Source: an uncultured Candidatus Saccharibacteria bacterium (GTDB taxonomy: Bacteria; Patescibacteriota; Dojkabacteria; J137). From it: a stretch of 64,000 nt of DNA. The notes beneath the pieces were generated by a model. It saw only the letters and a list, made by a program, of their open reading frames with translations, had not been told where the DNA came from and ran no database searches. Made by a program: the position numbers and the translations under genes. Shown one piece after another: positions 1 to 64,000 of this stretch (position 1 is the stretch's first letter; each line of letters opens with the position of its first letter). The DNA is taken from assembly GCA_964607415.1 (NCBI GenBank), contig CAZSKK010000002.1, forward strand, positions 158,380 to 222,379, in the 5' to 3' direction.

Positions 1-426
1 AGCCCACATATCTTCTGGGTTTCTAATAGAAAGCCCTCTTATGGTGATATAGCTTCTTCCGACAATGTTTAAAATATTTGTTGCAACATTGTTTCCATTG
101 ATATCAGGTATCTCTGCTGGATAAGCCTCGACGATAATTGGATTTGCTACCGTCCCGGATGTAGGGAAGTTTATACTTGATGTTAATGTGTATGTTCCAC
201 CTCTTATAATTAATGTATCACCTTCACCAACAGCATTGTCTAGCGCATATTGAATCGTAGCGAACGGTTCAGCAAGTGTTCCGGGATTTGCATTACTTCC
301 AGTTGTAGCAACATAGTAAGTATTACCCAAAGATTGAACTTTTTCTATGGAGAAAAGTGTAATAGCAGCAAGTTCAAACACAACAAAAGCCACAGCAAAT
401 AGCTGCAAGAGTACTTTATTCTTCAT
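1..426 (-). CDS. Secreted right-handed beta-helix (pectin-lyase-fold) protein; 3' end truncated by the window edge
   Basis: Minus-strand frame is open from ATG at 426-424 to position 1. Translation MKNKVLLQLFAVAFVVFELAAITLFS... gives a signal peptide, then YYVATTGSNANPGT...TLIIRGGTYTL...ITIRGLSIRN, which are typical beta-helix repeats. Confidence 0.5.
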   Translation of the reverse strand, partial: MKNKVLLQLFAVAFVVFELAAITLFSIEKVQSLGNTYYVATTGSNANPGTLAEPFATIQYALDNAVGEGDTLIIRGGTYTLTSSINFPTSGTVANPIIVEAYPAEIPDINGNNVATNILNIVGRSYITIRGLSIRNPEDMWA

Positions 427-606
427 TCTTATTGGCAGTAAAAATAGTTAAGTAAAGTGCTTAACTTTATACTACAATTTTCAAAATCAGAATGCAACCC
501 TATAGTTGAAGTGACTCCACCACCTAATGAATCCTAATTTGAACTAAGGGAAATAAGTTAATAAACCGCGTTATTTAGTGGTTAATGGATCTAGATTAAT
601 TACGCT

Positions 607-1047
607 TTAACGTTTTAGCATTTGTTTACGTATCTCCATCCAAATTTTGCCCATTTCATTTCTACCATTTCCATCAGGTCCGGTCCCCCAAAAACTATCA
701 AATGGATTATCTTCAATAATTTCAGCATCTCCCGATTTTATTAATGCATCACTTACTTCTTTATGTTGCTTGGCCTTTATCGAATTAAGATTCCTCATGA
801 TTTGTACCTTATCCTTTTGGGTTAATTGCTTTTGCAAATGTGAAAAATCATTGGCAACTTTTTTTGCCATAAGAGGACTATTGGCACCTATAATTTTTAA
901 TTTTATTTTTGGGTCATCAAACTTTGCCGCATGGTAAGCATGATCTACAGTTTTATACTCCTCTCCATTAACAATTATCGAATGCGCTGACCAGTTTGAA
1001 AGCATATAATATTCTTTTTCAAAAAAAGTTATCTGTTCTGTTTTCAA
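607..1047 (-). CDS. NADAR-domain protein (YbiA/DUF1768-like N-glycosidase)
   Basis: Motifs EYKTVDHAYHAAKF and FWGTGPDGNGRNEMGKIWMEIR match the NADAR family. Confidence 0.7.
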   Translation of the reverse strand: MKTEQITFFEKEYYMLSNWSAHSIIVNGEEYKTVDHAYHAAKFDDPKIKLKIIGANSPLMAKKVANDFSHLQKQLTQKDKVQIMRNLNSIKAKQHKEVSDALIKSGDAEIIEDNPFDSFWGTGPDGNGRNEMGKIWMEIRKQMLKR

Positions 1048-1146
1048 AATTTAAAAATTAATTTTGGTAAATTAAGGCACTTAGAGTACTTATAATATTT
1101 AGAACTTTGGGAACAAATTTAAAATTTTGGATTTATTTTTAGGATT

Positions 1147-1578
1147 TTAGTAGTTTTTCTCTCTAAAAACTAATATAAAACCATCCGGATCCTTAACCAC
1201 AATCTCTTTTGTCCCCCAAGGAAAATCAGTGATTTCTTTTGCTATTTCAAAATTATTTTTTTCACAAATTTCTAGAACTTCTTCTACTGAATTAACATCT
1301 ATCATTGCTGAAACTTTTGAACTCTTTATTAATTCTCTAAACACTTCCGGTTTAATTGCAATATGATCTTCACCTATTTCCAGCATTGCATTACCAAGAT
1401 TAAAAGTTACCCCTCTATATTTTTCTATTGCTTTAGGAAAATTAAATTTCTTAATAAAATCTTGCGGGCCATATGCAAATTCTTCCTCAAAACCAAATGA
1501 CTTGTAGAATCTATATGACTTTTCAAAGTCTTTTACTTTAATATGTATTCCTAATCTTGATAGTTTTAGTTTTCCCAT
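1147..1578 (-). CDS. VOC/glyoxalase-bleomycin-resistance family protein
   Basis: 143 aa. N-terminal LGIHIKVKDFEKSYRFYKSFGF and C-terminal DPDGFILVF are VOC-fold signatures. Confidence 0.55.
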   Translation of the reverse strand: MGKLKLSRLGIHIKVKDFEKSYRFYKSFGFEEEFAYGPQDFIKKFNFPKAIEKYRGVTFNLGNAMLEIGEDHIAIKPEVFRELIKSSKVSAMIDVNSVEEVLEICEKNNFEIAKEITDFPWGTKEIVVKDPDGFILVFREKNY

Positions 1579-1788
1579 ATAGTTGTAAATTAAAAATATT
1601 TTAGGTTAATTTAGAGCTTTGGATTTCAGACTTCTGGCTTCTGACTTCTTCTAGGCTCTCAGAACTTCAAGGTTTTAATCAGCTTTTTAATTACATACAT
1701 ACTTGCAAACATAATACAGTTTAGTGTAATATAAAGTAAATATGCAGATATACGTATATATGTAAGATTAAGTTGATTGGCCAAGATG

Positions 1789-1825
1789 CTTCTTGAATCA
1801 TGAATCTTAATTCTTGAATCTAATT
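1789..1825 (+). promoter_or_regulatory. TGAATC heptad motif (family copy 1)
   Basis: cttcttgaatcatgaatcttaattcttgaatctaatt has four heptad-spaced TGAATC/TAATTC units. It lies 24 bp upstream of the NDT-like-RHH paralog 1 ATG. Confidence 0.4.
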
Positions 1826-1848
1826 GCTACCAACTTACCGCTAATTAT

Positions 1849-2403
1849 ATGAAAGTATTTTTTACCGCCTCCTACTCAGGAAAGCAAAAGTATCAAAAGT
1901 ACTACGACCTTGTTCTAAAAGCTATTCAATCAACAGGCGCAGATATCATTTCCCCTGAACTTAACAATTATAAAAAGATTTTGACTCAAGTTGAAATGAA
2001 TAGTCTAAAAACAGACAAGGAAATTCATTATGAAGCGATAAGAAAAGGGATTATTTGGGCCGACGTTGTAATAATAGAGATTAGTAATCCCGATTTTCAA
2101 CTAGGATATGAAGCAAACCTTGCCATCCAATCTAAAAAACCAGTTTTATGCCTTTCTACAATCGAAGATTTTAGCTTAAAAATACACCACCGTTTTTTTT
2201 ATGGTGCAAAATATACAAAGTTTAATGTAAAAGACTTTGTGGTTGATTTTATTGTAAAGCACAGAAAAGAATTACTTTCAGAAAGATTTAATTTTTTTAT
2301 TTCAAAATCACAACTTCAACATTTGACAATTCAGTCAGAGAAAAATGGAATTAATATGTCTGAATATCTAAGAAAACTAATAGAAGATGATATGATTAAT
2401 TAG
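1849..2403 (+). CDS. Nucleoside 2-deoxyribosyltransferase-like (NDT/SLOG-type) domain fused to C-terminal ribbon-helix-helix (paralog 1 of 3)
   Basis: KVFFTASYSG...ADVVIIEISNPDFQLGYEANLAIQSKKPVLCL matches the NDT-like core, with a conserved Glu in the GYE motif. The C-terminal FNFFISKSQLQHLTIQSEKNGINMSEYLRKLIEDDM has a strand-helix-turn-helix RHH pattern. Confidence 0.55.
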   Translation: MKVFFTASYSGKQKYQKYYDLVLKAIQSTGADIISPELNNYKKILTQVEMNSLKTDKEIHYEAIRKGIIWADVVIIEISNPDFQLGYEANLAIQSKKPVLCLSTIEDFSLKIHHRFFYGAKYTKFNVKDFVVDFIVKHRKELLSERFNFFISKSQLQHLTIQSEKNGINMSEYLRKLIEDDMIN

Positions 2404-3784
2404 TTTTAGCTTTGTGAAGTAATGTTAAGGAAATTAATGGAAAGAGATTTAAATACATATAGTTCCATGTAACAGCATTAAATTGTATAAATACAAAAAA
2501 TACAACGCTCAAAAAGAAAAGTAAACCGCTAAAAGTTTTCATGTGCTTCAAAGAAAGCAAACCAACAATAGCACTTAAACCTATTTGAAAAGGATAAATC
2601 AAGTTCTTAAGTTTAAAAACTTGCATTATTGGTGTTAAATGAATTGCTGTTTCTGACCACCAGCCATCCTTTATTGTCTGGCTATAGAATTCAATTGTAT
2701 GAATCCTATACGATTCAAAATCAGGAAGAACAAACGCCAGAAGCAACCCGATGCCAAGGATAAGTGAGCTAATACATACAAATATCGCTTGTTTTATTTG
2801 GTATTTTTTTAAAATATAAACAAAAACAAACGGAGTAAAAATCCATGCCCACACCTGTGTAAATATTCCAATCCCCCATGCAATTGCAAAGTGATTAAGC
2901 TTATTTCTTGATAAATAATAAAGACTTGAAATTAATAAAAACCAAAACGGAGGATCGTATAGATCCGATCTGGTTATTTTATAAGGAGTCAATAAAAATA
3001 TGGTTATAATCAATATAAAAAAGATCGCTCGTAAGTCAAAAGTTATTTTTTGCCTTGACTTATAAAAGAACTTATACAAAACAGTAACAACTCCCAAATT
3101 ATATAAAATGCTTAAAAATCTAGGATCAAATCCCAAAATTACACTTGGAATATAAAATAAAAAAGTACCTGGCTGCCTTACTGCCTGAGTAAAACTTCCG
3201 TTATCAAGTAAAAAAAACTGATAAATACTCTCTCCTTTTAAAAAAGCATCTCCTTGTTTAAGAATGATAGGCATAAGATCTGTAACTTTTGCCGTAATTG
3301 GAAAGTAATAAATTTGGAGTAATGAGAAAGCGATAAATGTTAGTAGTATTATAAAAAAAGCTTCCTTTACTTTTTTAGCAAATAGAAATAAACAAAAACT
3401 TATTAGGCAAGCTATCCAAACTAACCACACAATACCCTTCTGCTTTTCTATGCCCAAAGAATCTATGTTTTTGATAGTCAAAACTGAAATGGCAAGTAAA
3501 TTAAATGCAAAAATCAGTACAACTACATATAAAAAATAATGCATTGTAATAGTTTGTTTACCCAATGTGAAATTGTATTTTCTGAAGATTAAAATAATGT
3601 TAAAAAAAACTATAGAACTTAACACCCCAAGAATCAAACTTAAAAGCTTTCTATCAATGTCCGAATCAAGCGGGAAGAAGCCATCACCTTTAATTGTTAG
3701 GATTGTAGCCAACGCAAAAAAAAGTGATCCATTTATAAATAAACTTATTTGGAACTTTTTTAAATTATTATTTTTAATTCTCAT
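2396..3784 (-). CDS. Polytopic membrane protein, putative GT-C-type glycosyltransferase
   Basis: 462 aa with more than 10 predicted TM helices. No soluble domain recognised. Assignment is by architecture only. Confidence 0.35.
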   Translation of the reverse strand: MRIKNNNLKKFQISLFINGSLFFALATILTIKGDGFFPLDSDIDRKLLSLILGVLSSIVFFNIILIFRKYNFTLGKQTITMHYFLYVVVLIFAFNLLAISVLTIKNIDSLGIEKQKGIVWLVWIACLISFCLFLFAKKVKEAFFIILLTFIAFSLLQIYYFPITAKVTDLMPIILKQGDAFLKGESIYQFFLLDNGSFTQAVRQPGTFLFYIPSVILGFDPRFLSILYNLGVVTVLYKFFYKSRQKITFDLRAIFFILIITIFLLTPYKITRSDLYDPPFWFLLISSLYYLSRNKLNHFAIAWGIGIFTQVWAWIFTPFVFVYILKKYQIKQAIFVCISSLILGIGLLLAFVLPDFESYRIHTIEFYSQTIKDGWWSETAIHLTPIMQVFKLKNLIYPFQIGLSAIVGLLSLKHMKTFSGLLFFLSVVFFVFIQFNAVTWNYMYLNLFPLISLTLLHKAKTN

Positions 3785-3814
3785 AAACTTTAACTTCCTG
3801 TAAAATCAATTACC

Positions 3815-4468
3815 ATGATTTCGAAAGAACTAAACAAAAAAATATTAGCATTTTTTCTTTCTATTGTTTTTACAATAATATTTCTGCACATTACATTAAG
3901 CCAAGTTAGAGTTTTTGGTAAACACGACAGCATTTTTTATATGGATAGCCCTATCAGCCTTGCTAACCATTATGTTACAGTTATAAGTTTTATTGCTGCG
4001 TCCATTTTTTTATTATTTTTAACTACCTCAAAGCTGCAAATAAAAGAAAAAATAATTTATGCCATATTTTCATTATTTCTTTTTGCCCTTTCCTTTGATG
4101 AATACATAGAAATTCATGAAGCCAGTATTGATTTAGTAAAAAAATACTTTCCTGATAGCGATTTCGCAAGCGTTCTAGAACTGAGTTGGGTTTTGGTTCT
4201 GCTTGTCCCAATAATTGGTTTTATTGTGTTTGTAATTTTTTCAACTTTCAAAGAACGAAACAGTACTGTAAGAAAGCTATTGATAACTGGAATTATTCTT
4301 TTTTCTTTAATTCTTATTTCCGAAGTAGTTGGAGTTAATAGCTATAGCCATTCAAACCTATACTTTTCATTAGTTACGATTGAAGAATCGTCTGAAATGC
4401 TTTGTGTTACAATATTTTTATATGCAGCTCTAGAGAAACTACTTGAAAGCAGTAATATAAAAAGTTAA
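3815..4468 (+). CDS. Integral membrane protein (unknown function)
   Basis: 217 aa with multiple hydrophobic helices. Confidence 0.4.
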   Translation: MISKELNKKILAFFLSIVFTIIFLHITLSQVRVFGKHDSIFYMDSPISLANHYVTVISFIAASIFLLFLTTSKLQIKEKIIYAIFSLFLFALSFDEYIEIHEASIDLVKKYFPDSDFASVLELSWVLVLLVPIIGFIVFVIFSTFKERNSTVRKLLITGIILFSLILISEVVGVNSYSHSNLYFSLVTIEESSEMLCVTIFLYAALEKLLESSNIKS

Positions 4469-4500
4469 ATTTAAAGTATTAAAAATTTAAAATATACCTT

Positions 4501-4986
4501 ATGGGGAAAAAAACAGCGAGTTCTCAAAAACCTTTTGTCTCTAGTCAAGAACTTGTTCGAGGGTTTTTAATATTTTCAACCGTGTACTTCCCAGTCTCTG
4601 TTCTTTTTTTAAATAACGGAAAGCTTGAAGAACTAATCCTTGGTATTTTCACTTTTTTGCTAGCTTCAACCGGAATTATTTTAATTGCAAAATATCTTTG
4701 GATTGTTGGCGAATTTTTAAATGGCGCAAGAAGCAAACTAGGCGATCTTTTCAGATCATACTTTACTATGGTATTTTTACCTTTATGCATGTTTAAAGTC
4801 TTTGCATATAATATTTTGCAATTGATTCCAACATCCAATACTAATGAACTTTACTGCGACATAAGACATTTTGTATTAGGTATTTACCAAGTTACGGATC
4901 CACAATTTATTTTAAACTACTTAATTTTAGGTAGTTTAGTATTTATAGGATTACTAACAATTAGAAAGCTTACGCCCGTTGAATAA
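4501..4986 (+). CDS. Integral membrane protein (unknown function)
   Basis: 161 aa hydrophobic ORF. Confidence 0.35.
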   Translation: MGKKTASSQKPFVSSQELVRGFLIFSTVYFPVSVLFLNNGKLEELILGIFTFLLASTGIILIAKYLWIVGEFLNGARSKLGDLFRSYFTMVFLPLCMFKVFAYNILQLIPTSNTNELYCDIRHFVLGIYQVTDPQFILNYLILGSLVFIGLLTIRKLTPVE

Positions 4987-5440
4987 AAAGATTTAAACCC
5001 TTTTGCCTTAAGATAATAGTTAAGACCATCGTTATATTTACAAGAAAAATGTAGCCTGGGAATCCAATGTCGCGCATACTGTATGTTTCTAGCGAAAGCA
5101 GCACTAAAACTGAGGCTACAACATCACAAAAATAAAATTTTGCCACCTCTGTAAATGGCTGTCTATAAGCCTTGATAATCGATGGGCTTGTTCCAATAAA
5201 ATCAGTAAGTATAGATAGATAAAGTGCTATTATAGGATTTGAAGTTGAATACCATATTAACAAAGTTATACCTGCAGTAATTAATACAGAAATATCTAGC
5301 TTACTTTTCCCTCCCATTCCATACCTAAGTGACAACAAAAAAAGTATTATACATGCGCCCAATTGAACTATTGCTACAAAAAGCCCTTTTCTTTCACCCG
5401 ATAAAAACAAAGTCGCTACATATAATGAAACAATTATCAC
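4970..5440 (-). CDS. Integral membrane protein (unknown function)
   Basis: 156 aa with about 4 TM helices. Confidence 0.4.
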   Translation of the reverse strand: MIIVSLYVATLFLSGERKGLFVAIVQLGACIILFLLSLRYGMGGKSKLDISVLITAGITLLIWYSTSNPIIALYLSILTDFIGTSPSIIKAYRQPFTEVAKFYFCDVVASVLVLLSLETYSMRDIGFPGYIFLVNITMVLTIILRQKGLNLFIQRA

Positions 5441-5549
5441 ATAAATAAACCAGTTCTTTGAGGCTTATACTCTCCTTTGAAAATAGACACAATGGCGATT
5501 ACAGGACCTACAAGTGAGACCAAAATTGATGTAAAAAGAAAAACTTCTT

Positions 5550-5951
5550 TCATGAATTAGATTCTAAAAATGTAGTATATAAATTTTTAAAATATGGCGG
5601 GAAATCTTCTATGTTTGAATCAAAAACCGATTGAAACCAGAAGCAGTTTCTAAGATATGCCCTTAAACCTATTGGATGAACACCTTGTGTAAAACCATTG
5701 TCTTTTAACTCATCTATTTCATCGATATCTATATAGACTTTTACAAATATCTTACCTGCTTGTACAGCAAATAAAAAACCGCTTACAACAGCACAAGTAC
5801 CATCCAAATTATCGACATTTCTTTGCCAATCATCAGGCAATGCTTCCATTCCCAGCATTTCTAGTGGGACAGGCACGTTATAGTTAAGACTTTCCATAAA
5901 CTTTCCACGCAATAAATTATTTGTTATGATTTTAAAGTATTTATCTGTCAA
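5550..5951 (-). CDS. Hypothetical protein
   Basis: 133 aa ORF divergent from the TrmB regulator. No recognisable motif. Confidence 0.35.
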   Translation of the reverse strand: MTDKYFKIITNNLLRGKFMESLNYNVPVPLEMLGMEALPDDWQRNVDNLDGTCAVVSGFLFAVQAGKIFVKVYIDIDEIDELKDNGFTQGVHPIGLRAYLRNCFWFQSVFDSNIEDFPPYFKNLYTTFLESNS

Positions 5952-5961
5952 CCTAAATCAG

Positions 5962-6786
5962 ATGTCCGGAATGCCAGACAACTTAATTAATAATTTGAAG
6001 GTTTTTGGTTTATCTACCGAAGAGGCCGAACTTTATATCTTATTAATTAAAAAGGGGGCACTTACAGCTTTAAATATAAGTCGAGACCTAAAAATTGCCC
6101 GAACGAAAGTATACCGTCTCCTAGAAAAATTAAAGGAAAAGGGATTTGTAGTAGAAGAAATACAAAGCTATGGTTCAAAATTTAAGGCTGAATCATACGA
6201 AAGATTTAATGCAATAATTAAGGACAAAGAGGAAGAGCTTAAGCACATAAAAAATCACTCCGCCGAGCTTTTTAATACACTCGCCTCTCTTCAATCAGTG
6301 GATAATCAAAACTCTAAAATCTTGTACTACAAAGGAGTTGAAGGGCTTAAGCAAGTAACTTGGAACAGTTTAAAAGCAAAAAACATTCTAAGAATATTCG
6401 AAATAAAAGATATGTCAGGGTTCTTGAGCTTTGATTTTGCTGAAAAAGTAAGACAAGAGCTTGTAGAAAGGAAAATAATGACCCATCAACTTACCAATTT
6501 ACCCAAAATTGAGGGGTATTCAGAAAACACTACCCATGTAACAAAATTTTGGACTCCACGATATATCAATCCTGAATTCCTAAATATTGATTTTGAAATT
6601 TTAATTTATAACGATGTTTACTGCATGTATAACTATAAAGATGATGACATTTTTATCGTTGAGATTTATAATGAAAAGCTAGCTAGAATGCAAAAAAAGA
6701 TTTTTGATTTTGTATGGAGCCAGTCACTACCAATGCAGATATTAAACAATAAAGGTGAAGCAGCAATAAAAAGCGTCCGTGCTTAG
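5962..6786 (+). CDS. TrmB-family transcriptional regulator
   Basis: N-terminal LSTEEAELYILLIKKGALTALNISRDLKIARTKVYRLLEKLKEKGFV is a TrmB wHTH. Length is about 275 aa, full-length with effector domain. Start placed at the internal ATG (5962) to avoid overlap with the upstream divergent ORF. Confidence 0.65.
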   Translation: MSGMPDNLINNLKVFGLSTEEAELYILLIKKGALTALNISRDLKIARTKVYRLLEKLKEKGFVVEEIQSYGSKFKAESYERFNAIIKDKEEELKHIKNHSAELFNTLASLQSVDNQNSKILYYKGVEGLKQVTWNSLKAKNILRIFEIKDMSGFLSFDFAEKVRQELVERKIMTHQLTNLPKIEGYSENTTHVTKFWTPRYINPEFLNIDFEILIYNDVYCMYNYKDDDIFIVEIYNEKLARMQKKIFDFVWSQSLPMQILNNKGEAAIKSVRA

Positions 6787-6834
6787 GACAAAATAATTAA
6801 AAAAGTATAAATAAATAAGATTGTTTTTAAAATC

Positions 6835-7482
6835 ATGGTTTTAAAATTCTTGAAACAATTGATTGATGGGTTTAGAAAATACTCCTTTGAGCTGTTCATA
6901 GGCTTTGCAATTTTTTTGTCTGGACTAACCTCTGCATATATAGCTGGCCAGTTTTTGGACACCAATTATCCAAATCCTGCACGCCCAGACGATTTGATTT
7001 TAGATAGCATAGACGAAATTAAAGTTCTTGTTTTAGTTGCAGAAATTACTTCAACTACGGTATCACTGTTTATTGTGCATAAAGCTTTAGCAACCAGACT
7101 CAAAGAATTGCCAGAATACTTCACAAAAATAGGAATTTTATACATCTTAAGATCCATTTCCATAGTTGTTACCCCTCTGGCGCAAATTCAGGATGCGGCA
7201 ACAAACGGTAGCAACCCTTTACTTGCAAGTTTATTCTATAAAGGTATGTTTTTTTCTGGCCATACCGGCCTGGCTTTTCTAATTTACTTTTTAGAAAAGA
7301 AGAACAAAAAACTTAAAATTGCCAAACTTTTTGTAGCTACAGTAACTGCAGTTTCTGTTGTACTTTCCCACTCGCACTATACTATTGATGTAATTGGCGG
7401 ATTCTTGGCAGCTTACTTTGTTGCCAATTTAAATGTAAGCTTAATTAACAAAAAGAACTTCAAAATATTTGATGATAAGTAG
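6835..7482 (+). CDS. PAP2-superfamily membrane phosphatase/phosphotransferase
   Basis: SGHTGLAF and LSHSHYTIDVIGG match PAP2 motifs 2 and 3. Multiple TM helices. Confidence 0.55.
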   Translation: MVLKFLKQLIDGFRKYSFELFIGFAIFLSGLTSAYIAGQFLDTNYPNPARPDDLILDSIDEIKVLVLVAEITSTTVSLFIVHKALATRLKELPEYFTKIGILYILRSISIVVTPLAQIQDAATNGSNPLLASLFYKGMFFSGHTGLAFLIYFLEKKNKKLKIAKLFVATVTAVSVVLSHSHYTIDVIGGFLAAYFVANLNVSLINKKNFKIFDDK

Positions 7483-8125
7483 CATCTTTACCATAAAGAA
7501 GTTTTTCTTATTATCACTAGCAGCTTTTCTGTTAGCCTTTTTGTTCATATTTTTACATTTTTACCTCTATTTCGATTTAATCCGCTTTGATAAAGACAGA
7601 TCCTTGCAAGAATTAGTTGAAATAACATTACTTATAGCTTCTAGTCTCATTTGCAATGAAATTATTTTTAAAACCACAAAAAACTTTGTTTTCAAAATTT
7701 TGAGCTTTATTCTCCTTTTTGCAGCTTTCGACGACCTATTCGGTGTTCATGAAATTTTTGGCGCGCTATTTTCGTACATGATGCTTACAAAATCAATTGC
7801 TGAGTCTTTAGGCTCGGAACCGCAAGATATCGGAGAAATGTTTTACTTTGGGAGCCAGGGTATATTTTTTTCTTGGTTATTGATAAAAGATTATAGAAGC
7901 ATAAAATTCGGAATGGCCCCAATACTAATTAGTTCTTTATTCATTTTTACAGGTGGAGTTTTAATTGATTTTTTCAGATCGTTCAGCTTTTTTCCTGAAA
8001 TAAAAAACATCGGGTTTTTTGAAGATTTTATTGAATATCTAGGAATAAATCTTATTTTCCTTTCAACTTTCTACTATACTGTAGGTGTATTTAAAAAAGT
8101 GAAAAATGTCCCAACCTCTAAATGA
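7469..8125 (+). CDS. Integral membrane protein (unknown function)
   Basis: 218 aa hydrophobic ORF. Confidence 0.4.
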   Translation: MMISSIFTIKKFFLLSLAAFLLAFLFIFLHFYLYFDLIRFDKDRSLQELVEITLLIASSLICNEIIFKTTKNFVFKILSFILLFAAFDDLFGVHEIFGALFSYMMLTKSIAESLGSEPQDIGEMFYFGSQGIFFSWLLIKDYRSIKFGMAPILISSLFIFTGGVLIDFFRSFSFFPEIKNIGFFEDFIEYLGINLIFLSTFYYTVGVFKKVKNVPTSK

Positions 8126-10229
8126 ACTTTTTAACCCAAAATCTATAGCTGTAGTTGGTGTTTCCTCTGACAGAAGCAAACTCTCATCGGTTATCTTCCA
8201 AAATATATTAAATGCTGGCTTTCCTGGCAATTTATATCCTGTAAACCCTAACTATAACGAAGTGCTTGGAGTTGAGTGTTATAAGAAAGTGAGTAAACTG
8301 CCCGAAAAAGTAGATCTTGGGGTAATTGTAACAAAAGCTTCAACAGTTTTAGAGATAGTGAAAGATTGTGCCAAAGCACATACCAAAAATTTAATTATAA
8401 TTTCAGCTGGATTTAAAGATGCAGGTCACGAAGGAAAAATTCTTGAGGAGGAAATTTTAAAAGTTGCCAAAAGTGCCGGCATAAGAATTTTAGGGCCAAA
8501 TTGCTTAGGAGTAATTCGTCCAAAATCATCTTTAAACGCATCCTTTGCAGCTCAATTCCCAAAAGCAGGTAGTATAAGTTTTTTTTCTCAATCTGGTGCT
8601 TTTAATACAGCATTACTAGATATGGCTGAAGATACTGGCTTAGGCTTTAACCACTTTGTTTCCATTGGAAATAAATCTGATCTTAACGAGATGGATTTTA
8701 TACGTAACTGGCTACTAGACCCCGAAGTTAAAGTGATAGGGGCATACATAGAAGACTTTGTCGATGGAAAGGATTTTTTAGATCTAATTAATAAATCAGA
8801 ACGAAAGCCTATTGTACTTTTACACTCTGGTGAATCTGAAGTTGGACAAAAAGCAGCAGTTTCACATACTGGGGCAATAGCCGGATCCGCACTAACTATT
8901 AATACAGCTTTTAACAACTCGCACGTAATTAAGGTAAAAAGTTTAGAAAAACTGTTTACAAATATCATGGCTTTTGATCGATTAAAAATCCCAACTGGTA
9001 ATAAAGTAGCAATAGTAACTAACGCCGGAGGTCCAGCAATAATGTTAACTGATATGCTATCCGAAGCTGGATTAAGAATGGCTGAAATATCACAAGAAGT
9101 AAAAAATTCTTTAAGAAAAGCTCTCCCTGAAATCTCTTCTGTAGGTAACCCAATTGATGTTTTAGGTGATGCTGCCAGCGAAAGGTATAAGCTAGCACTC
9201 GAATGTCTGGAAAATGATCCTGATATAGATTCGATCATTGTAGTGCTTACACCTCAATACATAACAGAAATTGAAAATACTGCCAAGATCGTTATAGAAA
9301 GAGTAAAGTCATCAAACAAAACAATAATTCCATTATTTATTGGCGGGAAGTATGTAAGTGATGGATTACAAAGAATGTTTGATGCAAACATTGCAGGGTT
9401 TCAACAGGCTGAGCTTGCTGTAGACGTATTAAAAAATCTTACACACTATGGAGTTATGCTAAAACACTCAGAAGAAAATAAACAGTTACACATGAGTTTT
9501 CCTAAGTATAGAAAAGAAGTCAGTAGTATAGTAAAGAACACTAACGTTCAAACAAGCATTTCAGAAGACTTAAAAAAATTATTAATGCAGGAAGCTGATA
9601 TCCTGGTTCCAGAGGAAAAAACAGTAAGAAACTTTACAGAAACTTTAGATTTTGCAAACCTAATAAAATTCCCGGTAGTTTTAAAAGCAACTTCAAAAGA
9701 TTTAATACACAAAACTGATTTTAAGGGTGTCTTTTTAAATATTTATACTGAAGAACAATTAAAAAGAGATTTCTTTGATTTAAGAAGAAACCTTCAAGCC
9801 AAAACAGGAATTATAGAACCTGATATTTTAATTCAAAAACAAATAAAGGGCGATTTGGAACTTTTTATAGGAATACAAAGAGATGGCAGTAGTGATGTAT
9901 ACAAAAAGGAAGGGAGCGGTTTCGGACATTTATTAGTTTTCGGCCATGGAGGCATTTATACCGAAGTCTATCAAGATTTTTCTCAGGCTCTACTCCCAGC
10001 GTCTAGAGATACCTTAATAAACACAATAAACTCTACAAAAGTTTCTTTAATTATAAACGGATATAGAACTGGTAAAAAACTAAATTTTGATAAGCTTTTA
10101 CAAACGATTAATAAAATACAGAAGCTTGTTTTAAGTTACCCTGAAATTGAAAGCATTGATTTTAACCCTGTGCTGCTCACAAAAGATAAATGTTATTGTG
10201 TTGACGTGAAGATATTTTTAAAGAGATGA
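8106..10229 (+). CDS. acd: Acetyl-CoA synthetase (ADP-forming), fused alpha/beta (acetate--CoA ligase, NDP-forming)
   Basis: N-terminal CoA-binding IAVVGVSSDRSK. Succinyl-CoA-synthetase-like flavodoxin and ATP-grasp regions. 707 aa. Confidence 0.8.
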   Translation: MSQPLNELFNPKSIAVVGVSSDRSKLSSVIFQNILNAGFPGNLYPVNPNYNEVLGVECYKKVSKLPEKVDLGVIVTKASTVLEIVKDCAKAHTKNLIIISAGFKDAGHEGKILEEEILKVAKSAGIRILGPNCLGVIRPKSSLNASFAAQFPKAGSISFFSQSGAFNTALLDMAEDTGLGFNHFVSIGNKSDLNEMDFIRNWLLDPEVKVIGAYIEDFVDGKDFLDLINKSERKPIVLLHSGESEVGQKAAVSHTGAIAGSALTINTAFNNSHVIKVKSLEKLFTNIMAFDRLKIPTGNKVAIVTNAGGPAIMLTDMLSEAGLRMAEISQEVKNSLRKALPEISSVGNPIDVLGDAASERYKLALECLENDPDIDSIIVVLTPQYITEIENTAKIVIERVKSSNKTIIPLFIGGKYVSDGLQRMFDANIAGFQQAELAVDVLKNLTHYGVMLKHSEENKQLHMSFPKYRKEVSSIVKNTNVQTSISEDLKKLLMQEADILVPEEKTVRNFTETLDFANLIKFPVVLKATSKDLIHKTDFKGVFLNIYTEEQLKRDFFDLRRNLQAKTGIIEPDILIQKQIKGDLELFIGIQRDGSSDVYKKEGSGFGHLLVFGHGGIYTEVYQDFSQALLPASRDTLINTINSTKVSLIINGYRTGKKLNFDKLLQTINKIQKLVLSYPEIESIDFNPVLLTKDKCYCVDVKIFLKR

Positions 10230-10233
10230 TAAT

Positions 10234-10261
10234 GAAGCCGTGACGTCGACGTCGCGGCTTC
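10234..10261. terminator. Bidirectional hairpin between convergent acd and porB
   Basis: Near-perfect 28-nt GC-rich palindrome gaagccgtgacgtcgacgtcgcggcttc, standing out against the AT-rich background. Confidence 0.5.
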
Positions 10262-10278
10262 ATTGTAATCATTTAAAT

Positions 10279-11163
10279 TTAAACGAAGTCAGTTACCAAT
10301 TCCGAAATATCATAAATTTTAACCTCGTCTACAAGTTCCGTTTGCATCCCTACCCTATTATGCAGTTTTGATTTTAAGTCTTTCAAATTATCATTTTTAT
10401 ACAAAACTCCAACGGCAATTTTTTCAGAAAGATCAGCTGCAACTCTTCTTGTTTCTTCAATTTTATTAGCATTATAACCTTCTAACATTTCAACCTTAAA
10501 ACAATGCTTTAAGTACCATTCGTGAGGAGTAGCTTCGTTATAGGTTGGGCAAGATTGGAGTATTTCTATAAAACTAAAACCTTTATGATTTAATCCCGCA
10601 CTAATAACTTCAGTCATATGCTTAACATCCCCAGAAAAAGTTCTAGCTAAAAAAGATGGGTTCAGATCTAAAAGTAAATTTATAATATTGATAGGTTCTG
10701 ATTCCACTCCATCAGGAGATGTATCCATAGGTGTTTCTTTTGGTGTTGAAGGAGAAGCCTGACCTTTAGTTAAACCATAATTAGAATTATTATGCAGAAT
10801 AAAAGTAATGTCATAATTTGCCCTAACAGCATGAATAAGGTGATTTATGCCTTCCCCCAAGGTTCCCCCATCACCACCAAAGGCAAGTACTTTAATTTTA
10901 CCGTTTGCAAGGTGAGCTCCAGTAGCCAATGGAATTACTCTACCGTGAAGCGCATGAAATTTATATCCGCCTATCTTATCGGATCCATTTCCATGACAAC
11001 CAATATCGAAACATAAAACAGTTTTTTTAGGTTCAATTTGGTTTGCAACTAATGCTCTTTTTACTGCAGCATGGATCGCATAGTTCCCACAGTTTGTACA
11101 CCAAGTATATATATTTGGTGAATTATAGTCAGCATATTTTACAGTACAGTTATCACAAGACAT
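10279..11163 (-). CDS. porB: 2-oxoacid (pyruvate):ferredoxin oxidoreductase beta subunit (TPP-binding)
   Basis: GCHGNGS...GGDGG TPP-binding motifs and cysteine-rich N-terminus. Confidence 0.8.
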   Translation of the reverse strand: MSCDNCTVKYADYNSPNIYTWCTNCGNYAIHAAVKRALVANQIEPKKTVLCFDIGCHGNGSDKIGGYKFHALHGRVIPLATGAHLANGKIKVLAFGGDGGTLGEGINHLIHAVRANYDITFILHNNSNYGLTKGQASPSTPKETPMDTSPDGVESEPINIINLLLDLNPSFLARTFSGDVKHMTEVISAGLNHKGFSFIEILQSCPTYNEATPHEWYLKHCFKVEMLEGYNANKIEETRRVAADLSEKIAVGVLYKNDNLKDLKSKLHNRVGMQTELVDEVKIYDISELVTDFV

Positions 11164-11227
11164 ATTTTTATTAAGTTCAATGATTAAATGTTCGAATTCC
11201 GAATTTTAGGTATTAAAATTTAAGCTT

Positions 11228-11255
11228 ATTTTGATAGCTTTGATCTTTATTATTA
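11228..11255. repeat. 28-mer repeat, copy 1 (porB-porA intergenic)
   Basis: attttgatagctttgatctttattatta matches 27 of 28 positions with 28498-28525. Confidence 0.5.
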
Positions 11256-13010
11256 TATTAAGTCATTTATTTTATCTCTGATTTCGTCCACAAAGAAAGG
11301 TCTTCCATCAAATCTTAAAATTTTCTGTTCAAATACATATCCAGTTTGCTGAGTAATCAACTTTCCTAGTTGACCTTCATAGTTATTTTCAATCAAAATA
11401 AGCTTATTCCCTTTTTTTATTAACTCATTTAGTTTTTCGGTTTTTAAAGGCCAAATGTATTCGTAATGAAGATAGTTTACTATCTTCCCTCTTGAGAGGG
11501 GATTAAGGGATGTGTTTTTGAGTTCATTTAATGTATCCAACACAGCATTCTTTACACTACCCCATCCTATCAAAGTAATATTTGCATCATCAGAGCCAAA
11601 AAGTTCCGGTTCAGGAAGAATTTGCAAAAGCGCGGCCTCCTTTTTCATTCTTTTTTCAAACATATCAATTACAAGCTTAGATTCTTCTACACTTGTTCCA
11701 TCTTCAGAATGCTCATCAGTATTTGCATCATAAGCTGCAACCGATTGCCCTGGAAACCATCTTGGGGAAACCCCCGATTCTGTTAGCTTGAATCTATCTG
11801 TTGGTTTTAAAGTTTCTAATTCTGAGTTTGAAACTAACCCTCTTTTTATTTCTATTGCATCCGGCAAACGTTCTACTTGGAAATAAGACTCTGCAATTTG
11901 TTTTTCAGTTAAAACAATTACTGGAATTTGAAATTCTTCGGAAATGTTTAAAGCTTCTTGAATTTTTATAAAACAAGATTCAATATCACTTACTGCAATA
12001 ACACACTTTACATATTCTCCATGCGAAGGCGTTACTGCAAGTAGCAAATCTGAAGCCGAAGTCCATGTTGGAAGTCCTGTTGCAGGCCCTGGCCTTTGAG
12101 CCAAAATACAAACAAAAGGAGTTTCTGTAATGGCACTTGCGGAAATCGTCTCAGACATTAAATCGAAACCTCCCCCCGAGGTTCCAGTTAAAGCTCTGGT
12201 TCCCATAAACATACTCCCCAAAGTCATTTGTGCGGCACTAATTTCATCTTCAACTTGTCTTACAATCATTCCAGTTTTTTTATACTGATTAGCAAGATAG
12301 CTTAAAATGGAAGAAGCTGGAGTCATTGGATAAGCATAGTATGCTCTTACCCCAGCAGCAATTGCTCCAAGGGCCAGTGCATGATTTCCAGTTATTAATA
12401 AATCTTTTGTGTTTTTATTCATTTTCTCAAAATCTGTTACATCAACTTTATAAACTTCTTGCTCCGAAAGATCGAAACCTTTTTTAATACATTTAAGATC
12501 AATTTCTAAAAACTTTGGTTTGTCTGCAAATTGTTCTTTAATAAATTCTTCTAATCTGGTTGGCTCAAATCTAAGAAGTTTCCATGTGTAAGAAAGAGCT
12601 ACAATATTTGCAAAAAGATTATCCCCTCCGATTTCAATTGAATATTTAGTAGCGTCTATAAAAAGTACTTTAATATTGTTTTGAATAATAAAATCTTGCT
12701 CTTCTTTTGAAAAATGCATGTGAGGCATTATATGAATAAGTGTTCCATTTTTATTAAGTGATTTTAGATATTTATGTGTAGAAATCCTGCTTAGACATAA
12801 AAGAACATTGCAAGTACTGCTAGATGATCTTATTTCTTTTTCAGAAAAATCAATTTGAAAGCTTGCATAGCCACCTTTAATTAATGATGGATATTCTCTA
12901 TATCCAAAGGTTTTATATCCTAAAGATTTAAGAGCTTTAACTAAAATCTCACCAGTAGAATTGACTCCTTGTCCGGATTCACCACCTATTTTTATTACGT
13001 AACGGCTCAT
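11253..13010 (-). CDS. porA: 2-oxoacid:ferredoxin oxidoreductase fused gamma-alpha subunit
   Basis: N-terminal IKIGGESGQGV is the gamma domain. GNHALALGAIAAGVRAYYAYPMTPAS is the alpha domain. Confidence 0.8.
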   Translation of the reverse strand: MSRYVIKIGGESGQGVNSTGEILVKALKSLGYKTFGYREYPSLIKGGYASFQIDFSEKEIRSSSSTCNVLLCLSRISTHKYLKSLNKNGTLIHIMPHMHFSKEEQDFIIQNNIKVLFIDATKYSIEIGGDNLFANIVALSYTWKLLRFEPTRLEEFIKEQFADKPKFLEIDLKCIKKGFDLSEQEVYKVDVTDFEKMNKNTKDLLITGNHALALGAIAAGVRAYYAYPMTPASSILSYLANQYKKTGMIVRQVEDEISAAQMTLGSMFMGTRALTGTSGGGFDLMSETISASAITETPFVCILAQRPGPATGLPTWTSASDLLLAVTPSHGEYVKCVIAVSDIESCFIKIQEALNISEEFQIPVIVLTEKQIAESYFQVERLPDAIEIKRGLVSNSELETLKPTDRFKLTESGVSPRWFPGQSVAAYDANTDEHSEDGTSVEESKLVIDMFEKRMKKEAALLQILPEPELFGSDDANITLIGWGSVKNAVLDTLNELKNTSLNPLSRGKIVNYLHYEYIWPLKTEKLNELIKKGNKLILIENNYEGQLGKLITQQTGYVFEQKILRFDGRPFFVDEIRDKINDLI

Positions 13011-13286
13011 GCTTTCAAATCTAGATAATATACATTAAGTCTGTAACAAAAAATCTCTGTGTCACATCGAGCAAATTTACAGAATTTGACGAGATGCGGA
13101 CACTAAAACTTCCGAACGGTTAATTAGCTCTATTGATTCCCAATATAACTTACAGCGACTTTGCCTAAAATTTGCTTTTATATTTGTTAGATTCCGCATA
13201 TTTCGCTTTGCTCAATTCCGGAATGACATCTTTTATGGCTCAGGCCTAAAACCTCAAACCTTATTTGCTCTATTGCTCTAACCTCT

Positions 13287-13742
13287 CTAGCTGTCCTTCT
13301 TACCTAACGCATCCATAAACCCATTTATCCAAGGTTTCACATGGTTTTCAATTTGATCATGCGGATCTCCATTTATCCTTAATGCGTGAAACAACTCAGT
13401 TCCTCCCTTTTCTATAAAACTTCTTCTTAAAATATTCATCCCTTCACAGAATTGGACAGGTTCGTATCTGATATCTCCTAATCCTACAAAAGCCGCAATT
13501 TTTCCAGTTAAATCAAGTCCTTTCATTTCATTGTAAAGTCTTGCAAAAAATGGATTAATTTCGCCATGCTCCCAGGTAGATGTCGCAAGAATAAACATAT
13601 TGTTTTCTGTTATTAAATCAATAGGGGCTACTTCTGATCTGTGCAGTTGATTTTCTACCGAATTTGAACTTAATATTTTCGAAATTTCTTCACAAACCAG
13701 CTCAACATTCCCTGAAGTGGATGCATAAACGATTTGAATCAT
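13287..13742 (-). CDS. Flavodoxin
   Basis: MIQIVYASTSGNVE is the flavodoxin FMN-loop signature. 151 aa. Confidence 0.7.
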   Translation of the reverse strand: MIQIVYASTSGNVELVCEEISKILSSNSVENQLHRSEVAPIDLITENNMFILATSTWEHGEINPFFARLYNEMKGLDLTGKIAAFVGLGDIRYEPVQFCEGMNILRRSFIEKGGTELFHALRINGDPHDQIENHVKPWINGFMDALGKKDS

Positions 13743-13982
13743 GTTTATTATGTAAGAATTCTAACTCATTCTAACTCAAACAAAGGTGCTTTTGAAACAA
13801 CCTTGAATTAAAATATTTACTAGAAACTAATCGTAAATCCACCAACTTTATTTCGTACTTTAGAAATTAGTGATTAGGACTTCGTATATGATTTCGCGAA
13901 ATTATAATAAGGTTTTCACATTAACTAAAAAATATCATCAGATTTTAGTTCGTGGTATTAGATTTTATAGTAAAATTTATCC

Positions 13983-14390
13983 ATGAAAAAACTAATTAAC
14001 CAAAAAACCTCATACTACTTACTAATTTTAAGCTTATCTTTTGTATATATTGTCTTTGGGATTTTAAAAGTAATAGACAAGAGCCCTATAAAAGACCTTG
14101 TTGTGGAAGCTTTGCCATTTATGGAGAATTCTTTTTTATTTGCTTTATTTGGACTTGGTGAAATCGTTTTAGGAGCTTCACTTATAATTAAAAAACTTAG
14201 GCTTTTAGGAAGTACAGGAATCATACTACATTTAATATCGACTTTTATAGCAATACCGCTAGCTTGGGGGATGATTTATGATTCCAATACAATCCTTACA
14301 CTTCATGGGGAATTTGTTGCGAAAAATCTGGTGTTAGTAGCAGCAGCAATAAATATAGCAAACTTCGAGGTCAAGCAAAAGAATACTTAA
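13983..14390 (+). CDS. Small membrane protein (DoxX/YkgB-like)
   Basis: 135 aa with about 4 TM helices. Confidence 0.35.
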   Translation: MKKLINQKTSYYLLILSLSFVYIVFGILKVIDKSPIKDLVVEALPFMENSFLFALFGLGEIVLGASLIIKKLRLLGSTGIILHLISTFIAIPLAWGMIYDSNTILTLHGEFVAKNLVLVAAAINIANFEVKQKNT

Positions 14391-15397
14391 TCGATCTTAA
14401 GAACAGGTATCGTTTGTAAATTTTTAAATGAAGGATCAAAAAGATTTATCGTTTTAAAATTTAAATTTTGCTCTTCTTGCTTTAACTGACTATATGTAAG
14501 AATCGAGGAGATCAGATCATTATCCTTTTCCAGCAGAACACCAAAACCCACCCAAAACTGAACAGCTGAGCTTTGAGAAGATTTGATTGGCAGTCCCCAT
14601 GTTTTTGTATATCTAAAGCCTACAGGAATCATATCTTTATCAAATGCCCAAGGCACATCTTTTTCCCAATTAGGATCAAATATAAAAGCATCGTGAATTA
14701 AAGTGGATTCTAAAAGTTCACTATATTTTTCTTCTTTTGGAAAATCATTAAAATCTTTTTTATAATTTCTTTCTGATTTTTGAAGTCTTTCCTTTTGAAC
14801 TGATTCTGGCAAGTCTTCCCATTCATCACGTAGTTTAATTATAGCCAGATCAAATCTTTTTAATAACTCTTCTTGTGATATCTGATCCCTAATTTTTGAG
14901 AATTTTAATTTGAAGTTACCAGGCAAAGTTTTGCTAAACAATTTCAAAATAGCCTCAAACTGATTGTTATAAATATCCAAGTCAACTTGCGGAATATTAT
15001 TCATTCTACTAATAAAAATTTCATCCGAATAATAATCAAGAATTACACCTTTATTGTATCCGCTCGCAATGGGTAGAAGCCAATTTATAAGTAATACAAT
15101 GTTAAATAGTTCTGCCCAATCAACTTCAGGGTAAGAAGGTAATTGCCATTTTTTAAAACCTCCAAAAGGCACAGATATATGAATAGGTAAAAAATTCTCA
15201 ATGCTATAGTCTATTATATCTTCTATTCTTTTTTGCAAAATATCGGCTACTTTACTTGTTCTAAACTTTGAAGATAGAAGTTTTTTAAGAATATACTTAT
15301 CAATACCCTCATACCTAATAGTCTTTTCGTCTTCATTTGTTAAATTATATTCTTTATTTGAAAAAATTAAGTCTTGGAGATGCTTTTCGTAGTTCAT
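14387..15397 (-). CDS. Hypothetical protein (336 aa)
   Basis: Long ORF adjacent to the second TrmB regulator. No recognised motif. Confidence 0.45.
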   Translation of the reverse strand: MNYEKHLQDLIFSNKEYNLTNEDEKTIRYEGIDKYILKKLLSSKFRTSKVADILQKRIEDIIDYSIENFLPIHISVPFGGFKKWQLPSYPEVDWAELFNIVLLINWLLPIASGYNKGVILDYYSDEIFISRMNNIPQVDLDIYNNQFEAILKLFSKTLPGNFKLKFSKIRDQISQEELLKRFDLAIIKLRDEWEDLPESVQKERLQKSERNYKKDFNDFPKEEKYSELLESTLIHDAFIFDPNWEKDVPWAFDKDMIPVGFRYTKTWGLPIKSSQSSAVQFWVGFGVLLEKDNDLISSILTYSQLKQEEQNLNFKTINLFDPSFKNLQTIPVLKID

Positions 15398-15565
15398 TTA
15401 AATTGGAGCCGGCAAGCTTTGAGCTTACTTCTTTCTCTTGCGAGAACATTTTACAAATTAAACTACGGCCCCTTAAGCTAAAAATTATAATACCAGAATT
15501 TTAGAAAAATAAAAACATGTCGTCAAACTTGACGGTGAGTGTCGACACATAATACAATCGTATAT

Positions 15566-16444
15566 ATGAATCAATATCTAAAGGTTTTAAAAAAATTCGG
15601 TCTAACTGAAAACGAAGCAAAGGTTTACTTAGAATCATTAAAAGAAAATGAACTATCCCCTTTTCAAATTTCAAAATTAACTGGAATACCAAGAACAACT
15701 GTTTATGATATTTTAATGAATCTTGCTCTTAAAGGCCTTGTTGAACTTGATCAAAGTGATGGGCTTCAAAAACAACAAACAAAAGTACGCGCAAAAAATC
15801 CATCTGTACTAAGAAAAATCCTTCAAAAAAGACGTGATGACTCTTTTAAAATTGAAGCTGAGATTGCAGAAATACTTCCAAGTCTTAAAGAAATTTTTCA
15901 CAAAGATGAATCTAATGCTGATTTTCAATTTTTCCCAGGGATCGAAGGAATTCGTCGTGTTTATTTAAATATCGAATCACAAAACCTAGACCAGAACAAT
16001 GTTTCATGGACTCAATTGATGCCTTTAGATGTCTTTGGAAGCAAAAATATAAACGAGGACGTTCATACTTGGAACGAAATTCGTAAACGAAACAAAATAA
16101 CTGCTAAGGAATTAATCCCTTTAAATGACTGGACTAAACATGTTCTAACCTATCAATACCAGCTTGATAAGCGTTACTTAGATAACAGAGAGTTTAGATA
16201 TATTGAATCACCTATGTTTGAAATGCTTTTAGATTTAGTTGTTCAAGGCAATTACATAAAAATTGCCTGCTGTGAAGGAGATGAAGTTTGGGGAATAATT
16301 ATAAAAAGTGAAGCTCTAGCCAAAAGCTTTAAGTCAATGTTTAGCGTGATGTGGAATATGGCGACACCAATAACAAAAGAATTTATCGAAGCGCTTGGGG
16401 ATAACAAACTGTTAACAGAACAAAAGCTTAAAAGATCACTTTAA
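15566..16444 (+). CDS. TrmB-family transcriptional regulator (second paralog)
   Basis: LTENEAKVYLESLKENELSPFQISKLTGIPRTTVYDILMNLALKGLVE is a TrmB wHTH. Start placed at ATG 15566. A GTG at 15539 is an alternative. Confidence 0.65.
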   Translation: MNQYLKVLKKFGLTENEAKVYLESLKENELSPFQISKLTGIPRTTVYDILMNLALKGLVELDQSDGLQKQQTKVRAKNPSVLRKILQKRRDDSFKIEAEIAEILPSLKEIFHKDESNADFQFFPGIEGIRRVYLNIESQNLDQNNVSWTQLMPLDVFGSKNINEDVHTWNEIRKRNKITAKELIPLNDWTKHVLTYQYQLDKRYLDNREFRYIESPMFEMLLDLVVQGNYIKIACCEGDEVWGIIIKSEALAKSFKSMFSVMWNMATPITKEFIEALGDNKLLTEQKLKRSL

Positions 16445-16772
16445 AATCAACATAAAGTATTTCTCCTGTAGGATGATTAAATTTATACAAATTTTTCGGT
16501 TCAATTGTAATTGGGAGCATCTTGGATTCACAAGCTTTTTGCAGATCGTAAGTAAGCAAAACCATATAATCTCTATATGTGAAATTCAGAACATTATTTT
16601 TTGAAACTAGTGAACTTGGATATAAACCAACACGAACCATAACATGATTCTTTTCAAGATTAGAACTATCTTTAGGAAGAACCTCTAAAGAAAACCCTTT
16701 TTCTTGAACGATTTCAAGAAGTGCATCGTGATAAACATTAACTTGATTTTGATACGTTTCTTGAGCATTCAT
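16428..16772 (-). CDS. Hypothetical protein (114 aa), tightly coupled to the upstream ORF
   Basis: ORF begins 4 nt after the stop of 16776-17339, so the two are likely co-transcribed. Confidence 0.4.
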   Translation of the reverse strand: MNAQETYQNQVNVYHDALLEIVQEKGFSLEVLPKDSSNLEKNHVMVRVGLYPSSLVSKNNVLNFTYRDYMVLLTYDLQKACESKMLPITIEPKNLYKFNHPTGEILYVDFKVIF

Positions 16773-16775
16773 AAT

Positions 16776-17339
16776 TTAGTGTTTAAAACTCGGTGTAAGG
16801 TAAAAAACGAATGTTTGGTAAATTTTTCCATCATCAACTTGCCTTGTCTCTTTAACTCTAAAAAGTATCCCAAAGTTAGTGTACAAGGCGCAATTTTGTA
16901 TTATTTCTTTGAAAGAATTTAGCTCTGTTTCGAAGCTCTCGCTTGTTAATCCCTCTTCCAAAATACTTGCTAAGTCGACAGTTACCTGTACAGATTCATA
17001 AAGTCTTCGTAACTCCTCCTGCTTTTGCGCTATAATTTCTTCTTGCACATCCTTCTGCATTGCTAGATATGAAAACCCTATTCTTTTAAAATCATTAATC
17101 TCTTGCCTTGTAAACATCGAACTTAATATTTCTTCAGACTCGTAATTTTGTATTAAATAGTCAAATTTTAATAATTCTTCCAAAAGAAATTGAAGTTCAT
17201 CACCCTTGTTTTTCCTTTCAGATTCAAGCAAAGACATGTTACGTGAGACCCAGCTTCCTACCGGGACGTTCTCACCTAGTATATCTAAAAATTCCTGTAC
17301 ACTTTGTTCTAGTTGTGGATACTCTGTTTGTTCATTCAT
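16776..17339 (-). CDS. Hypothetical protein (187 aa), acidic/coiled-coil rich
   Basis: ORF only. No motif recognised. Confidence 0.4.
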   Translation of the reverse strand: MNEQTEYPQLEQSVQEFLDILGENVPVGSWVSRNMSLLESERKNKGDELQFLLEELLKFDYLIQNYESEEILSSMFTRQEINDFKRIGFSYLAMQKDVQEEIIAQKQEELRRLYESVQVTVDLASILEEGLTSESFETELNSFKEIIQNCALYTNFGILFRVKETRQVDDGKIYQTFVFYLTPSFKH

Positions 17340-17414
17340 AGTTTCTTAATTATATCATCGCTGCCGCATTTTGGCGACCACAAAACACTATTGCAAAAGT
17401 TGTATAATCAATCT

Positions 17415-18134
17415 ATGTCAACAACAAAAGTTTACAAAAAAAATTTTGAATACAGCTACACAATTGGCATTTACCCTACTCTGGAGCTTTTAAAAGCAAA
17501 ACCCGAAAGAGTTTTAGAAATTATTTTGTCCAGCAATACGCAAGAAAGTCAGAAGATTGCAGAAATAAAATTAATTTGTGATAAAGAAAACATTCAAATT
17601 AGCTTTAATAATAAATTTGTAAATAGAATTTCAAATTCAGAAAATGCTCACGTAATTTGTGTTTTTGAAAAGTTTGAATCTCAAATTGAGAGAAATAAAA
17701 ATCATCTCGTTTTAGTAAATCCATCCGACATGGGAAATCTTGGAACGATAATTAGAACGATGTGTGGATTTGGTTTAAAAAATCTAGCAATTATAAAACC
17801 TGCATGCGACATTTTTAATCCTAAGGTTATACGAGGCAGTATGGGAAGCATATTTAATATTAATTTTCAGTATTTTGAAAATTTTCACGAATATAAAAAG
17901 ATAAATGAAAGTACTTTATATGCTTTCGCTTTAAATGCCCAAACTAGATTAGATGAATTGTCATTTCAAAAACCTTATTCTTTAGTATTTGGTAACGAAG
18001 GTTCAGGACTACCAGAGGAGATTGTAAAATCCTGTTTGGGAATTAAAATCAACCAATCAAATGAAATTGATAGCCTAAATTTATCCATTGCGGTAGGAGT
18101 TGCTCTAAATAAATGCTTCAACGAACAGTCCTAG
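17415..18134 (+). CDS. TrmH/SpoU-family RNA 2'-O-methyltransferase
   Basis: LVNPSDMGNLGTIIRTMCGFG and LVFGNEGSGLPEE...NLSIAVGVAL are SPOUT motifs. Start trimmed to the internal ATG. Confidence 0.7.
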   Translation: MSTTKVYKKNFEYSYTIGIYPTLELLKAKPERVLEIILSSNTQESQKIAEIKLICDKENIQISFNNKFVNRISNSENAHVICVFEKFESQIERNKNHLVLVNPSDMGNLGTIIRTMCGFGLKNLAIIKPACDIFNPKVIRGSMGSIFNINFQYFENFHEYKKINESTLYAFALNAQTRLDELSFQKPYSLVFGNEGSGLPEEIVKSCLGIKINQSNEIDSLNLSIAVGVALNKCFNEQS

Positions 18135-18673
18135 GATATGTCAATATTTTGATTTGTTGAAACTGTTAAAGTGATTTCATAGATATAATTTGAATCCTGG
18201 CCGTTATAGGTTCTGATTGAATTTTTATAAAAAACTGAACCAGCAAGATCACTTTCTAACCCTACTGTATTAATTGTATTTTCAAACTCAAGCAGACACT
18301 GCTCCTCTGAGAAATAATCGTAACTACTTGTAATAATTGTAATGATTCTAACGGATTTACTAATTTCTTCTATTCTTGCAGATAAAGATCTGATCTGTGA
18401 TTTTATACTAACTAAAGACTTTTTCGCATACTCTTTCTCCTCAGCATTTGAATACTCCGACTTAATTACACTCTTATAGATATCCAAATCTAAATATCTG
18501 CTATTTATTTCGTCAATAAGTTTACCTATTCCCGCATTAGCTGTAGTTATTTTTATTTCAAATCTAGGTTTGGGGAAAACCACTTGTATGAGATTACAGA
18601 AGTCCTGAAGTAAAATTTCATTTTTAAAATTTTCAACACTCATAGATGTGAATAAAATTATACCATGATGCAA
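18131..18673 (-). CDS. Hypothetical protein (180 aa)
   Basis: ORF only. Confidence 0.35.
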   Translation of the reverse strand: MHHGIILFTSMSVENFKNEILLQDFCNLIQVVFPKPRFEIKITTANAGIGKLIDEINSRYLDLDIYKSVIKSEYSNAEEKEYAKKSLVSIKSQIRSLSARIEEISKSVRIITIITSSYDYFSEEQCLLEFENTINTVGLESDLAGSVFYKNSIRTYNGQDSNYIYEITLTVSTNQNIDIS

Positions 18674-18730
18674 TAATCTTTTCGTCTTGAAAACCTTTAA
18701 CTAATTGGTATAATTAACAAGAATTTTTAT

Positions 18731-18802
18731 TCCTCCTTAGCTCAATGGTGGAGCTGCCCGCTGTTAACGGGAAGGTTGTAGGTTCGAGTCCTACAGGAGG
18801 AG
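18731..18802 (+). tRNA. tRNA-Asn (anticodon GTT)
   Basis: Folded by hand into a cloverleaf. Acceptor TCCTCCT/AGGAGGA, D-arm GCTC/GAGC, anticodon loop CTGTTAA, T-arm GTAGG-TTCGAGT-CCTAC, discriminator G. No CCA is encoded. Confidence 0.8.
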
Positions 18803-18889
18803 ATTTATTTTATTCTCAATCTTCGATTCTCCAATCCACAAATTTACTATCCAGAGTTATAATCAGTTTGCAACATTAATTATTTATTT

Positions 18890-20137
18890 ATGAAAACTTT
18901 ACACATAGAAATTTTAGCTCCAGCGGGATCATTTGAATCACTTGTTACAGCAATTAAAGCTGGCTGCAATGCAGTTTACTTTGGCATTTCTGATATGAAT
19001 ATGCGAGCAACTGCTGCCGCAAATTTTGGATTGAAAGATCTTACAAAAGTTGTTGAGCTTTGCCATAAAGAAAACATTAAAACATATCTAACATTGAATA
19101 CCCTTGTTTATGATTCTGAAATAGAAGAAATGAAATCAATTGTAAAAGCAGCATTTGACGCAAATATCGATGCAGTAATTGCAGCAGACATGGCAACAAT
19201 CTCGTATGCAAAACGTGTTGGGCTTGAAGTTCATATTTCAACACAGCTTTCAGTTTCAAACATTGAAGCGGTTAAATTCTATGCACAATTTTCAGATAGA
19301 ATTGTCCTTGCAAGGGAATTAACTTTGGAGCAAGTAAAGCAAATTTGCACCGAAATTAAAGAACAAAATATTAAAGGCCCTAAAGGGAATTTGATTGAAA
19401 TTGAAGTATTTGCCCACGGAGCACTTTGTGTTGCTGTTAGTGGAAGATGTTCAATGAGCCTTTATTGCTACAACACGTCAGCAAACAAAGGCAGATGTAC
19501 TCAAATTTGTAGAAGAAAATATAAAGTAACTGATATGGATACAGGAAACGAACTAGTGGTAGACAATAATTATATTATGAGTTCTGCTGATCTTTGTACG
19601 ATAGGAATGTTAGATAAGTTAGTTGATTCTGGAGTTTCCGTTTTAAAGTTTGAAGGCCGGGGAAGATCCCCTGAATATGTTGATACAGTGATTAGAACTT
19701 ATAAAAACGCGCTTAAATCCATTGAAGATGAGACTTACACAAAGGAAAAGATTCAGAACTGGAATAAAGATTTAAATACAGTATTTAATAGAGGATTAAC
19801 GCAAGGGTTCTACATGGGAAGACACATGAATGAATGGGCTGGTGTACACGGCAGCAAAGCAACAAAAGAAAAATATCAGATTGGAGTTGTGGAACATTAT
19901 TACAAAAAAGCTGGCATTGCCCAGGTCTTATTTCAAGCAAAAGATACTGTTAAAAAAGATGAAGAATTTATGATTATTGGGCCTAAAACTGGAATTATTA
20001 AAGGCAACCTTTCCGAAATGTGGGTTGATGATAAGTCAGTAGATGAAGTAAAACAAGGTGATGTTGTAACCTTTAAGCTAGATGATGTAGTAAGAGAAAA
20101 CGATAAGTTTTACGTTTGGCGAGACAGGATAGCGTAA
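18890..20137 (+). CDS. Peptidase U32 family protein
   Basis: N-terminal LAPAGSFESLVTAIKAGCNAVYFG and the Cys-rich CxxxxC region match U32. Confidence 0.7.
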   Translation: MKTLHIEILAPAGSFESLVTAIKAGCNAVYFGISDMNMRATAAANFGLKDLTKVVELCHKENIKTYLTLNTLVYDSEIEEMKSIVKAAFDANIDAVIAADMATISYAKRVGLEVHISTQLSVSNIEAVKFYAQFSDRIVLARELTLEQVKQICTEIKEQNIKGPKGNLIEIEVFAHGALCVAVSGRCSMSLYCYNTSANKGRCTQICRRKYKVTDMDTGNELVVDNNYIMSSADLCTIGMLDKLVDSGVSVLKFEGRGRSPEYVDTVIRTYKNALKSIEDETYTKEKIQNWNKDLNTVFNRGLTQGFYMGRHMNEWAGVHGSKATKEKYQIGVVEHYYKKAGIAQVLFQAKDTVKKDEEFMIIGPKTGIIKGNLSEMWVDDKSVDEVKQGDVVTFKLDDVVRENDKFYVWRDRIA

Positions 20138-20337
20138 AATGTAAGACGCCTACTACCCTTGCCTATGCCGTAGGATCTGTAACCTTTTCAGACATTGGCA
20201 GGTTTGATAACTGGCTTAGAAAATTTAAGTATATAGTTATTGAAACATTTAAAAATACTGATGTACAAGTTACCGAAATTTACGTTAACGGCTGGGAATA
20301 TATAATTGATCCTAAGGCCTGAGTTTCAATTCCTGAG

Positions 20338-20360
20338 CTTGATTCATAATTCTTGATTCC
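20338..20360 (+). promoter_or_regulatory. TGATTC/TAATTC heptad motif (family copy 2), upstream of heliorhodopsin
   Basis: cttgattcataattcttgattcc lies 66 bp upstream of the heliorhodopsin ATG. Confidence 0.4.
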
Positions 20361-20425
20361 TCTTTCATATTTAGGTACATTATACTTAAGTTAGCTATCT
20401 TTTTTACTTTTTACACACCTAATCT

Positions 20426-21220
20426 ATGGAAGCAAAAGCTTCAGCAAACGATCCGAAGGTTTTTTCCAATCTTAGGATTTTTAACCTTATAATGGGTGTT
20501 CTACACTTACTTCAAGGAACCTTAATGCTAGCATTAAGTAATGATACAAAGTATACATTAACAACTAGTTTTTTAAGATTTAATCCAAATGCCGCAGAAC
20601 CAGTCCGATCAGTTACTGAAGAGTTAGTTAAAATTCCTCTTGGCCCTGCAATTGCTGCTTTTCTTTTTATTTCGGCAATGGCTCACTTTACAATAGCTGC
20701 GCCTGGAGTATATGAATGGTATGTTAAAAATCTTAAAAAAGGAGCAAACTATGCTAGATGGTATGAATACTCAATTAGCTCATCTTTAATGATAGGAGTA
20801 ATTGGCATTCTTTGCGGAATATTTGATGCACCAAGCTTGATTCTATTAATGGCGTTAAACGCTTGTATGATTTTTTTTGGTCTTGTGATGGAGCTTCATA
20901 ATCAAACAACTAAAAAAACCGATTGGACTTCATTTATTTATGGTTGTTTTGCTGGAATTGTACCTTGGCTAATCTTAGGCTGGTATTTTTTTGATGCAAT
21001 TGCAAATGTAGAGACAACAAATCCTGTTCCTAAATTTGTTTATGGAATACTAATTTCGCTATTCATATTCTTTAATATTTTTGCTGTAAATATGTTTTTG
21101 CAGTACAAAAAAGTTGGGCCCTGGAAGAATTATATATTTGGTGAAAAAATGTACATAGTTTTGAGTTTACTTGCAAAGTCAGCTCTTGCTTGGCAAGTAT
21201 TTTCTGGAACATTGAGATAA
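20426..21220 (+). CDS. Heliorhodopsin (7TM microbial rhodopsin, inverted topology)
   Basis: 264 aa with 7 TM helices. Diagnostic blocks WYEYSISSSLMI, CFAGIVPW, FVYGILISLFIFFN and YIVLSLLAKSALAWQVFSG match heliorhodopsin family signatures. The last block contains the retinal Schiff-base Lys. Confidence 0.8.
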   Translation: MEAKASANDPKVFSNLRIFNLIMGVLHLLQGTLMLALSNDTKYTLTTSFLRFNPNAAEPVRSVTEELVKIPLGPAIAAFLFISAMAHFTIAAPGVYEWYVKNLKKGANYARWYEYSISSSLMIGVIGILCGIFDAPSLILLMALNACMIFFGLVMELHNQTTKKTDWTSFIYGCFAGIVPWLILGWYFFDAIANVETTNPVPKFVYGILISLFIFFNIFAVNMFLQYKKVGPWKNYIFGEKMYIVLSLLAKSALAWQVFSGTLR

Positions 21221-21256
21221 AAAAATAAATTTTATAAAACGAATTAAAGTTGCAAT

Positions 21257-21283
21257 CCCCTTCTTGAATGTGGCAAGAGGGGG
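21257..21283 (+). terminator. GC-rich hairpin after heliorhodopsin
   Basis: ccccttcttg-aatgtgg-caagaggggg is a 10-bp stem with one G-U pair. No strong U-tract follows. Confidence 0.35.
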
Positions 21284-21486
21284 GGAGAAGTTCATTGTTC
21301 TTAAACTTGCAGCATTAATTAGCATCTGGGACATAAAGATGTAAGTTTTTATAAATTACTTTAAACTTTTTTACTTGTAACTTTCAACTTTTCTAGTACA
21401 CCTGTTTATACAAAAATATTAAAATGAATAAACTTAAATTAAATAGCTTTGCACTTACTGATTTTTGCTTCTAGAACGACCATCCA

Positions 21487-24400
21487 ATGGTCTTTAAAGC
21501 CAATTTTTGCTATAATTTAAAATCTATGGAAGTAATAACAAGTCCTAACAATGCAAATTCAGAAGTAAAGTTTAGTACTCGACCTAGACCAACTCATTTA
21601 ATTGATAGAAGAGAAATAGTAATAGATTATCTTAGAGGTTTTGCAGTGGCTTTGATGATTATTACCCATGTAATTGCCATTACTTTCAACGGTAGTTCTG
21701 GAAATGAATTAGTAAAAAATATTGGGCTTATTGGAGGAATAGGATCTTTCACTTCATTTTTATTTATATCTGGTATAAGTTCTTTTTTAAGTTTTGTTAA
21801 GAATGATGATAGTGAAGCCGAAAAAATAAAACAAAAGGGAAGAAGAATAATTGCCAAAAATTTACAACTGTTGGGCATTTATTACATTTTGGCTACTTTT
21901 TCGATTTTTGTTAATACTTCGCTTTATTCCTTTCCACCTAATACGGGCTGGATAGAGACAATTACAAAAACGGTATTTTTTATTATAGTTCCTCCCTTTA
22001 CTGAGTTTCTACTTGCACTTTTAGCTTTCAGCTTAAGTACAGTATTTTTAAGAAAACTTTATAGATTTCTACTAAATAATCCTCTAATTGGGCTTCCTTT
22101 TATGGGAGCTAGTTTCGCGATTGGATCATTAATATACAAAGTTGATTTTGGAGCGACGGAACTAAATTCTATTAAAGCCTTGTTTGGGGGACACCTTGAA
22201 TACCATACATTCCCGCTATTTCAATATCTGCCTATCTTTTTGCTTGGATTGTATTTTGGGAAATTTTTATACAATAATGCTGATGTACTAAAAAGATTAA
22301 AGTTAAATTTTATTTGGTTAATTATCTTTGGCACGTTCACAATTCAAAGCTACTTCGTCTTTAATTATTTTGATTACCAGATTTTTGATGCACTTCCCGA
22401 TTCAGGTAGATTTCCACCGTCATTAGCATTCATTGCCCTTAGCTTAACCATTACTTTGAGTGCCATGTTTATAATAACGGCACTATTCAAAGCAATCCCT
22501 AGTTTGATAAAAGCCCCTCTACATTTTATGGGAGTGAATGCTTTAGACATGTTCTTTTTTCATACAGCAATTTTGTTTTTGTACAAATACTTAACATCAA
22601 GCAGCGTTAATCCTAATGGCAAACTTTACTCTGGTACAATAACAATTTTATTTCTATATTTTGTTGTCATTGCATTAAGTATAATCTTTACTAATGTTCG
22701 GAGAAGTTTTAAAGATTGGAGTACACAAGAAAACGGAGGAGATCTGTGGTGGTTCTTTACCGAAAGAGCCGTATCATCAATTATATTTGTAATTATTTTT
22801 GGTATTGTAGGGACAACTTTTTATAGAGACGTTTTTGCAAACCCTGCAAGTTTAGATACAGCTAACATTCAATTTAAAAAAAGATTAATTAGAGAAGAAG
22901 AATGGCCAATATGGTGGGATAATGGTTTTGAAGCATTTAGGCAATTAATGATTACCGCACCTGCTTCTGATAATCTATTTAAAAATAGTTGGGTGAGTGC
23001 AAGCTTTAATCACAGAGAAGCATTAAACAATGGCAGAGCTTACTACGAAAATGGATCTGATGTGCGGGTAGTATTTTATGATTCAGTTTTGGGAGAGTTT
23101 AAAGAGCTTCCTTTTAAATTTGAATCTATAGGTACTGAATCTGCTTCAGTCACATTCAAACTTGTTGAAGATATTCCTTCAGCAACGCAGCTGGATCGAT
23201 ACTTTATTTACTACGGAAATGAATTTATAAGAGATTTTACAGATACTAAAGATACGCCTAGTGGATCGGTTTTTGCAAGTGGGGTATCTGTAAATCCTGA
23301 AACTATCCATTCAATAGATGCCTCCGTAAATAGAAGATGGTACCTTAAAAAGAAAGAAACTGCTTACCAAGCAGCCTCTTTGGTTGTGAGTGCTAGGTTG
23401 AACAACGAAAATATAGCCGATGGAAGTATAGTGACATACTCTATCCCAGGAACTGATAAATTTGGAAGGATGAAGCAGGTTAACGGAAGAGATTATCAAG
23501 CATCAATTGTTGTTTCTGACTTAGAACCAGGTATTTATTCTGTTGTTGCGAATGTAACAGAATCTAAAGATGATTTAAAAATATTTAGAAGCCAGGAAAT
23601 CCCGTTCTATATAACTTATCCTATATATGTTACCTGGACTCAGGACTGGGAAGGCTTTGATGTTAACCAAGTTGATCTCGACAGTATGGCATCAATTGCT
23701 GATCAACATGGAATGCCCATGGTTCACCTTTTTAACCCTAGAATTTACATAAGAAATCAATATTCTTATGCCAATATTAGTGAATCTAGAGCTAAATACA
23801 TCTCAGACTGGGTTAAAGAAAGACAGCAAGAGAGATTTGAAGAAATAGGAATGCATATGCATATGTTTCCAGATATGGTTTCAGAAGCAGGAGTTGCACC
23901 AAAATACGATGTAGTTGTAGGAGCAGCGTATGGAGATACCAAAACAAATGCCTACACCGAAGAAGAGTTAACAAAAATCTTCTCGTGGGGTAGACAAAAA
24001 TTTTCAGAAAATGCGTTAGGCGCCCCAATTAGCTACAGAACTGGCGCATGGATGTCAGGACCAAATGTTCTTAAAGCCGCCCAGAATACTGGCTTTCTTA
24101 TTGATACAACCGGAAGAACTGGAGGACCAATTAACCCAGCCCAACCTTCTAGTTCCCAAGTTCCTTGGAGCTTATCTGTAACAACATATCCATACCTTCC
24201 TAGTGTAAGCGATATTAATAAATGGGAAGGTGATAGATTAAACATATGGGAATTTCCTAATAACGGCGCCGACTCCTTCTGGTTTAGCTTGCAAGAATTG
24301 ATAAGTAGATTTGATCAAAACTATCCAAATAAAGGTTCTATTGTAACAAGACCTCAGGTAGTTACGTACTTATCTCACCCTCACTGGTTTGCAGGTGTAG

Positions 24401-24537
24401 ATAGTCCAAAAATTAGAGGCTTGTTTAGCTATACCGATCAGTTTTTATTTAAAAATGACGCAGGACCAGTTATTTACGCAACCCTTGAAGACATCTATTC
24501 TCAATGGGATAGGGATAAATTTATCAATGGAAATTAA
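21487..24537 (+). CDS. Large envelope protein: N-terminal acyltransferase-3 (OatA-like) membrane domain fused to a ~600-aa extracytoplasmic domain
   Basis: IDYLRGFAVALMIITHV is the AT3 motif, followed by about 10 TM helices. The C-terminal soluble region has a His-rich patch (IGMHMHMF) suggestive of a hydrolase/deacetylase fold. 1016 aa. Confidence 0.5.
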   Translation: MVFKANFCYNLKSMEVITSPNNANSEVKFSTRPRPTHLIDRREIVIDYLRGFAVALMIITHVIAITFNGSSGNELVKNIGLIGGIGSFTSFLFISGISSFLSFVKNDDSEAEKIKQKGRRIIAKNLQLLGIYYILATFSIFVNTSLYSFPPNTGWIETITKTVFFIIVPPFTEFLLALLAFSLSTVFLRKLYRFLLNNPLIGLPFMGASFAIGSLIYKVDFGATELNSIKALFGGHLEYHTFPLFQYLPIFLLGLYFGKFLYNNADVLKRLKLNFIWLIIFGTFTIQSYFVFNYFDYQIFDALPDSGRFPPSLAFIALSLTITLSAMFIITALFKAIPSLIKAPLHFMGVNALDMFFFHTAILFLYKYLTSSSVNPNGKLYSGTITILFLYFVVIALSIIFTNVRRSFKDWSTQENGGDLWWFFTERAVSSIIFVIIFGIVGTTFYRDVFANPASLDTANIQFKKRLIREEEWPIWWDNGFEAFRQLMITAPASDNLFKNSWVSASFNHREALNNGRAYYENGSDVRVVFYDSVLGEFKELPFKFESIGTESASVTFKLVEDIPSATQLDRYFIYYGNEFIRDFTDTKDTPSGSVFASGVSVNPETIHSIDASVNRRWYLKKKETAYQAASLVVSARLNNENIADGSIVTYSIPGTDKFGRMKQVNGRDYQASIVVSDLEPGIYSVVANVTESKDDLKIFRSQEIPFYITYPIYVTWTQDWEGFDVNQVDLDSMASIADQHGMPMVHLFNPRIYIRNQYSYANISESRAKYISDWVKERQQERFEEIGMHMHMFPDMVSEAGVAPKYDVVVGAAYGDTKTNAYTEEELTKIFSWGRQKFSENALGAPISYRTGAWMSGPNVLKAAQNTGFLIDTTGRTGGPINPAQPSSSQVPWSLSVTTYPYLPSVSDINKWEGDRLNIWEFPNNGADSFWFSLQELISRFDQNYPNKGSIVTRPQVVTYLSHPHWFAGVDSPKIRGLFSYTDQFLFKNDAGPVIYATLEDIYSQWDRDKFINGN

Positions 24538-24540
24538 GTT

Positions 24541-26565
24541 ATGACTAATTTAGAATTTTCAACCTATATAACCTTCTTTATAGCTTTTGCTCTACTGGCT
24601 TTAGCTTTCGACTTACTATTTATTGGAAAGTTCCTTTACAAAGTGGTCAAAAAACGACACTTTAAAATTAGCTTCAAAAGCAAAAAATTATGGTTGAAGA
24701 TTTTGGTTTTCCTGTTATTTAACATTGCAATTCCAGGTGCAATTACTTATGTAGCATATCAAAAATACGAAAAGACAACTCCAACAATTACAAAATCAAC
24801 GCCATCAGGTGAAGGAGTTTGGTCCAGTTATTCAAAGCCTTTAGAAGTTGAATTCAATGTGCCTGTAAGCACTGTGAGGCTTTCTCCTAAAATAAATCCT
24901 ACTCTTGCCGGTGAATGGAAATGGGAACCTTACTATGGAACGCATGCACTAACAACTAAGGGTAAGTTCTACCCAAATGAAAGTTTATTCCCTGGGCAAA
25001 GAGTTGTTGTTTACATAACAGGAATCAGGCGAGCAAAGCATAATGAAAATCATGAAGCTGGGTTTGTATTTGATTCAGTTAAACTACCTGAAATTAATGT
25101 CTCAGACCCATTTAATAAATCTAAGGATGTTTCTTTAGAAACAAACATAGATTTGTTTTTAAATAAAAAAGATGAAAACTTACAAAACTGGAAATTTGAA
25201 TTTTCGCCAAAAATCGACTTCGAGGTCAGAACAATAAGCGAAACGCAATTTCAAATAGACCCAGCACTACCGTTTAATCAAAGTGAGAAGTACACACTTT
25301 ATGTTTCAAGACAAGCTAAAAGAGTTAACCTTGAAAACAAAGAGACAATAGAAGAGGATGGATACGAAGTTGTTAATAGGATTGAATTTGAAACACCTAA
25401 AGAGCCGCTTGTTAAAAGTTTTTCTCCAAAAGGTACTGGCGTAAAACAAGATGCTAAGATTAGAATTCGTTTTGAAGTACCAATGATTAGAGAGAACGTG
25501 GAGACATTATTTAAAATCACTCCAAGCGTTGAAGGTACTTTTGGATGGGAGGATGATAGAATCCTTAATTTTACACCCAATACCCTACTTCCAAAGGAAA
25601 CTTCTTATAAAGTTTCATTTCCTGAAGGTCTAGAAAGCCAAGGTGGTGGTGTTTCTGCCAAAGAAATTAGTTTTGAATTTGTAACAATTGGCGCAATACA
25701 ATTGCAATCATCTAGTCCTGCAAATGCTGCAACTAGAGTTAATGAATCTACAGAAATTAAAATAACTTTTGACCAAGAAGTTGATCAAACTTCCGCTCAA
25801 TCAAATTTTACGATATCTCCAAATATTGGAGGTAATTTTAGATGGGAAGGCAATACAATGATTTTTGACCCAAATAACAATTTGAATTTCAGCACAACCT
25901 ATACTGTTTCTCTTCAACCTGGAATTAAGTCGATTTATGGAATTGATAGCAGGGACAAATTTAACTTTAGTTTTACAACCAGATCAAACCAGGTGACTAT
26001 TTCTCTACCTATTTTTTATCAACCTCAGCCTTCATTCTCTTGTAATATTTATGCAACCAGAATGGGACTTGCATGGAAAGGTTACAACCTGGATGCAACA
26101 GCTATTATCGCTGAATTAGGCTATAACGATCAAAATATTAATGGGCAATGGCAAGGAAACCCAAACACACAATATGTTGGAACATATGATGGAAGTTGGG
26201 GATACGGTGTACACTGGAATCCAGTAAAAAGATTATTTGATAACAGAGGCCTAACGACCACCTTAAACGTAGGTTGGAACACGAGAGATCTTGCAAGAAC
26301 AATAGAAAACGGCAATCCCGTTATCATTTGGCGATATAATGGTGTTAGTGCAGATTATAACCTGAATTGGGTTGCGGCTGATGGTACCTATGTAAATGCA
26401 ATTAATGGACAACACGGTGGAGTTATTACAGGGTACAGAGGTACAAGTGACAATCCTACACAATTTCAAATTAATGATCCTTGGTATGGAATAATCTGGA
26501 TGGATGCCGGGGTATTTGATTACTATTGGTCTCGCTTAAATCGAGTTGGGTTGGTAATATATTAG
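24541..26565 (+). CDS. Surface protein: TM anchor, tandem bacterial Ig-like domains and C-terminal C39-like cysteine peptidase domain
   Basis: Repeated Ig-like blocks (NFTISPNIGGNFRWEGNTMIFDP...TYTVSL). The C-terminus has CNIYATRMGLAWKGY...HGGVITGY...NDPWYG, which resembles the Peptidase_C39_2 Cys/His/Asp arrangement. Confidence 0.5.
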   Translation: MTNLEFSTYITFFIAFALLALAFDLLFIGKFLYKVVKKRHFKISFKSKKLWLKILVFLLFNIAIPGAITYVAYQKYEKTTPTITKSTPSGEGVWSSYSKPLEVEFNVPVSTVRLSPKINPTLAGEWKWEPYYGTHALTTKGKFYPNESLFPGQRVVVYITGIRRAKHNENHEAGFVFDSVKLPEINVSDPFNKSKDVSLETNIDLFLNKKDENLQNWKFEFSPKIDFEVRTISETQFQIDPALPFNQSEKYTLYVSRQAKRVNLENKETIEEDGYEVVNRIEFETPKEPLVKSFSPKGTGVKQDAKIRIRFEVPMIRENVETLFKITPSVEGTFGWEDDRILNFTPNTLLPKETSYKVSFPEGLESQGGGVSAKEISFEFVTIGAIQLQSSSPANAATRVNESTEIKITFDQEVDQTSAQSNFTISPNIGGNFRWEGNTMIFDPNNNLNFSTTYTVSLQPGIKSIYGIDSRDKFNFSFTTRSNQVTISLPIFYQPQPSFSCNIYATRMGLAWKGYNLDATAIIAELGYNDQNINGQWQGNPNTQYVGTYDGSWGYGVHWNPVKRLFDNRGLTTTLNVGWNTRDLARTIENGNPVIIWRYNGVSADYNLNWVAADGTYVNAINGQHGGVITGYRGTSDNPTQFQINDPWYGIIWMDAGVFDYYWSRLNRVGLVIY

Positions 26566-26761
26566 AGCATATTAAATAGATTTCCTCTCCCCGAGAATGC
26601 ACGTTGTGCATTCGAGTGCAGCTGATTAGCTCCATTCGACAGCATAATATGCTGTCTCAGGATTAAGGTGAGGGTTTATACCGAGTTGGTGCATAACCTC
26701 ACCCTCCCCTCTCCTAATAGGAGAGGGATTTTGGAGATAATCTTAAATCATTTTTTTAATC

Positions 26762-26992
26762 ATGTTAAAACAGCTAGTCTACTCTCTAACAATTTCACTT
26801 ATGGTAGCCGGAGGATTCCTAGCGTACATGTTTTTAATCGGAATTCCCAAAACTAAAGCCAGAAACTATTACAATCAAGGTATGATTGCAAGGGAGGAAG
26901 GAAATGAAGCCGAAGCTCAAAAAGATTTTGAAAAAGCTCTTACTTATTGGGACGAAGAATATATTAAAAAGGAAATGAAGAAAAGTGAATAA
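26762..26992 (+). CDS. Small membrane-anchored protein (76 aa)
   Basis: One N-terminal TM helix followed by a charged helical tail. Confidence 0.3.
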   Translation: MLKQLVYSLTISLMVAGGFLAYMFLIGIPKTKARNYYNQGMIAREEGNEAEAQKDFEKALTYWDEEYIKKEMKKSE

Positions 26993-26995
26993 GTG

Positions 26996-27056
26996 TTAAT
27001 TGGTTATTAGTTGATTGGTTAATTGGCTCTTGTACTAATTAACCATTATACTAATT
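26996..27056. repeat. ~60-bp intergenic repeat, copy A (3' flank of fmt)
   Basis: ttaattggttattagttgattggttaattggctcttgtactaattaaccattatactaatt is about 85% identical to copy B. It has 10-bp terminal inverted repeats GTTAATTRGT...ACTAATTAAC. Confidence 0.6.
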
Positions 27057-28063
27057 TACTCATTAACTTTGTTCTCGCTAGCCAGCCAGAGGTACTCATG
27101 CCCACTACCCTTTTTCTTCCCTTCAATTTGAACTTCTAAGAGCTCTAATACACCGTTAGAAAGTTGAAGGTAAAGTTTTTTGTTTTGTTTAAATATGAAA
27201 GCATTGTCAGAAGCCTTACGCTCTAAGCCATACGCTTCTGACCTCTGACCACTAACCTCAGACCTAACTGCCTTATATATCTTCAATACCTTTGTATCCC
27301 TTTCTCGTAATTCATTTTTCGTAATTGGGAGTCTAGTCCACGCTATGGGCCACGGGTTAAATGCTCTAATCATTCTTTCTGAAACATTTATATCCGTTTC
27401 AAACTTAATCTCAGCTTTATCTTTAGAAATATCTGTTTTATAACAATATGTAGCCTTAGAATCATCTTGAGGGAATTCTTCTAATTCTCCTGAAATCCAA
27501 TTTTCAAGATTTTCAGATAAAATTTCTTTCGCAACAAGTGATAATTCATTCATTAACTCTCCTGCCGTTTTGCCCTCTACCTCTAAACCTCTCGACCTTG
27601 CGATTACGGGACCTTTATCCATTTCAGAAACCATTCTTTGAATAGTAACACCAGTTTCTTTAAATCCTTGTAAAACTGCCATTTGAACAGGAACAGCTCC
27701 TCTTAATAAAGGTAAAAATGATCCATGAATATTTAAACATTTGTGTTTAGGATACTCCAAAATATCATCAGGAATTATTTGTCCATAAGCTGCAACAATT
27801 ATAAGTTCAGGTTTAAATTTTTCTAAAATTACTTTAGATTCCAGCCTTAATTTTATAGGAGTAATAATTTTGTCCGAATCAAAGCCTTTTGATTGTGCAT
27901 ATGTTTTTATTTCAGTTGGTGTTAACACTTGCTTTCGACCAACAGGTTTATCTGGTTGAGTTACAATTCCAACTAGATCTATAAAATCACAACTCATCAG
28001 AAACTCCAATGAAGGGGTTCCAAAATCACTTGAACCGATAAAAAGAGTTCTTACTTTGTTCAT
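27056..28063 (-). CDS. fmt: Methionyl-tRNA formyltransferase
   Basis: Formyl-transferase N-domain FIGSSDFGTPSLEFL...VGIVTQPDKPVGRK and a C-terminal Fmt domain. Confidence 0.8.
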   Translation of the reverse strand: MNKVRTLFIGSSDFGTPSLEFLMSCDFIDLVGIVTQPDKPVGRKQVLTPTEIKTYAQSKGFDSDKIITPIKLRLESKVILEKFKPELIIVAAYGQIIPDDILEYPKHKCLNIHGSFLPLLRGAVPVQMAVLQGFKETGVTIQRMVSEMDKGPVIARSRGLEVEGKTAGELMNELSLVAKEILSENLENWISGELEEFPQDDSKATYCYKTDISKDKAEIKFETDINVSERMIRAFNPWPIAWTRLPITKNELRERDTKVLKIYKAVRSEVSGQRSEAYGLERKASDNAFIFKQNKKLYLQLSNGVLELLEVQIEGKKKGSGHEYLWLASENKVNE

Positions 28064-28071
28064 AGAAATAG

Positions 28072-28132
28072 TTAATTAGTTGTTAGTTGATTTGTTAATC
28101 GGTTGTTTTACTAATTAACTATTATACCAATT
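28072..28132. repeat. ~60-bp intergenic repeat, copy B (5' flank of fmt)
   Basis: ttaattagttgttagttgatttgttaatcggttgttttactaattaactattataccaatt. The inverted 10-mers gttaattagt/actaattaac are perfect. Confidence 0.6.
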
Positions 28133-28150
28133 GACGAATTAACTTCCTAT

Positions 28151-28183
28151 ATTCTTTATTCTTGATTCATAATTCTGAATTTG
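28151..28183 (+). promoter_or_regulatory. TGATTC/TAATTC heptad motif (family copy 3), upstream of the ileS leader
   Basis: attctttattcttgattcataattctgaatttg shares a 16-bp identical core cttgattcataattct with the copy at 20338. Confidence 0.4.
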
Positions 28184-28189
28184 TGCTAA

Positions 28190-28410
28190 AATCAGTTAAC
28201 GCATTGAAGGAGCAATCACTCCGGAGCAAAGAGCAGAACAGCCAAAGAGCAATAGAGATGAAGAGCAAGCTTAATAGCTCTAAAACTCTCAACCTCTTAA
28301 GCTTATTAGACCTCTTCGGGTAGCCCGAAATAGCTATAAAATTAAGTGCTTGGCAACTTCGCCAGGAATTAGGGTGGTAACACGGTAAACTTCATATCGT
28401 CCCTTCTATA
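28190..28410 (+). promoter_or_regulatory. T-box-like leader RNA upstream of ileS (Ile specifier candidate AUCA)
   Basis: AATTAGGGTGGTAACACGG at 28367-28385 closely resembles the T-box consensus AAUUAGGGUGGNACCGCGG. AUCA lies in a hairpin loop about 150 nt upstream, and an AGAGA element sits at 28251. It is located 5' of an aminoacyl-tRNA synthetase gene. Confidence 0.5.
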
Positions 28411-28497
28411 AATTTAAGATCAAAGTTTCAAAGAGTTCAAAATAGTTTCAAAACTTAAAAATAAATCTGAAAATTTTCATTTTGATGTTTTTTATTA

Positions 28498-28525
28498 TTT
28501 TGATAGCTTTGATCTTTGTTATTAA
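28498..28525. repeat. 28-mer repeat, copy 2 (ileS 5' UTR)
   Basis: attttgatagctttgatctttgttatta. Confidence 0.5.
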
Positions 28526-28563
28526 CTTAAAGTATTTATAATTTAGAATTTATTACTAAAACC

Positions 28564-31542
28564 ATGTTCAGCAAACCAAACCCAAAGCAGAATTTCTTTG
28601 ATCTAGAGCAACAAATTTTAAACTGGTGGAAGGAGCAACAGATTCTAGAAAAATCGATTAACCAACGACCAGACGATCAGTCTAAAACATTCTACGATGG
28701 TCCTATTACTGCCAATGGTGAGCCTCATCACGGGCATATGCTTACGTTTGCAATGAAAGATATTATTCCAAGATACTGGACAATGAAAGGCTATAAGGTC
28801 AGTAGAAGTTTAGGATGGGACTGTCAAGGTATTCCTGTTGAATATGAAGTTGAAAAAAAATTGGGTTTTACTGAAAAAAAAGATATTGAAAAGTACGGCG
28901 TTGCAGCTTTTAATCAACTTTGTAGAGAATCAGTTGAAAAATATAGAGGAAATATCATTGAACTTGAAGAACTGATGGGTAGACTTACAAACTCTGATGA
29001 AGAGTTTGCAACAATGGATAGGGATTATATTGAATCAGTATGGTGGTCGTTGAGTGAACTTTATAAAAAAGGCCTCCTTTACGAAGGATTTAAAGTTGTT
29101 CCATACTCAACAAGAGCTGGAACTACGCTCTCAAACGCAGAAGTTGCTTTAGGAGGATATAAGCCTTTTGTTGATCCCGCAATCACTGTTGAATTTCCTT
29201 TAAAGGATGATCCTAAAACAATATTACTTGCTTGGACAACAACACCCTGGACAATACCTTCAAACCTAGGGCTTGCTGTCGGTAAAGATATTAAATATGT
29301 GAAAGTGAAAAGCCAGGTGCCTGATAATACTTACATTGTTGCAAAAGATTTGATAAAACAAGTATTTAAAGATGATCCAGTAGAAATTATTGGAGAAGTG
29401 GCAGTGGGTGAACTGGTAGGTAAGGAATATACTCCACCTTTCGATTTTTATGCTGGAAGAAAAAATGTCCATAAAATTTACGAAGGTTTCCATGTAACTA
29501 CTGATTCGGGTACAGGAATAGTTCATCTTGCGCCATATGGTGCTGAAGATAATGAAATATTTCAAAAAGTCGGCATTGAAAGCTTCGATTATTTAGATGA
29601 GCAAGGTGATTTTATTTCTACAGTTCCAATGTATGCTGGAATTAATTATAGAGATGCTAATCCAAAAATAATTGAAGATCTAAAAGCCAAAGATGCATTA
29701 TTTAGAAATGAAGAATATGAGCACGAAATGCCTATGTGTTGGAGAACAAACACTCCACTTATTTATAAACCAATAACCTCTTGGTTTATTGCAATGAGCA
29801 GCTTAAGAAAAGAACTGGTTGATAATAATAATAAAATCAACTGGATACCATCTCATGTAAAAGACGGTAGATTTGGAAACTGGCTTTCTGAAATTAAAGA
29901 TTGGGGAATATCCAGATTAAGATACTGGGGCACCCCTTTACCAGTCTGGAAATCAGCAAGCGGAAAAATAATCTTCATAGGTTCATTTGAAGAAATTGAA
30001 AAATATACTGGCAAAAAAGTAGAAGACCCCCATAAGCCGTTTATTGATGATTTTGTGTTCGAGTATGAAGGAGAAACTTACAAAAGAATTCCAGATGTAA
30101 TTGATGTTTGGTACGATTCAGGTGCTATGCCATTTGCAAGATTTCACTATCCTTTTGAAAACGAAGAAAAATTTAAGAAAAAATTCCCTGCACAATACAT
30201 TGCCGAAGGGGTTGACCAAACAAGAGGCTGGTTCTACTCTCTTCATGCTATAGGAACTGCACTTATGGATAGCCCAGCATTTGAAAATGTTGTTATGAAC
30301 GGATTTGTATTGGACGACAAAGGTGCTAAATTAAGTAAGAGCAAGAAAAATTATACAGCACCAAAACCGCTAATTGAAAAATTTGGAGCCGACACAATTA
30401 GACTAAACTTCTTTTCAACCGCAATCTCTGCAGGAGAAGATACAACTGTTAGTGAAAAAACTCTAAATATTCAAAAGCAAGAAACTATCCTTCCACTTTG
30501 GAACATCTATTCTTTCTTTACAACCTATGCAAACTTGCATAACTGGGAACCCCGCTCTGAGCTTTGTTACAACAATCGTGAAAACAAAGCCGATGAATTT
30601 CCTTGGGATCACATGCCCTTTAATGATTTGGAAAATAATTTAGACGCATGGATTTTATTACTCCTTCAAGAAACAATAAAAGAAGTAACCAGTGCTTTGG
30701 ACAAATACGAAATACCAAGGGCAACAAGAAGCGCAAAATCATTTATAGACGATCTTTCTAAATGGTATATAAGAAGAAATAGAGATAGATTTGCAAGTGG
30801 TGATACTGATGCCCTAGATACACTTTATTATGTACTTGTAGAGTGCTTAAAGCTATTTGCACCAATAACACCATTTATAACTGAATACATTTACAAAGAG
30901 CTTGTAGCTAGTCAATTAAGCGATATGCCTGAATCAGTGCATTTAACAAACTACCCTACTTCAGACACACAATTTATTGAACAGTACTCAGCTTTACTTG
31001 AAGAGATGAGAATTATTAGAGAAGTTTGTGAAATGGGCCACTCTTTAAGAACTACAAATCAACTTAAAGTAAGACAACCACTTGCGAAAGTTGAGTTAAT
31101 TAATACTAATGTTGCAGTTCCTGCTTTCTCAGATTGGATGAAAAAGATATTAATGGATGAACTTAACGTAAAAGATGTTGTAGAAGTCATGCAATTTTCA
31201 TCAAAAAAAGTTATAAATACAGAAAATGCTGCCTTAAGCATAAAAGTAGGATTAGACACGGAAATCACACAGGATCTTTTAGATGAAGGCCTTGTGAGGG
31301 ATATAACTAGAGAAATTCAAAGCATTAGAAAGAACATGAGTCTTGATATTGGTGATAAAATAACTTTGAGCTATCAAACAAATGATGTAGACTTAAATAG
31401 AATTCTTGAGAATTTTAAGGAAACTATTTTGAATAGTATTAATGCAGCTGAAATTTTGAATGTAGAAAGTATTAAACAAGACACTAAACAGGAAATAGAT
31501 TTAAATGGCAAAAAAGTTACAATTAATTTAGTTAAAAAGTAA
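28564..31542 (+). CDS. ileS: Isoleucyl-tRNA synthetase (type 2)
   Basis: HIGH motif PHHGHML, KMSKS motif KLSKSKKN, editing domain, 992 aa. Confidence 0.9.
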   Translation: MFSKPNPKQNFFDLEQQILNWWKEQQILEKSINQRPDDQSKTFYDGPITANGEPHHGHMLTFAMKDIIPRYWTMKGYKVSRSLGWDCQGIPVEYEVEKKLGFTEKKDIEKYGVAAFNQLCRESVEKYRGNIIELEELMGRLTNSDEEFATMDRDYIESVWWSLSELYKKGLLYEGFKVVPYSTRAGTTLSNAEVALGGYKPFVDPAITVEFPLKDDPKTILLAWTTTPWTIPSNLGLAVGKDIKYVKVKSQVPDNTYIVAKDLIKQVFKDDPVEIIGEVAVGELVGKEYTPPFDFYAGRKNVHKIYEGFHVTTDSGTGIVHLAPYGAEDNEIFQKVGIESFDYLDEQGDFISTVPMYAGINYRDANPKIIEDLKAKDALFRNEEYEHEMPMCWRTNTPLIYKPITSWFIAMSSLRKELVDNNNKINWIPSHVKDGRFGNWLSEIKDWGISRLRYWGTPLPVWKSASGKIIFIGSFEEIEKYTGKKVEDPHKPFIDDFVFEYEGETYKRIPDVIDVWYDSGAMPFARFHYPFENEEKFKKKFPAQYIAEGVDQTRGWFYSLHAIGTALMDSPAFENVVMNGFVLDDKGAKLSKSKKNYTAPKPLIEKFGADTIRLNFFSTAISAGEDTTVSEKTLNIQKQETILPLWNIYSFFTTYANLHNWEPRSELCYNNRENKADEFPWDHMPFNDLENNLDAWILLLLQETIKEVTSALDKYEIPRATRSAKSFIDDLSKWYIRRNRDRFASGDTDALDTLYYVLVECLKLFAPITPFITEYIYKELVASQLSDMPESVHLTNYPTSDTQFIEQYSALLEEMRIIREVCEMGHSLRTTNQLKVRQPLAKVELINTNVAVPAFSDWMKKILMDELNVKDVVEVMQFSSKKVINTENAALSIKVGLDTEITQDLLDEGLVRDITREIQSIRKNMSLDIGDKITLSYQTNDVDLNRILENFKETILNSINAAEILNVESIKQDTKQEIDLNGKKVTINLVKK

Positions 31543-32177
31543 TGGATTTAGTCGAAAACCCTAAACTAGAAGATGAAATCAAAAAAGTAAAGAAAGAGAG
31601 ATTTTCTGGATTTATTGATTTCCTGCAATCAATAGTAATTGCTGTCGTAATCTGTTTAATTGTATATATCGCAATTGCAATGCCAAACCAGGTTGAAGGA
31701 CAATCCATGCAACCAAACTTTTATAATAACGACATTATCCTAACAAACAAGTTAAGTCAGTGGCTTGGTGAAACAAATCTTGGAGATTCTTTGGGCCTAG
31801 ATTATCACAGAGGTGACGTGATTGTATTCCAGAAGCCAGGATACAACGATTTTATAAAAAGACTGATAGGATTACCTGGTGATAGACTTGCGTTAAAGGA
31901 TGGTACAATTTACGTCAACGGCGAAAAACTGGATGAATCAGCCTATTTACCTGAAGATCTGGAGACAATAGGGGGAACCTTATTAGTTGATGGTGGTGAT
32001 GAATTGACAGTTCCTACAGGTCACTACTTTGCAATGGGAGACAATAGGAAGAACAGTCACGATTCCAGGTATATTGATATAGGGTTTATAAAACGAGAAT
32101 GGATGAAGGGCAAAGTAATTTTGAAATACTGGCCAATCAACGAATTTCATGTTGTAAAAGACCCTAGTTATAAATAA
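31542..32177 (+). CDS. lepB: Signal peptidase I
   Basis: GQSMQPNF is the Ser box and GDNRKNSHDSRY is the Lys/box E motif. ATG overlaps the ileS stop (TAATG). Confidence 0.8.
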   Translation: MDLVENPKLEDEIKKVKKERFSGFIDFLQSIVIAVVICLIVYIAIAMPNQVEGQSMQPNFYNNDIILTNKLSQWLGETNLGDSLGLDYHRGDVIVFQKPGYNDFIKRLIGLPGDRLALKDGTIYVNGEKLDESAYLPEDLETIGGTLLVDGGDELTVPTGHYFAMGDNRKNSHDSRYIDIGFIKREWMKGKVILKYWPINEFHVVKDPSYK

Positions 32178-32269
32178 CTAAGCTCAAGGATCCAATGACA
32201 AATGAAATTTTCAAAATTATATTGAAAATTCCTTAGTCATTAGTATATTTTTATTAGTCATTCCATAAG

Positions 32270-33043
32270 GTGATTTTTGCAGTAACAAACCAAAAAGGAG
32301 GTGTTGGAAAGACAACTACAGTGTTGAACATGGGAGCGTATCTATCTAACAAAGGTAAAAAAGTTCTTTTAATTGATATGGATCCTCAAGCAAATTTGAC
32401 CTCAGGACTTGGTTTAAATGAACACACCCGACGTGAAATGAAGACAAAAAGTATTTATGATGTTTTAATTTCAAAAAACACTATAAAAGAAGTTACATTA
32501 AAGACGAAATTTGAAAACCTACACCTGATTTCATCTGGCATAGAACTTGCAGGTGCTGAAGTTGAAATTGTGAGCGCATTTTCCAGAGAAACAATCTTAA
32601 AACGTGCTTTGGACAAAGTAAGCAGTGATTACGATTTTATTTTTATCGATTGTCCTCCCTCCTTAGGACTTTTAACGATCAATGGGCTTGTAGCTGCCGA
32701 TGGAGTCTTAATTCCAGTTCAATCAGAATATTTTGCCCTCGAAGGTCTGGGACAGTTAATAAATACTGTAAAGCTTATCAAAGCAAATCTTAACAATAAT
32801 CTAGAGATTGCCGGTGTAATCATTACAATGTTTGATACCAGAACAAATCTAAGTAAGGATGTAAAAACTGAAATTGAAAACCACTTTAAGGGTAAGTTAT
32901 TTAAATCTGTAATCCCAAGAAACATTAAGCTTTCAGAAGCACCCTCTCATGGGCTTTCGATACTTGAATATGCACCAACTTCTTTAGGTGCCAAAGCATA
33001 CGACGATCTTACGGACGAGATAATAGAAAGGTTTAGGAATTAA
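32270..33043 (+). CDS. parA: Chromosome partitioning ATPase ParA/Soj
   Basis: Deviant Walker A NQKGGVGKTTT. GTG start. Confidence 0.85.
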   Translation: MIFAVTNQKGGVGKTTTVLNMGAYLSNKGKKVLLIDMDPQANLTSGLGLNEHTRREMKTKSIYDVLISKNTIKEVTLKTKFENLHLISSGIELAGAEVEIVSAFSRETILKRALDKVSSDYDFIFIDCPPSLGLLTINGLVAADGVLIPVQSEYFALEGLGQLINTVKLIKANLNNNLEIAGVIITMFDTRTNLSKDVKTEIENHFKGKLFKSVIPRNIKLSEAPSHGLSILEYAPTSLGAKAYDDLTDEIIERFRN

Positions 33044-33249
33044 AGCAGCTTTTAACAATTAGCTATTCGAAGCTAGAACACTAATAGCTAAATCGCAACG
33101 GACTGGGTTAACTGAGAATTCTTTAAATTTGTAAAAATTTAACACTTTCAAAATTTATTATCGTCTTACCTCAAACTTCAAGCTTCTTTTTCTCTTGATT
33201 CTTTATTGATTAACGTATAGCATATAGTAAATAGTTATCAATTTAGCAC

Positions 33250-34104
33250 ATGAAAAAATCTGTTTTAGGTAAAGGCTTATCAGCTCTAATAGACGAAACA
33301 AGTCTTCCGGAGATATCGCAGGGCTTTATTCCTAAACTACCAGTAAAACTTATAGTACCTAACCCTTACCAACCTAGAAGCGAAATCAAACCTGAAGAAC
33401 TTATTGAGCTTGCTGATTCAATAAGACAACACGGTGTAATTGAGCCTTTGTTAGTTACAAAAAAATCAGAAAGCCAATATGAACTAATTGCAGGAGAAAG
33501 AAGGTGGAGAGCTTCTCAACTTGCAGGTATAGAGACTGTACCCGTAGTTGTAAAAGAAGCTTCACCCAAAGAAATGCTGGAACTTGCTATTGTAGAAAAT
33601 ATACAAAGGCGGGACTTAAATCCACTAGAAGAGGCAATGGCATTTGAGCAGCTTACAAAGATGTTTAACATGACTCATGATGAAATTTCCAAAAAAGTGG
33701 CTCTAAGTAGACCTGCAATTGCCAACAAAATAAGGCTTCTTTCACTTCCAGAAGAAATTAAAAAAGGATTACTTGAAGAAAAAATATCCGAAGGTCATGC
33801 AAGAGCTTTGTTGGGATTAAACTCTAAGGAAACAATGATTGCAACCTATAAAATCATTTTAAGAGATAATCTTTCAGTAAGAGCAGTTGAAGAATTAGTT
33901 AGGCGATTAAACAAAGGCAAACAAGTAAAAAAAAGAGCCGATATGAGAATTTTAGACGAAAAAACAGTAAAAATTGAATCTAGCCTCAAAGAAAGATTTG
34001 GCGAAAAAGTAACTCTCGCAAGATCAAAAAAAGGAGGAAAAATAGTTATTCCTTTTTCTAATGATCACGAACTTGATGGGATTGTAAAAAAATTAAGTAT
34101 ATAA
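33250..34104 (+). CDS. parB: Chromosome partitioning protein ParB/Spo0J
   Basis: ParB box LIAGERRWRAS plus an HTH region. Confidence 0.85.
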   Translation: MKKSVLGKGLSALIDETSLPEISQGFIPKLPVKLIVPNPYQPRSEIKPEELIELADSIRQHGVIEPLLVTKKSESQYELIAGERRWRASQLAGIETVPVVVKEASPKEMLELAIVENIQRRDLNPLEEAMAFEQLTKMFNMTHDEISKKVALSRPAIANKIRLLSLPEEIKKGLLEEKISEGHARALLGLNSKETMIATYKIILRDNLSVRAVEELVRRLNKGKQVKKRADMRILDEKTVKIESSLKERFGEKVTLARSKKGGKIVIPFSNDHELDGIVKKLSI

Positions 34105-34165
34105 ATTGCCTTCACACCCTACCCTTAATTTCAATAAGTGATAAAATTATAAAATAGTAAATTAA

Positions 34166-34223
34166 TTAATTAGTTTTTTGTTAATTTGTAAATACTAATT
34201 AACTTTTTACGAATTATCCAATT
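34166..34223. repeat. Intergenic repeat, copy C (diverged), upstream of the amidase gene
   Basis: ttaattagttttttgttaatttgtaaatactaattaactttttacgaattatccaatt shares the blocks ttaattagtt, tgttaat, tactaattaact and ccaattRacgaa with copies A and B. Confidence 0.45.
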
Positions 34224-34231
34224 AACGAAAT

Positions 34232-35347
34232 ATGCCACGAGCCTTAATATCTGCAGCACATACTCTAATGGTCCCTGGACAGATTTTTCAGGATCTTAGA
34301 GAAGCAGATTTAACCAGAAAAATTGTTAACAAAATGGTTCCTCACCTTGAAAAAACAGGTATAACTTTCCAGGCCGTTCCATTGGATCTTATTCTTACTG
34401 ATAGAATTGAATGGATTAATAACTCTGGCTATTCCGAAGATACAGATGATATCCTAGTTGAAATTCATGTTAATGATGGAGGTAAACGCGGAATTGAGGG
34501 TTGGTTTAGCGAAGAAGCAAACCCAGGAAATCGATCCCAAATTCTAGCAGATTACCTTCTAAAAGAAGTATGTACTGCTACAGGATATACTAATCAAACA
34601 GCCAAAAGTGAACTTCAGCATGAATTGACCTCATTGGTTATTCTTAACCAGACTAATACTATTTCTGTAGCACTGGAATGCCTATATATTGATAATCCCG
34701 AAGATATTGCAATTTTGAAAGATGATAAAAAGCTTGATGATCTTGCAAAGGCACTTGCTGAAGCAATTGCAAAATACATTAAATCAGACAGTAGTAAAAA
34801 ACCTGCTAATGCAAAGCCTAAGGCAAAACCTGACCCAGTTTTCAGCCCTAAACCCCCTTTTGGTGGTTTACCTTCATTGGGAGGATTAGGTGGTGGATTT
34901 GGATCACCTAGTGCATCTAGTACTTCCCCTTCATCCGGATCAAGTAATCTTATGATGGATAGGGAACAAAGAAAAAAAATGATAAATGATACTTACACTA
35001 AAATTTTAGGAAAAGAGCCTAATGCTAACGATTTAAATCAGAATTTGAATACAGGTGTTTCCGAAGAACAGTTAATCAAAAAACTTGTTGATTCTAAAGA
35101 TTTTGAAACAATGGTAAAAGATGCAAAAGATGCAAAAGATTTGCGCAATAAATCTACTCAAATGGAAGCAGATGTTGCAAGACTCCAGGCAGAAAGTAAT
35201 GACTTAAAGGCTATTAATGCTAATCTAAATAGACTTCTTCAGCATAAAAATATGACCATCACAAAAATGCAGCAGGAAATGGTTAGCCGTGGTGTTTTAA
35301 AACCTGGTGAATTCTTTGATTTAGGTTCTACACAAACTCAACGTTAG
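34232..35347 (+). CDS. N-acetylmuramoyl-L-alanine amidase (Amidase_3) with low-complexity linker and C-terminal DUF4214-like/coiled-coil region
   Basis: ISAAHT...VEIHVNDGG...LECLYIDNPED are Amidase_3 zinc-ligand blocks. A Pro/Gly/Ser-rich linker is followed by a C-terminal helical domain. Confidence 0.55.
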   Translation: MPRALISAAHTLMVPGQIFQDLREADLTRKIVNKMVPHLEKTGITFQAVPLDLILTDRIEWINNSGYSEDTDDILVEIHVNDGGKRGIEGWFSEEANPGNRSQILADYLLKEVCTATGYTNQTAKSELQHELTSLVILNQTNTISVALECLYIDNPEDIAILKDDKKLDDLAKALAEAIAKYIKSDSSKKPANAKPKAKPDPVFSPKPPFGGLPSLGGLGGGFGSPSASSTSPSSGSSNLMMDREQRKKMINDTYTKILGKEPNANDLNQNLNTGVSEEQLIKKLVDSKDFETMVKDAKDAKDLRNKSTQMEADVARLQAESNDLKAINANLNRLLQHKNMTITKMQQEMVSRGVLKPGEFFDLGSTQTQR

Positions 35348-35737
35348 AAACTAACTGTTTTATGATCATATATGCGAATCAGGAAAGAATTTCTGATTAC
35401 TAAATTTTAAATCTACATGTCGGCTTTCACCGTGATTCCTTTTTCCACACAATACTACCAAAGATAATTTGACGAGGGCATAATATTCAAATTTGGTTAT
35501 TACCACCTAAGTGGTTATGTTATAATAATTGAGATTTAATTTATAGGAAGATTTGCTTTTAAAAATGAAAATTCACTTAAAATATTTAACTGCATTAGCT
35601 TTTAGACCACCGAAAAAAAATAATTAACGGTACTAAGATTACAGGTTGGATAAAAACCTGGCTTTGTTAGATATTCTTCTGGAATTGGGCAATTCTCCTA
35701 TAAGGTAAATACATGTTTAAATTTTTAGATTATTAAG

Positions 35738-37285
35738 ATGGACGGCTTAAGTATTGTACTAATAACCACCTTCGCAATAACTACTGTTGCAGGTGTTGCT
35801 GGTAGTGTCTTTAGCTTTAAGGAACTTAAAAAAGCTAAATTTGATCTATCAAAAAATAAAGGTGTAGTTCTTTCAGAAGAGGAGGCTATAGAAAAAGCAA
35901 GCCAAATTGCTAAATCTAAAATCCTTGAGGCTGAGAAAAAAGTTCTAAGTTTAGAAAAGACTGCTCAAGAACAAGCAGCTTCTGTCAGAGAAAAGTTCAA
36001 GGAACAAGAAATGCTTCTTGCTGAAAGAGAAAGAAATCTCGTTGATAGAAATAAAACTTTGGATAAAAGATTTGATGAAATCGAAGAAAAAGAGAAGAGT
36101 CTAGATCAAGCGAAAAGAGATGTAAAAAATGCAAGACAGCAGTTATCAGAGCAGCTTGAAAAAATAGCTAAATTAACTAGAGCTGAAGCTGAAGCTTTGC
36201 TAAAAGAAGAAGTCGACAAGGATCTTGGCGACTGGAAAGCAAAAAAAATTAAAGAGTCAAAGCAACAAATTGAATTTGAAGCAGATGAGATTGCAAAGAA
36301 AGTTTTAGTTGAAACAATGCATAATGCAGCAACTGACTATGTTGCAGAAACAACTACAACTACACTTACAATTGATGATGAAACTCTAAAGGGTAAAATT
36401 ATTGGTAAGGATGGTAGAAATATCAGAACATTCGAAAAGTTAACTGGAGTTGATGTAATAATCGATGAAGCTCCTAATCAAGTTACTCTTTCATGTTTTG
36501 ATCCAATCAGAAGAGAAGTTGGTGCAATTGCAATGAAAAAGCTTCTTCAAGATGGAAGAGTTCACCCAGGAACTATAGAAGAAACAGTAGAAAAAGTTAA
36601 AAAAGATCTTCTTAAAGAAATTAAAAAAACAGGTGAAGAAATTGCATTTGAAACAGGATTTAACGATTTACCAACTGAAATTATAATGCTTTTGGGTAGA
36701 TTCAAATATAGATTTAGTTACGGACAAAATCTTGTAAAACATACCTTGGAAATGGTTAAGATTGGGGAACAGCTTGCTATGGAAGTTGGAGCTGATGTCC
36801 AAACCGTAAAACTTGCATGTTTGCTACACGACATTGGTAAAGTTGTCCCTCAAGAAGGAAAGCAACACCACCATATTTCTGCAGATATTGCTAGAAAATA
36901 CTACAAAGACGATAGACTAGTAAACGCAATTGAAGCTCATCACTATGATATTGAATCTAAAAGTGTGGAAGCAGAACTTGTAAGAATAGCTGATGCAATT
37001 TCTGGAGCTAGACCTGGAGCAAGAAGAGATAGCTACGAAGACTATGTAAAAAGAATTAGAGCTTTAGAAGATATTGCAAAAAATCAAAAAGGTGTTGAAG
37101 CAGCATTTGCAATCCACGCAGGCCGAGAGGTTAGAGTTTTGGTTAAACCAGATCAAGTTACAGATAAGGATGTTGATACAATGGCATTTGAAATTGCAAA
37201 AGAAATTGAAAAAACTCAAAGCTACCCAGGAGTGATTAAGGTAAACGTAATTAGAGAATATAGGAAGACTGAAGAGGCAAAATAA
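35738..37285 (+). CDS. rny: Ribonuclease Y
   Basis: N-terminal TM, coiled coil, KH domain GKIIGKDGRNIRTFEKLTGVDVIIDE, and HD domain LLHDIGK. Confidence 0.85.
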   Translation: MDGLSIVLITTFAITTVAGVAGSVFSFKELKKAKFDLSKNKGVVLSEEEAIEKASQIAKSKILEAEKKVLSLEKTAQEQAASVREKFKEQEMLLAERERNLVDRNKTLDKRFDEIEEKEKSLDQAKRDVKNARQQLSEQLEKIAKLTRAEAEALLKEEVDKDLGDWKAKKIKESKQQIEFEADEIAKKVLVETMHNAATDYVAETTTTTLTIDDETLKGKIIGKDGRNIRTFEKLTGVDVIIDEAPNQVTLSCFDPIRREVGAIAMKKLLQDGRVHPGTIEETVEKVKKDLLKEIKKTGEEIAFETGFNDLPTEIIMLLGRFKYRFSYGQNLVKHTLEMVKIGEQLAMEVGADVQTVKLACLLHDIGKVVPQEGKQHHHISADIARKYYKDDRLVNAIEAHHYDIESKSVEAELVRIADAISGARPGARRDSYEDYVKRIRALEDIAKNQKGVEAAFAIHAGREVRVLVKPDQVTDKDVDTMAFEIAKEIEKTQSYPGVIKVNVIREYRKTEEAK

Positions 37286-37344
37286 ATAGATATCATGTGA
37301 GCACGAAGAGCGAGCATAGAATAGATATACTTATCCAGCGAAAT

Positions 37345-37378
37345 AAAAAAGCCGCGACATCAATGTCGCGGCTTTTTT
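37345..37378. terminator. Bidirectional rho-independent terminator between rny and the HEPN-nucleotidyltransferase gene
   Basis: aaaaaa-GCCGCGACA-tcaa-TGTCGCGGC-tttttt is a perfect 9-bp GC stem flanked by an A-tract and a T-tract. Confidence 0.8.
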
Positions 37379-37404
37379 ATTTCTCAAAATTCTATATATT
37401 TTGT

Positions 37405-38229
37405 TTAATTTACAATATCCTTAAACCTCTTTTCATAAATAACTCTACCCTCGCCTATTGCTGTTTCCAAATATCCTTCGCCTTCCTCTTTTAAAAGCCA
37501 GTCAAACTCATCTGGTGTATATACTAAAGGCTCAATAATTGGGTCCGTACCTTTTGTTAAATCTCTGACAAATTGAATTCTTTCTATAAATGGTGTTTTA
37601 GTATTTGCTACAATTAAAATATCCATTGTAGAACTTTTTGGTCTTACTTTATCTCTTGCAAATCCTCCGTAAAGAATTATTTTCTCTACATCGAACTCAT
37701 CAATTGCTGTTAAAATCTCCACTATTTTTTGAATTCTGTCTTCAATTTCTGCGCCAGTGTAATAATATTCCTCTAAATCAACAAGCTTTCCATCACCTTT
37801 AGAAATTTTACCTTGTTGAATAAACTCCGAAATTTTTTTATAAATCTCAGTTGAAAGTTCTATACAAGTCTTTGCGTCTTTTTGATCTATAAATTCGTGT
37901 GGGGACTTGTTTTGCCCAGGAATTATGAATGGATATCTAGAGATAAAAGTATAAGCTTCAATTTTTCTGTAATCAAGCTTAACATCAAAAAACAGTTTAT
38001 TAGCTCTGTTTGCAAGCCCCATTAAAACTCCAAGTTTATGAACCTTTGGAGGTGGAAAACCCGCATGTACAATAACTGCTTTTATACTTTTTTCTACACT
38101 TTGCGTGGATTGGTAACAAGCCCATTCGAAGTTTCCTGATTTTAATGAAATTTCTGCAGCTGCCAAATCATATCTGGCCTGCTCCAACCAGACAAGAAAA
38201 CGGGTACGTTGTTTTTCTGCTTGTGTCAC
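37405..38229 (-). CDS. Single-chain HEPN-nucleotidyltransferase (minimal nucleotidyltransferase, MNT) fusion protein
   Basis: N-terminal HEPN-like helical domain (ARYDLAAAEISLKSGNFEWACYQSTQSVEKSIKAVIVHAG ... ISRYP). C-terminal Pol-beta-type NTase motif ILYGGFARDKVRPKSSTMDILIV. Confidence 0.55.
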   Translation of the reverse strand: MTQAEKQRTRFLVWLEQARYDLAAAEISLKSGNFEWACYQSTQSVEKSIKAVIVHAGFPPPKVHKLGVLMGLANRANKLFFDVKLDYRKIEAYTFISRYPFIIPGQNKSPHEFIDQKDAKTCIELSTEIYKKISEFIQQGKISKGDGKLVDLEEYYYTGAEIEDRIQKIVEILTAIDEFDVEKIILYGGFARDKVRPKSSTMDILIVANTKTPFIERIQFVRDLTKGTDPIIEPLVYTPDEFDWLLKEEGEGYLETAIGEGRVIYEKRFKDIVN

Positions 38230-38243
38230 TTTAAAAAGTTTAA

Positions 38244-39515
38244 CTATCTTAAGTAATCTTTTAAAGCCTGGGCAATCTCGTCACTCTTCATTCTCTTTAA
38301 TGCTTTTGCTTCAATTTGTCTAATTCTTTCTCTTGTTACATTAAATTCATGTCCAACCTCTTCTAAGGTTCTTGCCACTCCATCTCTTAAACCAAATCTC
38401 AATTCTAGCACTTTTCTTTCTCTATCTGATAAGCCGTCAAGGATTTCATTAATTTGTTTTTTTAAGAATGACCATGTAGCTAATTCTTCTGGAGGTGCTG
38501 TAAATTCATCAGGAATAATATCTATAAGACTATTTTCTTGTTCCTCGCCAATTGGCATTTCAAGTGATTGCGGTTTTTGAGCTATTTTAACAATCTCCTG
38601 TACTTTATCTACACTTATCTCCATTTTATCAGCAATCTCTTTGGTTGTCGGTTTTCTACCTAAAGTTGATGCTAGCTGTGAAGATACTTTACTTAATTTA
38701 TTAATTGTTTCAATCATGTGAACTGGAACCCTTATTGTTCTAGCTTGATCAGCTATAGCTCTAGTTATCGCCTGTCTAATCCACCATGTAGCATAAGTCG
38801 AAAATTTAAAGCCTTTTCTATACTCGAATTTTTCTACCGCTCTCATCAAACCAAGATTTCCTTCCTGAATTAAATCTAGCAGGTCTAAGCCTCTTTTTAG
38901 GTAATTCTTTGCGATAGATACTACAAGCCTTAAATTTGCAGTAGTTAACAAATGCTGTGCTTCTATGCCATCTCTAATAGCTTTATTAATATATTTTTTA
39001 TCTTTATTAATTATTTGCCTTTTAGCTTTTTTTACCTCAGAAGATTTAACTTCCCCTATCTTAATATTCTCTAATGCTTTAACATAAACATCCTCCTTTG
39101 TTTCCTTTGCTAATTTTTTTATGATTTCGATAAGTTCATTTTCTCCATCTTCAATTCTTTTTGCCAAAATTACTTCTTCTTCTGCACTCAAAAGTGGAAT
39201 TTTTCCTATTTCTTGAAGGTAAGCCCTTATAGGGTCTGTACTTATGTGTGACCTTATCTGTTTTAATATTCTAATCTTATCCTCAAAGGTCATTTTATCT
39301 TTTACACTTTCTAATGAAACTTCAGCTGTATCTAGAGGAGATATAATCTCAACTTCGCTGTCTTGGAGGACATCTATAATATATTCTAAAAGTTGTAAAT
39401 CTTCTTCAATCTCAGGGAAAACGCTCAAAATATCGTCCTGTGAAAGATATCCCTGCTTTTTACCAAGAATCAAAATATTTTCAACCTTCTGTTTATCTTC
39501 TGGATGAATGGCCAT
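38244..39515 (-). CDS. rpoD: RNA polymerase sigma factor (sigma-70/RpoD)
   Basis: Region 2 [37 protein letters not shown]. Region 4 [15 protein letters not shown]. Confidence 0.85.
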
Positions 39516-39715
39516 TTGTGATAAACTAAAAAATAAGAATTATTAAATCAATGTGTTTTTCATCTTGCCAGAATTATAGGCAAATGGTTTACTAAAAGCG
39601 AATCATACAAAAAGAGTTTTGTTTGAAATGCTATGTCTTGAGGTACCAAATATTGTAACACACACCTGATAAATAACTAAGCACTTAATTGATACGAATA
39701 AAAGATTATATCACT

Positions 39716-40606
39716 ATGGCTTTGTATACTTACGAAAAAAACATAAAAAGTTCAGATTTGAAAGATAATGTTTCTTTTGAGCCAAAAGATAAAACTTTCG
39801 AAGTTTCCAATCTTCATGGCGATAACTCAGTAAATGCTCTCCCTTCCATTTGGGAAGTACCTCAAAAAACTTACTCTTTACTTGATACCTTAGGTACAAA
39901 GTCTAAATTAGCTAATATAATGATCCCTGCTTTATTTATTTTAGCTGGTGGATTCTTTATTTTTAAAGAATTTTCGCCAGATTTAAAGCAAACGATTCAG
40001 GAAAGAAACGGTCTATTGGCTCAAGGAACAATTTCACCTGTGTCAGATGAATATATAAACTTATCTGAATATATATCAAACCCCGTAGGCCTTTCGCAAT
40101 TAACATCAGAAGCCTTAAATGAACATGTTCTTCTGGAAGATCAAACCAGTCTTTCTTACGAAGGTACATTTTATATCTCAATACCCGCACTAGAATTTGA
40201 ACGGCTTCCAGTTAAAGCCAATGTTGACAGTACGAGTGAAAGTACATATCAACAAGCTTTGAATCAAAGCCTAGGTCACTTTAAAGGAACCAGTTTGCCT
40301 GTGTCTGATGTTGAGAACAATATGGTAATTTACGGTCACAGTGCGGGAAGTAACTATAACCCACAAAGGAACGATCCTGTTGTGGCTTTTTCATTTTTAC
40401 ATGAATTAAAAGTTGGAGATGATATATTTATTGAGATTGAGGGTAAACGATACCACTATAAAATGTATAGAAGTAAAATTGTCGAACCTACAGATGTTTC
40501 TATTATTACTGGTACTCCTGGAAAAAAAACATTAACTTTGTTTACTTGCTGGCCTCAAGGAAATAACTCAAGCAGGTATGTAGCAATAGCAAGAGAAGCA
40601 GATTAG
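39716..40606 (+). CDS. Sortase family transpeptidase
   Basis: N-terminal TM. Catalytic His MVIYGHSAG and Cys motif TLTLFTCWP. Confidence 0.65.
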   Translation: MALYTYEKNIKSSDLKDNVSFEPKDKTFEVSNLHGDNSVNALPSIWEVPQKTYSLLDTLGTKSKLANIMIPALFILAGGFFIFKEFSPDLKQTIQERNGLLAQGTISPVSDEYINLSEYISNPVGLSQLTSEALNEHVLLEDQTSLSYEGTFYISIPALEFERLPVKANVDSTSESTYQQALNQSLGHFKGTSLPVSDVENNMVIYGHSAGSNYNPQRNDPVVAFSFLHELKVGDDIFIEIEGKRYHYKMYRSKIVEPTDVSIITGTPGKKTLTLFTCWPQGNNSSRYVAIAREAD

Positions 40607-40693
40607 AACTGTAAAGGTTAAGAGGTTGAGTGCTTATTCAGATAAAATTCCCAAACACTTTACTGTTCTTTACCTCTATTGCTGGTAAGCTTT

Positions 40694-41860
40694 CTAGCTG
40701 TTCTCTTCGTCTTCGTTCTTTCTTCTTCTCAGAAAACTTGGAAGGTTATCCATTACATCATCGTATTTACCTTCATTTGATGATAAAGTTCCCAAAGTAC
40801 CCACTTGCCTTGTAGTTTCTTTTGGCACTTGCACTTGAGGTTTTTGGGTATAGCTAGGTTGTTCTGAAACAGCTCCTGACCTAGTATTTGGATTCGCAAA
40901 TATAGCAGCATCTGATTCAAATCCTGTTGCCAAAACAGTAATTTCAATACCTTTTTTATTCTCATCAATACTAGCTCCAAAGATAAATATAGCATCTGGA
41001 GAAACTCTATTTCGGATAATTTCAGCAGCTTCATTGATTTCGGACATACCCATATCTCTGCCGCCAACAACATTAAATAGGATTCCTTTTGCGCCATCTA
41101 TTGTAATTTCAAGTAAAGGACTTTCTATCGCCATTTTTGCAGCTTCTTGCGCTCTATTTTCACCATCAGCAGCTCCCATTCCCATCAATGCGGTCCCGCC
41201 ATTATCCATAACACTTCTTACATCAGCAAAATCCACATTAATTATTCCTGGTTGCGTAATTAAGTTAGATATACTTTTTACAGCTTGAGATAAAACATCA
41301 TCAGCCTTTTTCATAGCATCTAAAAATGATGCATTTTTGTCCATTATATCTAAAAGCCTTTGGTTAGGAACAACAATAAGGGTATCTACTTTATCTCTCA
41401 ATTCTTCTATTCCTTTCAAGGCTAAATCCATTCTTCTTTTCATTTCAAACTGAAAAGGTTTTGTTACCACCCCAACAGTCAAAGCACCTAGATTTTTTGC
41501 AATTCCAGCTACAATCGGCGCAGCACCAGTACCAGTACCGCCACCCATTCCGGCAGTTATAAATACCATATCTGCTCCTGCCAGATTTTCATGAAGCACA
41601 TCTACTGTTTCCTCAGCAGCTTTTCTCCCAATTACAGGATTTCCACCGCTTCCTAAACCTCTAGTTATTTGTTCACCTATTCTTAATTTAATATCTGCTT
41701 TTGAATTCAACAAAGCTTGAGAATCGGTATTAACAGCTATAAATTCTACATCTTCGATATTATGATCCGTGATCATAGTATTTAAAGCATTTCCACCACC
41801 ACCACCCACACCGACTACTTTAATCTTTGCTGTTAATGGCGCCTGAGGTTTAACTAACAT
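40694..41860 (-). CDS. ftsZ: Cell division GTPase FtsZ
   Basis: GGGTGTG tubulin signature and [13 protein letters not shown]. Confidence 0.9.
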
Positions 41861-42199
41861 ATTCTTAAATTTAAAATCTACAGATAAAAATTAATCAACA
41901 AAATAATTATTGCTTGATTAAATACTAATTCACATTACCAAAAAATTCAAGTATTAAAGCATACAAAATACCCTTTTTTGTGCAAGATTTTTACTCTATA
42001 GTTAAAAATCTATACTGCTTAGCCCTAAATTGGACAAAATTTTTATTCAAACATCGATCTTATCCAGAAAGTTTACTTAAATCGATTGGAATTTTTTAGC
42101 TTGAAATTTACAAAATTTAAAGAAGACTGATTTTCACTATATATAGGCTCATTTACCTTAAGCTACGTAAGAAAAAATTATTTTGAAGATAAAATGTGT

Positions 42200-43504
42200 T
42201 TATGGTAAAAGATTTTTGAAGAAACCCCGAGCTTTTCCTACTATACTGTCACCCGATTTCTTGATTGAATTGCCAGCAGCAAACCCAGTATTGCCAACTC
42301 GATATCCGTCATCATTCATACCATAAAGAATCAGACCCTGGCTTGCAGAGTAACTACTATCAGAAATACCGTCAATTAGACCTTCCAACCCTCTTGGCTT
42401 GCCTACTCTTGCTGGAACACCAAATACTTCTTTTGCAAGTGCTGTTATTCCTGGAAGATTAGCAGAGCCACCAGTAATAACAATACCCGCAGGAAGTTTG
42501 TATTCATTTCCAGACATTTCAATATTTTCCTTAACTAAATCAAAGACCTCTTTCACTCTGTCTTCAACGATCAAATTAAAGAATTTCCTGGAAATAGTTT
42601 TAACACCCTCAATATTAAGATCAGAAATATCCAAGATATCTATTTTTCGTTCACTTTTCTCTTCTTTTTCTTTATCATCTTTTTTATCATCCGATTTTCT
42701 TACTTGCTTTCTCTCTGAATTTTTAATTATATCCTCAATATTTACTTTTATTTTTTCAGCATCATCAATAGAAAGCCTTAAACCCGCCGCTAAATCTCGC
42801 GTTACATTGCTCCCTCCAAAAGGAACACAAGTACTATAAGTTACAGCATCTTCAACAAAAGTAGACACAGAAACCGTTCCTCCACCAAAGTCCATCAATA
42901 GTACACCAAGCTCCTTTTCTGTTTGAGTTAAAACAGATTGAGCAGAAGCCCAGCCACTAAACACTGTTCCGTCTATTCTTAAGCCGATGCTTTGAATACA
43001 TTTCTCCAAATTATGAATTGCTGTGCTTGGTGCTGAAATAATGTGAGCATCGACCTCAAGCCTTAAACCAGTCATACCTATAGGAACCTTTATTCCACTT
43101 TGCTGATCCACAACAAACTCTCTTGGAATCAAATGAATTATCTCTCTTCCAGGTGGAATTGCAACAGTTCTCGCCTGCTCTAAAGATCTAAAAACATCAT
43201 CATCGGTTATTTCAGATTCATTGATCGCAACTACACCTTTATTATTATTTGAAACAATATTTTTACCGTTTATAGAAACATATGCCGAAGAAACCGTAAG
43301 ACCGGCCATTCTTTCTGCTCCATTTAACGCCGATGCAATACTATTTATCGCCTCATCAATTCCGGTTATTTCACCTTTTCTAATACCATAAGATGGATAA
43401 GAAGCCTCTCCTATGACCTTAGCTTTACCATTTTCATCAACCAGCGCGATTATTGCGCAAACTTTACTTGAACCAATGTCTATTGCTGTTATTATATTGG
43501 ACAT
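42200..43504 (-). CDS. ftsA: Cell division protein FtsA
   Basis: Actin-fold ITAIDIGSSKVCAII...DFGGGTV motifs. Contains a Lys/Asp/Glu-rich low-complexity insertion. Confidence 0.8.
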   Translation of the reverse strand: MSNIITAIDIGSSKVCAIIALVDENGKAKVIGEASYPSYGIRKGEITGIDEAINSIASALNGAERMAGLTVSSAYVSINGKNIVSNNNKGVVAINESEITDDDVFRSLEQARTVAIPPGREIIHLIPREFVVDQQSGIKVPIGMTGLRLEVDAHIISAPSTAIHNLEKCIQSIGLRIDGTVFSGWASAQSVLTQTEKELGVLLMDFGGGTVSVSTFVEDAVTYSTCVPFGGSNVTRDLAAGLRLSIDDAEKIKVNIEDIIKNSERKQVRKSDDKKDDKEKEEKSERKIDILDISDLNIEGVKTISRKFFNLIVEDRVKEVFDLVKENIEMSGNEYKLPAGIVITGGSANLPGITALAKEVFGVPARVGKPRGLEGLIDGISDSSYSASQGLILYGMNDDGYRVGNTGFAAGNSIKKSGDSIVGKARGFFKNLLP

Positions 43505-43717
43505 AAAAGTAATATCACTTAAGTATAATTAATCAAATTTTTGAATTTTATGATTTATTATATGGCAAGCTAAATGAAATATAGTATTCATTTTAGACGA
43601 ACCATAATTTAGTTTACAACATTAAGAATATCATTTTCAAGTTAACTTTACTACAACAGCAACTAATTATCAATTTGCAATTAAAAAAATTTTGAACTTT
43701 ACTAATGTTTAATTTAT

Positions 43718-44428
43718 TCAAAAAGCCTTTTCGGCAATTCCAAATGCACATAAAACGACCCCTACCACGTACCCTCCTATAGCAAAGTATTTTACTGTAT
43801 TTTGAGATACATAATGTGCAGTGTTTTTTATATTTGTTTTTTGATCTACTTCAAAATCTCTATACTGATTGTAAAAACATCCTCCTGCAGAAAAAAATCC
43901 TACCCCAATAAAAATCAGATATGATCCTAATGTTACTTTGCTTGATGGTAGACTAAGAAAGTAAAGCACTTCTACCATGGCTAACGCATATACATGGCTT
44001 AAAACATCCAAAACAGGTATACTTTTAAACCTTACCACCCTCCACGAGTACAAGTGTCCTGCCAATAGCCCTGAAAGAGCTATTATGATTGGAATGAGCG
44101 AACCCGAAACCAAACTTATAAGAACGCTTAAAAGTGCTGTAAGTCGTAATAGCCAAACCGCTTCTTTATAACTAATAAACTTTGCCGAAATAGGATTTCT
44201 TAAAGCTTTCTTGGGATCTTTTGCATCATCAGCATAGTCTTCACAATCATTAACAACAAACGCATAAGCTAAAATTGCAAAATTAACCAATAGACCTAGG
44301 ATTATTTCAAACGTAAAGTTCCATGCCGCAATAATACCGACAATCATTAATGGGAAGTAAAAATCTTTAAGAATCACGTCAACTCTAGAAAGTCGATAAT
44401 AACCTATTAAATATTTTTTTAATTTCAT
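43718..44428 (-). CDS. UbiA-family membrane prenyltransferase
   Basis: First Asp-rich motif VNDCEDYADDAKD (NDxxDxxxD), second motif YRDFEVDQ, multiple TM helices. 236 aa, short for the family. Confidence 0.5.
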   Translation of the reverse strand: MKLKKYLIGYYRLSRVDVILKDFYFPLMIVGIIAAWNFTFEIILGLLVNFAILAYAFVVNDCEDYADDAKDPKKALRNPISAKFISYKEAVWLLRLTALLSVLISLVSGSLIPIIIALSGLLAGHLYSWRVVRFKSIPVLDVLSHVYALAMVEVLYFLSLPSSKVTLGSYLIFIGVGFFSAGGCFYNQYRDFEVDQKTNIKNTAHYVSQNTVKYFAIGGYVVGVVLCAFGIAEKAF

Positions 44429-44551
44429 AAATTAGCTACAGTAAGATATTTACAGTAATGCAATGGTAACATATAGTAATTAATTGTAATACACTTGATC
44501 ATCAAGAAATTACTATTCTGTTCCAAATTTTTGAATCCTAAATATTAATTC

Positions 44552-45697
44552 TCACTTAACCGAATAAGTATCGGACCTCAAATCAAATACAGAACCTTGG
44601 TTTATAACGTCCGAATAAATTATTGTTTCCAAATCGGCCATTTGATCTTCTATTGTGCGTTTATTCGTAAATAAAAATGTTTTATTATCCTGCAATTTCA
44701 GTTGAAGAGTATATTCAGAGATCCATTTTATCTCAAGTACAACTATATTTTGTTCTTTGATTCTACCATAAAGCCTAATTACAAAGTCATTTTTATCAAA
44801 CTCTATCTGATCATTTTTTTTATAATCAACTCTTGAATTACTTGTAACTACAACCAGCTGTGGAAACTCACTATCTTTTACCGACATAATAAGCTCATTT
44901 TGAATCGAAAATATCAAATCATTAGCTTCTTTTTTCAATTTATCTAAAAGTTCGGTCTTTTTTGTTTGATCAACTTCCTCCCACTTTATGGTTGACCGTT
45001 CTTCAGAATCCTCTATTGTTAACAAATACCTTTCTTTTAGATAAGTTGAGTTTACATCAATCTCATTTGATACAAGTTTCAAATCATCGTCAGTGACAGG
45101 TTTCACGTTTGTTGCTCTAATTGACACAACTGTATAATTTTTATCCAATAGATAAGCACCCTTCAAATTCACATAGGCCATTACGGGAAATTTTTCTACA
45201 ACTTCCAATTGCAACGTATCAGGCATGATTTTTCTTACATATACTTCCTGTATAAAATCATATTGTTGTTTAATATTAGTTTTTATTTCTTGAGTATTTG
45301 CATTAATTAAACTTTTCCCTCTGTATTGCTCTACGCTTTGATTAAAAACTTCTTGGTTAACCTGTTCCAGCCCTAAGATTTCAATTTTTTTTATTTTAAA
45401 AAAAGGTAAATCTGAATATCTTGGCAGTACTTGCCAGAAGAATGCAAAAATAACTAAAATAAAAAGTAAAATCCTAAAGTTTCTACTTTTTAAGGGATTT
45501 TTCAGCCTATATTCACTGTTTGCTTTTTTTACTTTATTCATTTTTGTATTTCTTTTTCTCAGCTCCTTCAATTCTTTCGAACTCATTTGGTTTGGTTTAT
45601 TCCAAACAATTCCACCGGTTGGTTTTTTGTATACAACCGAAGCTTCTTTTTTCTTTTTATTTCTTGGCAATTTAAACTTCATAAAACTATTATACAA
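44552..45697 (-). CDS. FtsQ/DivIB-like division protein (POTRA domain) with basic N-terminal extension
   Basis: Single TM followed by POTRA-like FFKIKKIEILGLEQVNQEVF...LINANTQEIKTNI. Sits in the division cluster. Confidence 0.55.
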   Translation of the reverse strand: MYNSFMKFKLPRNKKKKEASVVYKKPTGGIVWNKPNQMSSKELKELRKRNTKMNKVKKANSEYRLKNPLKSRNFRILLFILVIFAFFWQVLPRYSDLPFFKIKKIEILGLEQVNQEVFNQSVEQYRGKSLINANTQEIKTNIKQQYDFIQEVYVRKIMPDTLQLEVVEKFPVMAYVNLKGAYLLDKNYTVVSIRATNVKPVTDDDLKLVSNEIDVNSTYLKERYLLTIEDSEERSTIKWEEVDQTKKTELLDKLKKEANDLIFSIQNELIMSVKDSEFPQLVVVTSNSRVDYKKNDQIEFDKNDFVIRLYGRIKEQNIVVLEIKWISEYTLQLKLQDNKTFLFTNKRTIEDQMADLETIIYSDVINQGSVFDLRSDTYSVK

Positions 45698-45775
45698 ATT
45701 TTAAAGCTACAAAAAATGGCCATGAAGAAAATACTTTCTTCATGGCCATAATTTACTATTATTCCTATTTATAAA

Positions 45776-46066
45776 CTAGGCTCCAATTTGCTTTACAAAT
45801 TTAGCTACATCTTCTTTGTTTTCCGCTGTCCTTTCCAAATACTTTATTAACCTTCTTCTTTCACCAACGATTTTCAACAAACCTCTTCTTGAATGTTTAT
45901 CTTTTTTATGAGTCTTTAAATGACCCGTTAAATACTTAATCCTTTCTGTTAGTAAAGCGATCTGAACCATTGGAGAACCTGTATCACCTTCATGCTCTCC
46001 ATACTTTTTAATTAGATCTTGTTTAATTTGCTTATCTTTTGCAAATCTGTTTTTCTTGCTAGACAT
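45776..46066 (-). CDS. rpsO: 30S ribosomal protein S15
   Basis: [51 protein letters not shown]. Confidence 0.8.
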
Positions 46067-46128
46067 ATTTTCCTTTAATAAAATTTACCTAGTTATTATA
46101 TAATATTAATAACCCTTATGCAACAATG

Positions 46129-46452
46129 TTAGGAGCTTTTCCGCGAAGATTTATTTTTACTTCTGGAGAAAAAACCAAAAACCTTCTTTAGCATATACAA
46201 AATATCTGTTACTGACAATAGCTTTTGCAAAGAATCTAATGAAGAAATTGCCTTTTCACGTATAGCCTTATAATCCTCTTCTACCCCTTGAACAAGATTA
46301 GTTACATGACTTGTTGCTACTCTTAAATCTTTAAGCCCGAGAATTAATTGGCCAAAAAGCCTTATTATCTGGATTGCGATACCTAGAATTGCGAAACTTA
46401 TAGACAAGACGAGAATAACTTTTGCTATATCATAAGCAGTTTGAGTGTCCAC
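46129..46452 (-). CDS. Small membrane protein (107 aa)
   Basis: One TM helix with a basic C-terminus. Confidence 0.3.
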   Translation of the reverse strand: MDTQTAYDIAKVILVLSISFAILGIAIQIIRLFGQLILGLKDLRVATSHVTNLVQGVEEDYKAIREKAISSLDSLQKLLSVTDILYMLKKVFGFFSRSKNKSSRKSS

Positions 46453-46539
46453 GTGTAATAAAGATAATTGCGAATAAAATAAGAGTATTCTTGTAATCTA
46501 ATTTAGTATATATTCATTTAAGTTTCAAATCAAACCTAT

Positions 46540-46571
46540 AATTCTTGAATCATGAATCTTGAATCTGTAAT
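46540..46571 (+). promoter_or_regulatory. TGAATC heptad motif (family copy 4)
   Basis: aattcttgaatcatgaatcttgaatctgtaat contains three direct TGAATC heptads. It shares 19 identical bp with the copy at 1789 and lies 36 bp upstream of the ATG. Confidence 0.4.
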
Positions 46572-46606
46572 ATATAAATATAACAAACATTAATAGTTGC
46601 AAATTT

Positions 46607-47320
46607 ATGTCAACCGAGAACATTGTACTTCTTCATGGATGGGGAGGAAGCAAAAAAAGTTTAAAATCATTGGGAAAAAAACTCGAAGATTTTAACTATA
46701 AAGTTCATATTTTAGAAATGCCAGGACATGGGGAGACGCCAGAAATGAATACTCCATGGACCATGAATGATTTTAGCAGTTGGTTAAGCAAGCACCTAAC
46801 GGAAAATAGCCTGCAAAACCCTATACTAATAGGACATTCATTTGGCGGAAGAATAATAATCGATACACTAATCAAGAAAAAAGCTGACCCTTCAAAGGTA
46901 GTTTTGATTGATGCTAGCGGAATCAAACCCAAAAATTCAGTTAAGCGATTTTTTTGGAAAAGAATCTCCAATTTATCAAAAAAAGTTTTGAATGAAAATA
47001 AAGCTTACTCCCGCACGATCAGAAAAATCGCTTACAAGACCCTTATCCGTGAATCTGATTATGTAAAGTTAAATAGCAACATGCGAAAAACATTTGAAAA
47101 CATTAATAATGAATTCTACAATGATCTTGTATGGAAAATTAAAACAAAAACTCTAATAATCTGGGGAAACAAAGATAAAACTACCCCTTTATGGATGGGA
47201 ATTTTTTTGAACAAAAAAATCAAAAATTCCAGATTAGAGGTTTTAAATGGCTCTCACTCGCTACCTTTGAAGCACCCGGAAGAGGTAGCCAAATTAATTA
47301 ACGACTTCTTAAAACAATGA
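46607..47320 (+). CDS. Alpha/beta-fold hydrolase
   Basis: LLHGWGGS oxyanion region and GHSFGG nucleophile elbow. Confidence 0.65.
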   Translation: MSTENIVLLHGWGGSKKSLKSLGKKLEDFNYKVHILEMPGHGETPEMNTPWTMNDFSSWLSKHLTENSLQNPILIGHSFGGRIIIDTLIKKKADPSKVVLIDASGIKPKNSVKRFFWKRISNLSKKVLNENKAYSRTIRKIAYKTLIRESDYVKLNSNMRKTFENINNEFYNDLVWKIKTKTLIIWGNKDKTTPLWMGIFLNKKIKNSRLEVLNGSHSLPLKHPEEVAKLINDFLKQ

Positions 47321-49062
47321 AGGATTTTTTAAGTTTAGCAGTATTATTTTGGATTCCACCACTAATTTCCATTTTGAAGTATGTCCTATGGGATCTATAC
47401 TTCTGGCAAGTTAAAGAATTTCGATTCGATAGATTCTGGGTACATATAAGATGGGATCAAGAACCAGCAAATAGAAACTTAAATAAAATTATAATAAAGT
47501 TTATTCTTTTTTCTTTGATAAGTATTGTACTTGCAAGTCCTTTAGGTGCCAGTGCAGGAATAGCAATTGCATACGCTATTTGGTTTAACGATGGGATAAA
47601 GTTTATAGAAGAAATTATAAATAACAAGCTCAAAAGGCCTTCAATATCTTTTAGGAACTTACTAATCCTTTTTTTAATAATTATTTGTTTAATCACTTTA
47701 ATCTGTTTAGTTACTATTCCTTTTGCAATCTTAGACAGAAAAACAGATTCCGGAATATTTTTAGATTATTTTTCCAACTCAAGTGTTGAAAATATAAACA
47801 ACGCTTTATATCCCGATGTTTTGATTTATCTTGCCCTATCTTCTCTAACAGCATTACTAATAGAGATGAGCTCACCTTTTATTGTAAGTTTTTTTGTATT
47901 GCTAACCTACCCTATCGCAAAGATTAGAAGACAATTAATTATAAGAAAAGCACGTAAAAAAATTTCGGCCCTGAAAAAAAAGCCATATATTATTGCAATA
48001 ACAGGTAGCCAAGGGAAAACAACAACTAAAGAAATCCTTTTTGAAATTCTAAAAGATAAATTTAATGTTGGCAAAACCTTAGAAAATCAAAATACAGATG
48101 TTGGACTAGCTTTGAGCATTTTAAGTCAGTTAAAAAGCAATACCAACATTTTCATCGCTGAAATGGGAGCTATCAGATCTTCAGAGATAAAAAATATGTG
48201 TAGAATTTTGAAACCAGATTCTTCTATAGTTACGGATATTGGCACCCAGCATATTGCAATTTTTGGATCTCAAGAAAAACTATTTAAAGCTAAAGGTGAA
48301 ATTATCGAAAGTCTACAAGAAAACGGAAATGCAATTTTGAATGGCGATAACGAATTCTGCTTAAAAATGATCCGAAAAGACTGCAATAATTACGTTTATT
48401 ACACCAATGAGAATATTAGTGCAAAGCTCAATGAAAGCTATATTATTCCAGTAAAAATTCATGCAGTTAAGGAATTAACAAATAAAATAACGTTTAAACT
48501 GAATTACAATAAAAAGGACTATGACTTTGAATTTAACGCGACAGGGCTTCATTTAGTTAATAACATTACAGCGAGTATCATTGCTAGTTTATGCGCAGGA
48601 TTAACTATTGATGAAGTTCAAAGTAGTTTAAAAAAGGTAGAAATTAAACTTCCAAGACTTTCCTTAAGTAAAGGCGACAATGAGACAATTGTTATTGAAG
48701 ATACCTATAGCTCAAATGAAAAAGGATTTGAAGCTGCAGTTAAATTTATGAATTCTCAAAAAATCTCTGGCAAAAGGATTGTTGTAACTAGAGGTATAAT
48801 TGAATTAGGAAGACATAAAGAACATATATACAAAAATTTAGTTTCTGCAATTAGAAACGATATTGATATTTTAATAACCTCAGATGCTACTTTACATAAG
48901 CTAATGCTAAAAGATAATACAAAAGTTCAGTCTTTACTAGTGCACTCTAACGATGATTTTAAATATACTATAAGGACTGTTGTTGAGCCAAAAGACCTAA
49001 TTCTTTTGGAGGGAAGACTTCACCCTTCTATAATTTCAGAAATAATAAGCGAAGATAATTAA
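47317..49062 (+). CDS. Mur ligase family protein (MurF-like) with N-terminal polytopic membrane domain
   Basis: Residues 1-200 have about 5 TM helices. The central Mur-ligase domain has IIAITGSQGKTTTKEIL, and a C-terminal Mur ligase domain is present. Confidence 0.6.
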   Translation: MKDFLSLAVLFWIPPLISILKYVLWDLYFWQVKEFRFDRFWVHIRWDQEPANRNLNKIIIKFILFSLISIVLASPLGASAGIAIAYAIWFNDGIKFIEEIINNKLKRPSISFRNLLILFLIIICLITLICLVTIPFAILDRKTDSGIFLDYFSNSSVENINNALYPDVLIYLALSSLTALLIEMSSPFIVSFFVLLTYPIAKIRRQLIIRKARKKISALKKKPYIIAITGSQGKTTTKEILFEILKDKFNVGKTLENQNTDVGLALSILSQLKSNTNIFIAEMGAIRSSEIKNMCRILKPDSSIVTDIGTQHIAIFGSQEKLFKAKGEIIESLQENGNAILNGDNEFCLKMIRKDCNNYVYYTNENISAKLNESYIIPVKIHAVKELTNKITFKLNYNKKDYDFEFNATGLHLVNNITASIIASLCAGLTIDEVQSSLKKVEIKLPRLSLSKGDNETIVIEDTYSSNEKGFEAAVKFMNSQKISGKRIVVTRGIIELGRHKEHIYKNLVSAIRNDIDILITSDATLHKLMLKDNTKVQSLLVHSNDDFKYTIRTVVEPKDLILLEGRLHPSIISEIISEDN

Positions 49063-49063
49063 T

Positions 49064-50101
49064 ATGGCATACGAATTTAGAGAAAACCTCGATTCAAAAA
49101 TTCTGGATAGTTTTATGGAGGAATGGTCAAAAAAAACCAATCCTCCTGGCGTTACTTTTATACAATCAAGCAATTGGGCAGCTTTTCAGAAGGCTTTAAA
49201 TCGAGAAGTGTTGCAAGTAGGAATCTATCATAACAATGAGCTTGTTGGTGCTTTTGTTGGAATTGTTAATCTAGCAAAAAGAGGTAAATATCTCTATGTC
49301 CGAAATGGTCCTGTTTTGGATTGGTCAAATAAAGAACTTGTTGACAAGACCATAACCTTTTTGAAAACCTGGGCACAGAAAAAGCATTTGTGGTTTATCC
49401 GAATAAGCCCTCTGATCAAATTTGTAGACGCTAAAAACTTAAATAGCTACCGCTTTCCTGACTTTCAAATGAACGATGTAGATGCCTTAGACACTTGGAT
49501 TAGCCCTATTGCAGGCAAATCTGAAAACGAGCTGCTTGCTAGTTTCGATAAAAAAACAAGGTACTCTGTAAATAAAACTTATAAAGACGGCATTACCTCA
49601 ACTATTTCGAAGAATCCTAAGGACCTTGAATTATTCTATCCTATTTATCTTGATACAATAAATCGCCATAAATGGGTAGGATACCCTCTTTCTTTTATAC
49701 AAAAAGAATTTGAAGCCTTTAGTGAAGACAACCGAGCAAGTTTAGTTATTTGTAAGCTTAAGGATGAGCTAATTGCCGCGGGAATTTTTATACATTATGC
49801 AGATCAAACTTATTATCACTTTGGTGCTACTTCATCAGAGTACTCAAAGTTTTCTCCCGCATATCAAATGATCTGGGAAGCCATGAAAGAAACAATAAGA
49901 AGAGATATTAAATTCTTCAATTTTTGGGGAATAGCTCCTACTAACAAGCCTAAGCATCCGTGGCAAGGACTGTCTTCATTTAAGAAAAAATTTCCTGGAA
50001 TGGAAGTAAACTGGAATGGTGCTAAAGATATTCCTGTTTCAAAAAAATATTGGCTTACTCACTTCTACGACAAGTTTAATAAGATCAGAAAAGGATATTG
50101 A
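49064..50101 (+). CDS. FemAB-family peptidoglycan branch peptidyltransferase
   Basis: 345 aa. FemAB-like N-terminal GNAT-fold region (WAAFQKALNREVLQVGIYHNNELVGAFVG) and a C-terminal HYADQTYYHFGATS block. Confidence 0.65.
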   Translation: MAYEFRENLDSKILDSFMEEWSKKTNPPGVTFIQSSNWAAFQKALNREVLQVGIYHNNELVGAFVGIVNLAKRGKYLYVRNGPVLDWSNKELVDKTITFLKTWAQKKHLWFIRISPLIKFVDAKNLNSYRFPDFQMNDVDALDTWISPIAGKSENELLASFDKKTRYSVNKTYKDGITSTISKNPKDLELFYPIYLDTINRHKWVGYPLSFIQKEFEAFSEDNRASLVICKLKDELIAAGIFIHYADQTYYHFGATSSEYSKFSPAYQMIWEAMKETIRRDIKFFNFWGIAPTNKPKHPWQGLSSFKKKFPGMEVNWNGAKDIPVSKKYWLTHFYDKFNKIRKGY

Positions 50102-50148
50102 CATTGTATACAATTTAGCTAAAATATACATAATTACAAATTATTTTT

Positions 50149-50538
50149 ATGTATAAAACTAAAGAAGGCAAAGTTTGCGCATCTCTAACAGAGGTAAAAA
50201 ACAGAACTGGTGATATTTTTGACATGGTAGATGAATTTGGCGAAGTAATTTTAACTTCTTACAATAAGGAAAGGTATAAAATTACCAAAATTGATCTTTC
50301 CTCTACACTTGAAATTAAGAGCGAGAGTAAGACTAAGGATGAAAACAGGATCCAAGCCGAAAACACTCCTAAGTACGAACCTACAACTTTTGTAGACAAT
50401 AGCAAAGAAGAAATAAGCTCAGAAGATACCAACGAAATCAATGACGAAAACCTGATCTCTAATGATTTTAAGCTTTGGGATAGAGAAAACAAGCTTGAAA
50501 AAGAGTTTGCTGAAAACGCAAAAAAAGCTCTGCAGTAA
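50149..50538 (+). CDS. Phd/YefM-like antitoxin with long acidic C-terminal tail
   Basis: N-terminal SLTEVKNRTGDIFDMVDEFGEVILTSYNKERYKI is the Phd/YefM fold pattern. Positioned 34 bp upstream of the PIN gene. Confidence 0.4.
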   Translation: MYKTKEGKVCASLTEVKNRTGDIFDMVDEFGEVILTSYNKERYKITKIDLSSTLEIKSESKTKDENRIQAENTPKYEPTTFVDNSKEEISSEDTNEINDENLISNDFKLWDRENKLEKEFAENAKKALQ

Positions 50539-50572
50539 ATCAAACTAATATTATTTTATATTAACTCAAAAA

Positions 50573-50947
50573 ATGAAAGACACAATAATGGTTGACACAG
50601 ACATAATTGTTGAATACTTAAAAACAGGTAAGGGACTATTACCAACAGCGTACGAAAAATATAAAATGGTAATTAGCTCTGTGAACTATATTGAATTACT
50701 TGCCAGCAAGACTTTTACCGATAGCGACCTTGAAAAAGAAGTTTTAGAATTTGTTGAAAAGTATTTTGAAGTTTTGGATGTTAATCAAGAAGTTTCTGAT
50801 TTAGCTGGAAAGCTTTTAAGAGAGAACGATTTAACTCTATCTACAGCCATAATTGCAGCTTCTGCAATAACAAATAAGGTATCACTACTTACAGAATCTA
50901 AGGATAAATATAAAGGGATTGAAAATCTTGAATTTGTGAGTTTGTAG
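50573..50947 (+). CDS. PIN-domain ribonuclease (VapC-like toxin)
   Basis: N-terminal MVDTDIIVEYL (acidic D4-type residue) and later TAIIAASA...SLLTESKD are PIN-fold conserved acidic positions. 124 aa. Confidence 0.55.
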   Translation: MKDTIMVDTDIIVEYLKTGKGLLPTAYEKYKMVISSVNYIELLASKTFTDSDLEKEVLEFVEKYFEVLDVNQEVSDLAGKLLRENDLTLSTAIIAASAITNKVSLLTESKDKYKGIENLEFVSL

Positions 50948-50954
50948 AAAGAAT

Positions 50955-51028
50955 TTCGGAGAGACAGGACTCGAACCTGCAACCCCACGCTCCCAAAGCG
51001 TGTATTCTAGCCAATTGAACTACTCTCC
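50955..51028 (-). tRNA. tRNA-Pro (anticodon TGG)
   Basis: Reverse complement folds as CGGAGAG-TA-GTTC-AATTGGCTA-GAAT-A-CACGC-TTTGGGA-GCGTG-GGGTT-GCAGG-TTCGAGT-CCTGT-CTCTCCG-A. C1:G72 is typical of bacterial tRNA-Pro. Confidence 0.75.
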
Positions 51029-51553
51029 GCTTAGTTGTTCGAAAAGATTTTACCACATAAATACCTATTCTTGTATATATCTTTTAGGTTCAACACTTAC
51101 AAAGATTGCATAAATCATTTTTTTTGGCATTCTTGCAATCATAATTATTTGAATAGCTTGACTAAACTGTGAAACATTTCTCATTATTATATTTAGACTA
51201 AGAAATCCTATAAATAATACGTGATTTTGTTGTTTCCTTTAAACTTATTCCAGAGGCATGACTTGGACTGCCAGCTACCATGCGCTTTGGAGCTAACCCC
51301 TTCTTATCATTTGTCCGAATCGCTGCCAGTAAGTAATCGGACGCAGTTAGTTCTAATGTAACCAACAATATACCTTCTTTTAATCTCAAGCTTTTTAAAC
51401 AAATTGCCACTTCCCCACTTTGAAAATTTAGGCGCCTAAAATCTCAATCCAAAGGCTATCAAGTATAACTAACATTTGCAAGAAAAGGTTTGAGATTAAA
51501 AGCGACAATTTATCATAAAGTATTAAAAATAAGCACAGGCCGAAAATTACTAC

Positions 51554-51583
51554 TTGCGCATTGTATGCATACATGTGTATAAT
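51554..51583 (+). promoter_or_regulatory. Sigma-70-like promoter (TTGCGC-18-TATAAT) with embedded 12-bp perfect palindrome TGTATGCATACA
   Basis: The -35 and -10 hexamers are 18 bp apart. The palindrome at 51562-51573 lies in the spacer, about 40 bp upstream of the NDT-like-RHH paralog 2 start. Confidence 0.4.
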
Positions 51584-51615
51584 ATACACAATTAAGTTAT
51601 TATACCCAACTACAA

Positions 51616-52200
51616 ATGAAAATACTTTACATTTGCTCTATTGACCAATTTAAAACAAACAGAGAAAGGTACAACCTTATTCGCAGAATATTGCTAGCCA
51701 CCGGGCACGAGCTTACCTTTGATTGGCTTACAAAAATAGAAAATAACCTTGGGCAGTACTCTAAACTAAACCTTTCCAGACTTTTCGACAGCACTATAGC
51801 AGCCATAAAAGAATCTGATGCAGTTGTCATAGAAGGCACTATACCAAGCTTTGAGGCAGGATTCATTGCTAATTTCGCAGCTAAAAATCGTAAGTCAGTG
51901 TTGATTTTAATAGAAGGAAATGAAGGGGTTGATTTTTCAAGCTTAAATATAATTGAAACCGAACACATTTTTATAAAAAACTATAACAAGGAAAATATTG
52001 AAAACCTACTTTCAGAATTTTTAAAAGATAACGCTGGAGAACCTTCTTATAGATTTAATATAATCCTTGGCAGAAGGCAGAAGAACTACTTAAACTGGGC
52101 TGATAGATTTTACAGAAAAAGCAAATCGGAACTGATCAGGGAGATAATTGATGATAAGGCAAATAATGACGTGAACTATCTACGTATTGGAGGTAAATGA
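51616..52200 (+). CDS. NDT-like (SLOG-type) domain fused to C-terminal ribbon-helix-helix (paralog 2 of 3)
   Basis: KILYICSID...DAVVIEGTIPSFEAGFIANFAAKNRKSVLIL is the NDT-like core. C-terminal RFNIILGRRQKNYLNWADRFYRKSKSELIREIIDD is the RHH. Confidence 0.5.
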   Translation: MKILYICSIDQFKTNRERYNLIRRILLATGHELTFDWLTKIENNLGQYSKLNLSRLFDSTIAAIKESDAVVIEGTIPSFEAGFIANFAAKNRKSVLILIEGNEGVDFSSLNIIETEHIFIKNYNKENIENLLSEFLKDNAGEPSYRFNIILGRRQKNYLNWADRFYRKSKSELIREIIDDKANNDVNYLRIGGK

Positions 52201-52425
52201 TACGATTTGAAAGGGAATTTTCGTAACAATATATAAGCTTAGTTGATTATTTGTGCAGTTTACAAGGTCATTCTTTTGTCATCCTGAGGGAAATCGAAGG
52301 ATAGACAAAATACTTAGCAGATGTATGGTTCGAGTTCCCTCACCATGACATCTGATGATAAATCCCGAGCTCCCATAAAATTCTCAGCAACTAGCTATTA
52401 GCTCTTCACCAGCATGCTTTTTTGC

Positions 52426-53100
52426 TCACTTCCTGTTCTCAGCTTTCCACTTTTTAACTTCTGCATGATCACCCGAAAGAAGAATTTCAGGTATTCCCCA
52501 CTCTTCTCCTTCATCCGTTTTGAATACTGCAGGTCTTGTGTATTGGGGATATTCAAAAAGTGTATGATCTTCATTAAAACTAGTTTCTTCTATTAATGAT
52601 TCTTCGTTTCCAAGAACACCTGGAATTAATCTTGTGATTGAATCTACAAGTATCATGGAAGCTAGTTCGCCTCCTGACAAAATATATTCCCCTACGCTAA
52701 CTTCACTATCAATCAAGTGCTCTACAACTCTATGATCTATCCCTTCGTATCTACCACATATGATTACTATACGTTCTAAATCCTGTGATGAATTTTGAGC
52801 AATAGTTTGATTCCACTTAATACCTTTAGCACTAGTTAAATACACTTTTGTTTTGGGATCTCTGCTTGGATAAACTCCTAATTCTTTTAGAGCTTTATAA
52901 ATAGGCTCAATCTTAATCAACATCCCAGCTCCACCACTGAAAGGCTTATCATCAACTGTACGTCTTTTGTCTGTTGTCCACCTTCTTAAATCATGAATAT
53001 GGATGTCAATCTTTTTTGCATCAGCGGCTCTTTTAATAATACTATGGTTTAAGTATTCAAAAGAATCTGGAAGTACTGTTATAATATCAAACTTAATCAT
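52426..53100 (-). CDS. trmD: tRNA (guanine37-N1)-methyltransferase
   Basis: MIKFDIITVLPDSFEYLNHSIIKRA plus the SPOUT knot region. Confidence 0.85.
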   Translation of the reverse strand: MIKFDIITVLPDSFEYLNHSIIKRAADAKKIDIHIHDLRRWTTDKRRTVDDKPFSGGAGMLIKIEPIYKALKELGVYPSRDPKTKVYLTSAKGIKWNQTIAQNSSQDLERIVIICGRYEGIDHRVVEHLIDSEVSVGEYILSGGELASMILVDSITRLIPGVLGNEESLIEETSFNEDHTLFEYPQYTRPAVFKTDEGEEWGIPEILLSGDHAEVKKWKAENRK

Positions 53101-53117
53101 AGGCTAATTATATAACA

Positions 53118-53534
53118 ATGCAGTTATTTCCAGAACAACAAAATTCAACTACATGGGAAGGTGATAACTTCGATCACTTTACAGAAGTTATGACAGGAAA
53201 CAATACCATTGTCAGAGAAAATATTGGCATACAAAGAAACGTAGAAGAAGTCCCCATTGATTCTTCATTTATACCTTCACATATTAAGCGCTACTTAGGG
53301 TTTAATGAAATCTACCTGACTTATATTGGTAACTCAAATTTGTGCGCTAGAGTCACATTTGACAGATCTGAAAGGATAGAAAAATTTAACGTTAAAGTTG
53401 GCCAAATACTCCAGATGGAAATACCGATAATTGACGAGGTTGAAATAAATGTTAGCAAAATAATGCTATTTAGAATTCACGAGGTCTTTGATAATTTTAT
53501 AATAATCGGTCCTTTGAATGGCATGGGTTTTTAA
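53118..53534 (+). CDS. Hypothetical protein (138 aa)
   Basis: ORF only. Confidence 0.35.
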   Translation: MQLFPEQQNSTTWEGDNFDHFTEVMTGNNTIVRENIGIQRNVEEVPIDSSFIPSHIKRYLGFNEIYLTYIGNSNLCARVTFDRSERIEKFNVKVGQILQMEIPIIDEVEINVSKIMLFRIHEVFDNFIIIGPLNGMGF

Positions 53535-54229
53535 TTTAAGAGTTTGTTTTTCCATCCATTCTCAACCAAGAATTTATTGCCTGGACATGAAGTACTTTCT
53601 TTGATTTCCCCATGACCTAAAACCTGTGTGGGATTATACTTAGAAATTAGCTTTTTTGCAGACACCATAGCATGTGCGGAGGGCTCTGAATTTTCGAGAT
53701 CAGCTAGAAAACAAATTGCAATACTTTTTTTATTGTATTGCCAATTCCCGCAATGCCAGCCTATATATTCATCTTTTAAAAGCTGTTCATATCTACCATC
53801 GGGCCAAATTAAATAATGGTAGCCAAAAAATACCAACCTGTTTTTCCAAAAATGATTAGACCATAAAGCTTGACCATAATACTCTCTTTTTTCATTCCTA
53901 AACTCTGGTACATAAAGCCTTAGTAAATGTAGCGCATTTAAATAGCTAATTGGATTAGCTGCTGCTGCAGTTGAATCACCGGTATGATGAATTACAATGG
54001 TATCGATAACTTCTCTTTCTTCGTCAAAATTAGGCCCTTCTTGCGATAGTGACACATTGTCATCCTCCAATAGATCCCCAATCTTACTAATAAATTGCCT
54101 TCTTTTATTTTTGATTTCTTCAGAATCATGATCTGGATTCACAAATAGTTCCTGCTTAATCGCATTGAATTCATCACTTAAATACCATATAGGATCGGCT
54201 TTGATTTTTGTGAAAAAAGATTCAAACAT
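53531..54229 (-). CDS. N-acetylmuramoyl-L-alanine amidase (Amidase_2/PGRP-like)
   Basis: VIHHTG...YHYLIWPDG...WHCGNW...SIAICFLAD...VLGHGEI...TSCPG are the conserved zinc-ligand and catalytic blocks. Confidence 0.7.
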   Translation of the reverse strand: MFESFFTKIKADPIWYLSDEFNAIKQELFVNPDHDSEEIKNKRRQFISKIGDLLEDDNVSLSQEGPNFDEEREVIDTIVIHHTGDSTAAAANPISYLNALHLLRLYVPEFRNEKREYYGQALWSNHFWKNRLVFFGYHYLIWPDGRYEQLLKDEYIGWHCGNWQYNKKSIAICFLADLENSEPSAHAMVSAKKLISKYNPTQVLGHGEIKESTSCPGNKFLVENGWKNKLLN

Positions 54230-54331
54230 GGATTAAGAATCAAGAATTAAGTTAATGTCCGTTAAAGATTTTTTTCTAAAACAATTTCATGTATAGAAAA
54301 ACCTTTTGATTTATAAAACTCAATCGCTTTT

Positions 54332-54721
54332 TCATTTTGATATAGCACCAACTCTTAATATTTTGGCACCTATATCTTTTGCCCATTTTTCAAATTCTTT
54401 AACTAGCTGCGATCCTAATTGTATACCTCTAAAACCTTCTTCAACGTACATATTATCAAGCTCCGCAACAAGTTTTCCCTCTCTTGCAGAGTTGCTATAG
54501 CTAACCCCAGCAAGATAACCAACTATTTCACTTTCTTCTTCTGCAACAAAACAGATCCCATTATTTTTATTGATTACTCTTTTAAAGTAGTTCGTTCCTA
54601 TTTCTGAAAAGCTCCATTCTAATGAGTAAGAATCGCCAAACAGCTTTTCAAACTCAAAGAGTTTTAAGTTTAGTCTTTGAATTGATTCCAAATCTTTTAC
54701 TGTGGCTTGTCTTATGCCCAT
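54332..54721 (-). CDS. GNAT-family N-acetyltransferase
   Basis: Acetyl-CoA-binding motif A: EGFRGIQLGSQLV. Confidence 0.6.
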   Translation of the reverse strand: MGIRQATVKDLESIQRLNLKLFEFEKLFGDSYSLEWSFSEIGTNYFKRVINKNNGICFVAEEESEIVGYLAGVSYSNSAREGKLVAELDNMYVEEGFRGIQLGSQLVKEFEKWAKDIGAKILRVGAISK

Positions 54722-54786
54722 ACTTTAAGATGCTGCTTTTACGGATATTTCTTTTGAAAATTATTTAGATTGTTAACTGTAAATTA

Positions 54787-54807
54787 GATCCTGAATCAAG
54801 TTCAGGA
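54787..54807 (-). terminator. Hairpin downstream of the uvrD/pcrA gene
   Basis: ATCCTGAA-tcaag-TTCAGGAT is a perfect 8-bp stem. The U-tract is weak. Confidence 0.3.
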
Positions 54808-54855
54808 TGACGCCTAACCGACACATACCTCTTTGTGCGTCGTGTGTCGAACTTC

Positions 54856-57030
54856 CTACGTCAAGCGCTCTAATTTAGCATATTCAAGCATAAGTTCTTT
54901 AACACCATAAACTGCTCCAAAATCAATTTCTACAAACTCATCGTCCATTCGAATTATTTTTCCTATTCCAAAGTAGTTGTGCTTAACTCTGTCTCCTACA
55001 GATAAATCTAAATCATTTTTCCATTCTGATACAACTTCATCCCAGTTGTTATCGAAGTAATTACTGGATGCACTCGTTCCTTCAAACTCAAGAAATTTAT
55101 CCTCAATATCGTTTATAAATCTGGAGACAGGGTTTGACTGTATGCTTCCAAAATAAAGCCGTGTTGTTGCATGGGTTAAAAATAACTTTTCTTTTGCTCT
55201 GGTTATTGCAACGTAAGCAAGCCTTCTTTCCTCTTCTAATTCTTTCTGATCCAAAATAGAGTTAGAATGAGGAAATAGATTTTCTTCAACACCAACAACA
55301 AATACATATTTAAACTCAAGTCCTTTTGCTGCATGAATTGTCATTAGCGTTACAGTTTCTTTTACCTGTTCTGTTCTTTCTTCCGCCTCTTGAAGTAATG
55401 ATACTTCATCTAAAAACATTTCCAAGCCAATCAAAGGTTCCTCCCCTTCATACCTTGATGCCACACTAACAAGCTCTTTTAAGTTTTCAATTCTAGACTC
55501 ATTTTCTAACGTTCCGTCACTTAAAAATTTTATATATCCGGTTCTCTCAAGTACGTAGTTTATAAGTTCAACTACATTTAAAGTTTTAGATTTATTAATT
55601 AAATCATTAACAATTGCCGCAAACTCTTTTATGCCCGAGTTTAACAAATCTGCCTGATAAGCTTTCAGCAAAAACTCCATTGGACTTAATGAACTTTCAG
55701 TGGCCTTAGCATTCAAATCAGCTAAAGTTTTGTCTCCAATTCCTCGCTTGGGAACGTTAATTATCCTTTCTAAATTTTTGTTGTCCCTAGGATTGTATAT
55801 CAATCTTAAATAAGAGATTATGTCTTTAATTTCTTTACGTTCATAAAACTTAAAACCTCCAACAATTTTGTATGGGATTGCAGATTGTAAAAAAGCCTCT
55901 TCTAAACTTCTGGATTGTGCATTAGTTCTATATAAAATTGCAATATCAGAAAGAGGGCAGTTTTTTGATATTTCAGTAATTTTGTCTGTAACCCACTTTG
56001 CTTCGTCTACTTCGTTTCTTGCAGTGTAAACGGTAATATTCTCGCCTTCAAGATTGTCTGTCCATAATTTCTTATCTTTCCTACTTTTATTTTTACTAAT
56101 AACGTTATACGAAGCTTCTAAGATTTTCTTTGTGGATCTGTAATTTTGTTCTAATTTTATAATTTCACAATCGGGATAATCTTTTTCGAAGTTTAGAATG
56201 TTTTTAATTGTAGCCCCCCTAAATGCGTAAATGCTCTGGTCGTCATCTCCAACACAGCAAATATTTTTATGTAGGTTTGCCAACATACTAATTAAAATAT
56301 ACTGTGCATGATTTGTGTCCTGGTACTCATCCACCAGAATATATTTAAATCTTTCCTGATATTTTTTCAGAACTTCGGGATTTTCTTTAAAGAGTTTTAC
56401 TGTGAACATTATCAAGTCGTCAAAGTCACAAGCATTATTTTGCTTTAAAATTTTTTGATACTCCGGGTAAACTTGTGCAACAATTCCTTGAAAATATCCA
56501 GACGCAAAACTTTCGTAAGCTTCAGAATCAATCAGTTCATTTTTGGCAGAAGAAATATAGTTTTTAATTGCCCTCGGATTAAATTCTTTTGTTGAGATAT
56601 TTAAATTTTTCATTGCCTCTTTTATTGCAACATCTTGATCTGAAGAATCATATATCGAAAAATTCCTTCCTAGCCCAATCAACTCTCCTTCTCGCTTTAA
56701 AATTTTTACACAAATGGAATGAAACGTTCCCATCCATAAGAAGCCTCCAGTTACCTGCTTTCTGCTATCTGCTTGACCTTCAGCTGATAGCTGATGGCTG
56801 TCAGGTGTTAACTTTTCTATTCGTTCTCGCATTTCTGCTGCCGCTTTATTAGTAAAAGTCATTGCTAAAATATTTTGTGGAGATGCAAGACCTGTATCAA
56901 CAATATATGCGATTCTATATGTTAAAGCCTTGGTTTTTCCCGAACCTGCTCCTGCAAGAACCAAAACTGCACCTTCAGTGGTTTCAACTGCTTTTCTTTG
57001 TTGTATATTTAGTACCGAAAGATCCAACAT
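54856..57030 (-). CDS. pcrA: ATP-dependent DNA helicase UvrD/PcrA family
   Basis: Walker A AGAGSGKTKALTYRI. Helicase motifs II (DEYQDTN) through VI. 724 aa. Confidence 0.85.
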   Translation of the reverse strand: MLDLSVLNIQQRKAVETTEGAVLVLAGAGSGKTKALTYRIAYIVDTGLASPQNILAMTFTNKAAAEMRERIEKLTPDSHQLSAEGQADSRKQVTGGFLWMGTFHSICVKILKREGELIGLGRNFSIYDSSDQDVAIKEAMKNLNISTKEFNPRAIKNYISSAKNELIDSEAYESFASGYFQGIVAQVYPEYQKILKQNNACDFDDLIMFTVKLFKENPEVLKKYQERFKYILVDEYQDTNHAQYILISMLANLHKNICCVGDDDQSIYAFRGATIKNILNFEKDYPDCEIIKLEQNYRSTKKILEASYNVISKNKSRKDKKLWTDNLEGENITVYTARNEVDEAKWVTDKITEISKNCPLSDIAILYRTNAQSRSLEEAFLQSAIPYKIVGGFKFYERKEIKDIISYLRLIYNPRDNKNLERIINVPKRGIGDKTLADLNAKATESSLSPMEFLLKAYQADLLNSGIKEFAAIVNDLINKSKTLNVVELINYVLERTGYIKFLSDGTLENESRIENLKELVSVASRYEGEEPLIGLEMFLDEVSLLQEAEERTEQVKETVTLMTIHAAKGLEFKYVFVVGVEENLFPHSNSILDQKELEEERRLAYVAITRAKEKLFLTHATTRLYFGSIQSNPVSRFINDIEDKFLEFEGTSASSNYFDNNWDEVVSEWKNDLDLSVGDRVKHNYFGIGKIIRMDDEFVEIDFGAVYGVKELMLEYAKLERLT

Positions 57031-57136
57031 AATAGTAAGTAGCTTATGGAAAATGATTTTGCAATTTTCGCAACTATTTGCGATCGCCTTTCAACGGTCA
57101 ACTAATATTTTAACAGGTTTAGCTGGGGGATTTATA

Positions 57137-57514
57137 TCACAATTTTTTTATTGCAGCATTGTATTTGGATACAAAATTTAGAGATTCTGCAAAAAATTCT
57201 CTGTTCCACTCTGTAAGTCTTTTTTGATCCCTAAACTCCACAAAAACTACAAACTCCTTTAAATATTTTACAAGCTTGTCTGTACAACTAGAATATCTAT
57301 TAGGAACAAATTGAAAAGGAGAAACTCCAGTTATTTTAAATTTATTTGGCGATTGCTCTTCCAAATTTATAAATGAAGATTGAATTTCTGAGCTTAATGA
57401 ATCTGGAGCATTGCTCATGATATCCATCCAAAAAAGCCAAACCCTATTCTCCTTATCTCGTCTTATTTTAAAGTCATTATATTCATCTTCTATAACAAAG
57501 ATCATTTTTTGCAT
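57137..57514 (-). CDS. Hypothetical protein (125 aa)
   Basis: ORF only. Confidence 0.35.
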   Translation of the reverse strand: MQKMIFVIEDEYNDFKIRRDKENRVWLFWMDIMSNAPDSLSSEIQSSFINLEEQSPNKFKITGVSPFQFVPNRYSSCTDKLVKYLKEFVVFVEFRDQKRLTEWNREFFAESLNFVSKYNAAIKKL

Positions 57515-57645
57515 AATTTTTCAATAACTATGATAGATTATATATCACGATTATAAAATTTACAAGACAAGAATAGTCCAAAACCCTTAGCAGGATTAAT
57601 TTAGACAGCAAAATTTGGCAGCAAATTTTATATTTATTAGAATTT

Positions 57646-58236
57646 TTACAAAGATCGCGTGATATCTTCGTTGATAATTCCCCTAACAGTGGCATTAAAA
57701 GAAGATTTTTTATCAATTCGTTGTCGTTTTTGAATATGGTCCACCTGCTCTTGAGTAAATTCTATAGGAATCCTTTTCACGAAAATGCCTTTCTGAGCTT
57801 TTTTCAAAAAACTTTCAATTCTTTCTTTTAAATTATATTTATTATACTTATAAATAGTTAGTAGTTTTGACGGATTGCCTCTAAGGGGAGCTCCGGGGAC
57901 AGTTTTTACTTTATCGGACCTCAAAACTAGCACTGGCTTATCATTAGCAACTGCATAACCTATCTCATACCCAACAGCTGAGCTCGGATGACTTAGTTCT
58001 GCAATAAATATATCTGCTTCTTTTATTTTTTTTTGAACTGAAACATAGTAATCTGTAATCTTTTCCTTGCTAAATCCGTGTGCTTCCTCAATACCTATAT
58101 TATTGACATCATCCCAAACGATAAAACCTAAGTCTCTTAGGATTGAAGCAATTTGTTCAAAGTATTTACCATATTGCTCTTTAGCTGCCAGCGAAGCTAC
58201 AAAGTATACCTTTTTTTTGTTAAAGCTCTTTTCCAT
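57646..58236 (-). CDS. NDT-like (SLOG-type) domain fused to C-terminal ribbon-helix-helix (paralog 3 of 3)
   Basis: KKVYFVASLAAKEQ...ADIFIAELSHPSSAVGYEIGYAVANDKPVLVL is the NDT-like core. C-terminal RIPIEFTQEQVDHIQKRQRIDKKSSFNATVRGIINEDI is the RHH. Overlaps the upstream methyltransferase gene by 17 nt, so an operon is likely. Confidence 0.55.
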   Translation of the reverse strand: MEKSFNKKKVYFVASLAAKEQYGKYFEQIASILRDLGFIVWDDVNNIGIEEAHGFSKEKITDYYVSVQKKIKEADIFIAELSHPSSAVGYEIGYAVANDKPVLVLRSDKVKTVPGAPLRGNPSKLLTIYKYNKYNLKERIESFLKKAQKGIFVKRIPIEFTQEQVDHIQKRQRIDKKSSFNATVRGIINEDITRSL

Positions 58237-59182
58237 ATCTTGATTTTAACGCCTGATCACTTAATTTTACAAATTTTAAAACTGCAAACATAGTATTAAA
58301 AATATTCTGCAAGAAAATATGCGGCTTTGCTGCAAAAGCCTCCTCAGTATTTTCTATGCTAGGTTCCCACATTCCGATCAAACCAAAACCTTCTCTGGCA
58401 AATGAGTTTACATAAAACTGGAATGGTCGAACAAAGAAATCTGTAGTTTCCAAGACTTCTCCTTTTTGATCTTTCCAGTCATATTGCAACTTTTTATGTA
58501 ACAAATACTGCTCCCCTCCTTCTATCTGCGAAAGGTTTCTAAATCTGCTTATCGATGAAAGGTTTGGGTGAGGAATAACCACATAACAATCGCCACCTGA
58601 TCTAAGTAATCTTCTTGTCTCTTTAATTACAGCAACCACTTCTTCATCGTTAATTGACTGCAAAAGCATTACTTGTAAAACAATGCTGAAGCTACTATCT
58701 TCTATACTTAATCTTTGTGCATCCCCTTTTACAAAAGAAACTTCTGCGCCGTCACCTGGTTTTATAAATCTATAAACATTAGATCGTGCTTTAGAAAGCA
58801 TTTCGTTCGAGTTATCTACCCCTACTATTTGTAGGCCGGGAAATTCTTGAGCCAAACTACACATTAGCAAGCCATTTCCACACCCTAAATCTAGCACAGG
58901 TTTTTCTTTTATTTCATTTGCCCATACGAAATCTTCAGTTAACTCCCGTATTAAAGTTGGAAGAATAACAAATTGATGAGCGTAATCTATTTGCTCTTTA
59001 ATTGAGTGGTAATAATTAGCTGCTACTGTATCCCACGGATTGTAACCTTCTAGACCTTCTGACATTTTTACAAAATTTTCTCTAAATTTTTTCTCAAGGC
59101 ATGAATAATTATAACAGATGGAAATATTTTTGTCTGTTGCAATTTTCAATTGCCTTTTTTTCCAATCTAATACTATAATCAC
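58220..59182 (-). CDS. Class I SAM-dependent methyltransferase
   Basis: Motif I VLDLGCGNGLL. Acidic motif II VGVDNS. Confidence 0.65.
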   Translation of the reverse strand: MIIVLDWKKRQLKIATDKNISICYNYSCLEKKFRENFVKMSEGLEGYNPWDTVAANYYHSIKEQIDYAHQFVILPTLIRELTEDFVWANEIKEKPVLDLGCGNGLLMCSLAQEFPGLQIVGVDNSNEMLSKARSNVYRFIKPGDGAEVSFVKGDAQRLSIEDSSFSIVLQVMLLQSINDEEVVAVIKETRRLLRSGGDCYVVIPHPNLSSISRFRNLSQIEGGEQYLLHKKLQYDWKDQKGEVLETTDFFVRPFQFYVNSFAREGFGLIGMWEPSIENTEEAFAAKPHIFLQNIFNTMFAVLKFVKLSDQALKSRYGKEL

Positions 59183-59185
59183 ATT

Positions 59186-60994
59186 ATGCGTAAAATCATT
59201 CTAAGCCTAATCTTTACTCCTATTTTCTTTATTGCTTTAAAGCATAATGTCAGTGCTTTTATTATTGACAAAGATTACACCAGAAGTTACGAGCTTAAAG
59301 AAGAATTTGTTCAAATTAATGAAACAAAAACTATAAAAGTTGTTCAAAAAGACTGGTACATTTCTCAAGGTTCTCAAGAAGGTTTTACAATTTTTTATCC
59401 CATAGAAAAAGACCCTGATAAAGAAGCAAAGATACAAAAGACTATCGAATCGATACGGATAACGGACAGATTTGGCAACTCTCTCGATTTCCAAACCGAG
59501 GAACTTCAAAGTGGAAACATTTTTATTAAAGTGACATTTCCAGAAAGAATAGATTTTAATGAAAACTACATTATAAATTTAAACTATCGTTCTTACGGAC
59601 TTTCAGTAAAAAGTGGCAAGATTTATGATCTTTACATCCCGGCTTTTTCTACTTCGTACGAATTTGAAAATTCAGAATTCAGGGAAAACGTTAAAACAAC
59701 TATCAAAATTAATAAGTTGTTTGGCGATGTAAATTTTGTTTCACCAGAAACTCATGTAGGTGACGATGGAACAAGCTGGGTTATTGATATTCCGAGAGAG
59801 AATTTAATAGGTGAAACCAACTGGATTCAAATTGGAACAACTCAATACTACTCTTTTTCCATAAAACAACCTTATGTTGCAACAAGTGAATTTCCTTTTT
59901 ACTTCAATACATTTAAGATTCCAATTCCAAGAGATATTGAAAGTGGCCCAATTTCACAAAAAGTGTTTTTTACAAATATTTCACCAAAACCGGAGAGTAT
60001 AACAACTGATATTGATGGTAACCTTATTGCTGAATTTAAAGTTCCAGCAACTGAGGCCGGTGAGATTTCAATTACAGGTTATGGAATCTTGACACAGGAT
60101 AAGAATTTCAAAATTGAAAATGCTGGATTAATAAACGACTTTAAACCTGAGTTAATCGCCCGCAATACCGCATCTGCACAATTCTGGGAGTCCGATGTTC
60201 CTGAATTAAAAAATGTTGCTTTAGAATTAAAAGGTGATAAAACTGATGTATTTAAAATTGTACAAGATACATACAAATATGTTGTAGACAAAATCGATTA
60301 CAGTAATGTTAAACGCTTTGGAATAAACGAAAGACAAGGAGCTTTAAAAACTCTACAAGGGGGAGCTGCAGTTTGCATGGAATACTCAGATTTATTCATT
60401 GCCCTAATGCGAGCTCAAGGTATTCCTGCAAGGGCAGGATTTGGATATGGATATTCAGCACTTGACTATGATGCTAATGAAGAGAAAACAGTAAATCATC
60501 AATGGGCTGAGGTTTATCTACCAGCTTTAAATAAATGGATAAATGTTGATACAACATGGGGGGAAGAAGGTCCTGAATTGATTGGGGGGGACCTAAACCA
60601 CTTTTACTTTTATGTTGCATCTCTCGGCCCAGAGCAACCCAGCTCAACAGAAGTTCAATTTTTTGGAAATTTATCAGAAATTCCTAAAAAAGTAGTAACC
60701 GTGGATACAGTCGAAGAGCTGCCGGCAGGAGGTAAAGATCAGAATACAATATTAGAAGAAAACAAACCCATAAGCGGCAACAGCTATCTTCACAAACTTG
60801 AACAAGTGCTTGACCAAATATATAAATTCATTAATACAAAAGTAAATGACTTTATTAATAAAGTCTTCCCTGAAATCAGTAATAATCAAAGAACAGCAGT
60901 TAAGATTGGTTTTATAACATTTCTTATTGTAGTAGTTTTTAGTCCGCTAGCATTAAGATTTTTATTTAGAAGAAACAAGGACAAAACTAATTAA
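59186..60994 (+). CDS. Transglutaminase-like domain membrane-anchored protein
   Basis: Signal peptide. Transglutaminase core GGAAVCMEYSDLFIALMRAQGIPARAGFGY with Cys/His/Asp. C-terminal TM helix. Confidence 0.65.
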   Translation: MRKIILSLIFTPIFFIALKHNVSAFIIDKDYTRSYELKEEFVQINETKTIKVVQKDWYISQGSQEGFTIFYPIEKDPDKEAKIQKTIESIRITDRFGNSLDFQTEELQSGNIFIKVTFPERIDFNENYIINLNYRSYGLSVKSGKIYDLYIPAFSTSYEFENSEFRENVKTTIKINKLFGDVNFVSPETHVGDDGTSWVIDIPRENLIGETNWIQIGTTQYYSFSIKQPYVATSEFPFYFNTFKIPIPRDIESGPISQKVFFTNISPKPESITTDIDGNLIAEFKVPATEAGEISITGYGILTQDKNFKIENAGLINDFKPELIARNTASAQFWESDVPELKNVALELKGDKTDVFKIVQDTYKYVVDKIDYSNVKRFGINERQGALKTLQGGAAVCMEYSDLFIALMRAQGIPARAGFGYGYSALDYDANEEKTVNHQWAEVYLPALNKWINVDTTWGEEGPELIGGDLNHFYFYVASLGPEQPSSTEVQFFGNLSEIPKKVVTVDTVEELPAGGKDQNTILEENKPISGNSYLHKLEQVLDQIYKFINTKVNDFINKVFPEISNNQRTAVKIGFITFLIVVVFSPLALRFLFRRNKDKTN

Positions 60995-61038
60995 CAACCT
61001 GCTTTGACTTTTGAGTTTTTCTTACCTATACTGAAAAT

Positions 61039-61713
61039 ATGGAATCTTCAAGTGATAAAAAAATCAAGTTAAATACATCGCTGCCACTATTTACTAAGCT
61101 TTTTTCGTGGAGTTCTCCAGAGCGAGAATGGTCTGAAAAAACCAGAGCTTGGTATGTGGTTTACTCTGCTTTTTTTGTGTTTATAATTGCAATAGCTGCA
61201 ATCCTTGGTCAATACCTTTTAATAATGGCAATAATAGCTTTTGTTTTTCTCTGGTTTACACAGGCTGCTATTCCACCTCAGGTTTCTGAGCACATAATAA
61301 CAACTATTGGAATTAAGTCATTTGATAAACTTTTTAAATGGAAAGATATTAAGCAATTCTGGTTTGCAATTAAAAATGAAACTAAGTTTTTAATTATCGA
61401 TGTAATTGAAGATCCGGAAAAACCAAACACCTATAAACGAATATCAATTATCGTAAATAAAAATGACGATAAGGAAATATTTTTTATTTTGCTTAACTAC
61501 ATTGATTATGGTGACAGAAAGGAAGTTGGATATAATTTTCTAACTCAAATTATTCACGGACAAATTATTGATATTTCATATTATCTGCCAGAAGAAATTT
61601 ATACCCAGGAACAATATTTAGAAGCTGAAAAACTTTTACCTGTTGGAAAAAAGAAAGCGTCTTTTAAAAAGCCAGATTTGAAAAGCAAAAAAGCTAAACA
61701 GCACAAGAGTTAA
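61039..61713 (+). CDS. Membrane protein (unknown function)
   Basis: Two TM helices, soluble C-terminal domain, basic tail. Confidence 0.4.
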   Translation: MESSSDKKIKLNTSLPLFTKLFSWSSPEREWSEKTRAWYVVYSAFFVFIIAIAAILGQYLLIMAIIAFVFLWFTQAAIPPQVSEHIITTIGIKSFDKLFKWKDIKQFWFAIKNETKFLIIDVIEDPEKPNTYKRISIIVNKNDDKEIFFILLNYIDYGDRKEVGYNFLTQIIHGQIIDISYYLPEEIYTQEQYLEAEKLLPVGKKKASFKKPDLKSKKAKQHKS

Positions 61714-61815
61714 TGAGGTAAAAAGTACTTTCCTCTCCTTTTAGTAGAGGTTGGGCTTGCGCAGTAAAACCGGGTGAGGTATTAACCCAAAGACTTAGGA
61801 TTTAAGTAATAAACT

Positions 61816-62250
61816 ATGAAAAAATTTTTAAAAGAATTTAGAGAATTTGCAGCTAGAGGTAATGTTATTGACTTAGCAGTTGGAGTAATTATGGGTGGAG
61901 CATTTGGGAAAATTGTAACTTCGCTAGTTGAAGATCTAATCATGCCTCCAATTGGAGTCCTGATTGGCGGTGTGAACTTTGCTGATTTAAGCGTTACTTT
62001 AAAAAATGCACGTGTTGATTCTAACGGATCAGTTATCGAAGCTGTAACTTGGAACTATGGAAACTTTATTCAAGTTACTTTCAACTTCTTAATTGTTGCC
62101 CTTTCAATATTTTTGCTAATAAAAGCTATAAATAAATTAAAAAGAGAAGACGAAAAGAAAAAAGAAATCAAGGAAGAAAAGAAAGTTGAAAAAAGTACTC
62201 AGGTAAAGTTGCTTGAGGAGATCAGAGATTTGCTGAAAGATGGTAAATAG
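61816..62250 (+). CDS. mscL: Large-conductance mechanosensitive channel
   Basis: [27 protein letters not shown]. Confidence 0.85.
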
Positions 62251-62303
62251 TGAATTTGTAAAATGTTAATTAGCATTATCACAAATTAACCTAAAAACCA
62301 AAA

Positions 62304-62915
62304 CTACTTACTAATATTAAGACTTCGCCATAATACTCTACAAGCAAGAGTTCTGTTAGGAGCCCAATTTGTAGAAAGCTCTAAAAGTTCTTTAGGTTTT
62401 ATATCCTCTGATACTTTATATTCTCGAATTATTGCCCTTTTTAGACCATAATCCCCTACTGAAAAGACATCAGGCCTTGCCATACTGAACATTAAAAACA
62501 TTTCAGAAGTCCACCTTCCAATACCTTTAATTTTTGTAAGTTCAGTAATTATGTCTTCATTTTCCATATCTTTAAACTTTCTATAATGCACACTTCCATC
62601 TTGCCAAGCTGTTGCAACATTTTTCATGTATGCAATTTTGGAATTAGAAGGCCCTGCTATTCTTAAAACTTCATGGCTAGCATTTAAAATGTTAGCTGGA
62701 GTTATTTCTCCATTTGGCAGTACAGATCTGACTTTATCTACAATTTTTGGTGCTACTTTTTCCGATAATTGCTGGCCAATAATTGATTGACATAAATCAG
62801 AAAAATACTCCGAAGGATCCAAAGGCGTTGGAACAGGAAGTTCGCCATAGTGAGCTACTACTTTCTGATAAAGCTTTTGCATTATTTTATCTTTTGGGAA
62901 TTTTGCCTTAATCAT
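62304..62915 (-). CDS. HhH-GPD family DNA glycosylase (AlkA/3-methyladenine glycosylase II-like)
   Basis: HhH motif LTKIKGIGRWTSEMF and catalytic Asp in VGDYGLKRAI. Confidence 0.6.
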   Translation of the reverse strand: MIKAKFPKDKIMQKLYQKVVAHYGELPVPTPLDPSEYFSDLCQSIIGQQLSEKVAPKIVDKVRSVLPNGEITPANILNASHEVLRIAGPSNSKIAYMKNVATAWQDGSVHYRKFKDMENEDIITELTKIKGIGRWTSEMFLMFSMARPDVFSVGDYGLKRAIIREYKVSEDIKPKELLELSTNWAPNRTLACRVLWRSLNISK

Positions 62916-62916
62916 T

Positions 62917-63465
62917 TTATTTCTTAGTTAAAATTAACTTCATATTTAATAGGTTCAAAAAGTTTATAATACCTCCAGCTAATTTCACAGCTACAAAGTC
63001 ATTAATAGCCCCATCTAATCTGCTTTTCGCAATTCCTAGGAGAAAATCATTTTTTGTTAGATATGGTATATTCAACCTGTTAAGCAATGAATCAATTTCA
63101 TCTTTTCTTATTTTTGAAAGATCTATGCTTTTCCAATCAAAATTGTTTTGCATTAGAACTTTATACGCATTAAGTATCTCTGGAGCGTTAATACCAAGCA
63201 CTTCGAATAAGCCCTCCGTAAACTTCATTTTTAAACCTTCGTCTTGATTTGTTATCTCCTGTTTATAATCATTAACAAAATTAATAAGGAAATTAAAAAC
63301 TGGTTCCGACTCTTTAAACACAGGTGGATTTAAAGCTGCAAATTCACTAACTACTTTCTTTACCAGCGCCTCAGAAGCTTGATCTAATCCTAAAGTGCTA
63401 ATTGCAGAATCATAATTGTGATAAACATCTTCTGTTATTTGTGACTCTAAAGAAGGGCTACTCAT
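62917..63465 (-). CDS. Hypothetical protein (182 aa), likely co-transcribed with the glycosylase
   Basis: The next gene starts 2 nt downstream. No motif recognised. Confidence 0.4.
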   Translation of the reverse strand: MSSPSLESQITEDVYHNYDSAISTLGLDQASEALVKKVVSEFAALNPPVFKESEPVFNFLINFVNDYKQEITNQDEGLKMKFTEGLFEVLGINAPEILNAYKVLMQNNFDWKSIDLSKIRKDEIDSLLNRLNIPYLTKNDFLLGIAKSRLDGAINDFVAVKLAGGIINFLNLLNMKLILTKK

Positions 63466-63507
63466 AGTTAAAAATAATATTTAAACTTTTTCATTATACA
63501 ACTAAAC

Positions 63508-63732
63508 CTACTTTCGTTTTAGAAGATTAACTTTATGTTTTCTGCCTAAAACATCGGATACAAAATCTTCAATTTGAATTTTCATTGATTGAGTTAATTT
63601 TCGTTTACCTTTTTTGATTTTGTACCTTCCCTTAAAGTAGTCTACTTCAAGCGTTGCAACATTACCTTCTACTCCAATATAATATTCACCTTTGGAAATA
63701 TATAACACTGAAAGTTTTTCGGAATTATTCAT
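63508..63732 (-). CDS. Small basic hypothetical protein (74 aa)
   Basis: ORF only. Confidence 0.3.
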   Translation of the reverse strand: MNNSEKLSVLYISKGEYYIGVEGNVATLEVDYFKGRYKIKKGKRKLTQSMKIQIEDFVSDVLGRKHKVNLLKRK

Positions 63733-64000
63733 GAACTTAAAATTAAAAGGTAAAATAGGCCAAAAAAGTTAAAGTAATTGGCTTACTTTTACATTTCTAA
63801 TTTAAGGAATACGAAACAGAAAGGTAAGCCATCTACTTTTTTGGCCTACAACAACAAGTATGTGAAGAAGAATTAATTTTCATTAAAAGAAGTATACCAC
63901 TAAATGTTTAAACGTTGTATGGTTTTAAAGTTAAAACGTTACAGTTTGCAAGTTAGTGTGGAAACTATATAATTTTGTATATTTTTTATTCTAAAAAAAT

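What the first reader, a model, noticed from the sequence alone, without database searches (positions are those of the whole stretch)
51236..51370. GC-rich non-coding island upstream of tRNA-Pro: candidate structured RNA
In a roughly 30% GC genome, this ~135-nt stretch (ccagaggcatgacttggactgccagctaccatgcgctttggagctaaccccttc...gtccgaatcgctgccagtaagtaatcggacgcag) is close to 50% GC. It contains stem candidates (GTCCGA...TCGGAC, CCA-aagcgc-TGG) and the 3'-terminal GGUAGCUGGCAG on the minus strand, which is reminiscent of 4.5S/SRP RNA ends. The only ORF across it, 51198-51410 (-), has an Ala/Leu/Ser/Gly-rich composition typical of spurious translation of GC-rich RNA genes. It lies on the same strand as, and 5' of, tRNA-Pro. 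That arrangement is common for SRP RNA, RNase P RNA or 6S RNA co-transcribed with tRNAs.
Basis: seen in the sequence. Interest (0 to 1): 0.5.

Follow-up and report, generated by a model that had tools for sequence, protein, structure and literature searches.

The report
GC-rich hairpin spacer, not SRP RNA
The GC-rich patch next to tRNA-Pro is real and non-coding, but it is not an SRP, 6S, RNase P or tRNA-type RNA: it is a fast-evolving spacer with two hairpins, and only one short hairpin is conserved in related genomes, where it travels with the neighbouring regulator gene rather than with the tRNA.

Summary
Positions 51247-51346 are 51% GC in a 33% GC window, which puts them in the top 0.014% of 100-nt windows. 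The stretch is non-coding and forms two hairpins.

The proposed identity does not hold. Rfam gives no hit for SRP, 6S, RNase P, tmRNA or tRNA, even when only 161 nt are searched at E<=10. A diverged T-box elsewhere in the same window is still found at E=3e-10. The minus strand, which carries the tRNA, folds no better than shuffled sequence (z=-0.24). The plus strand folds slightly better (z about -2).

tRNA-Pro has its own extended -10 promoter 18-26 nt upstream of the mature 5' end. That promoter and the tRNA are inverted together in sister genomes.

Neither the 70-aa ORF nor the 46-aa ORF has any homologue.

I compared the window with eight other sequence variants of this locus from a Candidatus Dojkabacteria (CPR) genus. 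Neutral sites between the lineages are near saturation. Only the outer arms of hairpin 2 survive (TGTCCGAAT...AATCGGAC, 17 of 17 bases). Hairpin 1, which holds the 4.5S-like 11-mer, is specific to the window's lineage.

The conserved hairpin lies about 300 nt upstream of an RHH-domain gene and marks the left edge of that gene's conserved upstream block. I read it as a cis-acting hairpin or inverted repeat, with its function inferred rather than shown. Interest is low.

The parts
51247..51346 (.). Core of the GC-rich island (51% GC over 100 nt)
   Evidence: It is in the top 0.014% of 100-nt windows in the 64-kb window.
51248..51292 (+). Hairpin 1 (UUCCAGAGGCAUG..CAUGCGCUUUGGA). It is specific to the window's lineage. 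Its minus strand holds the 4.5S-like 11-mer GTAGCTGGCAG.
   Evidence: plus strand -18.5 kcal/mol, z=-2.5 (2 of 200 shuffles fold as well); minus strand z=+0.43. It has no sequence counterpart in L005, L018, L020 or L022. The 11-mer match to E. coli ffs is isolated.
51312..51343 (.). Hairpin 2, an inverted repeat. The outer arms TGTCCGAAT (51312-51320) and AATCGGAC (51335-51342) are conserved. The interior is degenerate in the window.
   Evidence: It is unique in the window. The arms are 17/17 identical to L005, L018, L020, L021 and L022, while 4-fold sites are only 37-69% identical. In relatives it forms a 15-bp hairpin of -18.7 kcal/mol, z=-5.9, against -10.4 kcal/mol, z=-1.9 in the window. 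One inner pair runs A-U / G.U / G-C across relatives.
51198..51410 (-). 70-aa ORF, judged spurious
   Evidence: no Pfam hit, not called as a gene, no ORF counterpart in L005, and 0 homologues in 1.84e9 proteins.
51221..51361 (+). 46-aa ORF, judged spurious
   Evidence: no family and no homologue. The reading frame relative to the conserved TGTCCGAAT differs from that of the overlapping L005 ORF.
50956..51029 (-). tRNA-Pro(UGG)
   Evidence: 63.3 bits. It is inverted relative to L005, L007, L012, L013 and L015-L019, and in the same orientation as in L020-L022.
51047..51055 (-). Extended -10 promoter of tRNA-Pro (TGGTAAAAT), 18-26 nt upstream of the mature 5' end
   Evidence: Read directly. L005 has TGATAAAAT at the same distance in the opposite orientation. 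Window 50946-51080 is 97% identical to L020. This is an inferred promoter and has not been mapped.
51169..51175 (.). Conserved block GTGAAAC, the left anchor of homology with relatives
   Evidence: It is invariant in all six aligned sequences. It lies 137-141 nt upstream of hairpin 2/B in both the window and L005.
51432..51458 (.). Conserved block GCGCCTAAAATCTCAATCCAAAGGCTA in the upstream region of the RHH gene
   Evidence: 21 of 27 positions are identical to L005, L018 and L020, against a neutral identity of about 45%.
51554..51590 (+). Promoter of the RHH gene: -35 TTGCGC (51554-51559), 18-nt spacer, -10 TATAAT (51578-51583), embedded in the palindrome TGTGTATAATATACACA (51574-51590)
   Evidence: GTGTATAAT sits at -37 to -54 in 7 of 8 homologous loci. 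I infer that this is the promoter plus an autoregulatory operator.
51616..52200 (+). 194-aa gene. The C-terminal part looks like a ribbon-helix-helix (RHH) domain and the N-terminal part weakly resembles a nucleoside deoxyribosyltransferase. This is the gene with which the conserved hairpin is syntenic.
   Evidence: (8 homologues only). The RHH assignment comes from the conserved FNIIL-ERKQKNYLDWADRFY..SKSELIR segment. It is inferred and has no Pfam hit.

Best explanation
The island is a non-coding spacer in a rearrangement-prone region of a Candidatus Dojkabacteria (CPR) genome. It lies between tRNA-Pro(UGG) and a small gene for an RHH-domain protein. It consists of two hairpin-forming inverted repeats.

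Only the right-hand hairpin is functionally constrained. Its outer arms are TGTCCGAAT and AATCGGAC. It belongs to the roughly 300-nt conserved upstream region of the RHH gene and not to the tRNA.

I think it most likely acts in cis as a hairpin or inverted-repeat signal. It could be a barrier to transcription reading in from the upstream phd-PIN operon and the antisense side of the tRNA. Alternatively it could be a sequence-specific binding site for a protein.

Hairpin 1, and with it most of the GC excess and the 4.5S-like 11-mer, is specific to this lineage and has no detectable conservation.

Shown: composition, hairpins, lack of coding potential, lack of any Rfam family, synteny, and conservation of the arms.
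Inferred: the cis-acting role and which of the two mechanisms applies.
For: Composition and hairpins.

No coding potential.

No known RNA family. The T-box hit at E=3e-10 in the same window serves as a positive control.

Synteny:
- The locus murE-femAB-phd-PIN-tRNA-Pro-[variable]-RHH-trmD recurs in L005, L007, L014 and L018.
- The left neighbour of the spacer changes: NTP_transf_6 in L005 and L018, the inverted tRNA in the window and L020-L022.
- The hairpin stays 300-330 nt upstream of the RHH gene throughout.

Constraint:
- Four-fold degenerate sites between the window and L005 are only 37-69% identical.
- The spacer averages about 45% identity.
- Both arms are nevertheless 17/17 identical.

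Hairpin rather than rigid double-stranded site:
- The spacer between the outer arms is 14 nt in the window and 16-17 nt in relatives.
- One inner pair goes A-U, G.U, G-C across relatives.

Boundary: within the L005 group, three-way identity jumps from about 55% to about 90% exactly at the hairpin and stays high through the RHH gene.

Independence of the tRNA: it has its own extended -10 promoter, which is 97% conserved with L020 and inverted together with the tRNA.
Against: - There are no expression data.
- No U-tract follows either hairpin, and the terminator scan found no site in the window or in L005. A classical intrinsic terminator is therefore not supported.
- The outer stem never varies, so it offers no covariation. 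Conservation of sequence and conservation of structure cannot be separated.
- The strand is unresolved. One pair favours the plus strand (G.U in L020) and one favours the minus strand (C.A on plus in L022).
- The inner stem is lost in the window, so the element may be decaying there.
- Hairpin A of the relatives is not consistently formed (it is absent in L018) and has no sequence similarity to hairpin 1.
- The comparison rests on very few lineages. One is the window. The other is the group L005, L018, L020 and L022, whose members are closely related to each other.
Confidence: 0.4

Rival explanations
1. The island is a novel, fast-evolving small structured RNA on the plus strand, either an independent sRNA or a far-upstream leader. 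It would have a 5' hairpin, a linker, and hairpin 2/B as its 3' stem-loop, and would be restricted to this Dojkabacteria genus.
For: - Both window hairpins fold better on the plus strand (z=-2.5 and -1.9, against +0.4 and -1.25 on the minus strand). The whole island gives z=-2.1 on the plus strand.
- The sister lineage has a milder GC rise (42-45%) at the same position and a two-hairpin layout. Hairpin A lies 63 nt and hairpin B 141 nt after the GTGAAAC block, against 75 and 137 nt in the window.
- In an AT-rich genome, a neutral spacer at saturating divergence would be expected to be AT-rich in both lineages.
- There is a promoter-like site TTGACT-18-CATTAT at 51158-51187 on the plus strand.
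Against: - The z-scores are marginal.
- The promoter-like site is no better than those found in shuffled sequence (4 found against 3.1 expected) and is not conserved in L005.
- There is no U-tract terminator.
- Hairpin A is not maintained in L018, and RNAalifold does not recover it.
- Hairpin 1 and hairpin A share no sequence.
- No covariation beyond one pair has been demonstrated.
- Exact-match scans with 21- and 22-mers from the island found nothing in viral or metagenome contigs.
Confidence: 0.2
2. Most of the island has no function. It would be a scar or recently acquired DNA left by the rearrangement that inverted tRNA-Pro and removed the NTP_transf_6 cargo gene, and it has not yet drifted to the genome's AT-rich composition.
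For: - The slot next to tRNA-Pro holds different cargo in relatives: NTP_transf_6 in L005, L012, L013 and L015-L019, a 231-aa gene in L007, and DUF6602 plus a 306-aa gene in L009.
- The tRNA is inverted in some relatives.
- Hairpin 1 has no homologue anywhere.
- Divergence across the locus is mosaic: PIN and RHH have 4-fold identity of 0.66-0.69, against 0.37-0.45 for FemAB and TrmD.
Against: - The window's spacer is collinear with that of relatives between the GTGAAAC block and hairpin 2 and has the same length (137 against 141 nt). This argues against a simple insertion.
- No donor sequence was found.
- The breakpoints of the NTP_transf_6 polymorphism (L005 2726-2841 and 3446) lie about 230 nt to the left of the hairpin and not in the island.
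Confidence: 0.25
3. The island is the decayed remnant of a second proline tRNA gene, tRNA-Pro(CGG). That gene sits upstream of the RHH gene in the more distant relatives L007 and L009.
For: - L007 and L009 carry tRNA-Pro(CGG) between tRNA-Pro(UGG) or its cargo and the RHH gene, and it forms the GC peak of their upstream regions.
- An alignment of each whole tRNA against the best-matching part of the island's minus strand gives, for tRNA-Pro(CGG), z=3.0 and p=0.009. For tRNA-Pro(UGG) it gives z=2.5. The control tRNA-Asn gives z about 1.
Against: - A covariance model built from four tRNA-Pro genes scores the island at only 1.1 bits, E=7.8.
- ARAGORN finds nothing down to 85% of its default thresholds, and at 80% or lower it finds only implausible intron-containing calls.
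- The Rfam tRNA model is silent.
- The p-value does not survive correction for 10 tests.
- The plus strand, which is the orientation of the gene in L007 and L009, shows no similarity.
- At saturating neutral divergence, a pseudogene should no longer be recognisable.
Confidence: 0.07
4. The island is an SRP (4.5S), 6S or RNase P RNA gene on the minus strand, co-transcribed with tRNA-Pro.
For: - An exact 11-mer GTAGCTGGCAG is shared with E. coli ffs.
- The island is GC-rich and lies on the 5' side of a tRNA on the same strand.
Against: - No Rfam hit at any threshold.
- The SRP domain IV motifs (GGAAGCAG, AGCAGC) are absent on both strands.
- The minus-strand fold is indistinguishable from shuffles.
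- The 11-mer lies in hairpin 1, which is not conserved in any relative. A housekeeping RNA would be conserved.
- The tRNA has its own proximal promoter.
Confidence: 0.01
5. The island encodes a small protein: the 70-aa minus-strand ORF, the 46-aa plus-strand ORF, or a 16-21-aa peptide starting at (A/T)TGTCCGAA.
For: - Open frames exist on both strands.
- Between the window and L005, a few differences inside the hairpin look synonymous in one frame (MSE.SL.V.NRT).
Against: - There are 0 homologues for the 70-aa ORF in 1.84e9 proteins and none for the 46-aa ORF.
- There is no Pfam hit.
- The longer overlapping ORFs read TGTCCGAAT in different frames in the window and L005.
- Indels among relatives are not multiples of three.
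- No Shine-Dalgarno sequence is present.
- The ATG is replaced by TTG in the window.
Confidence: 0.02

Closest known systems
Bacterial small SRP RNA (4.5S, Rfam RF00169)
   Same: It is GC-rich relative to the genome. It shares an exact 11-mer, GTAGCTGGCAG, with the 3' part of E. coli ffs. It lies near a tRNA gene.
   Different: There is no covariance-model match and no domain IV motif. There is no long end-to-end hairpin on the minus strand. It is not conserved even in the sister species.
Intrinsic-terminator or insulator hairpins, such as the 15-bp palindrome at 45716-45749 in this window
   Same: The form in relatives (hairpin B) is a near-perfect 15-bp stem with a 3-nt loop, -18.7 kcal/mol. 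That is the same shape as the one clear terminator in the window. It sits between transcription units.
   Different: No U-tract directly follows the stem on either strand. The flanking units are divergent, so only read-through or antisense transcription could be stopped. The window's copy has lost its inner stem.
Inverted-repeat operators or protein-recognised hairpins (RHH or HTH repressor sites, REP/RAYT-type or Rep-type hairpins)
   Same: The sequence of the outer arms is strictly conserved while the interior varies in sequence and length. It is adjacent to a gene for an RHH-type DNA-binding protein.
   Different: The arms are 14-17 nt apart and the spacing differs between lineages. There is a single copy per locus and no repeat family in the window. 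No recombinase, Rep or RAYT gene is nearby. The RHH gene already has a separate palindrome over its own -10 box.
GC-rich islands that mark structured RNA genes in AT-rich genomes. The screening principle is from my own knowledge (Klein, Misulovin and Eddy 2002). The in-window example is the ileS T-box leader.
   Same: The compositional signature is the same. The T-box at 28195-28407 lies in another GC-rich intergenic island picked up by the same GC scan.
   Different: The T-box is recognised by its covariance model at E=3e-10 and sits directly upstream of its target gene. The island matches no model and has no obvious target.

Membership tests
Bacterial small SRP RNA (4.5S) | Match to the covariance model, including the helix 8 / domain IV loops and the GNRA-type tetraloop | tested here: not met
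   There is no RF00169 match at the gathering threshold, at E<=10 on 801 nt or on 161 nt. The motifs GGAAGCAG and AGCAGC are absent on both strands.
Bacterial small SRP RNA (4.5S) | The 5' and 3' ends pair into one long hairpin | tested here: not met
   Minus-strand MFE z=-0.24. The predicted structures are unstable, with the centroid at -16 against an MFE of -33 kcal/mol.
Bacterial small SRP RNA (4.5S) | Conservation in related genomes, as expected for an essential housekeeping RNA | tested here: not met
   The 4.5S-like segment (hairpin 1) has no counterpart in L005, L018, L020 or L022.
6S RNA | A rod of about 180 nt with a central bubble, and a match to the covariance model | tested here: not met
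   There is no Rfam match and no extended rod on either strand.
RNase P RNA / tmRNA | A match to the covariance model, or ARAGORN detection for tmRNA, and a size of 300-400 nt | tested here: not met
   The GC-rich part is only about 100 nt.
tRNA or tRNA pseudogene | A cloverleaf detectable by a tRNA model | tested here: not met
   ARAGORN finds nothing down to 85% of its thresholds. The custom tRNA-Pro model scores 1.1 bits, E=7.8. The Rfam tRNA model is silent.
tRNA or tRNA pseudogene | Residual sequence similarity to the tRNA-Pro(CGG) found at this position in L007 and L009 | tested here: inconclusive
   Minus strand z=3.0, p=0.009, uncorrected for 10 tests. The plus strand shows none.
Intrinsic (Rho-independent) terminator | A GC-rich stem immediately followed by a U-tract | tested here: not met
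   There are 0 terminator-like sites in window 50900-51700 and 0 in L005 3400-4010. In L005 the nearest U-run starts 8 nt after the stem.
Conserved structured RNA (generic) | Base pairs maintained by compensatory changes across homologues | tested here: inconclusive
   In hairpin 2/B, 7 outer pairs are invariant and one inner pair runs A-U / G.U / G-C. There are too few independent lineages. Hairpin 1 cannot be aligned.
Protein-coding small gene | A conserved reading frame or homologues | tested here: not met
Protein-binding inverted repeat or operator | Binding by a specific protein | not testable with these tools
   Only the sequence signature is available: conserved arms and a variable interior.

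The most novel reading that the evidence does not exclude
The island and its counterpart in the sister lineage are a genus-specific, rapidly evolving two-hairpin RNA on the plus strand. Its 3' hairpin (TGTCCGAAU...AAUCGGAC) is the conserved functional core. It would be transcribed upstream of, and perhaps act on, the RHH regulator gene in a CPR bacterium. Almost no small RNAs have been described for this group (own knowledge).
Probability: 0.2. Interest if true: 0.35.

Novelty: new member of a known kind. Interest (0 to 1): 0.2.

Why it matters
The result removes a false lead. A GC-rich island next to a tRNA in an AT-rich CPR genome looks like a housekeeping RNA gene and even shares an 11-mer with 4.5S RNA, but it is not one.

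The result also illustrates a method. At saturating neutral divergence, only 17 nt of the island are constrained, and synteny assigns them to the neighbouring regulator gene.

If the conserved hairpin were shown to be an RNA or a protein-binding site, it would be a small addition to the very thin catalogue of regulatory elements in Dojkabacteria.

The tRNA-Pro slot with its inversion and cargo polymorphism, and the sub-threshold T-box upstream of ileS, are probably more useful by-products.

Tried and rejected
1. Remnant of the NTP_transf_6 gene that occupies the slot in relatives. tblastn and blastn found nothing.

2. Fragment of atpD or atpC. This was suggested by an exact 14-mer, TCATTTGTCCGAAT, found in the atpD gene of L006 and L008, and by the peptide-like similarity MSES..VFG. 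tblastn of AtpD and AtpC against the spacers of the window and L005 gave only noise (best E=0.015-0.3, not collinear). The window has no atp genes.

3. Wider conservation of the motif TCCGAAT upstream of all RHH homologues (L006, L008, L010, L011). By my estimate, a shared 7-9-mer among 620-nt AT-rich regions is within chance. The motif occurs 8 times in the window against 5.1 expected.

4. Repeat family or mobile element. There is no second copy in the window. There were no matches in phage or plasmid collections, in E. coli, or in viral or metagenome contigs with 21-22-mers. The hairpin pattern gave 16 viral hits. Ten of them are one unrelated 55%-GC phage gene and the rest are scattered.

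5. Inversion of the island between the window and L005. Neither orientation shows significant similarity to the left of hairpin 2.

6. Promoter scans. The hits are no more frequent than in shuffled sequence and are not conserved.

7. A search of metagenome contigs for more RHH-gene loci found none. The GTDB genome scan found one, L008, Ca. Dojkabacteria KatS3mg085.

Full report
OBSERVATION.
The window is 33.0% GC. Its core, 51247-51346, is 51% GC, a value reached by only 0.014% of 100-nt windows. The surrounding intergenic DNA is 23-30% GC.

The island lies in a 585-nt gene-free interval (51030-51615). On one side is tRNA-Pro(UGG) at 50956-51029 on the minus strand. On the other is a 194-aa gene at 51616-52200 on the plus strand.

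The stem GTCCGA...TCGGAC is at 51313-51342 and is unique in the window. None of 100 shuffles produced a match. GTAGCTGGCAG is identical to positions 92-102 of E. coli ffs, but nothing else aligns, and the SRP domain IV motifs are absent on both strands.

KNOWN RNA FAMILIES.
Rfam 15 finds only the two tRNAs of the window at the gathering threshold. With E<=10 and permissive filters it finds nothing credible in 50900-51700 or in the 161 nt of the island alone.

This negative result is meaningful. Another GC-rich intergenic island of the same window (28195-28407) is recognised as a T-box leader at 50.7 bits, E=3e-10, although that score is below the gathering score. It sits in front of an IleS-type class I tRNA synthetase gene. 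Diverged RNAs of this organism are thus still visible to the models.

The minus strand of the island folds no better than shuffled sequence (z=-0.24; hairpin 1 region z=+0.43). The plus strand is marginally better (z=-2.1). On the plus strand hairpin 1 (51248-51292) is -18.5 kcal/mol with z=-2.5, and hairpin 2 (51312-51343) is -10.4 kcal/mol with z=-1.9.

CODING POTENTIAL.
The 70-aa ORF has no Pfam hit and was never called as a gene in the public collection. It has no counterpart ORF in the sister genome and no homologue among 1.84 billion representative proteins. The 46-aa plus-strand ORF has no homologue either. The region is non-coding.

ORGANISM AND LOCUS.
Homologues of the flanking PIN toxin are annotated as Candidatus Dojkabacteria. 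The only GTDB species genome with a relative of the 194-aa protein is Ca. Dojkabacteria KatS3mg085.

The gene order is murE-like, femAB, phd-like, PIN, tRNA-Pro, a variable slot, the 194-aa gene, and trmD. The 194-aa protein has only eight relatives in 5.8 billion clusters. Its conserved C-terminal segment looks like a ribbon-helix-helix (RHH) domain. This is my inference, and Pfam does not confirm it.

Its promoter is clear and conserved: -35 TTGCGC, an 18-nt spacer, and -10 TATAAT. The -10 box sits inside the palindrome TGTGTATAATATACACA at 51574-51590, which is present in 7 of 8 homologous loci. The island, 270-370 nt upstream, is therefore not part of the mRNA made from that promoter.

THE tRNA IS AN INDEPENDENT UNIT.
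On the minus strand the tRNA is preceded by TGGTAAAAT (51055-51047), an extended -10 box 18-26 nt from the mature 5' end. In L005 the tRNA lies on the other strand with TGATAAAAT at the same distance.

The tRNA and this promoter are inverted as a unit between two groups. One group has the tRNA next to an NTP_transf_6 gene (L005, L012, L013, L015-L019). The other lacks that gene (the window and L020-L022).

Window 50946-51080 is 97% identical to L020. The island lies upstream of this promoter, so co-transcription with the tRNA is not needed and is not indicated.

COMPARATIVE ANALYSIS.
Contigs carrying exactly the window's proteins are identical across the spacer. Useful relatives came from protein-cluster look-ups. 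They are L005/L014, L018, L020/L021 and L022, which are 75-86% identical to each other in the spacer.

Between the window and L005, four-fold degenerate sites are 37-69% identical: FemAB 0.45, Phd 0.47, PIN 0.69, RHH 0.66 and TrmD 0.37. Neutral divergence is thus close to saturation. The spacer averages about 45% identity, as expected for unconstrained DNA.

Against that background a few blocks stand out:
- GTGAAAC at 51169-51175.
- The two arms of hairpin 2, TGTCCGAAT and AATCGGAC, which are 17/17 identical.
- A block at 51432-51458.
- The promoter region of the RHH gene.

GTGAAAC and hairpin 2 are 137 nt apart in the window and 141 nt apart in L005. The spacers are therefore collinear and were not replaced.

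Hairpin 1, which carries most of the GC excess and the 4.5S-like 11-mer, has no sequence counterpart. The relatives have a different hairpin A somewhat upstream. It is 7-8 bp long and is absent in L018. It is followed by a C/A-rich linker.

THE CONSERVED HAIRPIN.
In the relatives it is a near-perfect 15-bp stem with a 3-nt loop, -18.7 kcal/mol, z=-5.9. Across them one inner pair changes A-U (L005), G.U (L020) and G-C (L018).

The wobble intermediate pairs only on the plus strand. Another change, in L022, pairs only on the minus strand. The strand is therefore unresolved.

In the window the inner stem is lost through a 4-nt deletion and substitutions. Only the 7-bp outer stem remains.

The arms keep their sequence rather than co-varying, while the interior changes in sequence and length. 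The interior between the arms is 14 nt in the window and 16-17 nt in the relatives. This is the signature of a hairpin or inverted repeat that is read in a sequence-specific way.

Within the L005 group, three-way identity jumps from about 55% to about 90% exactly at this hairpin and stays high through the RHH gene. The hairpin is thus the left edge of the unit that evolves together with the RHH gene.

No U-tract follows it, and no terminator-like site is called. Canonical terminators are rare in this genome: 12 were found against 9.9 expected in 20 kb. The one clear terminator is a similar 15-bp palindrome.

INTERPRETATION.
I take the island to be a non-coding spacer with two hairpins. Only hairpin 2 is constrained, and it belongs to the upstream region of the RHH gene.

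The most likely role is a cis-acting hairpin or inverted repeat. It could be a barrier to transcription entering from the phd-PIN operon, or a protein-binding site. This step is inferred, and I put it at about 0.4.

The rivals are:
- A genus-specific plus-strand sRNA (0.2).
- A functionless rearrangement scar (0.25).
- A decayed tRNA-Pro(CGG), the gene that occupies this position in L007 and L009 (0.07). The minus strand shows z=3.0 similarity, but the covariance model gives only 1.1 bits.
- A small protein (0.02).

DEAD ENDS.
- Remnants of NTP_transf_6.
- An atpD fragment suggested by a 14-mer.
- A family-wide TCCGAAT motif, which is within chance.
- Repeats and mobile elements.

VERDICT.
The compositional signal is real. 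The proposed identity is wrong. The conserved core is a 32-nt hairpin of unknown but probably cis-regulatory role. Novelty and interest are low.

Noticed in passing
window 28195-28407 (+), upstream of 28564-31542: A diverged T-box leader (RF00230, 50.7 bits against a gathering score of 93, E=3e-10) lies in front of an IleS-type class I aminoacyl-tRNA synthetase gene. The default Rfam threshold misses it. It sits in another GC-rich intergenic island.
   Followed up: partly
window 50946-51085; L005 2714-3446; L020 596-790; L012, L013, L015-L019: tRNA-Pro(UGG) and its extended -10 promoter are inverted as a unit between close relatives. The inversion coincides with presence or absence of an NTP_transf_6 gene beside it. 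More distant relatives carry other cargo in the same slot: a 231-aa gene, DUF6602 plus a 306-aa gene, and patatin. The slot is a tRNA-adjacent variable hotspot.
   Followed up: partly
window 51554-51590: The palindrome TGTGTATAATATACACA overlaps the -10 box of the 194-aa RHH-like gene and is conserved in 7 of 8 homologous loci. It is probably an autoregulatory operator.
   Followed up: partly
window 51377-51396 / 51483-51502 and 51437-51448: A 20-nt inverted repeat (90% complementary, 86 nt apart) and three copies of the motif AATCTCAA lie between the island and the RHH promoter. One copy falls in a block conserved with relatives.
   Followed up: no
window 26585-26735: A cluster of four GC-rich hairpins (49.6% GC) lies just downstream of the Big_5 / Peptidase_C39 gene 24541-26565. 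The last hairpin has a T-run. There is no credible Rfam family (best hit csRNA, E=0.22).
   Followed up: partly
window 52253-52360: GC-rich hairpins lie between the convergent RHH gene and trmD (TGTCATCCT..AGGATAGACA and CAGATGT..ACATCTG). The second contains GGTTCGAGTTCC, which resembles a tRNA T-arm.
   Followed up: no
window 49064-53100 versus L005: Divergence is mosaic. Four-fold site identity is 0.66-0.69 for PIN and the RHH gene but 0.37-0.47 for FemAB, Phd and TrmD. This suggests recombination between lineages within the locus.
   Followed up: partly
L008 2374-2790 (Ca. Dojkabacteria KatS3mg085, AP024679.1): The reading frame that follows atpD, where atpC is expected, is interrupted by a stop codon in this complete MAG. 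This could be a frameshift, a pseudogene or a sequencing error.
   Followed up: no

What the first reader, a model, noticed from the sequence alone, without database searches (positions are those of the whole stretch)
51554..52200. NDT-like-RHH paralog 2 with a perfect 12-bp palindrome inside its promoter spacer
A promoter-like element TTGCGC-18 bp-TATAAT lies 30-60 bp upstream of the ATG. It contains TGTATGCATACA at 51562-51573 between the -35 and -10 hexamers. This is the classic position for a repressor operator, and the gene product carries an RHH. The palindrome resembles the ATATACGTATAT upstream of paralog 1, sharing a TAT-RYRY-ATA core. This suggests a shared recognition logic.
Basis: seen in the sequence. 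Interest (0 to 1): 0.55.

Follow-up and report, generated by a model that had tools for sequence, protein, structure and literature searches.

The report
Self-repressor gene with conserved promoter palindrome

Summary
The sequence facts are correct. TTGCGC (51554-59), an 18-bp spacer, TATAAT (51578-83) and the perfect palindrome TGTATGCATACA (51562-73) lie upstream of a 194-aa gene (51616-52200). That 12-mer is not special. The window holds 30 perfect 12-bp palindromes against about 29 expected. In the closest relative (85% identical protein) 5 of its 12 bases differ, while the next 30 bp are identical.

The conserved element is the adjacent palindrome TGTGTATA-A-TATACACA (51574-90), which overlaps the -10. 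Its 15-bp core recurs with at most 2 mismatches 37-60 bp upstream of the orthologue in 10 of 11 loci, and nowhere else in 111.6 kb. Extra ATACA(C) half-sites accompany it.

Paralog 1's ATATACGTATAT is part of a family-wide 16-bp operator, two ATAYRTAT boxes, seen in about 44 of 48 genomes.

Most likely this is a negative autoregulator. An operator in the promoter is supported, but the site was mis-assigned. No paper on this fused family was found.

The parts
51554..51559 (+). -35-like hexamer TTGCGC (3/6 match to TTGACA)
   Evidence: Read. A TTG at the same distance (18-bp spacer) is present in L005, L006, L007 and L009. It is too weak to be listed by the consensus scan.
51562..51573 (.). It is lineage-specific and at most an auxiliary half-site pair (TGTAT 51562-66 / ATACA 51569-73).
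   Evidence: Not conserved in L005-L010 or L060-L063. 12-bp palindromes occur at chance frequency in the window.
51564..51569 (.). TATGCA, sitting at the position of the conserved upstream half-site block TATACA (one mismatch)
   Evidence: The anchored ungapped alignment of 10 loci gives the consensus ...taTACA.AatTGTGTATAATaTACACA.
51574..51590 (.). Conserved 17-bp palindrome TGTGTATA-A-TATACACA (15-bp core 51575-51589). This is the proposed primary operator; it overlaps the -10.
   Evidence: Inverted repeat I5. The 15-mer is exact in the window, L005, L006, L060 and L063, and has 1-2 mismatches in L007, L008, L009, L010 and L061. It always lies 37-60 bp upstream of the gene and occurs nowhere else in 111.6 kb. 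The non-promoter positions TACAC are as conserved as TATAAT.
51578..51583 (+). -10 hexamer TATAAT (6/6), embedded in the palindrome
   Evidence: Conserved in 8 of 10 aligned loci.
51616..52200 (+). CDS of 194 aa (paralog 2), monocistronic and convergent with trmD (52426-53100, minus strand)
   Evidence: ORF. An identical protein, P0001, occurs on 9 contigs. The start is confirmed by the alignment of 14 orthologues. trmD is the neighbour in 8 of the 10 related loci (L005-L010, L060-L063).
51616..52038 (+). N-terminal DNPH1/Rcl-like (N-deoxyribosyltransferase superfamily) domain, residues 1-141. Ile84 occupies the position of the catalytic Glu nucleophile, while the Pro-Ser of the Rcl PSLGVGYE motif is kept (P77-S78).
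52045..52167 (+). C-terminal ribbon-helix-helix-like domain, residues 144-184. The putative DNA-reading strand R146-F-N-I-I-L151 is at 52051-52068.
   Evidence: This is the most conserved part of the family: RFNI(I/L)L...SKSE(L/I)IR. The model places helices at 153-166 and 170-184. Pfam RHH_1 hits on orthologue C-termini are below threshold (E 0.003-0.12). The profile gives weak CopG/NikR matches (E about 0.5). Paralog-1 family members hit RHH_3 and NikA-like, and P0067 just reaches the cutoff.
1750..1765 (.). Paralog-1 operator: two tandem 8-bp boxes, ATACGTAT-ATATGTAA (family consensus ATAYRTAT-ATAYRTAT).
   Evidence: The 16-mer fits with at most 1 mismatch in 30 of 48 loci and at most 2 in 44 of 48. 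ATATACATAT occurs in the upstream 200 nt of 34 of 48 loci and in 0 of 48 flanks. All hits with at most 1 mismatch in 217 kb lie within 150 bp upstream of the gene.
1849..2403 (+). Paralog 1 CDS (184 aa), a member of a large Patescibacteria-wide family. It keeps the Glu at the Rcl nucleophile position (LGYE in the window protein, GHE in the family consensus).
1147..1578 (-). VOC/glyoxalase-family gene, divergent from paralog 1. This is a conserved gene pair and a likely co-regulated target in the paralog-1 family.
   Evidence: Pfam Glyoxalase, E 6.7e-11. A homologue lies divergently upstream in 36 of 49 loci. In many loci a second operator copy, CATATGTATAT, overlaps its start codon.

Best explanation
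The gene at 51616-52200 encodes a one-component transcriptional autorepressor. A C-terminal ribbon-helix-helix dimer reads GTGTAT/ATACAC half-sites. The main operator is the dyad GTGTATA-A-TATACAC at 51575-51589, which contains the -10 TATAAT. Additional ATACA(C)-like half-sites lie one to two helical turns upstream, at 51564-51573, inside the spacer. Occupancy by two or more RHH dimers, held together by the dimerising or oligomerising DNPH1/Rcl-like N-domain, would block RNA polymerase at the -10 and so limit the gene's own transcription. The N-domain has lost the catalytic Glu (Ile84). It is therefore inferred to act as a ligand-binding and/or oligomerisation module that modulates DNA binding, possibly for a nucleoside 5'-monophosphate, rather than as an enzyme. 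What is shown: the sequence, the paralogy, the fold, the loss of the nucleophile, and the conservation, position and specificity of the operator. What is inferred: that the protein binds this DNA, that binding represses, and that a ligand exists.
For: 1) The 15-mer GTGTATAATATACAC (at most 2 mismatches) is found at -37 to -60 of the orthologue in 10 of 11 loci and nowhere else in 111.6 kb on either strand.
2) Flanking intergenic DNA is otherwise unalignable. Window versus L005 aligns only over the tRNA and about 80 bp of promoter. Proteins only 40-47% identical still carry the exact 15-mer (L006, L060, L063).
3) The positions outside the -10 hexamer (GTG and TACAC) are 9-10/10 conserved, as strongly as TATAAT.
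4) In L060 and L061 the palindrome sits 47 bp from the ATG, while a separate TATAAT lies 6 nt before the ATG. It is therefore conserved independently of being the proximal -10.
5) Half-sites ATACAC/ATACAT recur at 11- and 19-20-bp spacings in L060, L061 and L062, and even in the 30%-identical L184.
6) The motif travels with the gene while the upstream neighbours vary: PIN, ATP synthase epsilon, patatin, tRNA, NUDIX.
7) The RHH segment, including RFNI(I/L)L, is the most conserved part of the protein, matching the conserved operator.
8) The sister family shows the same design with its own operator in about 44 of 48 genomes.
9) N-domain fold and homology come. Ile84 aligns with the Rcl nucleophile Glu.
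Against: There is no binding or expression data.
- The RHH assignment for paralog 2 itself is below the Pfam threshold, and the strand is not formed in the monomer model.
- Part of the conservation is explained by the -10 hexamer.
- No second operator was found in the 64-kb window, so a regulon is unknown, and a regulator that controls only itself would need another role for its N-domain.
- L062 lacks the palindrome and has three direct ATACACAA repeats instead.
- Within one genome, 17-bp palindromes of this form are not over-represented: 4 against 2.4 expected.
- The same 17-mer occurs more than 120 times in metagenomes with no homologue nearby, so the motif is not unique to this family.
- The loci are phylogenetically related, so the counts are not fully independent.
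Confidence: 0.7

Rival explanations
1. One reading: the 12-bp palindrome TGTATGCATACA between -35 and -10 is the operator recognised by the RHH protein.
For: It is a perfect palindrome at 51562-51573 inside the spacer. It consists of the same pentamers, TGTAT/ATACA, as the conserved operator. Some relatives also carry a fourth, upstream TGTAT-like half-site, giving two tandem dyads (L006, L007, L008).
Against: 5 of 12 bases differ in L005 (85% identical protein), whereas the next 30 bp are identical. No other locus has a dyad with this spacing; the upstream arm spacings are 2, 3 or 5 bp. 12-bp palindromes occur at chance frequency (30 against 29).
Confidence: 0.15
2. The conserved block is only a strong core promoter (-10 plus discriminator) and its symmetry is incidental. 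The protein does not autoregulate.
For: The palindrome contains a perfect TATAAT. AT-rich palindromes are common in this genome. The identical 17-mer appears in many unrelated metagenomic contexts, often as a -10.
Against: The TACAC and GTG flanks are as conserved as the hexamer. The dyad is retained in L060 and L061, where a different TATAAT abuts the ATG. Extra ATACAC half-sites occur at helical-repeat spacings. The sister family shows the same design with a different motif that is not a -10 consensus.
Confidence: 0.1
3. The operator is bound by a different regulator, for example the paralog-1 protein through cross-regulation, or an unrelated global factor.
For: Both paralog families share R-F-N in the putative recognition strand, and both operators are built from GTATA/TATAC.
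Against: The paralog-1 operator, ATAYRTAT x2, has a different arrangement and does not occur at the paralog-2 promoter. The paralog-2 motif does not occur at paralog-1 promoters. The motif co-travels with the paralog-2 gene across changing neighbourhoods.
Confidence: 0.05

Closest known systems
NikR (nickel-responsive RHH repressor)
   Same: It is a one-component regulator that combines an RHH DNA-binding domain with a ligand-binding, oligomerising domain, and it binds a dyad operator overlapping the core promoter (established knowledge). The family profile gives weak RHH-region matches to NikR and CopG (E about 0.5).
   Different: In NikR the RHH is N-terminal and the sensor is an ACT-like metal-binding domain. 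Here the RHH is C-terminal and the partner domain is DNPH1/Rcl-like. No metal-binding motif is evident. Homology outside the RHH is absent.
MetJ / Arc / CopG-type RHH repressors
   Same: These are small RHH dimers that bind cooperatively to adjacent short boxes, with negative autoregulation in Arc and CopG. The paralog-1 operator, two tandem 8-bp near-palindromic boxes ATAYRTAT, has the same layout as tandem MetJ met-boxes. Paralog 2 has an R-x-N-x-I strand pattern like Arc's Q-x-N-x-R; this comparison rests on my own knowledge.
   Different: Those proteins lack a large fused domain. MetJ uses SAM bound to the RHH itself. The operator sequences are unrelated.
DNPH1 / Rcl (2'-deoxynucleoside 5'-phosphate N-hydrolase) and MilB
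   Same: The N-domain is homologous and has the same fold. The P-S of the PSLGVGYE motif is kept in paralog 2. I recall that this serine contacts the 5'-phosphate in Rcl, but I did not check it against a structure or paper here. The Glu nucleophile is kept in the paralog-1 family.
   Different: Paralog 2 has Ile at the nucleophile position, so hydrolase activity is unlikely. No known DNPH1, NDT or MilB protein carries a DNA-binding domain, and no solved structure covers both domains.
PutA / trigger enzymes
   Same: An RHH is fused to an enzyme-type domain, so that transcription is tied to a metabolite. This is a possible analogy for the paralog-1 family, which keeps the catalytic Glu.
   Different: PutA is a large multi-domain flavoenzyme with an N-terminal RHH. 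There is no homology in the enzyme part.

Membership tests
Ribbon-helix-helix (MetJ/Arc/CopG) superfamily | Significant match to an RHH profile | tested here: inconclusive
   Paralog 2 has no Pfam RHH hit. C-termini of its orthologues hit RHH_1 at E 0.003-0.12, below the 20.5-bit cutoff. Paralog 1 hits RHH_3 at E 0.001 (19.4 against 21.6 bits). Family member P0067 hits NikA-like at 27.1 bits against a cutoff of 27. The profile matches CopG and NikR at E about 0.5.
Ribbon-helix-helix (MetJ/Arc/CopG) superfamily | Strand, helix A, turn, helix B topology of about 40 residues, with alternating polar residues in the strand | tested here: met
   The invariant strand segment is RFNI(I/L)L (146-151). 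Helices are predicted at 153-166 and 170-184, joined by a K-S-K-S turn. The strand itself is not assigned in the monomer model, as expected for a strand that pairs only in the dimer.
Ribbon-helix-helix (MetJ/Arc/CopG) superfamily | Dimer that binds repeated or dyad-symmetric DNA sites | not testable with these tools
   Only indirect evidence: conserved dyad and repeat half-sites at the family's own promoters.
N-deoxyribosyltransferase superfamily, DNPH1/Rcl branch | NDT/Rcl fold and profile-level homology | tested here: met
N-deoxyribosyltransferase superfamily, DNPH1/Rcl branch | Catalytic Glu nucleophile (G-Y-E in Rcl) | tested here: not met
   In paralog 2, Ile84 aligns with the Glu, and this column is variable across its family. 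The Glu is present in the paralog-1 family (GHE, nearly invariant). Paralog 2 should therefore not be filed as a DNPH1/NDT enzyme.
Autoregulated repressor with promoter-overlapping operator | Conserved dyad or repeat element overlapping the core promoter of the regulator's own gene | tested here: met
   paralog 2 family; paralog 1 family.
Autoregulated repressor with promoter-overlapping operator | Protein binds that element and lowers transcription | not testable with these tools
   Needs EMSA or footprinting and a reporter assay.

The most novel reading that the evidence does not exclude
These genes may represent a large, uncharacterised, mostly Patescibacteria (CPR) family of one-component regulators. 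At least 187 clusters at 50% identity match the family profile at E <= 1e-30 (1285 at E <= 1e-10), and almost all of the 150 best listed span both domains. In this family a DNPH1/Rcl-type (deoxy)nucleotide-binding or -hydrolysing domain would gate a C-terminal RHH, coupling (modified) nucleoside-monophosphate pools to transcription in organisms that live on salvaged nucleotides. The paralog-1 type would be a trigger enzyme, since it keeps the catalytic Glu and controls itself plus a divergent VOC gene. The paralog-2 type would be a catalytically dead sensor derived from it.
Probability: 0.3. Interest if true: 0.6.

Novelty: new variant of a known kind. Interest (0 to 1): 0.4.

Why it matters
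Transcriptional regulation in Patescibacteria/CPR is, to my knowledge, almost unstudied. This analysis gives two clean, testable regulator-operator pairs from comparative genomics alone. Paralog 2 pairs with GTGTATA-A-TATACAC, and paralog 1 pairs with two ATAYRTAT boxes. The fused architecture, DNPH1/Rcl-like domain plus RHH, turned up in none of the papers found by the full-text searches run here. If the N-domain senses nucleotides, the family would link nucleotide salvage to gene control in these reduced-genome bacteria. For the finding as written, the practical point is a correction. The operator to mutate or footprint is 51574-51590 plus the ATACA half-sites, not the 12-bp palindrome.

Tried and rejected
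- The search for related loci with the paralog-2 alignment in metagenome contigs: 369 pattern matches, none confirmed.
tblastn found no NDT-RHH homologue near any of them. This says nothing about specificity and shows the 17-mer is not unique to this family.
- Within-window statistics for palindromes (6+0, 7+1, 8+1, 8+0 arms) show no excess. The evidence therefore rests on cross-species conservation, not on enrichment within the window.
- NCBIfam and PADLOC gave nothing meaningful, so a defence-system reading was dropped.
- I checked for a pseudogene remnant of the NTP_transf_6 gene that L005 carries upstream. None was found.
- Rfam at gathering threshold found only the two tRNAs. An RNA-level role for the palindrome was rejected because it lies at or upstream of the predicted start site.
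- Literature searches for NDT or DNPH1 together with RHH, and for Patescibacteria RHH regulators, found nothing relevant.
- The afdb50 fold library was unavailable.
- The shared 8-mer ATTAAGTT downstream of both operators in the window was judged probably chance. It is not conserved beyond L005.

Full report
**1. Observation.**
The region reads ...ctacTTGCGCatTGTATGCATACAtgtgTATAATatacacaatt....
- TTGCGC lies at 51554-59, the spacer is 18 bp, and TATAAT lies at 51578-83.
- TGTATGCATACA at 51562-73 is a perfect palindrome, and the ATG of a 194-aa ORF is at 51616.
- ATATACGTATAT is at 1748-59, 90 bp upstream of a 184-aa ORF at 1849-2403.
- The two proteins align over their full length at 26% identity, E 1e-12, so they are real paralogs.

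The palindrome itself is not statistically remarkable. The 33%-GC window contains 30 perfect 12-bp palindromes against 29.0 +/- 5.7 in Markov-1 simulations. The -35 matches the consensus at only 3 of 6 positions and is not picked up by the consensus scan.

**2. What is conserved.**
The protein has few close relatives: 14 in two searches of 5.8 billion proteins. I fetched 11 loci beyond the window's own lineage: L005-L010, L060-L063 and L184.

In L005 (85% identical protein, syntenic) the 12-mer is replaced by TAAATACATAAT. That is 5 differences and no symmetry, whereas the following 30 bp, TGTGTATAATATACACAATTAAGTTATTAT, are identical. It contains the -10 (I5).

Its 15-bp core GTGTATAATATACAC behaves as follows across the window plus L005-L010 and L060-L063 (L184 was examined separately).
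- It is exact in the window, L005, L006, L060 and L063, although the last three proteins are only 40-45% identical.
- It has 1-2 mismatches in L007, L008, L009, L010 and L061.
- It always lies 37-60 bp upstream of the gene.
- No other match with at most 2 mismatches exists anywhere in the 111.6 kb examined, on either strand.

An ungapped alignment anchored on the dyad gives the consensus TG.gtA.t.taTACA.AatTGTGTATAATaTACACA. Three points follow.
- The flanks GTG and TACAC have no role in sigma-70 recognition, yet they are 9-10/10 conserved, as strongly as TATAAT.
- A further half-site block, TATACA, lies 11 bp upstream.

Other loci show the same half-sites in different layouts.
- In L060 and L061 the dyad is 47 bp from the ATG. 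A separate TATAAT (TTGACT-17-TGgTATAAT in L060) lies 6 nt before the ATG, with an ATACAC/ATACAT half-site in its spacer.
- L062 has three direct ATACACAA repeats spaced 11 and 20 bp.
- L184, a 30%-identical member, has TACACAC...TTGTAATATACACAC in a 26-bp gap next to a divergent NUDIX gene.

The motif travels with the gene while the upstream neighbours change. Apart from the tRNA and about 80 bp of promoter, the window and L005 intergenic DNA cannot be aligned. This is a classical phylogenetic footprint of an operator.

**3. The protein.**
An AlphaFold2 model built on a 51-sequence alignment has pLDDT 88.6.
- The Foldseek top 50 hits are all DNPH1/Rcl, and none covers the C-terminus.
- The family profile hits Rcl at E 5e-13. 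The paralog-2 subfamily alone gives hhalign probability 96.3%, E 1.8e-9.
- In that alignment IPSFEAGFI pairs with Rcl QPSLGVGYE. The Pro-Ser is kept, but the Glu nucleophile is Ile84, and the column is variable in the subfamily.
- The paralog-1 family keeps the Glu (GHE) but not the Pro-Ser.

The C-terminal 45 residues are the most conserved part, RFNI(I/L)LERKQKNYLDWADRFY.xSKSE(L/I)IR, and they have the strand-helix-turn-helix pattern of RHH proteins. Profile support is sub-threshold for paralog 2. It is borderline or just passing for paralog-1 relatives (RHH_3 at E 1e-3; NikA-like 27.1 bits against a cutoff of 27). Both families share R-F-N in the strand.

**4. Paralog 1 and the 'shared logic'.**
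Paralog 1 belongs to a large family: 309 hits and 49 genome loci from Dojkabacteria, WWE3, Microgenomates and others.
- ATATACATAT occurs in the 200 nt upstream of 34 of 48 genes and in none of the flanks.
- All matches to ATATACRTATAT with at most 1 mismatch in 217 kb lie within 150 bp upstream of the gene.
- The element is best described as two tandem 8-bp boxes, ATAYRTAT-ATAYRTAT. It fits with at most 2 mismatches in 44 of 48 loci. It usually starts at -14, so that its last AT is the AT of the start codon.
- A second copy often overlaps the start of a divergent VOC/glyoxalase gene, which is conserved in 36 of 49 loci.

The window's ATACGTAT-ATATGTAA (1750-65) is an instance of this element, unusually 99 bp from the ATG.

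Both operator types are built from GTATA/TATAC. Paralog 1 reads TATAC|GTATA and paralog 2 reads GTATA-A-TATAC. Together with the shared R-x-N strand, this gives modest support to related half-site recognition.

**5. Mechanism (inferred).**
RHH dimers bind the GTGTAT and ATACAC arms and the upstream ATACA-type half-sites. The DNPH1-like domain provides the dimer-dimer contacts; from my own knowledge, Rcl is a dimer and NDTs are hexamers. Bound protein covers the -10 and represses the monocistronic gene, which is convergent with trmD. A small-molecule ligand of the catalytically dead pocket may tune binding. No other site exists in the 64-kb window, so other targets, if any, lie elsewhere.

**6. 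Rivals.**
- The 12-mer as operator: about 0.15.
- Promoter only, with no repressor: about 0.1.
- A foreign regulator or cross-regulation by paralog 1: about 0.05.

The arguments are in the rival section.

**7. Comparison and novelty.**
In function it resembles NikR-type one-component RHH repressors, or MetJ/Arc/CopG. The N-domain is a DNPH1/Rcl homologue that fails the catalytic-residue test, so paralog 2 is not a DNPH1 enzyme. The exhaustive profile search finds 187 50%-identity clusters at E <= 1e-30, and almost all of the 150 best listed span both domains. No paper describing the fusion was found. I rate it a new variant of a known kind.

**8. Verdict.**
- Interest is 0.4. The result is solid and testable with a mildly unusual architecture, but the regulatory logic is conventional.

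Noticed in passing
window 26585-26735 (+): A GC-richer, strongly structured 150-nt intergenic element lies downstream of the 674-aa gene (24541-26565). It has three to four hairpins, including two 17-bp palindromes at 26639 and 26709, and the last hairpin is followed by UUUU. MFE is -68.1 kcal/mol, z = -7.6 against shuffles. There is no Rfam family at gathering threshold. It could be an unknown small RNA or a compound terminator.
   Followed up: partly
window 50103-50114: The perfect palindrome ATTGTATACAAT lies 35 bp upstream of a 129-aa gene (50149-50538). That gene is followed by a PIN-domain gene (50573-47), and from its N-terminal sequence I judge it Phd/YefM-like, though I ran no profile search on it. 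This looks like a toxin-antitoxin operator candidate.
   Followed up: no
window 1147-1578 (-) and L011-L058: A VOC/glyoxalase-family gene is divergently paired with the paralog-1-type regulator in 36 of 49 genomes. An operator copy often overlaps its start codon. In the window this copy is degenerate (CATATAGTTGTA).
   Followed up: partly
L012, L053 and about 20 other paralog-1 loci; L060-L062, L184: In the paralog-1 loci the operator ends in the AT of the ATG. In L060-L062 and L184 a -10-like TATAAT, TAAAAT or TAATAT lies 6 nt before the ATG. Both arrangements suggest leaderless mRNAs for these regulators in many Patescibacteria.
   Followed up: no
window 51030-51550: About 520 bp with no convincing ORF lie between tRNA-Pro (50956-51029, minus strand) and the promoter. 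The syntenic L005 carries an NTP_transf_6 gene there, but no remnant is detectable in the window. The region contains a 14-bp palindrome, TTTAGGCGCCTAAA, at 51427-51440.
   Followed up: partly
L184 1935-2500: The most divergent paralog-2-type member (P0133) is divergently paired with a NUDIX hydrolase gene across a 26-bp gap made almost entirely of TACACAC half-sites. This is a single hint of a link to nucleotide metabolism.
   Followed up: no
L064, L105, L116, L145, L151, L159, L177 (metagenome contigs): The same 17-mer palindrome recurs in an unrelated promoter that is conserved among these seven contigs: TTGACAagtgtgtatatagTGTGTATAATATACACAtagaaaggag..ATG (with TTTACA or TTGCAA in some). 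No NDT-RHH gene is nearby. It is presumably an operator of some other regulator.
   Followed up: no
window 607-1047 (-): The 146-aa ORF next to the VOC gene looks like a NADAR/YbiA-type domain. I judged this from its sequence and did not test it. A homologue is adjacent only in L012.
   Followed up: no
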